Positions 1-64,000 of a DNA stretch of 64,000 nt are shown here, piece by piece. Origin of the DNA: Oligoflexia bacterium (GTDB taxonomy: Bacteria; Bdellovibrionota; UBA1018). Numbering within the stretch: position 1 is the first letter of the stretch; each line of letters opens with the position of its first letter. A program made the position numbers and the translations under genes. The DNA is taken from contig CAIUGE010000116.1 of NCBI GenBank assembly GCA_903898645.1, positions 2,965 through 66,964 of the forward strand. Direction: 5' to 3'. A model generated the notes under the pieces. That model was given only the letters and a program-made list of their open reading frames with translations, had not been told where the DNA came from and searched no databases.

Positions 1-1
1 G

Positions 2-1594
2 AACAATCAGACGCGGAAAGAGTCACTTGAGGCAATCCCGCCTGCAACGCTTCTACATTGGGCTGACTCCTCGTCCTCAATGGAGAGCTTGCCAGAACTT
101 TCAGTGCCACATCCTGACGCAGGTCTTGGACACCTAGGCCAAGCGACTCATGTTGCAGCCAATGGCGACATTTATCACCTTTGCCATGGATCTGTCGTGA
201 TTGCAGCAATCACCAGCTGCACAAATACATCCAATCCAAGTGTTCTAGTTGCAGCAGGCCTTTTGGCAAAAAAGGCTATCGAAAAAGGCCTTTCGGTCAA
301 GCCATGGGTTAAAACAAGCTTTGCACCCGGATCCCAAGTCGTAACCAACTACCTCCAATCAGCAGGCCTTCTCTCTTCACTTGAGAAGCTTCGATTCCAT
401 GTCGTTGGGTATGGCTGTACAACATGTATTGGCAATAGTGGCCCACTCCAGGAATCCATTGCGCACGCTATTACGGAAGATGACCTCGTTGTCGCATCCG
501 TCCTTTCTGGCAATCGCAATTTTGAAGGAAGAGTCCATCCGCTCGTGCAGGCAAATTATCTTACCTCACCCCCACTTGTTGTCGCCTATGCACTGGCCGG
601 CAATATGAACTGTAATCTCACCCGAGATCCTCTTGGGTTCGACCAGGACCACAAACCCGTGTATCTGAGTGACATTTGGCCTACAAAACAAGAAGTTGAT
701 GCAGTTATTGAACGCCATGTCACACGTGAACAATTCCAATCGAGCTACAAAGATATTTTTTCAGGCTCCCAGCAGTGGAGAGAACTAGATGTACGTCAGG
801 CAGAGCTCTATACATTTGATGCACGCTCAAGCTATATCCAGGAACCACCATTCTTTGCTTCTCTTGATAAGAGCGAAGTAGCTCCTATTGCAGCAGCACG
901 TATCCTCGCCTTTTTAGGTGATTCGGTAACCACAGACCATATCTCCCCTGCCGGTAGTTTTGGTCCAAAATCAGCTGCTGGCAAGTACCTCTCAAGCCTT
1001 GGGGTTGCAGTAAATGATTACAACTCGTATGGCGCGCGGCGCGGCAATCATGAGGTTATGGTGCGAGGTACTTTTGCCAATGTGCGCCTTAAGAATAAAC
1101 TCTTACCAGGAACTGAGGGCAGTATCACCAAGCATATTCCAAGTAATACTGAGATGAGTATCTATGATGCAGCGATGCGTTATCAGCTCGATACAACTCC
1201 TCTCGGTATTCTTGCGGGAAAAGAGTATGGCACAGGCTCATCGCGTGACTGGGCAGCCAAAGGTCCAAAACTCCTTGGTATTCGATTCATTATTGCCGAA
1301 AGCTTTGAGCGCATCCATCGATCGAATCTCGTAGGTATGGGCATCCTGCCTTTAGAGTTCTTGCCTGGACAATCAGCCACAAGCTTAGGCCTCACAGGTG
1401 AAGAATCCTATACGATTACAACCAAGCTTGCGAATATCAAGGTCCATAGCCTTATCAGCATTGTCGCCGAGAGTCCAAGTGGCAAGAAAACCTTTAAGGC
1501 GAAAGCGCGCATCGATACTCCAAATGAAATCGAATATTTTTTGAATGGAGGCATCCTACCGTTTGTGCTACGACAAGTTATTACAAAAGCATAA
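2..1594 (+). CDS. acnA: aconitate hydratase A, C-terminal ~530 aa; 5' partial, reading frame open to the window start
   Basis: Conserved aconitase motifs are present: VIAAITSCTNTSNPSV, GYGCTTCIGNSG, SGNRNFEGR, SPPLVVAYALAG and a C-terminal swivel domain. The frame of the ATG at 80 stays open back to nt 2, so the gene starts upstream of the window. Confidence 0.9.
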   Translation, partial: NNQTRKESLEAIPPATLLHWADSSSSMESLPELSVPHPDAGLGHLGQATHVAANGDIYHLCHGSVVIAAITSCTNTSNPSVLVAAGLLAKKAIEKGLSVKPWVKTSFAPGSQVVTNYLQSAGLLSSLEKLRFHVVGYGCTTCIGNSGPLQESIAHAITEDDLVVASVLSGNRNFEGRVHPLVQANYLTSPPLVVAYALAGNMNCNLTRDPLGFDQDHKPVYLSDIWPTKQEVDAVIERHVTREQFQSSYKDIFSGSQQWRELDVRQAELYTFDARSSYIQEPPFFASLDKSEVAPIAAARILAFLGDSVTTDHISPAGSFGPKSAAGKYLSSLGVAVNDYNSYGARRGNHEVMVRGTFANVRLKNKLLPGTEGSITKHIPSNTEMSIYDAAMRYQLDTTPLGILAGKEYGTGSSRDWAAKGPKLLGIRFIIAESFERIHRSNLVGMGILPLEFLPGQSATSLGLTGEESYTITTKLANIKVHSLISIVAESPSGKKTFKAKARIDTPNEIEYFLNGGILPFVLRQVITKA

Positions 1595-1610
1595 CCGGGG
1601 GCATGAGTTC

Positions 1611-1907
1611 ATGGCAGATCGGATCGAAAAAATACGCAAACTTGAGCTGGTCAAACGTTCGCTTGCATTGAGGCATAAGCTCAAAGTGCATGACAGTACA
1701 AAGGCGCCCGATAATCACGAAGAGTTAGCAGCATTAACACTAAGCAGATGGGAACTAGAAGACGAACTGCGTGCGATCGAAGAGCTTTTACTCTCTGATC
1801 GCACCAGGAATGTCGATGGCAAAAAAGGCATCCTGACGCGTGACAAAATGCATCAACCTCCTCCCCGTGATATCAGAGACCTCAGCGAACATAGCCCGAA
1901 ACATTAA
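1611..1907 (+). CDS. hypothetical charged/coiled-coil protein (start taken at MADRIEK)
   Basis: The ORF lies immediately downstream of the acnA stop codon. It has no recognisable motifs. The 1545 start in the ORF track would overlap acnA. Confidence 0.35.
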   Translation: MADRIEKIRKLELVKRSLALRHKLKVHDSTKAPDNHEELAALTLSRWELEDELRAIEELLLSDRTRNVDGKKGILTRDKMHQPPPRDIRDLSEHSPKH

Positions 1908-1913
1908 CAGAGC

Positions 1914-2651
1914 TTGACAGTGGCTGTGACGTACGTTACGGTCGCTCCTTTTTTAGGAGTACGTATTGTGCACAAAAAGCCATCATTTTTCAAAGAAGCA
2001 AAGCGTCTCTTTTTTATTATTCGTGAACTGATCCACGGCAGTGTATCGCTTCGCACAATGACCCCTGCTGTTGCAGTTTTTGGGTCAGCACGATTCGCAC
2101 CAGACCATAAGTACTGCCATATAGCGGAATCCGTAGGTAAACTGCTTGCTGCAGCAGGCCTCAGCGTCGTAACAGGCGGTGGGCCAGGCATTATGCGTGC
2201 TGCCAACAAGGGCGCCTTTACCCATGGCGGCGCAAGCATTGGTTGCAACATTGTCCTCCCAAATGAGCAAATGCCAAATGAGTATCTAAGCAAAACGATC
2301 ACCTTTTATTATTTTTTTACACGAAAAATCATGCTCTCAAAATATGTATCAGGGTGCATCATCCTTCCAGGCGGCCTTGGAACCCTCGACGAGATGTTTG
2401 AGCTCTTAACTCAGATACAAACAGGTAAGCGCTTTGCTTTCCCCGTCATCCTTATGGGACGCGATTACTGGAAAGGACTCATCGACTGGCTCGAACAAAC
2501 GGTCTGCGCCCAAGGCGCCGTACAACAACAGGAACTTTCATCATTTGTGGTCGTAGATGACCCACAAGAAGCTATTGATATCATCCAATCTCACCTCTCC
2601 TTGAAAAAAAGTTCAACTTCAGCTAAAGTATGGAGACAGAAGGAGGAGTAG
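1914..2651 (+). CDS. LOG-family protein (TIGR00730 / cytokinin riboside 5'-monophosphate phosphoribohydrolase-like); the true start may be Met at ~2058
   Basis: Motifs VFGSARF, VVTGGGPGIMRAANKGA and ILPGGLGTLDE match the LOG family Rossmann core. Confidence 0.75.
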   Translation: MTVAVTYVTVAPFLGVRIVHKKPSFFKEAKRLFFIIRELIHGSVSLRTMTPAVAVFGSARFAPDHKYCHIAESVGKLLAAAGLSVVTGGGPGIMRAANKGAFTHGGASIGCNIVLPNEQMPNEYLSKTITFYYFFTRKIMLSKYVSGCIILPGGLGTLDEMFELLTQIQTGKRFAFPVILMGRDYWKGLIDWLEQTVCAQGAVQQQELSSFVVVDDPQEAIDIIQSHLSLKKSSTSAKVWRQKEE

Positions 2652-2653
2652 AA

Positions 2654-3376
2654 ATGAAGTCCTATCCAACAAGTTGGGAGCGAAAATACACGCCAGGGAG
2701 CAGCAAGACCGTTTCGAGTTTTATGACTCGTACGTTTTCTTGGATGTTTTTGGGCCTTATGGTTACAGGTTTAGTGAGCTACTTTACAACCACATCACCA
2801 GTGCTTTTAGAAACAATGACGACTGGCAGTACACGGTTCATCCTTATGCTAGCTGAACTTGGACTCGTTGTTTGGCTCTCAAGCATGATACGTACAATGA
2901 GTGCCGAGACAGCCATTTTCGCATTTTTGTCCTTTTCGGCTCTTAATGGGCTTTCACTCAGCCTCCTGTTTGTTATCTATACAGCAAGTTCGCTTGCACA
3001 GATTTTTTTCATTGCAGCAGGTGCATTTGGAGGCCTAGCGCTTTTTGGAGCAGTGACGAAAAAAGATCTCTCAGGTATGGGCAATTTTTGCATCATGGGT
3101 TTAATGGGCATGATTGCACTCACTTTAGTGAACATCTTCGTCAAAAGTGCAGCACTGGACCTATCGCTGTCTTTGGCTGGTATTCTGATCTTTTCAGGAC
3201 TCACCGCATACGACACCAATCAGATCCGGAGCATTGGGCACAGTCTGCTTGCATCGGGCGAGCTTGATGAAGCAACTTTGACGAAAACAGCTATTTTTGG
3301 CGCGTTAACGCTCTATCTTGATTTCATCAATCTCTTTCTTGAACTCGCACGTGTCTTTGGACGCCGACGAGATTAA
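2654..3376 (+). CDS. Bax-inhibitor-1/YccA family integral membrane protein
   Basis: About 240 aa with 7 predicted hydrophobic helices. The size and hydropathy layout are typical of BI-1/YccA. The start is placed at MKSYPT. Confidence 0.6.
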   Translation: MKSYPTSWERKYTPGSSKTVSSFMTRTFSWMFLGLMVTGLVSYFTTTSPVLLETMTTGSTRFILMLAELGLVVWLSSMIRTMSAETAIFAFLSFSALNGLSLSLLFVIYTASSLAQIFFIAAGAFGGLALFGAVTKKDLSGMGNFCIMGLMGMIALTLVNIFVKSAALDLSLSLAGILIFSGLTAYDTNQIRSIGHSLLASGELDEATLTKTAIFGALTLYLDFINLFLELARVFGRRRD

Positions 3377-3993
3377 GAAAAACCAAGCTGACGGATTTTT
3401 GTATCACGCTCGATAACAGCATCCATGTTCTTTTTAGCATCAGTGAAGGCTTCTGTGAGCCTCGCAGTATCATTATCGACGCTCGATAAGAACATGAGCT
3501 TCTCTCGTGCAAATTCTGAAAGAGACTCCGTGCGTAGAATTTCATCGCGCACGGAGTCGATTTTTTCTTCATATCCTCGCAGTAATTCAAGCAAGCACTG
3601 CATCAAGTCCCCACTACATGATATAAAATCGTTTCGCAGCATAGAGAGCGTACTCATAAAAGCAGCACTTTTTATTGCATTAAAAAGAGCTTTTTTACTA
3701 AATGGTTTTTCAAGCACAGCAGCCACCTGAAGACCAAGCAGTGCTTCAGAAAGCGACGCCTCCCCAAGTACAACAATAGCCCCCCCATAACCCTGCCCAT
3801 GAAGCCATGGCACAAGGACTGCACTCTCGTTCCCTGGAATCAAAAGCACATCAGCTCTTGGTTCACTCGGCGACAGAAGAGCCGTCTTCATAGCAACGCT
3901 CGAGGTAAAACACTTCACTTCATGATTCCGAAGAGCATCTACTAGCATTTGGAGCAAGATCTGGTCCGTATCGAAGACCACAATACGGAGCAT
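3373..3993 (-). CDS. receiver (CheY-like) domain protein with a divergent acidic pocket
   Basis: The N-terminal ~120 aa have a beta-alpha REC-like pattern (IVVFDTD ... VLLIPG ... LEKPF), followed by a ~80 aa helical tail. Confidence 0.4.
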   Translation of the reverse strand: MLRIVVFDTDQILLQMLVDALRNHEVKCFTSSVAMKTALLSPSEPRADVLLIPGNESAVLVPWLHGQGYGGAIVVLGEASLSEALLGLQVAAVLEKPFSKKALFNAIKSAAFMSTLSMLRNDFISCSGDLMQCLLELLRGYEEKIDSVRDEILRTESLSEFAREKLMFLSSVDNDTARLTEAFTDAKKNMDAVIERDTKIRQLGFS

Positions 3994-3995
3994 GA

Positions 3996-5732
3996 TTAGA
4001 CTGTGTCCCAGGAATACCGTTCCCCAAGCGATGCCTCGTCAGCAAGGGATTTAATATGCTCATCACTATTATTGTCAATCTTACTGAGCAGCCCATGAAC
4101 ACGTGCACGCACCTGATTCGCAAAAGTTTTCAAAATATGAACCTCACTGTCGGCTTTACTCTGCTCAGTGAGTGATGTATTGACACGACTCAAAACGCAA
4201 GCAAACACAAAAAGGTCGATCATGATATCAGCAAGCCTTTTGATCGCAAATTGTTTACCAACAATATGTTTCCCATGTTTCCTGAGAATACGGTCTGCAG
4301 CCATCGCGAGGTCACGCACTGCGCCTTGAAAAAACTCAGCCTCATGAGCAATGACCGGATGGATACTACTTTCAAGTGTATGATGCCCAACGCCTGTCAC
4401 CTGTGAAAGCATGCGCTTACTATAGTCACTCAACACACCAAAACCTTTGATAGGATCATGGAAGATGCCTTCCAGTGAAGAACCCAGATCAGAAAGCTGC
4501 TGTCCAACGTCATGCATGCCTGTGAGTGCAATAAAAAGACGCAGTATGTCATTTGTGCCTTCAAAAATTCTATTTACACGTGAATCACGTACAATCCGCT
4601 CATAGGGGAATTCACACATGTAACCATTACCACCTGCGATCTGGAGTGCCTCGTCAGCCGAACGCCAAAGAGCTTCTGTTGCAAAAACCTTACTGATTGC
4701 CGCTTCGACTGCATAATCCTCGTAACCCTGATCAACAAGTCCTGCCACCATGCTGACAACACTCTCTGTCGCATAGCAGTCAACGACCATGTTACCAATT
4801 TTTTGCTTCACAAGACCGAATTCAGCTATTTTTTGATCAAATTGAACACGCTCATTGGCCTGGATAGTCGCCATCTCAATAAGGCGCTTCATACCCCCAA
4901 CACATCCGCCACCAAGACCTGTACGACCGCTATTAAGTATCTTCATAGCGACTTTAAAGCCCTTACCTACCTCACCAAGCACATTCCCTACAGGGACGCG
5001 CACCTGATCAAAACTCACTGTTGTTGTAGAACTTGCACGAAGCCCCATCTTATCTTCATGCGGACCTGTACTCACGCCAGGCATATCCCTCGTTACAATA
5101 AAGGCCGTCATCATACCTTCAGGTCCATCAGTGCGGGCAAAGACTGTATAAAATCCAGCAATACCACCGTTGGTGATCCATAGCTTCTGGCCACTGAGCA
5201 CATAACTATCACCATCACGTACAGCACGTGTTTTAATACTGGCTGCATCTGACCCCGATCCAGGCTCCGTGAGACAAAAAGCTGCAATAAGCTCCCCTGT
5301 TGCTAGTCGCGGCAAATAGGTCTTTTTTTGCTCAACATTCCCGAAAAGCACAAGCCCCCGCATACCTATAGAGCTATGTGCACCTACCGTCAGTGCAACT
5401 GAGGCATCATAACGGGACAACTCCTGCAAAACGCGCGAGTAGCCCGAAGCACTTAGACCTAAGCCCCCGTACTCTTCAGGGATAATAAGACTAAAAAGCC
5501 CAATTTGACGCATTTCCTGCAAAAAGGCAGCAGGCAATTCACCAGCACGATCCCATGTTCGAAAATCCTTTGCATAGGGAGTAAGCCATGACGCAAAAGC
5601 TGCCATCAGATCTTTCAAAATACCCCTCTCGGAGTCACTCATTTTAGGAAAAGGAAAGATGATGTCTTGCTCAATATGCCCCATTGCCATAGAACGCACA
5701 AAACTACGCTGTTTAATTTCACTCATGACCAC
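3996..5732 (-). CDS. acyl-CoA dehydrogenase (long form with C-terminal extension)
   Basis: ACAD motifs are present: AAFCLTEPGSGSDAAS, QKLWITNGG and the YxxxE/RIFEGTN catalytic region. The protein is 578 aa. Confidence 0.85.
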   Translation of the reverse strand: MVMSEIKQRSFVRSMAMGHIEQDIIFPFPKMSDSERGILKDLMAAFASWLTPYAKDFRTWDRAGELPAAFLQEMRQIGLFSLIIPEEYGGLGLSASGYSRVLQELSRYDASVALTVGAHSSIGMRGLVLFGNVEQKKTYLPRLATGELIAAFCLTEPGSGSDAASIKTRAVRDGDSYVLSGQKLWITNGGIAGFYTVFARTDGPEGMMTAFIVTRDMPGVSTGPHEDKMGLRASSTTTVSFDQVRVPVGNVLGEVGKGFKVAMKILNSGRTGLGGGCVGGMKRLIEMATIQANERVQFDQKIAEFGLVKQKIGNMVVDCYATESVVSMVAGLVDQGYEDYAVEAAISKVFATEALWRSADEALQIAGGNGYMCEFPYERIVRDSRVNRIFEGTNDILRLFIALTGMHDVGQQLSDLGSSLEGIFHDPIKGFGVLSDYSKRMLSQVTGVGHHTLESSIHPVIAHEAEFFQGAVRDLAMAADRILRKHGKHIVGKQFAIKRLADIMIDLFVFACVLSRVNTSLTEQSKADSEVHILKTFANQVRARVHGLLSKIDNNSDEHIKSLADEASLGERYSWDTV

Positions 5733-5744
5733 GTACCCCCAGGG

Positions 5745-6653
5745 TTAAGTGTACCAAAGAGCGCGAGAAAAAGAAGCGATAAGAAGACAGACACCTACGA
5801 CAGCGACAACATAACGCATCATTCTCCATGCCTGATCAAGACAAGGAGAATAAGGACTTGAGGCTTGGTACATGAGTTTTAATGGAAGATAGGAAAAAAA
5901 TGCCGCCGGACAAAAAATACTCGCAATGAGCGAGAGCGCCGTTACTAGATGCCTCCGCCAATGAAAAGCGCTTCCTTCAAGTCCTTGGATCTGAAAAAGC
6001 GCCGCAACGATGCAACCATAACTCAGCGAGAACTGCCAATGATGCACCCCGCCTACAACACATTGCAATCCGTACCCAAGCAAGGGGCCATAAAGGAGGA
6101 GCGCCGCAAAAAAACGAACATGACGCGCGACAGCAGCAAAAAGGATTGCCAAACACGCAATGCCATACGCCCTCACATCCCTCCCACAAAGAATAACTCC
6201 CCCAAGCAGACCGAGGATAAAAAAGATCACTCCATAACACTCAACAGCACGAGCACTCATACGCCCATCAGCAAGCACTCGATGCACAGCACTGACTCCA
6301 TGTGTCTGAAATTTTTGGAAGTCATATGCTGCGAGCATAAATCGCATCGCAGTTACAAAGGAACTAATCGCTAGGACTGCCAAAACCCATCGCCCTGTGT
6401 GACAAGGTAAAAGCATTGCTGCAGGCAAAATGTGCATCCAACTACGCTCCCAAGGCGCGAGATAATACAAAGGCGCCAGTAACCCATACTGTTTTGGATG
6501 AATCACTTCGAGAACACATGCATCAACGCCCGTTACTGAGCGCAGGACCTGACGACGCGCTACCTGGTGCGAAAACCCATTGGCATCAATCCAAATGCCA
6601 AAACGAGCAGCTCGCCGAAATGCCGGATCCTCAGGCCGAACGGCGACTATCAC
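5745..6653 (-). CDS. polytopic integral membrane protein; it overlaps the polyprenyl synthase gene by 4 nt, consistent with co-transcription
   Basis: There are 6-8 hydrophobic segments. No NDxxD prenyltransferase motif was seen. The function is unknown. Confidence 0.45.
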   Translation of the reverse strand: MIVAVRPEDPAFRRAARFGIWIDANGFSHQVARRQVLRSVTGVDACVLEVIHPKQYGLLAPLYYLAPWERSWMHILPAAMLLPCHTGRWVLAVLAISSFVTAMRFMLAAYDFQKFQTHGVSAVHRVLADGRMSARAVECYGVIFFILGLLGGVILCGRDVRAYGIACLAILFAAVARHVRFFAALLLYGPLLGYGLQCVVGGVHHWQFSLSYGCIVAALFQIQGLEGSAFHWRRHLVTALSLIASIFCPAAFFSYLPLKLMYQASSPYSPCLDQAWRMMRYVVAVVGVCLLIASFSRALWYT

Positions 6654-7594
6654 GTAATACGCTCACGCAGGTACTGTGCAATCCCCCTCAGTGATTGAAC
6701 AGCATCACTGCGCACTGCGAAATCCGCTAGTGCATCAAGACGCTCATCTAAAGCTGCAAGCTTCCACGCTACCTGCTGTCTCACCTGATTTTTCGCGTGC
6801 TCTAGTTGCGCATCTGTCCAAGGCCATACATCTGTACATTGACCCAAAAGAGCTGCAATAGGTTTTTTGAGCTCAGGCGAAGTCTCAAGCATTTCAAAAA
6901 CAACGACGTTCACAAGCCCTTCCCTCAGATCCTGACAAAATGGCTTCTCTCCATCCTGTGTCATATCGAGGATATCGTCGATCATCTGGAATGCGACGCC
7001 AAAAACGCCACCAACATCTGCACACCATTGCTCATGCTGATGACTTGCCCCAGCAAGATGCGCACCAACACGAGAGACCCACCGCATCAGACTCGCAGTT
7101 TTCTTCTGCGCAACATGCTCCAGATGCAGACGCGAAATAGAAACCTGACCCCGCGCTTCCAGCTGGAGCCATTCACCCACAACAAGATCCTCGACAGTCT
7201 CAGAAAGGCGTGCAATCAAATGAAGATTTCCCAACTGAGATAACTCAACCATGACTCGTGACAGCAGAACATCGCCAATTAAAACAGCCCGCACATTTCC
7301 AACACGTGCATTCAAGGTAGGATTGTGGCGGCGCTTCAAACTCTCATCAATGACATCATCATGTGCTAATGTTGCGGCGTGCACAAATTCAGCTGCACGC
7401 GCATAGGGAGCCAACTCTTCCAAAGTCCTCCCAAAAAAAGAACCCATTAAAAAACAGAGCAAAGGCCTAAACCGCTTACCACGAAAAAGCACCGTCCTCG
7501 CAACGAGCGTGTCAATTGTAGGCACAGATGCGACATGCAAACTCAGATCCAGTTGCTCAGTTGCACGTAGAACATCAGCAGGCAACCAATCCAT
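6650..7594 (-). CDS. ispB: trans-polyprenyl diphosphate synthase (IspB-like)
   Basis: The first DDxxD motif (LAHDDVIDES) and the second DDxxD motif (FQMIDDILD) are present. The protein is 314 aa. Confidence 0.8.
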   Translation of the reverse strand: MDWLPADVLRATEQLDLSLHVASVPTIDTLVARTVLFRGKRFRPLLCFLMGSFFGRTLEELAPYARAAEFVHAATLAHDDVIDESLKRRHNPTLNARVGNVRAVLIGDVLLSRVMVELSQLGNLHLIARLSETVEDLVVGEWLQLEARGQVSISRLHLEHVAQKKTASLMRWVSRVGAHLAGASHQHEQWCADVGGVFGVAFQMIDDILDMTQDGEKPFCQDLREGLVNVVVFEMLETSPELKKPIAALLGQCTDVWPWTDAQLEHAKNQVRQQVAWKLAALDERLDALADFAVRSDAVQSLRGIAQYLRERIT

Positions 7595-7839
7595 ATTGCT
7601 GACGCTACCACACTCACTCCGTCATGCGCATATATTTTTTTCTAGCACCCCCCTTTCTAAAAACCCCTTGCCTTCTTCCAGTAGATTGAGTAGCATTCCG
7701 CTTCCCAGGAACGAAAGTAGACACCACAACGCAGGTGAGCACTTTTATTCCGTAGGAACTTTAAAAAAACTAAAGAACTTGTTTCTTGAAAACACAGCTC
7801 GTGATGTGTATTACTGATTTCAGTATAAGGGAGTGGCAG

Positions 7840-10140
7840 ATGGAAGTAATCAAGCGCGACGGAACTCAAGAAAATGTTAAAATCGAGAAGATACTTCATG
7901 CTGTCAATCGCGCATGTCGTGGACTTGAAAGCGTCGAGCCATTAGAAATTGCAAAACGCACTATTAGTGGCCTTCATCAAGGAAGCACAACAAAAGAACT
8001 TGATGATCTTTCTATTAATAATGCAGTAATGCTCATGGCCTACGAGCCAAATTACTCAAAAGTAGCTTCGCGCATGCTTTCAGAAAGTATCCGTAAAGAA
8101 GTAGGCCGAGACCAGGTGTTTCGCGATTACCTCAAATCAGCAACTGCAATGGGCCTTCTCGATCCAACGATTCTCAATCTTGCAATGAGCGATATTGTCT
8201 CACTCGAATACGCCATTCGTCATGAACGTGATGATTTATTCGAGTATTTCGGACTCAAGACCCTTGCCGATCGCTACCTCTTACGTGATCCTATTTCACG
8301 TCAAATTATCGAACGTCCTCAATGGCTTTTTATGCGTGTTTCACTCGGCCTTTCACGCACTATTGAAGAGGCAGTTTCTCTCTATACATTAATCAGTCAG
8401 TTTGATTATATGCCAGCAACACCAACTCTTTTTAATGCAGGAACGCGTCATCCACAGATGAGCTCGTGCTATCTTCTGACAGTCGCCAACGATAGTCTTG
8501 AAGGCATCTATAAAGCAATTACAGATTCAGCAAAGCTTTCAAAATACTCTGGTGGCATCGGGATCGACTGGACCCCAGTACGTTCAACAGGAACACTTAT
8601 CCGCGGCACCAATGGCCTCAGCAACGGTATCATTCCTTTCCTTAAAGTATTTGACAGCTCTGTCCATGCAGTCAACCAAGGAGGCAAACGCAAGGGCGCT
8701 GCTGCCGTCTACATTGAACCATGGCATGCAGACATCGAAGCCTTTCTTGAACTCCGCAAGAACACAGGCTCAGAAGAGCGCCGAACACATAACCTGAACC
8801 TGGCACTTTTTATTCCAGATACTTTTATGAAACGCGTGGAGTCTGACGCACTCTGGAGTCTTTTTTCTCCTCATGACACCCCATTACTCCTGACAACATT
8901 TGGCGAAACATTCGAAAAACACTATATTGATTACGAAAAACAAGGAAAGGCCATCAAAACGATCCCTGCGCGTGAGCTCTATGCACGTTTTATGAGTACA
9001 CTTGCTGAAACAGGCAACGGATGGATATGCTTTAAAGACACCTGCAATGAGCGGTCAGCACAAACAAAACTCCCAGGCGCTGTGATACGCAGTTCCAATC
9101 TCTGCACAGAAATTCTTGAAATTGCAACTGCGCATGAAACCGCTGTCTGCAATCTCGGGAGCATTAATGTTGCGCAGTATGTTGCAAAAGATGGCACCTT
9201 TGATTTCAGAAAGCTCGAAGCAGCTGCCTATACAGCCGTTACCTTTTTGGATCGCGTGATCGACATTAACTTCTACCCAACAGCTGAAGCAAAAACATCT
9301 AATCAAAAATGGCGCCCCATTGGCTTAGGCGTCATGGGTCTGCAGGATGCCTTTTTTCGATTAAAACTGCCTTTCGAATCGCCTGAGGCAAAAATCCTTT
9401 CATCACGCATAGCAGAAACAATTTACTATACAGCCCTCACACGCAGTATGGAGCTTGCGCAAGAAGAAGGATCATTCCCTGCATTTGCAGAATCGCGGTA
9501 TACAGAACACATGCTTCAGGTACAACTCGCAACACACTGTATGCCAGCACTCCATTATGATTGGGATGCCCTTGCCCGCACTATTGCCGAAAAAGGACTC
9601 CGCAATAGTCTTCTGATTGCCATAGCTCCAACAGCAACGATTGCATCTATCGTAGGCAGCTACGAAAGCATTGAGCCTCAAATCTCAAATTTCTTCAAAC
9701 GCGAAACACTGAGCGGAGAGTTCCTCCAAGTAAATCGCTACCTGATCCTTGATCTCAAAAGATATGGACTCTGGACACCAACTATGCGTTCGAAAATTAT
9801 CGAGCAGGATGGGTCCATTCAGAATATCGAAGAAATTCCACTCAAGTTGCGTGAACTCTACAAGACAGCATGGGAGATCTCACAAAAAGCGATTATCGAA
9901 ATGGCATCTGAACGCTCCGCTTTTATCTGCCAATCACAGTCACTGAATTTATTCATCGAAAATCCAAGCATCGGTAAACTGTCATCAATGTACATGTACG
10001 CATGGAAGCAAGGCATTAAAACAACCTACTACTTACGGTCCCGCGCACGGACATCGATTCAAAAAACAACAGTGAACAATGATATCGATGCAATTACCTG
10101 CTCACTTGAAAACCCCGGCAGCTGTGAAGCTTGCCAATAA
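7840..10140 (+). CDS. nrdA: ribonucleoside-diphosphate reductase alpha subunit, class Ia, with an N-terminal ATP cone
   Basis: ATP-cone start MEVIKRDGTQENVKIEKI, the NLCTEI active-site region and C-terminal CxxC residues are present. The start is taken at Met19 of the track ORF. Confidence 0.9.
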   Translation: MEVIKRDGTQENVKIEKILHAVNRACRGLESVEPLEIAKRTISGLHQGSTTKELDDLSINNAVMLMAYEPNYSKVASRMLSESIRKEVGRDQVFRDYLKSATAMGLLDPTILNLAMSDIVSLEYAIRHERDDLFEYFGLKTLADRYLLRDPISRQIIERPQWLFMRVSLGLSRTIEEAVSLYTLISQFDYMPATPTLFNAGTRHPQMSSCYLLTVANDSLEGIYKAITDSAKLSKYSGGIGIDWTPVRSTGTLIRGTNGLSNGIIPFLKVFDSSVHAVNQGGKRKGAAAVYIEPWHADIEAFLELRKNTGSEERRTHNLNLALFIPDTFMKRVESDALWSLFSPHDTPLLLTTFGETFEKHYIDYEKQGKAIKTIPARELYARFMSTLAETGNGWICFKDTCNERSAQTKLPGAVIRSSNLCTEILEIATAHETAVCNLGSINVAQYVAKDGTFDFRKLEAAAYTAVTFLDRVIDINFYPTAEAKTSNQKWRPIGLGVMGLQDAFFRLKLPFESPEAKILSSRIAETIYYTALTRSMELAQEEGSFPAFAESRYTEHMLQVQLATHCMPALHYDWDALARTIAEKGLRNSLLIAIAPTATIASIVGSYESIEPQISNFFKRETLSGEFLQVNRYLILDLKRYGLWTPTMRSKIIEQDGSIQNIEEIPLKLRELYKTAWEISQKAIIEMASERSAFICQSQSLNLFIENPSIGKLSSMYMYAWKQGIKTTYYLRSRARTSIQKTTVNNDIDAITCSLENPGSCEACQ

Positions 10141-10151
10141 AAGGAGACGCT

Positions 10152-30053: not shown

Positions 30054-30470
30054 TTACTCTTTCACAAAATCTTTAACGAAGATAATACCCCGATGACCTG
30101 TGATGGGGCAAAAAAATGGATACTCGCCTGGTGTATGGGGCACAAAACTGACCTCTTCAATACTGGTACGCACCTGACGACGAATTTTGAAATCTTCAGC
30201 TATAAAACAAAGTGGTTTTTTTGATGAGGAAGACAAATACAACTTGACAGGCACCTTGGGCACAACAAAAATGGCTTTAGGAAAATAACCTTGGTCACTC
30301 ATCGCAATGGCATACTCTTGAAATGGCCCCTCGAGGTTTTTCATACTCTTATAGGATGCAGGTGCTCGTGTCGGCTGCAGATCTTCATCCACAGCATGGA
30401 AGGACGCTTCAGGGAAAACCTCACCTTGGAAACCATAGGCACATGCAAGCAGGAGAATCAGATTCTTCAC
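30054..30470 (-). CDS. small secreted cupredoxin-like protein
   Basis: Signal peptide, beta-rich, C-terminal CPITGHRGIIFV resembling a cupredoxin Cu-site region. It is 5 nt upstream of the CpaF-like gene on the same strand. Confidence 0.35.
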   Translation of the reverse strand: MKNLILLLACAYGFQGEVFPEASFHAVDEDLQPTRAPASYKSMKNLEGPFQEYAIAMSDQGYFPKAIFVVPKVPVKLYLSSSSKKPLCFIAEDFKIRRQVRTSIEEVSFVPHTPGEYPFFCPITGHRGIIFVKDFVKE

Positions 30471-30566
30471 GTCTTAAGTGTCGGTCAAAAAGCGTAAAAA
30501 CTGGACTTGGCACAGCACTTGCTTTGTATGCAGTGCGTCGGTTGGTGACAAAAGTGGAGCTATTAT

Positions 30567-30854
30567 ATGAACGTTGTATCACTCAGTGTTGTTCGGGCTA
30601 TCAAACAGGCAAAAAATCTGGATTATACACAAAAAATCCACTCAATGTCCAAAGTCGAGCTTTTAGAAGAAATGGTCCGCTTCCAGCAAAAGAGAACTAC
30701 CCAGGGGGCCTATGACCAGCACATGATGCTAGAGGGGAAGATTCTCTTTCAGGCACTGGAAAAAGTGGCTGAAACAGAAGAACTCCGCACACTCAGCAAA
30801 CGCTACCAAAAGCACCTCACGCTCGAATTAGAGCAACTGAGTCGCAAGCTCTGA
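30567..30854 (+). CDS. hypothetical small helical protein (95 aa)
   Basis: The ORF is convergent with phoH2 and its 3' end overlaps it. No motifs were recognised. Confidence 0.3.
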   Translation: MNVVSLSVVRAIKQAKNLDYTQKIHSMSKVELLEEMVRFQQKRTTQGAYDQHMMLEGKILFQALEKVAETEELRTLSKRYQKHLTLELEQLSRKL

Positions 30855-32129
30855 GAGCCTTGATCGCTCACCTTTACTGAGGGTAACATGTGCAGCTATA
30901 GGCTCGTCTTGAAAACGATCCACAAGGTACACAAGTCCATTATTGGCTGAATCGACATAAGGATTGTCAATCTGCTGACTATCGCCAGTGAGCACAATTT
31001 TTGTACCTTCACCTGCTCGCGTGACGATTGTTTTAATCTCATGGGGGGTGAGATTTTGCGCCTCATCCACAATCATATACTGCTGCGGTATAGAGCGACC
31101 TCGTATATAGGTTAATGGCTCAATCTGCAAAAGACCCTGACCCATCAATTCCTGACACCCTTTTCCTGCGCCACGGTTTGCTGATTTTTCGCTTGTTGTG
31201 CCAAAAAGGAAATCAATATTATCAAATATAGGCTGCATCCATGGATTCAGTTTTTCTTCTATATCGCCAGGCAGAAAACCAATATCCTTACCTAACGGAA
31301 AAACGGGTCGCGAAACCAACATCCGGTGATACAGGCCCTCATCGACGGTTTTTACCAAACCTGCTGCAATTGCCAATAATGTCTTCCCAGTACCCGCTTT
31401 CCCCACAAGACTTACCAGCTGAACACGATCATCTAAAAGCGCGTCAATTGCAAAAGCCTGCTCGGAATTTTTTGGAAAGATACCCCAAAGACCCTTTGTT
31501 GGCCGCAAAAGTGGTACAAGCGCCTTGTCTGCAAAAGAATACTTTGCCATCACGCTTTGATCTTTTGCAATCAGTGTCACATACTGATTTGGCTTCAGCT
31601 GCATATCTAAACGTTTCGTGCAGCGGAATTCCTCAATAGCCTCAAGTGGCACCTCAATTTCAAGTGAACCTGCGTAGAGATCCTCTGGCTCAACAGACTC
31701 TGGCTCATAGTCATCAGCCACAATACCTAAAGCGTCTGCTTTAATACGCAGATTAATATCCTTGGTTACAAGGACGACGGGACGCTCTTGATTCTCTTGT
31801 TTCACAGAAATAGCAAGCGCCAGAATGCGGTTATCTGCTTTCTCCATTGCAAGCTCAACAGGAAGTTTCTGATCCCCCCCAAGCATCACAGTCAGCATAC
31901 CTTGCTGAGGAAGCGCTACACCCTGCGACAAAGGACCAAGAGAACGCATGGCGTCAATAAGTCGAGAAAATGTTCTGGCATGACGCCCATTCTCACTTTG
32001 CTCGCGCTTAAAGCGATCAATCTCTTCAACGACGACAATAGGAATGATAATGTCATTTTCACCAAACTTAAACAGAGCCTGGGGATCAAACAAAAGGACG
32101 TTAGTATCAAGTATGAACGCTTTGCGCAT
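30828..32129 (-). CDS. PhoH2/YlaK-type protein: N-terminal PIN domain fused to a PhoH-like ATPase
   Basis: The PIN acidic residues (FILDTNVLL ... VVVEEID) are followed by Walker A LVGKAGTGKTLLA and PhoH motifs. Confidence 0.8.
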   Translation of the reverse strand: MRKAFILDTNVLLFDPQALFKFGENDIIIPIVVVEEIDRFKREQSENGRHARTFSRLIDAMRSLGPLSQGVALPQQGMLTVMLGGDQKLPVELAMEKADNRILALAISVKQENQERPVVLVTKDINLRIKADALGIVADDYEPESVEPEDLYAGSLEIEVPLEAIEEFRCTKRLDMQLKPNQYVTLIAKDQSVMAKYSFADKALVPLLRPTKGLWGIFPKNSEQAFAIDALLDDRVQLVSLVGKAGTGKTLLAIAAGLVKTVDEGLYHRMLVSRPVFPLGKDIGFLPGDIEEKLNPWMQPIFDNIDFLFGTTSEKSANRGAGKGCQELMGQGLLQIEPLTYIRGRSIPQQYMIVDEAQNLTPHEIKTIVTRAGEGTKIVLTGDSQQIDNPYVDSANNGLVYLVDRFQDEPIAAHVTLSKGERSRLSELATQLL

Positions 32130-32190
32130 GCCTCACCTCACGTCCACCATCCCGCAACTAGATACAAAAAAGAAAGAACTTTTTTATTTT

Positions 32191-33231
32191 TTAGAGTGAG
32201 AGCTTGACATCAACACGAACCATGCCACGAGTTTCAGCATTTTGATGCATAGCTGCACCTATCTCCTGAGTATAGACCGCACCTGAAAATTTGACCATAC
32301 CTAGATCAAAAGCAGCGCCATAACTTGGGTACGCCTGATTGAGACCAGCATAGAGACGAAGAAGTGGGAATTTGACCTCAACCCCAAGGTGACTCTTCTG
32401 CATGAAATCATAACTTTCATCAAGCTGCTGAATTTCATAGCTCAGAGTCGCTAACATATCAGGACCTCGATACCGAAGCGCGCCGCCTGCCACAAGATTG
32501 TTTTTTTGTGGACTGCTCGTTCCTGAAAAAGCTGTGTCACCTATATCAAACGCAACAAAGCTCGCCAGGAGCTGCACGTCCCGCCCAAGCCTATACAAAA
32601 TCTGCATCCCTGCATCAGCACCATACCCGACACCCCAAGTACTCAAATTCGCTACAAGTGATTTGACATCAAAAGCAATCATCTGCGTGAATGTCGGGTG
32701 CTGGTACCCACCTAGACGGTACAAGTTTTTCCCCGCTACACCAAAACGCACCTCGCCTTTTTTATGACGAAACTTATAGAGTGTCATACCGCCACCTGCC
32801 TGCACACCATACGTCAATTGTGATCCAATTTCAGCTTGCGGCAGAGCCCTATTCTTTATTCTCACTGCAATCTGCTGATCATAGATCGCCGCAATTCCAA
32901 ATCCAGGCAAAACAAGCATCGAAGAGAGAGTTGCTCGTTCATAAATATTTTTACCAATCAATGAGGAGATAGAGCCTACTGATGGCGCCATAAATGCTTT
33001 TCCTAAAGCCGCATAATCTGTTACTATCTGTGTCGATATTTGTGCATCAATATTTGCAATATTTAATTGCATATTTTTAATACCAGCAAGCGCTGCAGGA
33101 TTATACATAATAGCTGTCTCATCATCAACGATTGCAGTCATAGCCGACCCCATACCCTGAGCTCTTGTGCTCTGGTAGAGAGGATGAAAATCCACAGCAT
33201 AACTGATACTCATAAAAAGAAACGCTATCAA
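32191..33231 (-). CDS. outer-membrane beta-barrel protein (family uncertain; PorP/SprF- or FadL-like N-terminus)
   Basis: It has alternating amphipathic beta-strand periodicity throughout. The N-terminal region AQGMGSAMTAIVDDETAIMYNPAALAG is notable. Confidence 0.4.
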   Translation of the reverse strand: MIAFLFMSISYAVDFHPLYQSTRAQGMGSAMTAIVDDETAIMYNPAALAGIKNMQLNIANIDAQISTQIVTDYAALGKAFMAPSVGSISSLIGKNIYERATLSSMLVLPGFGIAAIYDQQIAVRIKNRALPQAEIGSQLTYGVQAGGGMTLYKFRHKKGEVRFGVAGKNLYRLGGYQHPTFTQMIAFDVKSLVANLSTWGVGYGADAGMQILYRLGRDVQLLASFVAFDIGDTAFSGTSSPQKNNLVAGGALRYRGPDMLATLSYEIQQLDESYDFMQKSHLGVEVKFPLLRLYAGLNQAYPSYGAAFDLGMVKFSGAVYTQEIGAAMHQNAETRGMVRVDVKLSL

Positions 33232-34172
33232 TCTTTAGTCCATTCAGTATTAATAAAATAAGCTATTCCTGCTGCAGCACAGGTATTTATATCATTGATA
33301 GAATTTTGACAGCTTGATCGATCACGTAATGTCATAGGACACACCATACCAACAGGACATGTCACAACCCCCCCTTGCAGTGCACACTCTGTACACCCAA
33401 GAAAACATGCTAGATCCAGTCCTTGAAGCAAAAAATTGCCCATTTTCGAATAAAGCCCACTGACAGTTGAAATCGCATGCGCCTCAATGGACCCAACAGC
33501 ATCAACAAAATGAAGCATACCCGAAGCAAGAGCACACCCATCAGCTACGCTTGCTACAGGCCACGGCGGAGTCGAATAGGGCGTGACACTTGCTCGATCA
33601 AAAATCCAAGGCAGATCAACCGTTCTATGATGAGCCGCATTCACGCTCCCATACCGACTAAGAATCGACCCCATAAGACCCATACTAAGAAATGTTAAGT
33701 AGGAATTTGCATCACTCGTGCGATCCGATACGAGAAGTGAACCAGGATTATGCCCTGTGCTATTGACCGTATAGGCAGGCAAAAAAAACGTCCCCCCATT
33801 TACAATAGCAAGTGCTGCATCGATACCCTGCTCAGCAGCATGCGGCATTTTATCATCAACTGGCGTTGCAATAGACGGGAACTCTTGAACAAGGAATTCA
33901 AAAAAACCAGATCCTGCTAAATTACCCTTAAAACCTACCAAGTTCCCCAAAAGAGCCATCAAATCAATACCTACAAGACACCCATAGGTTGACGCCATAG
34001 CAAGACGAACTGCATTATTAGTCGCTGCAGATGAATAAATAGAATATATAGACTCGTATGCCGACGTACACGCAGACTGCGACAAAAGATTATTCACTGC
34101 GTCAACGCTCACGTCAGACGAAGAAGAACCTGCACATCCAGCAACTAAGAGAAAAAGGAATTTTACCACCAC
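33228..34172 (-). CDS. lipoprotein with a Cys-rich C-terminal region
   Basis: Lipobox LVAGCAG. The C-terminus has about 12 Cys residues (CFLGCTECALQGGVVTCPVGMVCP). Confidence 0.45.
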   Translation of the reverse strand: MVVKFLFLLVAGCAGSSSSDVSVDAVNNLLSQSACTSAYESIYSIYSSAATNNAVRLAMASTYGCLVGIDLMALLGNLVGFKGNLAGSGFFEFLVQEFPSIATPVDDKMPHAAEQGIDAALAIVNGGTFFLPAYTVNSTGHNPGSLLVSDRTSDANSYLTFLSMGLMGSILSRYGSVNAAHHRTVDLPWIFDRASVTPYSTPPWPVASVADGCALASGMLHFVDAVGSIEAHAISTVSGLYSKMGNFLLQGLDLACFLGCTECALQGGVVTCPVGMVCPMTLRDRSSCQNSINDINTCAAAGIAYFINTEWTKD

Positions 34173-34201
34173 TTACATGATGAAGGAATGTAACCAATAT
34201 G

Positions 34202-34705
34202 TCACGAAGAGGTTTTTCTGAAAGTGTCATGAAGTCGACGCACAACGGCACTTGGCACATAGGGCGAGACATCTCCGCCATAATAAAAAAGCTCTTTAAT
34301 CATAGATGAGCTTACAAAATAGAGATTTTGCGATGTCATCATAAAAAGCGTTTCCGCCTCAGGATAGATGTTCTTATTCATACTTGCCATCATAAATTCA
34401 TATTCAAAATCGCTCGCTGCCCTGAGCCCCCGCACGACACTCGTCGCTTTCACGAGCCGCGCATATTCCATAATAAGTCCACTCCAGCTCACAACCTGAA
34501 CCCCAGTTCGGCCATCAATAACCTCACGAATAAGATCAACACGCACATCAACGTCAAAAAGAGGCTTTTTTCGCTCAGAGCCTGCAACAACAATGGTGAC
34601 CGAAGAAAAAACATGCAGCGCGCGATCAAGGATATCAAGATGCCCGTTAGTAATAGGGTCAAAGGAACCAGGATAAAGCGCAATGCGCTGATTATGATCG
34701 TTCAT
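34202..34705 (-). CDS. coaD: phosphopantetheine adenylyltransferase
   Basis: IALYPGSFDPITNGHLDI (T/HxGH) and the ISSSMIKE motif are present. The protein is 167 aa. Confidence 0.9.
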   Translation of the reverse strand: MNDHNQRIALYPGSFDPITNGHLDILDRALHVFSSVTIVVAGSERKKPLFDVDVRVDLIREVIDGRTGVQVVSWSGLIMEYARLVKATSVVRGLRAASDFEYEFMMASMNKNIYPEAETLFMMTSQNLYFVSSSMIKELFYYGGDVSPYVPSAVVRRLHDTFRKTSS

Positions 34706-35225
34706 ATAGTGTCACCCGTGTATCCCCATAAAGTTTGTCCTTTTTTAAGACCCAAGGTACAGCACCTAGAGACATGTCTTTTTTTTCTCTCTCAAAACAA
34801 AGATAAGCCTGCTGAGATGCAGCGACTGCAAATGGCTCCAAAAGCCTCGCATGCCAGTCCTGACCATAAGGAGGGTCAGCAATAATGATATCGCGATCCG
34901 TAACATTTTTAAGCGCCCCAGGAAGAGCGCCACACAAGACATGGCACTGCGACTCTATACCAAGCAATTTGATAGATTGATGCAATAGGTCACACACCTT
35001 GGACGACTGCTCAATAAAAAGACATGAATCGGCGCCCCGCGATATAAGCTCAATACCAAGTGCACCAGACCCAGCAAAAGCGTCAAGGATCTTTGCTCCC
35101 TCCAGATAGGGCTGAAGCATATTCCCAATTGCCGCACGTGTACGTGATTGCGTCGGACGTGTCACGAGACCAGTGGGAACATGAATGAGCCTGTTTCTTA
35201 AAAAACCAGAATTAATGCGAAGCAT
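34692..35225 (-). CDS. rsmD: 16S rRNA (guanine966-N2)-methyltransferase RsmD
   Basis: The SAM motif DAFAGSGALGIE and the DPPY motif (IIADPPYGQD) are present. The gene overlaps coaD by 14 nt. Confidence 0.8.
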   Translation of the reverse strand: MLRINSGFLRNRLIHVPTGLVTRPTQSRTRAAIGNMLQPYLEGAKILDAFAGSGALGIELISRGADSCLFIEQSSKVCDLLHQSIKLLGIESQCHVLCGALPGALKNVTDRDIIIADPPYGQDWHARLLEPFAVAASQQAYLCFEREKKDMSLGAVPWVLKKDKLYGDTRVTLYERS

Positions 35226-35251
35226 GGGACCTCATTCTAGCTGAATTATCG

Positions 35252-35701
35252 TCAAGATGCTTGTTTTGTTGGAACTTTTAAGACAATCCCGTCCTGGAAG
35301 ACGATATCAATATAATCCTGACCAAAACTAATCTGCATGCTGCGCTCGGTTTCAGGATGCGCAAGCACAACCTGCATAGACCCCTTGACAGTCATACTGA
35401 TCTCAGGCACCTCGTCATCATGCAGCATTCCACTGGCACTTGCTGCTTCCGGCACCAATCGTACACTTTCCTCAAGATGAGCATCATCCGCTGTACCACC
35501 AAAATCTTCCATACCATTTTGTGATGACATGGCGACGTGCGTTACTGCCCCTAACATGGTAGCAGCACGCTCTGGCGATAAAGCGACAACCTCCTCCTCA
35601 ATAACCTCTTCATCCACATATTCAGTAGGCTCAGCCTCCTGTTCCATATGCATCATTTCATCGAGGACAGACTCTGTGGTTTCTTTAATGATATTTTCCA
35701 C
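35252..35701 (-). CDS. hypothetical acidic protein (149 aa)
   Basis: The N-terminal half is highly acidic. No motifs were recognised. Confidence 0.35.
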   Translation of the reverse strand: MENIIKETTESVLDEMMHMEQEAEPTEYVDEEVIEEEVVALSPERAATMLGAVTHVAMSSQNGMEDFGGTADDAHLEESVRLVPEAASASGMLHDDEVPEISMTVKGSMQVVLAHPETERSMQISFGQDYIDIVFQDGIVLKVPTKQAS

Positions 35702-35823
35702 TCCACCTCATTGATCGGCGTATGGTGCAAAAAAAATAAGGGCAGCCAAATCTTGTTGCAAAATAGGAGCACTCACATGAATATGCCTTATCGCTGATTC
35801 AAGCGGTCGATAAGGATACTTCC

Positions 35824-38163
35824 GTGCTCTCAGTTAACCAAAAAAGCATGCTCACCACCCCCCTTTATGCTGACACCTTCCAGGAGAAGGCTCTTGTGCG
35901 CATTATGCAGGCCATCACCCTTGAACTCCTTCATGCGCCAGCAAAACTCATGGCACTCAACCCCAGTCGCCGGACGCTTATTGCAGCGCACCTTGATGCA
36001 CTCGCAGGCAACCGCGAGCCACGCTCCCTTATTGACTGGCTTGATCAACCTCGATCCCATGTCCAGCAACTTGCCCTAGAAACCTACTGCCGAGAAACTG
36101 CTTCTATTGCAGCAGGTCAAATTTATTTACTAAAAAATTGGAAGCGTCCGCTCAAGGTATCAGTCAATCTGAATTGGGCCATTAGCAGCACCCTCAAACC
36201 TCTCATGCCCCTTGACCGCGAGGGATGGCAATTAACACGCCCAAACCTCTATTCTTGGTACAGCCCATCCCCGAGCTTGCAGCAAGAAATTATTGACATA
36301 ATGAGTCATGAGCCGCCTCTGCCATTTCAAGCTTTTTTAGATCATATGCAGGATCATAGTACGTATGACGCACATTTTCTGCAGGCTGCTGTCAAAAAAC
36401 TTACAGAAGTCTCACTCACCCCATCGTTTCAAAGACAACGCATGGTTTTTTGCCCGACACTGAGAAGCGGTGTCCTCGCACATCTCCTCGCGCAGCAATC
36501 GTACACACCTATAGGCCTCGAAATATCGGCACTTCACCTCATGCTCGCAGAACTAGGCTGGCTCTGGGATGCACCTAAAGCGCCCCCCCTCTGGTGTACA
36601 GGCACAGGCCTTGAGGTCTACGGTCGTGACCAGCTCGCTTTTGAATTGACATACCAAAAGCCAACAGTCCTGAGCAAAATTACTGATATCGAAAGTTTCG
36701 ATGCAGCCATTGTCTGCGAAGAGCAAAGCGTCCGAAACAAGAGCACTTTTCAAACAGAGAAACTCGACGCATTTCGAAAAATACGCTCTTCTAGCACAAC
36801 GCTTGGAATGATGCAGGCCGCCATATCTCTAAGCAAGCTCCGCCCAGGCGGGATGCTTTTCTGGGCACGCCACGAGCCACTCTCTTCCCGCGATGATGGA
36901 ATGTTAGGTTTCTTACTGCAACGAGCACGCCTATTACACGAATGGAATATGACTGCTGTCGAATCAAATCTCTCTATCCCTAAGGCATGCTACCTTTTCG
37001 AGCGGGACAAAACGCTCGATGTACGCCTTAATCATCGCCCCATGCGGCATCAGATCACAGGTCAAGCAACACAAAAGAACCTTACAGCACTCTTTAGTGA
37101 CCAAAGTACCTTTGGACTCCATACACAGCAGAGCCCGAGTATCCAAAAAGACTGGATGGAAAAATGGCCTGAATCTATCCCACACACTGTCTTTCGCTAC
37201 CTTGACGCACTTCAAGCATCATCAAAGCCGCTCGCATCTTTTGCAACAGTACGACCAACACCTGAGAGCAGTTCTCTAGCAGATGATACATGGTCACTAC
37301 CTATCTCCTACCAAGGATTTTGGATACGGGTCGATGCCCTCAGCAATAGTATTTTGCCATCACATCTACCAGCGCCTGAACAAAAAACAAAAGGCCGAGG
37401 CTATCTTGTTATCCTCACTGCCTGGCATGCTCTTGCCGCCTACTTACGATCACGCGTCATCCAACAATGGCTTGATGTGCATGCAGAACGCAAATCGGGT
37501 CGCTGGATCCTCAGTGATCAAGTTATGAAGTGGATACCAGTACCAGACGCACTCCTCCTTGCCCTCAAAGGAGAAACACTCCAAGAAAGCGCCTGGCAAG
37601 AACACATTGAGAATATGACGCATACACCTGAGGCAACATTGAGCGCCGTCAAGACCTTAGATAGCCGCAACCCGCTCCATTGCCAGTATGGTGCTCATAT
37701 TTTCATCAAGGCAGCGGAACTTAAAGCCCACCATGCCCTATTCCAACCTGAACACAGCTGGACACATGTTATGCAATCTTTTCATGATTGTATCCCACTG
37801 AGCCTCCATCCCCAGATCCACCTCACCGGCACTTTGCCTCCCCATGTGCCCGTTGAAAAGATTGTTATGGCAGATGAGCCACTCCCAGGCATTGTTCTGA
37901 CAACGGATTCTGGCTATAAACTGCACCTCCATAGCAGAGATAAAGATATACTCCACATCATCCAGGAGCAGCTCAAAACGCTCAGCCATCCAACATGGAA
38001 TGAAATTTTAGGCCATATACGGGTCCCGAAAATAAGCCAAGAAGCCATGACTCTCAAACGTAATTTAGAAAAAAGCGCCCTCCTGCATAGTACCCAGGAC
38101 CATGTTTTTGACATGATCTTAGATGCATGCCCACTTTTTCCTCATGATTCATCCCTGATCTAA
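35824..38163 (+). CDS. large hypothetical protein (about 770 aa; an ATG start is likely at 35851)
   Basis: It is a long uninterrupted ORF with balanced codon usage and no recognisable catalytic motifs. Confidence 0.5.
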   Translation: MLSVNQKSMLTTPLYADTFQEKALVRIMQAITLELLHAPAKLMALNPSRRTLIAAHLDALAGNREPRSLIDWLDQPRSHVQQLALETYCRETASIAAGQIYLLKNWKRPLKVSVNLNWAISSTLKPLMPLDREGWQLTRPNLYSWYSPSPSLQQEIIDIMSHEPPLPFQAFLDHMQDHSTYDAHFLQAAVKKLTEVSLTPSFQRQRMVFCPTLRSGVLAHLLAQQSYTPIGLEISALHLMLAELGWLWDAPKAPPLWCTGTGLEVYGRDQLAFELTYQKPTVLSKITDIESFDAAIVCEEQSVRNKSTFQTEKLDAFRKIRSSSTTLGMMQAAISLSKLRPGGMLFWARHEPLSSRDDGMLGFLLQRARLLHEWNMTAVESNLSIPKACYLFERDKTLDVRLNHRPMRHQITGQATQKNLTALFSDQSTFGLHTQQSPSIQKDWMEKWPESIPHTVFRYLDALQASSKPLASFATVRPTPESSSLADDTWSLPISYQGFWIRVDALSNSILPSHLPAPEQKTKGRGYLVILTAWHALAAYLRSRVIQQWLDVHAERKSGRWILSDQVMKWIPVPDALLLALKGETLQESAWQEHIENMTHTPEATLSAVKTLDSRNPLHCQYGAHIFIKAAELKAHHALFQPEHSWTHVMQSFHDCIPLSLHPQIHLTGTLPPHVPVEKIVMADEPLPGIVLTTDSGYKLHLHSRDKDILHIIQEQLKTLSHPTWNEILGHIRVPKISQEAMTLKRNLEKSALLHSTQDHVFDMILDACPLFPHDSSLI

Positions 38164-38230
38164 TGTGGCATACGCCTTGCATGACACATCGCATAGAAGC
38201 GCAAGCTTCTTGCTTCAGACATCTGACTGT

Positions 38231-38263
38231 CCTTGAGACCTCGGCCCCCCCGGGCGTCTCAAG
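38231..38263 (+). terminator. GC-rich hairpin downstream of the 779-aa ORF; a possible terminator without a U-tract
   Basis: CCTTGAGAC ... GTCTCAAGG is a 9-bp inverted repeat enclosing CTCGGCCCCCCCGGGC. Confidence 0.3.
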
Positions 38264-38362
38264 GATTGAAGCTTACTAATGTACTAGAATGGTACGTCCG
38301 CAGTCCGTTTGTTCCTTGTTGACTAGTGCATCTAAAGAGCGCAATGAGGCTATAAAATCCCC

Positions 38363-38394
38363 CTAGGGCCCTAGTATCAGATCTAGGGCCCTAA
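38363..38394 (+). promoter_or_regulatory. two copies of the 12-bp palindrome CTAGGGCCCTAG/A, 8 bp apart, just downstream of a TATAAA box; candidate operator
   Basis: The two sites lie at 38363-38374 and 38383-38394. TATAAA is at 38352-38357. The sites sit less than 40 bp upstream of the 38400/38436 ORF start. Confidence 0.4.
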
Positions 38395-38399
38395 ATTCT

Positions 38400-39005
38400 T
38401 TGAAAAAATTCGTACTCTCACATAGACTGCTCCCTATGGTATGGCATCCATCCAGCTGGGCATTAGCTGATCCATCTCCCGATTGCACAGCATGGTTTGA
38501 TAACCTCAAAAACCTCTATATACTTTTTCGCACTGCTGACCCTAAGATTCAAGACACACTCTTTGACGAGGCATTCCATGCACCGCTTGAAAATATCGTT
38601 GGATACGAAAAAATAGACACCTTCCTCCGCGAACTCGACCAGGCACTTTGGCTAAAAGCATCAACTCTCACCATTAAAAATGGTGCACTCAATCAAGTGA
38701 AGCGACTTGGCGAACAAACCAAAACCTCTAGTACCCAAGATGCAGGCGACATGCTCCAAACAGCTCTATTCTTTGGCCCGCCTTTTCATATGAAACTCAT
38801 ACCTAGACAAGCCCATAACTTTCGTTTTCTTGGATGCCCCCATGTAAATTCTATCGCGCACGGAAATCATGCGCTCTGCGACCTGATCATTACATGGTGC
38901 ACAGGATTACTCCAAGCCTCGCTCCCAGTAAAAGATCTCCTCTGCACACCATCACCCTATGGCTGTGACATAGAAATACGCTACGTGTCAAATCCCTCTA
39001 TATAA
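38400..39005 (+). CDS. hypothetical protein (about 190-200 aa; TTG/ATG start uncertain)
   Basis: ORF with no recognised motifs. Confidence 0.4.
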   Translation: MKKFVLSHRLLPMVWHPSSWALADPSPDCTAWFDNLKNLYILFRTADPKIQDTLFDEAFHAPLENIVGYEKIDTFLRELDQALWLKASTLTIKNGALNQVKRLGEQTKTSSTQDAGDMLQTALFFGPPFHMKLIPRQAHNFRFLGCPHVNSIAHGNHALCDLIITWCTGLLQASLPVKDLLCTPSPYGCDIEIRYVSNPSI

Positions 39006-39043
39006 TTCCTAACGTAAAGATAAATAAATGCTACGATGGACTT

Positions 39044-49037: not shown

Positions 49038-49626
49038 AACTCACCCCAAAATTATCTTTATACGTTGAAAGCACACCTTCAGTCAGATAGGTAACAGACT
49101 CAAACCGAAATGACAAAGGACCATAGGCACGAAAACGAAAACCTACCCCAAGAACACCTGTAAGAGAGGAGCTCCCAGCGTCTGGGAGCGCACTTCCTAC
49201 CACGACACCTGAAACTTGTCGCACCATGCTACCAATACCACATTTAACAAAAGGCTGAAAAGATGCAGCGTACGAGAAAAAATTTTGCACAAGATTGAGC
49301 GACAGAACAGTATCATGGAACGTATTCGATTCATAGGCTGCCCATTTCGTTTCTGTCGTTGCATCAATCCATGCAGCTTCAATTTCACTACGAGAAAAAA
49401 AATTGTACCCAAAACTCACACCATGGCGCCGCACAGAAGAGGTACTTGTAGCGCTATACTTTGTCTCAGAAAGAGAGAAGTTTGCCGATACATCAACTTC
49501 TTGAGCAAAAGCACAAGTAAGACTAATGCTCATCAGCCTTAAGCTGAGACAACTGCTCAATAAGTTTTTGCTTTTCAGCTGCTTCTTTTTTATTGACATA
49601 TGGTTTGTTTGCATCTTGATCAACAA
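49015..49626 (-). CDS. small outer-membrane beta-barrel protein (OmpW/OmpA-barrel-like)
   Basis: Signal peptide and an 8-strand-like amphipathic pattern. The start is uncertain. Confidence 0.4.
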   Translation of the reverse strand: MLIKMQTNHMSIKKKQLKSKNLLSSCLSLRLMSISLTCAFAQEVDVSANFSLSETKYSATSTSSVRRHGVSFGYNFFSRSEIEAAWIDATTETKWAAYESNTFHDTVLSLNLVQNFFSYAASFQPFVKCGIGSMVRQVSGVVVGSALPDAGSSSLTGVLGVGFRFRAYGPLSFRFESVTYLTEGVLSTYKDNFGVSFGLGLLL

Positions 49627-50470
49627 CTCGAATAAATGTTTTTGACTGAGAATTTACCGTTTTTTCTTGAGCAATATCTTTATTGAGCCTATAATCACCG
49701 ACCATCTTGTTAATCCAGTATCCATGAAGCATATCTTCTTCATCTGCATTCTGGACAGGTTTCACACTGGCAGGCACCCTAGCATTTTCAGGAATTTTAT
49801 TCTTTTTCGTCAAAAGAAACTTTTTTCTTTGCCTTTTTTGGATAATCAAAACAGCTTCGTTTTCTTCTTTTTGCGTATAATGCAAGTCAAAGAACCTAGC
49901 TTTCATCGAAGCAATAGAAACAGGCTGAGGAGCAGTTGGAACGACACGAACAACGTGCAAATTGAGATCACTAGCTTCGCCAGGATGCACCGCAACATGA
50001 TTCTTTCCTTCAAAGCGATTCTCAATAGAAGCAGTCCCATCGAGAGAAACAAGCTGCGTTTTTTTTGCATCAGGCTGAAAAAGAACAAGCACTTTCCCTT
50101 GATGAAAGCGCATGCGTGCCGATGGCGTCACAACACGAAACTCTTCCCAATTTGTTCTTGATTCAATCGAAATATCGCCTTTATAGAGAACGATGTCTTC
50201 CTGAGCCAAAGGACTCGTTTTCTTCTCCTGCCCTATCTGGAGAAAACTATTTTTAGCAATAAGGATAACAGGCCCTCGATGGTAGCGAATACGAGCCCAC
50301 CCATCATTCACCGAGACCCAACCACCACAAGCAATAGGAGTTTTTGTAACCTGTGGCACTGCCGTCCTAAAAGGATCCATGACGGTCACATCCCCTGTAA
50401 CATCATCGAGTACCCCACACGGCAAGATATCAGCTTTTGCAATAGCAAGCATGAACAGCCAGAAGATCAT
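49523..50470 (-). CDS. secreted FecR-domain protein
   Basis: A signal peptide is followed by an N-terminal FecR-like beta domain (GDVTVMDPFRTAVPQVTKTPIACGGWVSV ... VLFQPDAKKTQLVSLDGTASIE). The C-terminal ~90 aa are lysine-rich. Confidence 0.45.
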   Translation of the reverse strand: MIFWLFMLAIAKADILPCGVLDDVTGDVTVMDPFRTAVPQVTKTPIACGGWVSVNDGWARIRYHRGPVILIAKNSFLQIGQEKKTSPLAQEDIVLYKGDISIESRTNWEEFRVVTPSARMRFHQGKVLVLFQPDAKKTQLVSLDGTASIENRFEGKNHVAVHPGEASDLNLHVVRVVPTAPQPVSIASMKARFFDLHYTQKEENEAVLIIQKRQRKKFLLTKKNKIPENARVPASVKPVQNADEEDMLHGYWINKMVGDYRLNKDIAQEKTVNSQSKTFIRVVDQDANKPYVNKKEAAEKQKLIEQLSQLKADEH

Positions 50471-51261
50471 TCGTGCGACTCACTTTTTTTGCTCTCTCCA
50501 TTTACCCAGCTCGTCTCCATTGCTCCAGGATGGTGATCAATAAGCTCTTTGAGCCACTCCTGAGCTTTTCCATCATGATTCATTTTTTTCGCAATCAGTG
50601 CCTTCCAAAGTCTCGCCTGGGCATGCAACTCATTCACACGCTGGCTTTCAGGAAATTTTAAAACTTCGTCAAAAAAACCATCTGCCATGGTGAAGTTTTC
50701 AAGCCTATACCACAAAAGACCCGCAATAAGATTGTTCTCGGGCGTCTTATAGAGCTCATTTTCTTCAAGAGAGGTCAGTGCCGTTAAAATAACAGCAGCT
50801 TTCTCATCTTCATGTGACTTCAAATAGGCCATTGCCAAAACATAAAGCTGACCAGGCAAAAGATGCGTTGGCGGCTTATAAGCAATAGAGTCAAGGGTAC
50901 GACCAACTCGACTTCCTGCATCTTTTGTCATCTGAAGTGCATAACGCTCCGTGCTTTTTTGCCCCTCAGTCGTCCGGCAGTCAAAGCGAGCCACCTCAAG
51001 ATCAAGCTTCAACTGCGCATTTTCCTGACGCAAATGTCTGTTGTCATCATCTGCCTGCGCTAACCGCATCGCTTTTTGACGGAAACTCTCATAGGCACTA
51101 GAAAATATGCTCAATGGATTTGGTATATGCAATTTATCTGCAACTGACCCAAAAGATGAGCCCTGGGAAACCTTAAGCCAAAGAAACAAGACCCCCCCAC
51201 CAAGGCAGAGGCCCAGCACAAGGCGTATCCATACCAATGCATGTGCTTTTTTTTGATCCAT
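50467..51261 (-). CDS. membrane-anchored TPR-repeat protein (YbgF/Tol-Pal-associated-like)
   Basis: An N-terminal TM segment and a coiled coil are followed by three TPR-like helical hairpins. Confidence 0.45.
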   Translation of the reverse strand: MDQKKAHALVWIRLVLGLCLGGGVLFLWLKVSQGSSFGSVADKLHIPNPLSIFSSAYESFRQKAMRLAQADDDNRHLRQENAQLKLDLEVARFDCRTTEGQKSTERYALQMTKDAGSRVGRTLDSIAYKPPTHLLPGQLYVLAMAYLKSHEDEKAAVILTALTSLEENELYKTPENNLIAGLLWYRLENFTMADGFFDEVLKFPESQRVNELHAQARLWKALIAKKMNHDGKAQEWLKELIDHHPGAMETSWVNGESKKSESHE

Positions 51262-51346
51262 CGCATCTTGTTGATCGGCAGATACCCTTAAGGACTCAAG
51301 AAAATATATGCGTCAGTACTGACAAAAATAAGGCTCCATGCTATAA

Positions 51347-53032
51347 GTGAGTGTGGAAAAATTCGAAAAGCAATGCATCCAGGCGCTTCAAGCACTCTCT
51401 ATTGATGTAGGCACAAGCCTCGAAATACCCGCTGACAGATCCCATGGAGATTTTGCCTTTGCTTGCTTTCGACTCGCAAAACAGGAAAAATCATCGCCGC
51501 ATACTCAGGCATTACGCTTAGCGTCATCGCTTGTTCTTCCTCCTAGCATTCACGCCCATGCACTTGGTCCCTACCTAAATTTTCAGATTGAGAAAAAAAC
51601 ACTTTTTGAAACAATACTTGGCTCCATTCTCACGACTGCTTATGGCTCACTCCCACCAAAAACAAGAGGCACCTGGATTATCGAGTACAGTTCTCCCAAT
51701 GTGGCAAAGCCACTCAACATTTATCATTTGCGACCAACAGTCCTTGGAGCTGCTCTTGATCGCATTGGGCGCCTACGTGGGTATGATGTTATTTCTCTCA
51801 ATCACCTTGGCGACTGGGGCAAGCAGTATGGTCTGCTAACTGTTGGTTTTCAGATCTACCCTATGCCAGAAAACCCAACTATCCATGACCTTGTTGCGCT
51901 TTACGTCCAGGTGAATCAAGACGCAGTAACTGATCCAACAATTCAAGAACGCGCCCGGCAAGCATTTTGTGATCTTGAAGCAGGAGACCCTCAGATTACA
52001 GCACTCTGGCAAAAATGCGTCACACTCTCATGCGCTTCATTTGAAGCAATGTACGCACGGCTTGGCGTGCACTTCGACTACATTTGGGGCGAGAGCTTTT
52101 ACACACCCATGATACCAAGCCTCGTTGAACTTTTAAAAGCAAAGAGTCTTCTCAAAGAAAGCGATGGAGCATGGGTTGTCCCCGTCACAGATACCACAGG
52201 AAAAGAACTTCCTCCCTGTATGATTCAAAAAAGTGATGGCGCCACTATTTATGCGACACGCGACCTTGCAGCTGCACTCTATCGTTATGAGCGCTTTCAT
52301 TTTGACAGAATGACCTATATCGTTGGCGCAGAACAAAAACTTCATTTTATCCAGATCTTCGATGTCCTCAAACAACTCGAACTACCATTTGCAAAGCATT
52401 GCGAGCATATTCCATTTGGGCTTTATCGCTTTCAGGACTCCAAGATGTCAACACGTCGAGGCAATTTCATTACTCTGGAAGAAGTTTTGGAAGCTGCACA
52501 ACAGCGCGTCTACGAAATTCTCCAAAGCCGACAGGAAGCCCGAGACGATGATGCTGAGGTGGCAGAAATGGTTGCCATAGGCGCCGTTATCTTTCATGAC
52601 CTTGCTGTTGACCCCATTAAAGACATAGACTTTGCACTTGAGCGCGCTATAGATTTTGAAGGCGAAACAGGACCCTACCTCCAGTACGCACACACACGAT
52701 GTCTTGGTATCCTGAAAAAAGCCCAGTTCGTACCAACGTTTGACCCCAGTTATGCAAGCTATTTAGGCACCGACGAAGAACACGCCCTCATACGACATCT
52801 TGGCCTCTACCCACGCACACTCGAACGCACACTGACAACAGCTAAGGCGAGCATTTTAGCTCACTACCTGCTTGATGTCACGCATGCCTTCCATGTTTTC
52901 TACAAACACTGCCATGTTCTAACCGATAACAAAGAATTATCCTATGCGCGCCTCCTTCTTGTGGAAGCAACACGCAAGGTACTTGCACAAGGACTGTCAC
53001 TCCTTGGCATCCCTCTCCCTCACAGAATGTAA
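51347..53032 (+). CDS. argS: arginine--tRNA ligase
   Basis: ArgS N-terminal add-1 domain, class I signature region SSPNVAKPLNIYHLR, and DALR anticodon-binding C-terminus ending ...PHRM. The protein is 561 aa. Confidence 0.9.
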   Translation: MSVEKFEKQCIQALQALSIDVGTSLEIPADRSHGDFAFACFRLAKQEKSSPHTQALRLASSLVLPPSIHAHALGPYLNFQIEKKTLFETILGSILTTAYGSLPPKTRGTWIIEYSSPNVAKPLNIYHLRPTVLGAALDRIGRLRGYDVISLNHLGDWGKQYGLLTVGFQIYPMPENPTIHDLVALYVQVNQDAVTDPTIQERARQAFCDLEAGDPQITALWQKCVTLSCASFEAMYARLGVHFDYIWGESFYTPMIPSLVELLKAKSLLKESDGAWVVPVTDTTGKELPPCMIQKSDGATIYATRDLAAALYRYERFHFDRMTYIVGAEQKLHFIQIFDVLKQLELPFAKHCEHIPFGLYRFQDSKMSTRRGNFITLEEVLEAAQQRVYEILQSRQEARDDDAEVAEMVAIGAVIFHDLAVDPIKDIDFALERAIDFEGETGPYLQYAHTRCLGILKKAQFVPTFDPSYASYLGTDEEHALIRHLGLYPRTLERTLTTAKASILAHYLLDVTHAFHVFYKHCHVLTDNKELSYARLLLVEATRKVLAQGLSLLGIPLPHRM

Positions 53033-53036
53033 TTTT

Positions 53037-53780
53037 TTAACACAGCGATTTAAAGGCGTGTACTGTAGTCTGAGCACTCACATCAGCAATAGATTCGGTC
53101 AATGGAATGTGCTTAGGACAGACTTTGACGCAATTCTGCGCATCACCGCAATCAGCAATCCCGCCTTCTTGCATCATCACATCAAGACGCGCATCTTTTT
53201 CCATAGCGCCAGTTGGATGCGAATTAAACAGCCGAACCTGACTCACTGCCTGTGGACCAATAAAGGGTGATTGTGGCCCATATTGAGGACAAGCCTCAAG
53301 ACAACAACCGCACGTCATGCACTCAGACAATTTATAACGCTCAAGCGCAAGCGTTTGGGAGTATCGAGGCCCTGACCCAAGATCATATGTCCCATCAAGT
53401 GGTATCCATGCCTTCACATCCTTAAGATGGTCAAACATTTTGGCACGATCTGTTATCAAATCTCTCACAACTGGAAATTTCGAAAAAGGCTCAAGCTCAA
53501 TAGGCCATGTCAGGCTATCAACAAGAGCTGAACAAGCCTGCCGAGGCTTTCCGTTAATAATCATCGAGCATGTACCGCAGACTTCCTCTAAACAAGCTGC
53601 CTCCCACGCTGGAGGCGTCACAGCTGTACCATCAGCAGTCACCGGATTTTGACGGAGCTCCATCAGGAGGGCAATAACATTTAGATTCTCACGCCACGCC
53701 ACATGATACGTCTCCCAATAAGGAGCCGTATCGTGAGATAATTGTCGCTTGAGCCGCACTTCAATAACTTTTTCCGCCAT
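53037..53780 (-). CDS. sdhB: succinate dehydrogenase / fumarate reductase iron-sulfur subunit
   Basis: 2Fe-2S residues (CGTCSMIINGKPRQAC), a 4Fe-4S site (CMTCGCCLEACP) and a 3Fe-4S site (CVKVCPKHIP) are present. Confidence 0.9.
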   Translation of the reverse strand: MAEKVIEVRLKRQLSHDTAPYWETYHVAWRENLNVIALLMELRQNPVTADGTAVTPPAWEAACLEEVCGTCSMIINGKPRQACSALVDSLTWPIELEPFSKFPVVRDLITDRAKMFDHLKDVKAWIPLDGTYDLGSGPRYSQTLALERYKLSECMTCGCCLEACPQYGPQSPFIGPQAVSQVRLFNSHPTGAMEKDARLDVMMQEGGIADCGDAQNCVKVCPKHIPLTESIADVSAQTTVHAFKSLC

Positions 53781-53794
53781 GAAATATCCCTTTC

Positions 53795-55591
53795 TTAAGA
53801 TACTTGCTTGTCCACATCATACTTACGCGCCCGAGGCTTGATCAACGATACATCGACAGGCTCATAGGATAACTGTGGCTGCACAGTACCTGCAACACCA
53901 AAAGGTCGCTCAGTTGTCAAAGATATGGGTGAACTCTGCGCTATAGTCGTCTTCAAGAACTCAGCATCATTACGCTCAGGATAATCTGGCTTGTAATGTG
54001 CCCCACGACTTTCATTACGCGCAAGGGCCCCTTCCATAATCACTCTTGCAAGCTGAATCATAGAAAAAAGCTGCCGCGTATAATGAAGCGATTGATTTGT
54101 CCACGCACCTTGATCACGGATACCTATACGGTACCATCTTTCTTCTAACTCCTGAATTTTTGTACGCGTCTGCTCAAGCTTCTGATTATATCGCGTCACA
54201 GTAACGTTTCGCGTCATAATGTCGCCTAACTCTTGACCCAACAAGAAAGGATTCTCTGGTCCACTCATTTTCCGAACATGGTCCGCACGAGCCTCTGCAA
54301 GCTTCACTGCGTTACCAAAAACAGACGCTGGCACTTCCTGCGCATGTCCTTTTGCCCACGCTATCATTGCAGGACCTGCAACCATCCCAGCATAGATACA
54401 CGAAAGAAGACTATTTGCTCCTAAACGATTTGCACCGTGGATTGAGTAATCCACCTCACCTACAGCAAAAAGCCCGGGCATACTTGTCATCTGATCATAA
54501 TCAACCCACAAACCCCCCATGCTATAATGCACAGCAGGAAACACCTTCATAGGCACCTTTGTTGGATCATCACCCATGAATTTTTCGTAAATATCAAGAA
54601 TTGCACCGAGCTTGGTACGCAGCGTTTCAGCCGGAATATGAGACAAGTCCAAGTACACAACAGACTGACCGTTCACTCCCAACTGCATATCATAGACCAC
54701 TTTATGGATGGCACGCGTCGCTATATCCCGAGGCACCAAATTCCCATAAGCAGGGTACATGTCTTCAAGGAAATACCACGGCTTGCCGTCACGCGGCACC
54801 CAAACACGCCCACCCTCGCCACGTGCACTTTCTGACATAAGACGCAACTTGTCTTCACCAGGAATTGCAGTTGGATGGATTTGGATAAACTCACCATTAG
54901 CGTACTTCACACCTTGCAGATAAGCTTCTGCAGCTGCAGCACCAGTGTTAATAATAGAATTTGTCGACTTCCCAAACACCATTCCAGGACCACCTGTTGC
55001 AAGGGCAACAGCTGCCGCCTGAAATGTCCTGACTTCATGTGTATAAATATTTGTTGCAACGATACCAGCACAAACACCATGGTGCGTCACATTCCCAAGA
55101 TATTCCCAGGATTCAAACTTGCGTACTTTGCCATCAACCTCAAACCGCCGAACCTGTTCGTCAAGCGCATAGAGCAATTGCTGCCCTGTAGATGCACCGG
55201 CAAATGCGGTTCTATGATGCTTAGTGCCTCCAAATCGACGAAAATCCAACAACCCTTCTGGCGTGCGACTAAACGGCACGCCCATACGGTCCATCAGATT
55301 AATAATGCCAGGCGCTGCCTCGCACATTTTTTTTACAGGAGGCTGATTCGCCAAGAAGTCACCACCATAAATGGTGTCATCAAAATGAACATCAGGGGAA
55401 TCTCCTTCACCTTTTGTGTTCACAGCACCATTAATACCGCCCTGTGCACACACAGAGTGACTTCTCTTCACTGGCACGACTGAGAAAAGATCAACTGACA
55501 TTCCTGCTTCACATGCCTTGATCGTCGTCATCAACCCGGCGAGACCGCCACCCACAACAATGAATCGCTGTTCTTTCATAGACATTGACAC
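53795..55591 (-). CDS. sdhA: succinate dehydrogenase / fumarate reductase flavoprotein subunit
   Basis: FAD motif VVGGGLAGL, the His-FAD region RSHSVCAQGG, and active-site HYSMGG and RLGANSL motifs are present. The protein is 598 aa. Confidence 0.9.
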   Translation of the reverse strand: MSMSMKEQRFIVVGGGLAGLMTTIKACEAGMSVDLFSVVPVKRSHSVCAQGGINGAVNTKGEGDSPDVHFDDTIYGGDFLANQPPVKKMCEAAPGIINLMDRMGVPFSRTPEGLLDFRRFGGTKHHRTAFAGASTGQQLLYALDEQVRRFEVDGKVRKFESWEYLGNVTHHGVCAGIVATNIYTHEVRTFQAAAVALATGGPGMVFGKSTNSIINTGAAAAEAYLQGVKYANGEFIQIHPTAIPGEDKLRLMSESARGEGGRVWVPRDGKPWYFLEDMYPAYGNLVPRDIATRAIHKVVYDMQLGVNGQSVVYLDLSHIPAETLRTKLGAILDIYEKFMGDDPTKVPMKVFPAVHYSMGGLWVDYDQMTSMPGLFAVGEVDYSIHGANRLGANSLLSCIYAGMVAGPAMIAWAKGHAQEVPASVFGNAVKLAEARADHVRKMSGPENPFLLGQELGDIMTRNVTVTRYNQKLEQTRTKIQELEERWYRIGIRDQGAWTNQSLHYTRQLFSMIQLARVIMEGALARNESRGAHYKPDYPERNDAEFLKTTIAQSSPISLTTERPFGVAGTVQPQLSYEPVDVSLIKPRARKYDVDKQVS

Positions 55592-55619
55592 TACAACTCA
55601 ATGGCTTCTTCTGCAAGTT

Positions 55620-56675
55620 TTACATGCGTCGAAAGGGATTTGATACACCTAGCCATTGCCGCAACTCTGATCGCACCAGCTTTTCGTCCTTATCAAACGC
55701 TAGATAGACATGGCTCAAGCTAAATTGCCTACCCAAACTCCGCCAATCCAAATTGATCATCTGCGTCCATGTCCCCGTATTGAGGTACTGTGTGCCATCA
55801 GGATAGAATCTCTGCACTGGCTGGTGAGTATGCCCAAAAACAATGACCCTTATGGATGCATCCGCATCCAACAGTCTCCGTGCATCTGTTTCCAGATCCT
55901 GAAAAAAATCAAGTTTTTGATGCAGTATTTCAAACATACTCTTGACATGTGTCCATGTTTCAAGGCGCGATTTGAAAAAATAGTACATAGAAAGGAAAAC
56001 AAACTTGGTCGTAAAAACGGTATCTAGAAACATCCCAATAAGCACATATGCTCTCACTGGACGCACCTTGTCGATGATCTCACGCTCCCATCGCAGATGA
56101 TTCACAATCTTGAGCACATAGGTACTTCCCCAAGGCAACTTGAGATACCGTCCCCGAAAAGGAGAAGCGAAATCGAGCCTATGCACAGCTTCAAACTGAT
56201 TCCCATGATGGATCTCAACTTCCCTATACCGCACACGATCTGTATCTGCTATCACCCTTATCCTGGGAGCGTCTGCACCCCACCTGCGACAAATCTCTTC
56301 TCTTACACGGGGGAAAAATAAGTCAGCGTCATGATTGCCAACCAAATAAATAATTGATCGATGTTCCCCCGCTACAAAAAAACGCAATGCGTCCATCACC
56401 TCAGGATGCCCCGCAAAAATAAGCTCCAATTTTTTAACAGCAAGATCCTCTGACACAAGCTCTTCAAACTCGCCATCGATAGCGACGTTCAAAAAATCAA
56501 GAAAATCACCATTGATAAAAAGCTCGACATGATGCGTCGTATTTTTTCCATAGTGTTCTAAAAAATCACACATCTCTTGATCAAAATGGAAATCTTCGTG
56601 CACATTGGAGATCCCCTCATAGATACGCCCCGCCGACAAATGACAGTCGCTGATCACAATTACTATTTTTTCCAC
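55620..56675 (-). CDS. calcineurin-like metallophosphoesterase (cytoplasmic)
   Basis: The motifs DCH (ISDCHLS), GDFLD, GNHD and GHTH are present. Confidence 0.65.
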   Translation of the reverse strand: MEKIVIVISDCHLSAGRIYEGISNVHEDFHFDQEMCDFLEHYGKNTTHHVELFINGDFLDFLNVAIDGEFEELVSEDLAVKKLELIFAGHPEVMDALRFFVAGEHRSIIYLVGNHDADLFFPRVREEICRRWGADAPRIRVIADTDRVRYREVEIHHGNQFEAVHRLDFASPFRGRYLKLPWGSTYVLKIVNHLRWEREIIDKVRPVRAYVLIGMFLDTVFTTKFVFLSMYYFFKSRLETWTHVKSMFEILHQKLDFFQDLETDARRLLDADASIRVIVFGHTHQPVQRFYPDGTQYLNTGTWTQMINLDWRSLGRQFSLSHVYLAFDKDEKLVRSELRQWLGVSNPFRRM

Positions 56676-56692
56676 ATGTTAAGTTTAATATA

Positions 56693-56986
56693 TTGCAGCA
56701 TAAAACCAAGCACTTTTTGCTTGACAAAACCGCTGCTATGCAACAAAAATTAGCCATGGCAGATAAAAAAGCAAGTTGGCCAGATAACGTCCAAGGACCA
56801 TACTTCGTTGACGATCAATGCATTGACTGTGACGCATGCCGCACAGAAGCGCCAGAGGTCTTCACCCGTAATGACAAGCATGGCTATTCTTACGTTCACC
56901 ACCAACCAGTAACTCCGGAAGAAATTAAACGCGCCAAGTCAGCCATCGAAGCATGCCCGGTTGAGGCCATTGGCTGCAAAGACTAG
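56693..56986 (+). CDS. small 4Fe-4S ferredoxin
   Basis: A CIDCDACRTEAP...ACP cysteine pattern. The true start is possibly MADKK at about 56756. Confidence 0.6.
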   Translation: MQHKTKHFLLDKTAAMQQKLAMADKKASWPDNVQGPYFVDDQCIDCDACRTEAPEVFTRNDKHGYSYVHHQPVTPEEIKRAKSAIEACPVEAIGCKD

Positions 56987-57144
56987 TTCCTTTGGCACAA
57001 GATAGAACTAGGGCAAAGCAATAACATAACTCTTGGCAGAGGCATGCGTGGACCTATGCTGCGAGACCGCGAGTTACTTCACCCTCGACTCCTGGATTCA
57101 GTCCTTTCATAGACTCAAAATTCTTGCATCTGCTTCCAACACAT

Positions 57145-57786
57145 TTACAGGGGACCTATAGCTGTCCAATAGAAAGTGTTTGCCAACACGCTACCATTTG
57201 ACGTTTTAACTCCAACGACAAAACTGGTAGCACTCATTGCACCCCACCCTACACCAGCTCCGATGAATTGCGTGGCCCCAGAAATTCCTGGACCCTGATC
57301 GCTTAAAGTTGCAGTTACATTATAAACTGCTGAAGAAAAAGCAATCGGAAAAGTAATAGTAAAGGCAGCATTAGGCGTTCCTGACATCGTACCGTAAGTA
57401 TACGTTCCCCACTGGAGCAGCAATCCACCCGGCAAGGCAGCATACCCATTTGCCGACTTCAAATACTTTCCATTATTACAAGTTATATTTCCGCTTACTG
57501 CAGCATCCCCACTCACATCCAATGTATGCGCGGGCGCTGAACTCCCAATCCCAACTGACCCAGTAGCAAAATAAATGTTTGAAGAGCTCGCTACCCAAGG
57601 ACTACTGACAGTGCTTGACAGAGCGCTCGTGATAGACGCAAAATTACCCATCATCTGACTCGCCGATATAGGACTCCCGGCTGTAAAATTATAAGGCAAT
57701 GTCACTGAAGTAGCATGTGCTGAAAACAAAAAAAAGAAGCACAAAAAGAGCATCATCTTGCTTGCTTTGTCGAGAATATGCATCAT
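57145..57786 (-). CDS. secreted protein with a phage tail-fibre gp53-like C-terminal domain
   Basis: Signal peptide MMLFLCFFFLFSAHA. The N-terminal motif TLPYNFTAGSPISASQMMGNFASI is shared with the gene at 27949. The C-terminal LPGGLLLQWGTYTYG...FTITFPIAFSSAVYNVTATL matches the conserved LPxGLIIQWG...FPxAF tail-fibre domain. Confidence 0.5.
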   Translation of the reverse strand: MMHILDKASKMMLFLCFFFLFSAHATSVTLPYNFTAGSPISASQMMGNFASITSALSSTVSSPWVASSSNIYFATGSVGIGSSAPAHTLDVSGDAAVSGNITCNNGKYLKSANGYAALPGGLLLQWGTYTYGTMSGTPNAAFTITFPIAFSSAVYNVTATLSDQGPGISGATQFIGAGVGWGAMSATSFVVGVKTSNGSVLANTFYWTAIGPL

Positions 57787-57883
57787 TTACCGCACCTCTT
57801 GCCCGCACTGTAACATCCGCCCTCTCTCACATCAAGTTACAACCTAGTACGCACCATGACGCCAGAACCAAAAATAAGACAAC

Positions 57884-58912
57884 CTACTTAAAAGCACCAA
57901 TCTCAGGCTCTCTCTCGAGAGCTTGCATGGCAATCTTCTGCGCAACACGACGAGAAAGACCCAAAAAGATATCGCTGCTAAGCGCTAGTGGAAGCCCACC
58001 TGAACCCATACCTGTCATCAGTGGGTATGCAGCGAGCAACTCACTATTGTACTGCTGGGCCAAAAACACACCTCCACCCTGCCCAAAAAGCATGTGCTTT
58101 TTATCGCACTGATCGCAGATAAAATAGCTCATATTCTCAACAAACCCCAAAACAGGTACTTTGACCTTCTCAAACATATGATAAGCCTTACGTACATCAG
58201 CAACTGCAACTTGTTCTGGAGTTGTCACAAGAACAACACCAGTCACAGGTACAAGCTGCGCAAGCGATAACTGCACATCTCCAGTACCCGGAGGCATATC
58301 CACGACTAAATAATCCAACTCTCCCCATGCCACCTGATAACAGAACTGCTGCACGATACTATGAAGCATAGGACCTCTCCATATGGCAGGCTGATCTGCT
58401 GGCACTAAGAATGCCATCGACATGACCTTAATGCCATGCACCTGTGGAGGGATAAAAACATTATCTTCGAGCACTGGCTGCGGACATGGCCCCAGCATCA
58501 AAGGCACATTTGGCCCATAGACGTCTGCATCCATCAACCCGACACGTGCTCCATCTTTTGCCAGCGATAAAGCTAAACTCACAGCAACAGTACTCTTCCC
58601 TACCCCACCTTTGCCACTTGAGACAGCAATCACATGCCGCACGCCAGGAATCGCGCCCTGCCGCTTTGGAGCCTGCACCCTAGCATCCATCTTAATGACT
58701 GCTTCAGCCCCTAAAGCCTCAATAGCCTGCCGACAATCAGCCTCAATTTTTGCCTTCATCGGACAGGCAGGTGTTGTGAGCTCAACACGAAATGAGACCC
58801 TTGCTCCTTGTACATCAACGTCATGAATCATTCCTAATGTCACAAGATCCTTTTTAAAATCAGGATCAATCACAGTACCGAGTGCCTTAAGTACAGAAAC
58901 TTTGTCAATCAT
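57884..58912 (-). CDS. apbC: Mrp/ApbC/NBP35-family Fe-S cluster carrier ATPase with an N-terminal DUF59/MIP18 domain
   Basis: The deviant Walker A motif SGKGGVGKSTV and a CDQCDKKH CxxC are present. The protein is 342 aa. Confidence 0.85.
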   Translation of the reverse strand: MIDKVSVLKALGTVIDPDFKKDLVTLGMIHDVDVQGARVSFRVELTTPACPMKAKIEADCRQAIEALGAEAVIKMDARVQAPKRQGAIPGVRHVIAVSSGKGGVGKSTVAVSLALSLAKDGARVGLMDADVYGPNVPLMLGPCPQPVLEDNVFIPPQVHGIKVMSMAFLVPADQPAIWRGPMLHSIVQQFCYQVAWGELDYLVVDMPPGTGDVQLSLAQLVPVTGVVLVTTPEQVAVADVRKAYHMFEKVKVPVLGFVENMSYFICDQCDKKHMLFGQGGGVFLAQQYNSELLAAYPLMTGMGSGGLPLALSSDIFLGLSRRVAQKIAMQALEREPEIGAFK

Positions 58913-58934
58913 AGGTCACTCCTAGCATATTTCA

Positions 58935-59534
58935 TTGACTTTTCATGGAAAAATCATTACTTTCGTGCCCCTCATGTCAAAACAAAAAACCATTGCCCGC
59001 GCAATGACACGTATCCTTTCCGAGGTCGGAGAAGACATCTCACGTCCTGGCCTTCAAGACACACCCAAGCGTTTTGCCAAGTCATTCTCCCACCTTCTCT
59101 CAGGTAGTGACCACATTGACCTTGACCCAAAAAGCCTCTTTGCCCACTCTACCCAAGAGCTCATCGTTATCAAAGATATCGAGTTCTACTCCCTCTGCGA
59201 GCACCACGTCCTCCCCTTCTTTGGCAAAGCCCACATTGCCTACATCCCCAATGGCAAAATCATCGGCCTTTCCAAAGTCCCCCGCATCATCGATACCCTC
59301 TCAAAACGTCTCAATGTCCAAGAATCACTCACTGCCAAGATCTGCTCAGAACTCGACAGGATCTTAAAACCTAACGGTATCTTAGTCATCCTTGAAGCAT
59401 CACACCTCTGCATGATGATGCGTGGCGTCCGAAAACAGCACTCAGTCACCCTCACTCAAGCCGTACGCGGAGTACTCGAGCATCCCGACACAAAGCAAGA
59501 CGCAATGCGCCTGATACAAGGCTCATTAGTATGA
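58935..59534 (+). CDS. folE: GTP cyclohydrolase I
   Basis: LCEHHVLPFFGKAHIAYIP and the LTAKI...HLCMMMRGV motifs are present. The protein is about 190 aa. Confidence 0.9.
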   Translation: MTFHGKIITFVPLMSKQKTIARAMTRILSEVGEDISRPGLQDTPKRFAKSFSHLLSGSDHIDLDPKSLFAHSTQELIVIKDIEFYSLCEHHVLPFFGKAHIAYIPNGKIIGLSKVPRIIDTLSKRLNVQESLTAKICSELDRILKPNGILVILEASHLCMMMRGVRKQHSVTLTQAVRGVLEHPDTKQDAMRLIQGSLV

Positions 59535-59689
59535 TAAGACGTATTATCATTATGCGTGCTCGATTTTTCTTCGAATGCATTGCTTCCAACACACATAGCT
59601 AGCAAGATATCTTTACCGCACTCAGCGCAGCAGAAACTTTTCCTAGCTGACCAGCTGGATCGCAGTCTCCAATAACGCTCGCGCTCTTA

Positions 59690-59910
59690 TCCAAACGAAG
59701 ATCAAAAGCGATATCGTTAATCGAGTCATGTTATTACAATGTACCTATAATAATTATAATAACAGTCTTTTAGTTGATACTTTTCTCTCGCACTACTGCA
59801 TCAGAGCAATGCAAAGTAATTTCTCTACGAAATAATATCTTTTATTTTGATATCTGTTGCCAAAAAAACACGTGCCCTCATGTGAATCAATTGACCCAGG
59901 CTAGCAAAAA
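59690..59910 (+). repeat. copy 1 of a ~200-bp promoter-like repeat (repeat A)
   Basis: ...CAAAGTAATTTCTCTACGAAATAATATC...CAATTGACCCAGGCTAGCAAAAATGGCACACATAGCACTA... is similar to 62690-62900. Confidence 0.7.
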
Positions 59911-60829
59911 TGGCACACATAGCACTACACTGATGCATCAAAATATTTAACAGCAAATACTATCACGCTCAATAGACAGATATCTTAAAACCAAAGGTTA
60001 TGCACAAAAAAGTCTGAAGAGCCGAATTTTCAATCTTCATGATGGACCCCCTGTGATTATCTCATCGCACAAAACGTCCTCATGAGTGCCTGGAAAAGTC
60101 TACGAACAAGGAGCATAGCACTACGCGCAATATCCTTGTCAGATCAGCATCTTCAACTTTCCTAGAACTACTGTAGGCACTCCAGTCTCATCTTTCACAA
60201 AAGAACATGCATTACCTAGATAGACACACCCCCTCATCCAGCCACACATAGCTCCTTGCGGACAGATTTCTCTTGCAGACTTTTAGCAATACGGGGCGCC
60301 GATCATCTAAGGACCTCTAAAATGAAAGGCTTTCTTATTCATGCCCAGCTGACTGTCTTTATAAGACAGGACCTTCCGTCCTGCATCATGCGGTCTTCCA
60401 AGATTTAAATTACTACATCGCAACATGAAACGTTTTTTGTACTCGCTTGACACACAAATAAGCAACCCAATTTCTTTATTGCAACGGCTTCACTCAAGAG
60501 ACAACCACTCACCCACGATGCGATGCATTAATGCTCTATAAGGTATTTTTATTGTCAAAACGGTTGTGGACCGTTTCGCTAAACTTGCAGCATAAGCAAG
60601 CATTATTTCTACAACTTTGCCTCGTATCAAGAAAACTATGAATACTACTATGACTAAAAGCGTTATTTTTCCCTTTTAGCTTAACACCAAAAGTGTCGAT
60701 ATTACAGAAAGCGCACATGTGTCGCTTGCGATGAAGGCAGATGATCGCCGACCTGAAGGGCGCTAGAAAAACAGCCTATGTGTGTTGTAAGTTTTTTAAA
60801 ATTCACACAGGCTTACAGAAGGATGATAT

Positions 60830-62332
60830 ATGGTCCGTATTCAAAGTATATTTATATTTTTATTAATTTCAGTAACGATTACAAAAAATGTCTTAGCTGC
60901 GACCTATGACGAGTCGCTCAGAGAGCTGTATGCTCATATTGCATTTTTAAGCACTATACAAGGAAATCTCACCAAGGTCAGCCAAAGTACCAAGCTATTT
61001 GAAACTATTACTAATAAAATTAAAGATGCCACTCGTGCTGCTAAGCAGGCTGAGGCTGCTAATATTTCCCATCATACTACTTATTTAGTTTTCCCAGCAT
61101 ATATTGAATCGGCTCTTCGTGATGCACGAACGCTGAAATCGAATATTCTTAATAGTAATAGTAACACTCAGCTCATTACTCTTGCTACAGAGGCTTACAA
61201 TTCCGCTATGTATAACATCGAGACTAATTCTGCACAAATCAACAACACAAGTGCTGCTGAAGCCACTAAGCAAGCTCGCAGGTTACACCTTGCACTCCCC
61301 ACCACTATCAAGGGCCCGCAGATTCCTCCGCCTCCTCCGCCTAGTGCCGCATCAGCAGTATCTCTCCCTCAGCTTCCTAATCGCCCTCCTGATGGCCAGA
61401 GAACCTCTCACCGTGATCATACTTCGATGGCACATCCCTCCGAACCCTTTCAAAACATTTTACCATCAGCTCATTATCTTACTAGCCAACGCTACGCGCA
61501 GAAGGATCTTCCGAAACCAGGCAAAGAGAACCTGCCGGAACAACTAGGGTCCGCACTGAGGACTCCTCATATTTACCCTCCCTTGACGCCCCCTCCTCCC
61601 ATCAGTCCTAATGCCACAATACTTACTCCCCTTAGTCATGTTCCTCTGCCCCCCCCTAACAAATCCAGGTTTGCTGACACAACTTCTAACACCCACTCCC
61701 TCCTACCTCCGCTCACACTGAGGCCTGCCCCTCTGCCTCTCGATACTGCCACCAATCCCCAAACGTCAACAAAGCCACCGAGTCTCTTCTGGCCGCCATC
61801 AAAGCCATTGCTCACCCTTTCCCGTCCTCCCTACAGTGCAGTCATTCCACCCGCCGCATCTGATCCTAGCAAAACCACTGCGCAAATTCCGATACAACAT
61901 AATAACCCATCGCCCATCCTTGACCCAACTGACAAAAAAACAGCAGCTCCTCAGCCAGTAATTCCCGTTACCGACGATATTTTTCACCCTATTACTGGCA
62001 GCAGTGATCCTGCTGCTGGCGCATCGCATCACGAATCTCATAATCCCCTCTCTGGCTCTATCGTTCATCTACAAGCACGACAGGTGCCTGCTTCCAGCAC
62101 TACCGACAGCCCTCCTGCCAGCACTGCTACTGTTGTTGCACCACCTCATAATCCACAACCCCCTGAACACGATTCAAACAAGAGCAGCCCTCGGCCCAAA
62201 CAACAGCCAGAGATTCAAAATGATGCACATCAAATTCAGATTAAAACAAGGTGCTCTCCATTTGCCACACTCTTAAATAAATTCACAAGGATACTTTGCT
62301 GCTGCGTTTTTCCCCGTACCCCACCTCCATAA
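60830..62332 (+). CDS. secreted proline-rich protein (500 aa) with a C-terminal Cys cluster
   Basis: Signal peptide MVRIQSIFIFLLISVTITKNVLA. A helical N-terminal ~150 aa is followed by PQIPPPPPPSAAS and about 300 aa of P/S/T-rich low complexity. It ends ...ILCCCVFPRTPPP. Confidence 0.6.
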   Translation: MVRIQSIFIFLLISVTITKNVLAATYDESLRELYAHIAFLSTIQGNLTKVSQSTKLFETITNKIKDATRAAKQAEAANISHHTTYLVFPAYIESALRDARTLKSNILNSNSNTQLITLATEAYNSAMYNIETNSAQINNTSAAEATKQARRLHLALPTTIKGPQIPPPPPPSAASAVSLPQLPNRPPDGQRTSHRDHTSMAHPSEPFQNILPSAHYLTSQRYAQKDLPKPGKENLPEQLGSALRTPHIYPPLTPPPPISPNATILTPLSHVPLPPPNKSRFADTTSNTHSLLPPLTLRPAPLPLDTATNPQTSTKPPSLFWPPSKPLLTLSRPPYSAVIPPAASDPSKTTAQIPIQHNNPSPILDPTDKKTAAPQPVIPVTDDIFHPITGSSDPAAGASHHESHNPLSGSIVHLQARQVPASSTTDSPPASTATVVAPPHNPQPPEHDSNKSSPRPKQQPEIQNDAHQIQIKTRCSPFATLLNKFTRILCCCVFPRTPPP

Positions 62333-62339
62333 ACTATTG

Positions 62340-62500
62340 AAGTAATATACTCCATGACCCTTCGTACTGGTCATAATCGATTCCACATACCTTCAGCGGC
62401 ACCAAGGCAAGCAGCTTAAATCAGTTGAGCATATTGGCAGCAAACCCAGAGGGGCGTCCCCCATCTTTTCGCAGCTACCCAAAAAGAAACCACGCTCTGT
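62340..62500 (-). pseudogene. degraded duplicate of the lipB 3' end
   Basis: GTCATAATCGAT...TTTTCGCAGCTACCCAAAAAGAAACCACGCTCTGTTTG parallels 63725-63880 (GTCATAATCGAT...TTTTTTCGCAGCTATCCCAAGGGACGCTATCTTCTGTTC), which encodes ...KIASLGIAAKKWVTFHGIAINMV. Confidence 0.55.
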
Positions 62501-62689
62501 TTGTCTGAAAAAAATATCACGCATGTCATGGAAATGATACGTTTTGATGAAAAGTAACTACGTCATCAGGTGTTTGTTGATTATTCTTTTATTGCAAAAA
62601 CTCTTTCTGCATTATCACTAACTGAATCACCCAGCTAGTAGCGCTCACTTTCTCATTACTCATCAAAACGAACATCAAGATACAGGAGC

Positions 62690-62900
62690 GCTCATTCAAA
62701 CTATGACCATTACTTTATACTTATAATAATGATCATGACTTTTTTTAATTACTTTTTTTCTTATGCAGCCAAACCGGGTCGACTACAAAGTAACTTTTCT
62801 GCGAAAATATATTTTTTTTGGTATCTGCTACCAAAAAGACGCATGTCCTAATGGACACAATTGACACAGGCTAGAAAAATATTATGTATTTTTATTATGA
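62690..62900 (+). repeat. copy 2 of repeat A, with TTGACA(-35)-like and TATGTA/TATTAT(-10)-like boxes upstream of the 62919 ORF
   Basis: ...CAAAGTAACTTTTCTGCGAAAATATATT...CAATTGACACAGGCTAGAAAAATATTATGTA...ATAGCACTA... Confidence 0.7.
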
Positions 62901-62918
62901 ATATATATAGCACTAATA

Positions 62919-63158
62919 ATGACACTTGCGAATGCTGATGATGGTGCACAAAAAATAATGGACGCACGTTCAGTCGGTGCTTTAACGCTTCCGTACATAG
63001 TAAAAACACTAAAAGACTATCCAGAAACTATATCCTCATTAAAAGAAAGCGAATCAGAACGTTCAAAAAAACACCAAACACACGCGAGAGATGAATATAT
63101 CTTTTCTCTAAAAATGATAGGCAAAATTCTTAAAGTTGATACAAATAAGAATAATTAG
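62919..63158 (+). CDS. hypothetical small protein (79 aa) downstream of repeat A copy 2
   Basis: ORF only. It is AT-rich. Confidence 0.3.
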   Translation: MTLANADDGAQKIMDARSVGALTLPYIVKTLKDYPETISSLKESESERSKKHQTHARDEYIFSLKMIGKILKVDTNKNN

Positions 63159-63647
63159 GCAGAAATACTCAAGAAATATGCTGATCAAAATTGGAATAAT
63201 GAAGATCCAATAATTCTCAAGATGCTTTCTACATACATGCCTATCGAGGACATAGGGGGCGGAAGGTAACCAAAAGAGACGAGCAGCAGTAATTGCACGC
63301 GAACGAATAGCTGAAATTGTAGATGTGTACGGAAATTCACAAGAAAAGCAAGATGCGCAAACAGATCTAGGACTCCTGCATAAGCCTGAGATATTTACAA
63401 GGACACACACCGTATATTATTTTGATAAGCAACGCGAAGCGACTGGCTAGGTGTTTCGTATACCACAATTTAAATTAAACATTATAAATTAAACATTACT
63501 GACGAACTCATTGAACGATACAGACAACAGTATCTGAGTCAACCTAAACCTGAACCTGAAAAAACGTGTCCTCAAGTTTCACACAACAGTCTTTTTGGAA
63601 AGCTCTGGAACTGCTTCTTCCCAAAGAATCAAGTGCACCCATAAGCA

Positions 63648-64000
63648 CTACCCAAGCTCATTCTGTAAAGAATCCAAGCATACCAATTCAAACTCACGGC
63701 GCCAATCCTGAGGCAATACTGCATGGTCCTTCGCCCGGGTCATAATCGATGCTGAATATCCACAGGGCGATGCCAACGAAAATGGCTCAAGTCCGTTCAC
63801 CATGTTGATCGCAATCCCATGGAAGGTTACCCATTTTTTCGCAGCTATCCCAAGGGACGCTATCTTCTGTTCACCTACCCAAACACCGCTAGCGCCATCA
63901 CGACGATGCGCTTTAATCCCAAAATGATCCAGCCCTGCGATAACAGAGTATTCTAATCCGCGTAGGATATGCGCAAGATCATGCCTGCCACCACCCTGCG
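63648..64000 (-). CDS. lipB: lipoyl(octanoyl) transferase, 3' part; the gene runs off the window end
   Basis: Minus-strand translation gives ...DLAHILRGLEYSVIAGLDHFGIKAHRRDGASGVWVGEQKIASLGIAAKKWVTFHGIAINMVNGLEPFSLASPCGY..., matching LipB core motifs. The stop is at 63648. Confidence 0.75.
   Translation of the reverse strand, partial: QGGGRHDLAHILRGLEYSVIAGLDHFGIKAHRRDGASGVWVGEQKIASLGIAAKKWVTFHGIAINMVNGLEPFSLASPCGYSASIMTRAKDHAVLPQDWRREFELVCLDSLQNELG

What the first reader, a model, noticed from the sequence alone, without database searches (positions are those of the whole stretch)
57145..57786. Stand-alone secreted protein with a phage tail-fibre-type C-terminal domain, sharing an N-terminal motif with the Gly-rich protein
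The C-terminus LPGGLLLQWGTYTYG...FTITFPIAFSSAVYNVTATL matches the LPxGLIIQWG...(V/I)TFPxAF signature of the gp53-like C-terminal receptor-binding tip of phage side tail fibres. No other phage genes are nearby. Its N-terminal TLPYNFTAGSPISASQMMGNFASI is nearly identical in pattern to YTLPFSFSAGSPISASQMNANFAYV at the mature N-terminus of the Gly-rich protein at 27949-28920, about 29 kb away. This implies a shared N-terminal module of unknown role. It faintly resembles the FAGxxxP...LSIxQYxALF motif of the phage tail-collar domain.
Basis: partly seen in the sequence, partly recalled or inferred. Interest (0 to 1): 0.6.

Follow-up and report, generated by a model that had tools for sequence, protein, structure and literature searches.

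The report
Mini tail-fibre-like adhesin, swappable tips
This small exported protein from an uncultured relative of the predatory Bdellovibrio bacteria joins a strongly conserved 70-residue N-terminal module to a phage-tail-fibre-type sugar-binding tip, and it is one of a family that puts at least 20 different tips on the same module, probably a miniature version of the fibres Bdellovibrio uses to recognise prey.

Summary
ORF 57145-57786 (-) encodes a 213-aa protein with a Sec-type signal peptide. Its C-terminal domain passes Pfam Gp53-like_C (53.7 bits, cut-off 24.9). Its model matches R1-pyocin and phage AP22 gp53 fibre tips. No phage genes lie nearby. The gene fills a variable slot between ferredoxin and mrp, inside gene order conserved in Bdellovibrionota genomes.

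The N-terminal match to the Gly-rich protein is real: 20/30 mature residues, E=2e-9. The tail-collar resemblance is not supported.

- The N-terminal module has two halves. The first is a rare motif with a predicted helix. The second is one copy of the widespread fibre "capping-loop" repeat. In the PDB the module profile hits only Bdellovibrio MAT fibres.
- Thirty-six proteins share this module at about 80-90% identity. They carry at least 20 unrelated C-terminal tips, including C1q-like, S74 chaperone and gp53-like.
- Five members occur in one assembly, each as a lone gene among housekeeping genes.

Best reading: a Sec-exported, trimeric mini-fibre adhesin, like the MAT fibres but three to five times shorter and with a different N-terminus. 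Trimer state, surface display and ligand are inferred. This is a new variant of a known kind, of moderate interest.

The parts
57793..57800 (-). Shine-Dalgarno-like AAGAGGTG, 6 nt upstream of the first ATG
   Evidence: Read directly from the sequence. It supports the start at 57786. Homologues also begin M(x)ILNK.
57712..57786 (-). Sec/SPase I-type signal peptide, aa 1-25 (MMHILDKASKMMLFLCFFFLFSAHA | TS)
   Evidence: It has a basic n-region, a 13-residue hydrophobic core and an A-x-A (AHA) site, conserved as SAHA-TS across the family. AF2 models it as helix 5-22. No SignalP run was possible; the assignment follows the sequence rules. There is no canonical lipobox.
57607..57711 (-). First half of the N-module, aa 26-60: TSVTLPYNFTAGSPISASQMMGNFASITSALSSTV (extended segment plus predicted amphipathic helix 42-60)
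   Evidence: L30, P31, F34, A36, G37, I40-M45, N48 and F49 are invariant in 28 sequences. It is shared with the Gly-rich ORF. Helix pLDDT is about 80. There is no PDB, Pfam or PHROG relative.
57505..57606 (-). Second half of the N-module, aa 61-94: SSPWVASSSNIYFATGSVGIGSSAPAHTLDVSGD, one fibre 'capping-loop' repeat
   Evidence: The profile finds 21,341 proteins at E<=1e-3. Most are giant proteins with tens of such repeats. The only PDB hits are the Bdellovibrio MAT fibres Bd2133 (8ond, E=1.1e-5), Bd3182 (8ojn, 0.039) and Bd1334 (8oml, 2.8). It is unmodelled in the monomer prediction, pLDDT <50.
57448..57504 (-). Short linker, aa 95-113, where family members stop being alignable
   Evidence: The alignment breaks down directly after LDVxGS.
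57148..57447 (-). C-terminal gp53-like / R-pyocin-fibre 'foot' beta-sandwich, aa 114-213
   Evidence: Pfam PF21882. Matches to 4mtm and 6cxb by sequence and by fold. H-type lectins appear lower in the list. BFVD tail-fibre models match.
27949..28920 (+). Gly-rich secreted protein (323 aa). It carries only the first half of the N-module directly after its signal peptide (motif aa 26-57, nt 28024-28119).
   Evidence: There is a weak Gly_rich_2 / ALK_LTK_GRD similarity below threshold. Apart from a >=90%-identical cluster member, its only homologues are weak (E>=6e-6).

Best explanation
The gene encodes a Sec-exported, homotrimeric 'mini-fibre' adhesin.

After signal-peptide cleavage the ~188-residue mature chain has three parts:
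(i) a strongly conserved ~35-residue motif with a short amphipathic helix;
(ii) a single fibre capping-loop repeat of the kind that builds the beta-helical shafts of Bdellovibrio MAT fibres and S74-type phage fibres;
(iii) a gp53/R-pyocin-type lectin-like foot domain.

Parts (i) and (ii) form a constant module. I infer that it trimerises the chain and docks it to a common partner on the cell surface. Part (iii) is the ligand-binding tip. The same module carries at least 20 unrelated tips in paralogues scattered through the genome of an uncultured freshwater Bdellovibrionota lineage. Together they would give the cell a repertoire of short adhesins with different specificities. By analogy with MAT fibres and pyocin or phage fibres, the ligands are most likely envelope glycans of other bacteria (prey).

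Shown here: the domain composition, the family architecture, purifying selection on the module, the host lineage and the non-phage context.

Inferred: trimer state, surface display, the anchoring role of the N-motif, and the ligand.
For: - Tip domain.
- Family: 36 of 38 homologues share the N-module (mean column identity 86% in 12 representatives) while their C-termini are unrelated. Tips include C1q (5 members), Peptidase_S74 (3), Gp53-like_C (3) and BclA_C (1). All-vs-all BLAST gives 20 unlinked tip clusters among 36 tips.
- Trimer-only folds: a second member (P0008) models as a C1q/TNF jelly roll (top hit C1QL3, E=1.7e-9). The three S74 members keep the SDxxxK autoprotease motif (sequences). 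gp53 foot, C1q head and S74 are all obligate-trimer folds by established knowledge.
- Link to MAT fibres: the N-module profile hits only Bd2133, Bd3182 and Bd1334 in the whole PDB. The MAT paper describes the same logic: a signal peptide, a constant N-terminus, capping loops, and S74, TNF-like or lectin tips that are swapped (PMC10769870).
- Selection: N-module dN/dS is 0.07-0.12 with dS 0.5-1.0 between four genes. It is constrained, not recently copied.
- Host: ArgRS is 51-57% identical to Bdellovibrionota MAGs only. The gene order Aminopeptidase-FecR-TPR-ArgRS...MPE-Fdx-[slot]-Mrp-FolE is shared with them. The slot holds other genes in relatives.
- Paralogy: five members lie in one assembly (ERZ1426645), each alone in a different housekeeping context, one of them beside flagellar genes.
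- Not viral: the module has no relative in IMG/VR viral contigs.
Against: - Oligomeric state, export beyond the periplasm and surface attachment are untested. Only a Sec signal is visible.
- AF2 was run on the monomer. It leaves residues 62-107 unmodelled (pLDDT <50), and the overall model is mediocre (pLDDT 66.8).
- The proteins are 205-352 aa, against 626-1959 aa for MATs. Their N-module is ~70 aa with a predicted helix, whereas the MAT paper describes a ~130-aa beta-rich N-domain. Homology of the anchoring ends could not be tested.
- The predatory lifestyle of this lineage is assumed from phylum membership at only ~55% ArgRS identity. The window also carries RNI-type LRR proteins, which often mark eukaryote-associated bacteria.
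- The first-half motif also heads a Gly-rich protein without any capping loop. Its role (anchor, trimeriser or something else) is open.
Confidence: 0.6

Rival explanations
1. It is a freely secreted soluble trimeric lectin, with a bacteriocin-like, matrix or aggregation function. The N-module serves only as a trimerisation stalk and nothing anchors the protein to the producer.
For: Only a Sec signal is seen. There is no lipobox, no membrane anchor and no known sorting motif. The proteins are very short, so as surface fibres they would project little. TNF/C1q-like and H-type lectin folds also occur in soluble lectins.
Against: A stalk needed only for trimerisation would not need ~90% identity and dN/dS ~0.1 across paralogues whose tips are unrelated. 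C1q and gp53 tips trimerise by themselves (established knowledge). The same first-half motif on a completely different Gly-rich protein fits a shared address or partner better.
Confidence: 0.2
2. It has the same architecture, but the ligands are surface glycans of a eukaryotic host (protist), not bacterial prey. The organism would then be a eukaryote-associated member of the Bdellovibrionota-related radiation.
For: Two RNI-type LRR_6 proteins and other eukaryote-like genes lie in the same window. C1q/TNF-like heads are classic eukaryotic recognition folds. The lineage is only ~55% identical in ArgRS to any named Bdellovibrionota.
Against: The tip in this particular protein is closest to R-pyocin and phage fibre feet, which bind bacterial LPS. 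The Bdellovibrio MATs use TNF-like tips on bacterial glycans. One paralogue lies beside flagellar genes, so the assembly encodes flagellar genes, as free-swimming predators do.
Confidence: 0.15
3. It is a remnant of a prophage or tailocin tail-fibre gene with no present cellular function.
For: The C-terminal domain family is overwhelmingly phage- or tailocin-borne.
Against: - It has a signal peptide, which tail fibres lack.
- No phage gene lies within ±10 kb.
- It is inserted in conserved housekeeping synteny.
- The ORF is intact with a good RBS.
- It belongs to a multi-member family under purifying selection.
- The module has no relative in viral contigs, and only one weak tblastn hit among 50,697 phage genomes.
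Confidence: 0.04

Closest known systems
MAT (mosaic adhesive trimer) fibre superfamily of Bdellovibrio bacteriovorus (Bd2133, Bd3182, Bd1334, Bd2439, Bd2734, Bd2740; Caulton et al. 2024, PMC10769870)
   Same: - Both come from the phylum Bdellovibrionota.
- Both have a signal peptide.
- One constant N-terminal end is combined with swapped C-terminal tips.
- Both include S74 and non-S74 subgroups.
- TNF/C1q-like tips occur in both.
- Both carry the VGIGxxxPxxxLxV capping-loop motif. The three MAT structures are the only PDB hits of the N-module profile.
- Both have many paralogues per genome.
   Different: - Length is 205-352 aa against 626-1959 aa.
- There are one or two capping loops instead of a long beta-helical shaft.
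- The N-module is ~70 aa with a predicted helix, against a ~130-aa beta-rich N-domain. Homology of the two was not testable here.
- A gp53-like foot tip is not among the HD100 tip types read in Supplementary Table S1 (the part read, bd0726-bd3442).
- The genes are dispersed singletons.
Receptor-binding foot of R-type pyocin fibres (PDB 6cxb, 6cl5) and phage AP22 gp53 (4mtm); Pfam PF21882
   Same: The C-terminal ~100 residues share the fold and the sequence signature (LPxGLxxQWG ... TFPxAF).
   Different: Those domains end long fibres that are assembled onto a contractile tail inside the cytoplasm. Here the domain is on a Sec-exported 188-residue chain with no tail genes present.
BclA-type exosporium nap proteins of Bacillus (N-terminal attachment motif, collagen-like stalk, C1q/TNF-like trimeric head)
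   Same: The logic is the same: a short N-terminal address, a trimeric stalk and a C1q-like head. One family member hits BclA_C and five hit C1q.
   Different: There is no collagen repeat, the organism is Gram-negative, and the N-terminal sequences are not similar. This is an analogy only (recalled knowledge, not tested).

Membership tests
Pfam PF21882 Gp53-like_C (tail-fibre C-terminal tip domain) | Profile score above the curated gathering threshold | tested here: met
   53.7 bits against 24.9, E=3.2e-14, covering profile positions 2-83 of 84.
Pfam PF21882 Gp53-like_C (tail-fibre C-terminal tip domain) | Fold equivalent to the solved members (AP22 gp53, R-pyocin fibre foot) | tested here: met
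   Foldseek: 6cxb E=1.4e-5 (31% identity, rmsd 3.1 over 91 columns); 4mtm E=2.8e-5. Tip pLDDT is mostly 80-88.
Phage / tailocin tail fibre (structural part of a tail) | Encoded within or next to tail morphogenesis genes | tested here: not met
   The neighbours are housekeeping genes, with no PHROG hits. The flanking synteny is conserved.
Phage / tailocin tail fibre (structural part of a tail) | Cytoplasmic assembly, i.e. no export signal | tested here: not met
   A conserved Sec-type signal peptide with an AHA|TS site is present.
Phage tail-collar domain (PF07484) | Profile match to the Collar domain | tested here: not met
   No hit even at E<=10.
MAT superfamily (Caulton et al. 2024) | Signal peptide followed by a family-wide constant N-terminal region | tested here: met
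   (86% mean column identity); dN/dS ~0.1.
MAT superfamily (Caulton et al. 2024) | The constant region is the ~130-aa beta-rich MAT N-domain (homology) | not testable with these tools
   No MAT N-terminal sequence or structure could be retrieved; the PDB holds only tips. Size (~70 aa) and the predicted helix argue against simple equivalence.
MAT superfamily (Caulton et al. 2024) | Capping-loop motif of the trimeric beta-helix | tested here: met
   One copy at aa 76-91. The profile hits Bd2133, Bd3182 and Bd1334 and nothing else in the PDB.
MAT superfamily (Caulton et al. 2024) | Long (>600 aa) fibre shaft able to project from the cell | tested here: not met
   213 aa here and 205-352 aa in full-length members of the family, against 626-1959 aa.
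MAT superfamily (Caulton et al. 2024) | Mosaic, interchangeable tips including S74 and TNF-like folds | tested here: met
   SDxxxK is intact in P0014, P0018 and P0026.
MAT superfamily (Caulton et al. 2024) | Trimeric, surface-displayed, binds prey glycans | not testable with these tools
   This needs multimer modelling or biochemistry and localisation.

The most novel reading that the evidence does not exclude
The ~35-residue motif directly after the signal peptide (TLPYxFxAGxPISASQMxxNF plus a helix) is a previously undescribed, portable surface-display or anchoring tag of an uncultured Bdellovibrionota lineage. It addresses at least 20 different trimeric lectin tips, and also an unrelated Gly-rich protein, to one common docking partner. 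These 200-aa proteins would then be the minimal form of the predator's prey-recognition fibres, and a direct handle on the still unknown MAT anchoring mechanism.
Probability: 0.3. Interest if true: 0.7.

Novelty: new variant of a known kind. Interest (0 to 1): 0.55.

Why it matters
How Bdellovibrio-type predators recognise many kinds of prey was only recently tied to the MAT fibres. How those fibres are held on the predator surface is still unknown (PMC10769870, Discussion).

This family offers a stripped-down version of the same design: 70 constant residues plus one tip domain. Such a protein would be much easier to express, crystallise and mutate than a 1000-residue fibre. It also isolates the part under selection, a short N-terminal motif that an otherwise unrelated Gly-rich protein shares.

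The family also shows phage-type receptor-binding tips recruited onto exported cellular proteins in a deep, uncultured branch of the phylum. These tips include gp53/R-pyocin feet, C1q-like heads and S74-chaperoned tips. Finally, it supplies a catalogue of at least 20 compact, probably trimeric binding domains of unknown specificity.

Tried and rejected
- The scan of GTDB species representatives with the N-module found no relative. The IMG/VR scan also found none.
- The JGI metagenome scan returned only capping-loop repeats of other fibre proteins, plus one ORF (L107) with both halves.
The 50-aa version returned only eight short fragments.
- The homologue search for the Gly-rich protein returned, besides the identical sequence, only weak low-complexity hits. 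Its PDB search was also empty.
- Look-ups of the long contigs carrying P0014, P0025, P0029, P0177 and P0187 were not on record. Paralogue counts per genome therefore rest on co-occurrence in one assembly.
- The afdb50 fold library was unavailable.
- No conserved upstream motif was found among four family genes or the Gly-rich gene. The simple scan found no terminator and no promoter-like site upstream of the gene on its own strand.
- The window has no Rfam families and no tRNAs.
- No MAT-like long fibre occurs in the window or in 21 Bdellovibrionota ArgRS loci.
- The tail-collar idea is rejected.
- The prophage-remnant idea is rejected (see rivals).

Full report
**1. The observation**

The ORF lies at 57145-57786 on the minus strand and encodes 213 aa. 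An AAGAGGTG ribosome-binding site sits 6 nt before the first ATG.

Residues 1-25 (MMHILDKASKMMLFLCFFFLFSAHA) have a basic n-region, a hydrophobic core and an A-x-A site, as a Sec/SPase I signal peptide does. The SAHA|TS junction is conserved in all relatives.

The C-terminal domain passes Pfam Gp53-like_C: 53.7 bits against a cut-off of 24.9, E=3.2e-14, residues 118-211. It also matches PHROG tail-fibre families. phmmer aligns the LPGGLLLQWG...FTITFPIAF signature to phage AP22 gp53 (4mtm) and to the R1-pyocin fibre (6cxb).

An AF2 monomer model has mean pLDDT 66.8, with the tip mostly at 80-88. It shows a beta-sandwich at residues 114-212. Its best PDB matches are 6cxb (E=1.4e-5, 31% identity) and 4mtm, with H-type lectins further down. 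In BFVD, 55 viral tail-fibre models match at E<=1e-3.

The N-terminal similarity to ORF 27949-28920 is real. On mature sequences it is 20/30 identical, E=2e-9. The shuffle test gives z=16.5, with 0 of 20000 shuffles reaching the score. Only these two ORFs in the window carry the motif.

**2. Context and host**

The neighbours are ArgRS, SdhB, SdhA, a metallophosphoesterase, a 4Fe-4S ferredoxin, Mrp/NUBPL and GTP cyclohydrolase I. The unannotated neighbours have no PHROG hits.

The ArgRS protein finds 21 Bdellovibrionota MAGs (Oligoflexia, Bacteriovoracaceae, Bdellovibrionales) at 51-57% identity. Nothing else scores above ~35%.

The gene order Aminopeptidase-FecR-like-TPR-ArgRS ... MPE-Fdx-[slot]-Mrp-FolE recurs in those MAGs. 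In relatives, the slot between ferredoxin and mrp holds a MepA-like gene (L008) or a 72-aa basic ORF (L002) instead. The fibre-like gene is therefore a lineage-specific single-gene insertion into conserved housekeeping synteny. The host is a deep, uncultured branch of the phylum that contains the Bdellovibrio-type predators.

**3. A modular family**

A search of 5.8 billion proteins found 38 relatives. Thirty-six of them share the N-terminal region. In 12 representatives the mean column identity is 86% over 68 residues. They become unalignable directly after the motif LDVxGS.

The C-terminal parts are 110-250 aa. They hit C1q (5 members), Peptidase_S74 (3), Gp53-like_C (3) and BclA_C (1). Most of the others hit nothing. 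All-vs-all BLAST splits 36 tips into 20 unlinked clusters.

A model of the C1q-type member P0008 matches C1QL3, collagen VIII NC1 and Cbln1 heads, with E around 1e-9. The three S74 members retain the SDxxxK autoprotease motif (sequences). The gp53 foot, the C1q head and the S74 chaperone are all obligate-trimer folds by established knowledge, so a trimer is the natural inference.

Between four genes with DNA in hand, the N-module has dS of 0.5-1.0 and dN/dS of 0.07-0.12. It is old and constrained, not a product of recent gene conversion.

Five members (P0001, P0006, P0011, P0016, P0022) occur in one assembly, ERZ1426645. Each stands alone in a different housekeeping neighbourhood: mrp; a fliJ-flgE-fliM flagellar cluster; ATP synthase c and PMT; argCJB; and one undefined. 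Identical proteins recur in several lake metagenomes.

**4. Anatomy of the constant module**

The module has two halves with very different distributions.

The second half is SSPWVASSSNIYFATGSVGIGSSAPAHTLDVSG (aa 61-94). It is one copy of a very common fibre repeat. A profile search of 1.84 billion representatives gives 21,341 proteins at E<=1e-3. The top hits are giant proteins with 10-50 copies (examples). Against the whole PDB, the module profile hits only three chains, all Bdellovibrio MAT fibres: Bd2133 (8ond, E=1.1e-5), Bd3182 (8ojn, 0.039) and Bd1334 (8oml, 2.8). The matches lie exactly on their 'capping-loop' motifs (identities from the paper's data statement).

The first half is TSVTLPYNFTAGSPISASQMMGNFASITSALSSTV (aa 26-60). 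It is rare. Among everything fetched, it occurs only in this family, in the window's Gly-rich protein, and in one metagenomic ORF (L107), where it also follows a signal peptide and precedes capping loops. It has no PDB relative, no Pfam or PHROG match, and no viral relative.

AF2 predicts a helix at residues 42-60 with pLDDT about 80, and again in P0008. The hydrophobic residues M45/F49/I52/L56 follow a 3-4 spacing compatible with a short coiled coil (read from the sequence).

Internal units of giant fibres read '...ISASNINFSGNLYQNG..SSQWTTSGSNIYYNTGNVGIGT..P...LDVxG'. The first half may therefore be a diverged inter-loop segment. This is a lead, not a result.

**5. Mechanism**

The best-supported reading is a Sec-exported homotrimer with a constant base and a variable tip. 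The constant N-module both nucleates the trimer and docks it to a shared partner. The tip binds a surface glycan. The genome carries a repertoire of such tips.

Bdellovibrio bacteriovorus MAT fibres follow the same logic. They have a signal peptide, an invariant N-domain proposed to bind a predator surface element, a capping-loop beta-helix, and S74, TNF-like, lectin or novel tips that appear to be swapped. Twenty-one paralogues were identified; several tested members are surface-displayed, and one binds Proteus glycans (PMC10769870).

For this particular protein the tip's nearest structures are LPS-binding pyocin and phage fibre feet. That favours bacterial envelope glycans as the ligand.

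Domain content, family design, selection and host are shown here. Trimer state, surface display, the anchoring role and the ligand are inferred.

**6. Membership versus resemblance**

The protein is a member of the Gp53-like_C domain family. It is not a phage or tailocin tail fibre, because it has an export signal and no tail genes. It has no tail-collar domain.

Relative to MATs it shares four features:
- the phylum;
- the capping-loop signature;
- the S74 / non-S74 split;
- mosaic tips.

It fails the length and shaft criterion: 205-352 aa against 626-1959 aa. Its N-module (~70 aa, helix plus one loop) does not look like the ~130-aa beta-rich MAT N-domain. I could not obtain a MAT N-terminal sequence to test homology. 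I therefore call it a new, miniature variant that works like a MAT, not a demonstrated MAT member.

**7. Rivals**

- A free soluble lectin (0.2) is not excluded, because nothing but a Sec signal is visible. However, the extreme conservation of the module across unrelated self-trimerising tips, and its first half on a Gly-rich protein, fit a shared partner better.
- A eukaryotic target (0.15) is raised by the RNI-type LRR proteins in the window and by the C1q-like heads.
- A prophage remnant (0.04) is contradicted by the signal peptide, the context, the purifying selection and the absence from viral contigs.

**8. Verdict**

The real feature is larger than described: a constant-base, variable-tip family of mini-fibres in an uncultured Bdellovibrionota lineage. 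It is a new variant of a known kind, with interest of about 0.55.

Noticed in passing
window 11350-13449 (+) and 46181-46777 (-): There are two RNI-type leucine-rich-repeat proteins (LRR_6, E=1.9e-36 and 2.4e-18). Such eukaryote-like LRR proteins are typical of protist-associated bacteria, and they leave the lifestyle of this organism open.
   Followed up: partly
window 3996-5732 (-), 19716-20978 (-), 22404-22979 (-): Further eukaryote- or mitochondrion-flavoured genes are present: an ACAD9/ACADV-type acyl-CoA dehydrogenase, a weak below-threshold match to part of a Ser/Thr protein-kinase domain, and Nfu_N+NifU.
   Followed up: no
window 1-64000: GC skew is negative in 30 of the 32 two-kb windows (about zero in the other two). 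The cumulative skew falls to -5.1 without a turning point, at ~46% GC. No tRNA or Rfam family occurs in 64 kb.
   Followed up: no
window 28924-30470 (-): A lone T2SSE/CpaF-type secretion ATPase and a cupredoxin-like protein lie convergent to the Gly-rich gene, 3 bp from its stop. No other secretion-system genes are adjacent.
   Followed up: no
window 27949-28920 (+): Apart from a >=90%-identical cluster member, the Gly-rich protein has only weak homologues (E>=6e-6). It shows only sub-threshold Gly_rich_2 / ALK-LTK glycine-rich-domain similarity. It may be another 'cargo' on the same N-terminal motif.
   Followed up: partly
L107 1467-1955 (JGI contig Ga0137796_10052601): An unrelated metagenomic ORF starts with a signal peptide, then LPYTFSPGTTAKSSEVNANFQYLL, then repeated capping loops. 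It runs off the contig end. So the first-half motif also heads at least one longer fibre outside this family.
   Followed up: partly
proteins P0169-P0176, P0029-P0036, P0038: Many database entries are fragments. Some are 61-89-aa ORFs holding only the N-module. Others are gene calls that start at internal Met residues (MMGNF..., MSSPW...). They could be contig-end artefacts, frameshifts or pseudogenised copies.
   Followed up: no
L008 14456-15397 and L002 11419-11637: The ferredoxin-mrp intergenic slot is variable among Bdellovibrionota MAGs. One holds a MepA-like murein endopeptidase and another a 72-aa lysine/arginine-rich ORF.
   Followed up: partly

Follow-up and report, generated by a model that had tools for sequence, protein, structure and literature searches.

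Paired, decayed repeats beside lipB in an uncultured Bdellovibrio-like bacterium: a possible scar of one old duplication

The elements e14 and phage 21 insert in icd of E. coli, carrying a replacement gene end, and ICESt1 and ICESt3 insert in fda of Streptococcus thermophilus. Such 3′-end prophages and islands are characterized by an intact gene followed by a displaced, dead 3′ fragment in direct orientation, with atypical DNA between the two, and both features are present between folE and lipB in an uncultured Bdellovibrio-like bacterium. In contrast to those systems, this locus lacks an integrase, an excisionase and any phage or ICE gene, the unit measures just 1.4 kb, the fragment is devoid of the true gene end, no conserved core marks the edges, a second repeated block (A) of the same age is present, and the resident lipB end looks vertically inherited. 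A decayed tandem (segmental) duplication also yields collinear, equally diverged blocks without mobility genes and a truncated, neutrally decayed copy that is closest to the resident gene, although the unrelated cargo in both units and the 157-bp junction spacer are foreign to that pattern. Tandem island accretion at tRNA and tmRNA hot spots shares with the locus the tandem modules at a conserved gene end and the variability of the site, whereas here the target is a protein gene with no tRNA, the att copies number n instead of n+1, and no integrase pseudogene was detected. The combination of a displaced gene end and AT-rich DNA does not suffice to call an integrative element.

The interval was analyzed within a 64-kb stretch of DNA (the window). 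The earlier note had described it as an AT-rich, gene-poor region downstream of folE with the order [A][cargo 1][lipB-3′ fragment][A][cargo 2][lipB 3′], interpreted as two tandem insertions at lipB. The order is correct as judged from the blastn repeat positions, giving [A1][cargo 1][lipB′][A2][cargo 2][lipB] (Table 1). The paucity of genes was also confirmed: the only two gaps longer than 0.5 kb in the window are located at 59535–60829 and 62333–63647, and the remainder is 87% coding. The description as AT-rich applies in part, as the region is a GC mosaic in which positions 62801–63200 form the window minimum (0.318), whereas sequence in the 3′ two-thirds of the 500-aa open reading frame (ORF) ranks, at 0.52–0.53, among the most GC-rich in the window. 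A scan of GC content and skew identified both cargo stretches as compositional outliers. Housekeeping genes flank the region on both sides, with mrp and folE on one and lipB, lpdA, E2 and lipA on the other. The lipB gene continues past the window to about position 64289, the reading frame being prolonged in L164, and on a public contig the called LplA-B_cat product is 213 aa long, with lpdA, E2 and lipA next in order; this right-hand gene order was obtained through a public record of the same 79-aa ORF. Metagenome contigs that derive from this organism show 100% identity. Breaks in metagenome contigs occur at 60.9 and 62.87 kb, and position 62869, inside A2, is the start of two public metagenome contigs from the same organism.

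Table 1. Features of the folE–lipB interval (positions in the window).
Feature	Positions	Strand	Basis
folE (GTP cyclohydrolase I), left conserved boundary of the slot	58935–59534	+	Pfam GTP_cyclohydroI 2e-64, full length
Spacer S0, folE stop to A1	59535–59685	.	
Repeat A copy 1 (A1), non-coding block, 33% GC	59686–59909	+	
X1a, 0.9 kb without ORF >60 aa	59910–60829	.	ORF list, six-frame Pfam
Cargo 1, 500-aa orphan protein	60830–62332	+	ORF
lipB′, dead internal piece from the 3′ third of lipB	62347–62501	-	blastn, Smith-Waterman
Spacer S1, lipB′ to A2	62502–62658	.	
Repeat A copy 2 (A2)	62659–62879	+	Match to A1
Cargo 2 (X2), decayed gene of ~240 codons	62919–63647	+	Translations
lipB (octanoyltransferase), intact 3′ part	63648–64000	-	Pfam LplA-B_cat

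A degraded direct-repeat copy of the lipB 3′ end had been placed near 62340–62500, and the alignment proved significant. The lipB′ segment matched 63716–63871 with 67.5% identity over 157 columns in blastn (E 6e-15; 68.8% gap-free identity), and the Smith-Waterman score of 51 compares with 11.3 ± 1.7 (maximum 19) in 200 shuffles. lipB′ is a true pseudo-fragment of lipB, lying on the minus strand in direct orientation 1.37 kb from the end of the intact gene. It spans codons 122–173 of the 195 visible lipB codons; when read in the lipB frame it includes two frameshifts and two in-frame stops, with 20 of 52 residues identical. The fragment is real but stops short of the gene end: the terminal 68 bp of lipB, whose stop codon is at 63648–63650, has no counterpart at lipB′, where the alignment was no better than with shuffles. 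The longest exact run shared by the pair (13 bp) is internal and not at a repeat edge. Divergence of the pair amounts to a K2P distance of 0.42 ± 0.07. Mismatches are spread evenly over the codon positions (18/13/17, p 0.56), which argues for neutral decay of lipB′ and not for divergence as a working gene end.

The fragment is nearest to the resident lipB, with 69% identity compared to 40–44% with L005, L007 and L008, and the resident gene is closer to these relatives (51–56%) than lipB′ is. The residues AAK[KR]W and SIMT are common to lipB′ and the resident gene, whereas L005 and L007 possess AIRKW, EVMA and DVMG. A look-up with the lipB piece matched only relatives at 42–46% identity. These comparisons demonstrate a same-lineage origin for lipB′. 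Relaxed tblastn of the 64-kb window recovered only two lipB-like segments, none of them between folE and A1. The resident 3′ end does not have the appearance of an element-supplied sequence because it is as similar to orthologues as the 5′ part: relative to the L005–L007 identity, the identity of the resident lipB to L005/L007 was 0.50/0.65 on the 5′ side of the repeat boundary versus 0.58/0.73 on the 3′ side, a test of low power (52 + 22 codons) in which the lipB tail also was alignable to relatives. This lack of a foreign discontinuity speaks against the proposal that an element restored lipB with its own copy.

The duplicated repeat A was equally evident. A1 and A2 aligned with 69% identity over 228 columns in blastn (E 3e-22; 72% gap-free identity), with a Smith-Waterman score of 68 against 11.4 ± 1.6 in shuffles and a K2P distance of 0.36 ± 0.05. 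The position previously assigned to the second copy (62690–62900) was offset by about 20–30 bp. No further copies of either A or the lipB repeat were found in the 64-kb window with blastn and relaxed tblastn, and no Rfam family matched A even at a permissive threshold. A MITE or IS-like mobile repeat would be expected to have terminal inverted repeats, a target-site duplication and many copies; the ends of A, present in two copies in 64 kb, carry no terminal inverted repeats. The TTGACA-like and -10-like boxes noted in A give no indication of a promoter, as the 11 promoter-like sites are not enriched over the 9.1 ± 3.1 expected by chance. No terminator is claimed either, the minus-strand hairpin with T-run being unconvincing (z -0.09 for A1 and -2.4 for A2). 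A third A-like sequence, a 22-mer at 60799–60820 upstream of the 500-aa ORF, is marginal or due to chance: 8 of 500 shuffles reached its score against A2, and the match with A1 was non-significant. The spacers S0 and S1 have no homology (Smith-Waterman 10 versus 9.1 ± 1.3 in shuffles). S1 displayed no significant similarity to S0, A1 or A2, the resemblance to a partial copy of A being at chance level, and may be the junction or a filler of the duplication.

The 500-codon length of cargo 1 exceeds the maximum of 318 in 2000 local shuffles. By eye, the N-terminus of the protein resembles a signal peptide; the N-domain is helical, and proline makes up 15% of the C-terminal two-thirds. The 3′ part of the gene has a GC skew down to -0.53. 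An AF2 model of the N-domain gave a generic helical bundle of low confidence (pLDDT 62). The protein has no Pfam or PHROG family, the full-length sequence retrieved only itself from 5.8e9 proteins in a word-based search, and the N-terminal 165 residues had no relative beyond self among 1.84e9 cluster representatives. Cargo 1 is predicted to be an orphan proline-rich secreted protein that probably is still expressed, and it could act, specifically in this lineage, in interaction with a host or prey. Cargo 2 is a frameshifted, AT-rich pseudogene, readable only through an in-frame stop and frameshifts, which converges on lipB and ends at the lipB stop. Its first piece (62919–63158) is the 79-aa ORF called in public assemblies. 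In cargo 2 the GC content falls to the window minimum (0.318), the GC skew is ~0 and so lacks the local skew, and the AT skew is +0.2 to +0.33. The reconstructed protein had no Pfam or PHROG family and no homologue, in a homologue search that failed to return even the identical 79-aa cluster. The two cargoes are unrelated in tblastx, and X1a, which is either non-coding or decayed past recognition, aligned with X2 no better than shuffles. Apart from lipB and the 500-aa ORF, the region is a relic in which nothing is now mobile.

As anticipated in the earlier note, no integrase was present within the window in anything scanned. No Pfam recombinase was detected in six frames of 59535–60835, in the 500-aa ORF or in one of the six frames of 62333–63660, that of the reconstructed X2 protein. 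The flanks likewise gave no recombinase gene, either in the 15 kb to the left or, beyond the window, in 4.2 kb to the right, where lpdA, E2 and lipA follow lipB. A blastn comparison of the 4.1-kb island with 50,697 phage and 72,556 plasmid records gave no match, neither cargo protein belongs to a PHROGs family, no viral contig was found, and ARAGORN and Rfam revealed no tRNA or known RNA family in the island. A lipB-targeting island was not encountered in the searchable literature; one match for a lipB integration site was unrelated, the lipB gene in that instance specifying a lipase.

The layout of the repeats and the atypical cargo point to a duplicative event at the lipB 3′ end. To this extent the footprint perceived previously is upheld, but the integrative mechanism gains no positive support. 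The favored explanation, to which about an even chance is assigned, is that an [A…lipB-3′] module was duplicated once, long ago, and that the region is the later remodelled scar. Copy number, repeats of equal age and the history of the lipB end now in use favor a local duplication. The ancestral arrangement would have been folE - A - X - lipB, and one event would have generated a second copy of [A … lipB 3′ part], either by unequal crossing-over to give a tandem duplication or, equally possibly, by Campbell-type re-insertion of a copy that the same lineage, or one very close to it, had supplied. Function would have been kept in the copy beside the lipB 5′ part, and the lipB piece in the other copy would have been dead on arrival and then have decayed neutrally. 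Later indels may have removed the last 68 bp of lipB′ and replaced the A-to-lipB sequence in at least one unit, leaving two units that contain unrelated, compositionally atypical cargo. A single duplication predicts that lipB′ is nearest to the resident lipB and that both repeat pairs are equally diverged. The two repeat pairs are collinear, in the same orientation and in two copies each, the number that a single duplication would leave, with nothing else repeated, and the K2P distances given above for the lipB and A pairs are indistinguishable, although this comparison is rough because selection acts on one of the two lipB sequences. Several observations count against duplication. Homology is discontinuous: X1 and X2, S0 and S1, and the lipB tail aligned no better than shuffles. 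As homology is interrupted by cargo and spacer, the duplication must have been heavily remodelled, and a minimum of two or three subsequent replacements or deletions has to be assumed. The compositionally outlying cargo fits imported DNA, and the presumed junction is occupied by a 157-bp spacer with no significant similarity to S0, A1 or A2. Moreover, tandem duplications usually collapse through recombination, and persistence to about 30% divergence is unusual.

Insertion of one or two site-specific integrative elements in the lipB 3′ end, each supplying a replacement end and with the integrase and most other genes since lost, is considered rather unlikely. According to this explanation, lipB′ would be the displaced gene end, or that of an earlier element, and A a conserved element end. 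The displaced direct fragment 1.37 kb from the intact gene end is a typical footprint, the cargo is atypical with X2 the extreme in low GC and lack of local skew, the two cargo genes are both orphans, none of the relatives examined has the same slot content, and an origin of the copies in different hosts could make the lipB tail, which is poorly conserved, impossible to align. Set against these points, n tandem elements produce n+1 att copies; the two tandem insertions postulated earlier require three lipB copies, of which two exist. Units of 1.4 and 2.8 kb are too small for autonomy, no recombinase trace was apparent in the X1a frames, X2 protein, 500-aa ORF or searched flanks, and phage, plasmid and PHROG similarities are lacking, as is any lipB-targeting island in the searchable literature. 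An identical core at the repeat edges is missing, although decay could have erased it. Furthermore, the supposed distal ends S0 and S1 are unrelated, the resident lipB 3′ end is free of a foreign discontinuity, and the excess of third-position mismatches expected of functional ends diverging in different hosts was not observed.

A model in which DNA of a related strain or species was imported through homology-facilitated illegitimate recombination would dispense with an integrase altogether, but is judged improbable. A donor segment [lipB 3′ - X2 - A2 - S1] would have been anchored in lipB and joined illegitimately inside the recipient lipB, pushing aside the recipient's [lipB′ - X1 - A1], so that A1/A2 and lipB′/lipB are orthologues of two lineages and X1 and X2 differ through slot variability. 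This accounts for sharp conserved blocks amid unrelated sequence and for the equal divergence of both pairs, and is compatible with a slot that varies among relatives. Orthologues, however, should concentrate mismatches at third positions instead of the 18/13/17 observed, the resident lipB is not mosaic at 63871, lipB′ lacks the tail, and no donor-like relative was found in genome (mrp) and metagenome (folE) scans. If the donor were nearly identical, import would be indistinguishable from the favored duplication. That the similarities arose by chance, or from two unrelated events that merely look collinear, is barely credible: the blocks are few (two), but the E values of 3e-22 and 6e-15 and scores 24–34 sd above shuffles oppose chance, and the common order, orientation and divergence oppose unrelated events.

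It is a long shot that a family of very small islands without an integrase of their own, mobilized in trans, attaches at the lipB 3′ end and forms a tandem array here. Were this so, the recombinase would be encoded elsewhere, the islands would bring orphan genes for secreted or effector-like products into this uncultured, Bdellovibrionota-related lineage, A would be a conserved element arm, and the contig breaks at 60.9/62.87 kb would reflect population-level gain and loss. For the duplication favored here, the significance beyond this genome is small.

The folE–lipB interval is best explained as a variable, non-essential slot. The closest genomes have 62% protein identity in the mrp scan, and metagenome contigs reach 55% in the folE scan. 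Between conserved flanks the relatives harbor unrelated surface-protein genes, with slot content that differs in every relative examined, and neither X1a nor the island is related to these slot genes. Downstream of lipB, genes for surface or secreted proteins recurrently occupy a variable slot in this Bdellovibrionota-like clade. Distant relatives retain lipB and mrp, and two of the three also retain folE; the folE orthologue adjoins mrp in L005 and L007.

folE and resident lipB converge on a 4.1-kb interval, as established by direct reading of the region and from the list of ORFs. Between them lie two copies of a repeat block (A1 and A2), two stretches of cargo and a displaced lipB fragment (lipB′), in the order A1, cargo 1, lipB′, A2, cargo 2. 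The earlier note described this island as gene-poor and AT-rich. The former is correct: the only gaps longer than 0.5 kb in the window, which otherwise is 87% coding, are 59535-60829 and 62333-63647. The latter applies in part. GC content is lowest for the window in the 400 bp at 62801-63200 (0.318 compared to a background minimum of 0.347). The 500-aa ORF in cargo 1, by contrast, is in its 3′ two-thirds among the most GC-rich sequence (0.52-0.53), and GC skew is most negative there. The 0.9 kb that follow A1 (59910-60829) contain no ORF and no family match in any frame, the island as a whole has no DNA match in phage and plasmid collections, and no Rfam family or tRNA was found within it. GC skew is strongly negative across the window (mean −0.15 in 400-bp windows) except for short stretches with a skew of ~0 in cargo 2 (62.8-63.6 kb) and around 28.2-28.9 kb. 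Public gene calls on L001, a public contig that bears the window folE at 1378-1977, omit this gene and give in its place a pair of short antisense ORFs of 57 and 44 aa; despite the omission, the folE frame on L001 is intact with a full-length Pfam match.

Features of the folE-lipB interval, corresponding slots in three distant relatives (coordinates of their own loci) and two further genes of the window
Feature	Position	Strand	Remarks
Leucine-rich repeat gene	46181-46777	-	198 aa
Tail-fibre-like gene	57145-57786	-	213 aa
folE	58935-59534	+	Pfam GTP_cyclohydroI, 2e-64
Block A1	59686-59909		
Cargo 1, 500-aa ORF	60830-62332	+	orphan
lipB′	62347-62501		
Block A2	62659-62879		
Cargo 2	62919-63647	+	~240 codons, readable only across an in-frame stop and frameshifts
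Resident lipB (stop)	63648-63650	-	Pfam LplA-B_cat
Counterpart of lipB′ in resident lipB	63716-63871		
L005 slot	5076-6929		two unannotated proteins
L007 slot	2101-5520		FG-GAP protein and 497-aa protein
L008 slot	6270-9916		OmpA-family, adhesive-domain (ice-binding-like) and GDPD proteins

Alignment confirmed both of the repeats described in the earlier note. lipB′ matches resident lipB with 67.5% identity over 157 columns (blastn, E 6e-15) and a local alignment score of 51 compared to 11.3 ± 1.7 in shuffles (maximum 19). The two A blocks are 69% identical over 228 columns (blastn, E 3e-22) with a score of 68 compared to 11.4 ± 1.6 in shuffles, although A2 begins ~30 bp earlier than had been proposed. 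A chance origin of both similarities is excluded. No further copies of either sequence are present in the 64-kb window. The description of lipB′ as a displaced 3′ end requires amendment: the repeat is real, but it is an internal piece that corresponds to codons 122-173 of the 195 lipB codons visible in the window, the lipB stop is not reached, and the terminal 68 bp of lipB have no counterpart beside it (score no better than in shuffles). In the lipB frame the fragment includes two frameshifts and two in-frame stops, with 20 of 52 residues identical, and is thus a dead lipB piece. The TTGACA-like and −10-like boxes ascribed to block A are no commoner than in shuffles and the block has no Rfam family; no support was found for a role as promoter, terminator or RNA.

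The cargo 1 ORF spans 500 codons compared to a maximum of 318 in 2000 composition-preserving shuffles, a length beyond chance. Judged by eye, its N-terminus resembles a signal peptide (MVRIQSIFIFLLISVTITKNVLA/AT). The N-domain is predicted to be helical (low-confidence model, pLDDT 62), and proline comprises 15% of the C-terminal two-thirds. The full-length protein matched only itself in a word-based search of 5.8e9 sequences, as did the N-terminal 165 residues among 1.84e9 representatives, and no family in Pfam or PHROG was matched. Because the AT-rich helical N-domain (GC 0.37) and the C-rich, proline-rich remainder (GC 0.52, GC skew to −0.53) are so unlike in composition, the gene may be a fusion. 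A cysteine cluster, CCCVF, occurs in the C-terminus. Cargo 2 is a pseudogene that has no detectable relatives. The two cargoes are related neither to each other nor to the slot genes of the relatives. Aside from lipB, and probably from the orphan secreted protein too, the region now appears to be a relic.

Three distant relatives (loci L005, L007 and L008) retain lpdA, lipB and, a few kb downstream of these, mrp; in L005 and L007 folE is retained as well, beside mrp. In each relative different genes lie between lipB and mrp. Their contents are mutually unrelated and include envelope or secreted-protein genes, and thus the space downstream of lipB is a variable slot in the clade. No recombinase or second lipB fragment was found in the three loci. 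The surroundings of the island are compact and housekeeping in character (sdhAB, metallophosphatase, mrp, folE and argS). The best matches of Mrp, in Bdellovibrionia, Bacteriovoracaceae and Oligoflexia MAGs, reach at most 61-62% identity, and no match of FolE in the metagenome collection exceeds 55%, which places the organism in an uncultured, poorly sampled Bdellovibrionota-like lineage.

The most economical reading of the island, and one given about an even chance of being correct, is a single old duplication of the module that extends from block A to inside lipB. The copy would have arisen by unequal crossing-over, or by re-insertion from this lineage or one almost identical to it; the truncated lipB copy would then have undergone neutral decay, and the stretch separating A from lipB would have been remodelled. 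The earlier note instead envisaged two tandem integrative elements that target the 3′ end of lipB and restore it with their own copy. The layout that it described holds, and decayed elements of this type would account for the unusual composition of the cargo as well as for the displaced piece of lipB. However, two tandem elements would leave three att copies whereas one duplication would leave two of each sequence, and lipB-like segments and A blocks are each present in exactly two copies. No integrase was detected in the window, as had been noted, nor in the 4.2 kb past its right end, and no mobility genes were detected in the 15 kb to the left of the island, in the island or in those 4.2 kb. 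The integrative mechanism fails also in tests of the cargo and the resident lipB end, and is judged unlikely; the edges of the lipB repeat show no identical core, although decay could have erased one. Homology ends sharply at the block edges: the folE-A1 and lipB′-A2 spacers, the sequences between A and lipB in the two units, and the lipB tail show similarity no better than in shuffles. These abrupt edges are a clean fit to neither integration nor duplication, each of which needs later replacement events.

The divergence of the lipB pair (K2P 0.42 ± 0.07) compared to that of the A pair (0.36 ± 0.05) makes their ages compatible with one event. lipB′ derives from the lipB of this lineage, or a very close one, and decayed later: its identity is nearest to resident lipB (69%, but only 40-44% to L005, L007 and L008, to which resident lipB is 51-56% identical), and AAK[KR]W and SIMT are common to lipB′ and the resident protein, the equivalents in L005 and L007 being AIRKW, EVMA and DVMG. 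Import of a lipB-X-A segment, X being the sequence between A and lipB, from a related strain by homology-facilitated illegitimate recombination would explain the sharp blocks and unrelated cargo with no need of an integrase. It predicts an excess of third-position differences and a mosaic lipB, neither of which is seen, and is distinctly improbable. Mismatches at codon positions 1, 2 and 3 number 18, 13 and 17 (p 0.56), with no indication that the two lipB ends had been functional in different hosts while they diverged. When scaled by L005-L007 identity, the identity of window LipB to L005 and L007 is 0.50 and 0.65 5′ of the repeat boundary and 0.58 and 0.73 within the repeat, and the C-terminal tail still is alignable to relatives. 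In this test, which has low power, the lipB end now used does not appear to have been imported. The feature is of an ordinary kind in an unusual organism: on the favoured reading, the scar that a duplication left in a variable slot and that was remodelled later.

ENA records that carry the organism are SAMEA6872966, SAMEA6872968, ERZ1426645, ERZ27313566 and ERZ27313567. The window has 100% identical counterparts in a few ENA metagenome contigs. One of these contigs continues past the right end of the window with lipB (213 aa), dihydrolipoamide dehydrogenase, E2 acyltransferase, lipA and a partial gene. Public contigs from this organism break off at 60901-60911 and two begin exactly at 62869, inside A2; the intervening segment was assembled on one contig only, and the 500-aa protein is recorded on one contig compared to five for Mrp. 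The cause of these breaks may be technical (coverage, homopolymers, or the same reads having been assembled again), or they may mark real, population-level structural variation at the locus. Elsewhere in the window, the tail-fibre-like gene stands alone between mrp and the metallophosphatase gene with no prophage around it. The N-terminus of its product resembles a signal peptide and the C-terminal domain is phage tail-fibre gp53-like (Pfam 3e-14); the PHROG families matched are those of tail fibre and virion structural proteins. A further protein consists of LRR_6 leucine-rich repeats (RNI-type, eukaryote-like; Pfam 2e-18) and may point to a repertoire for interaction with a host or prey in the organism.
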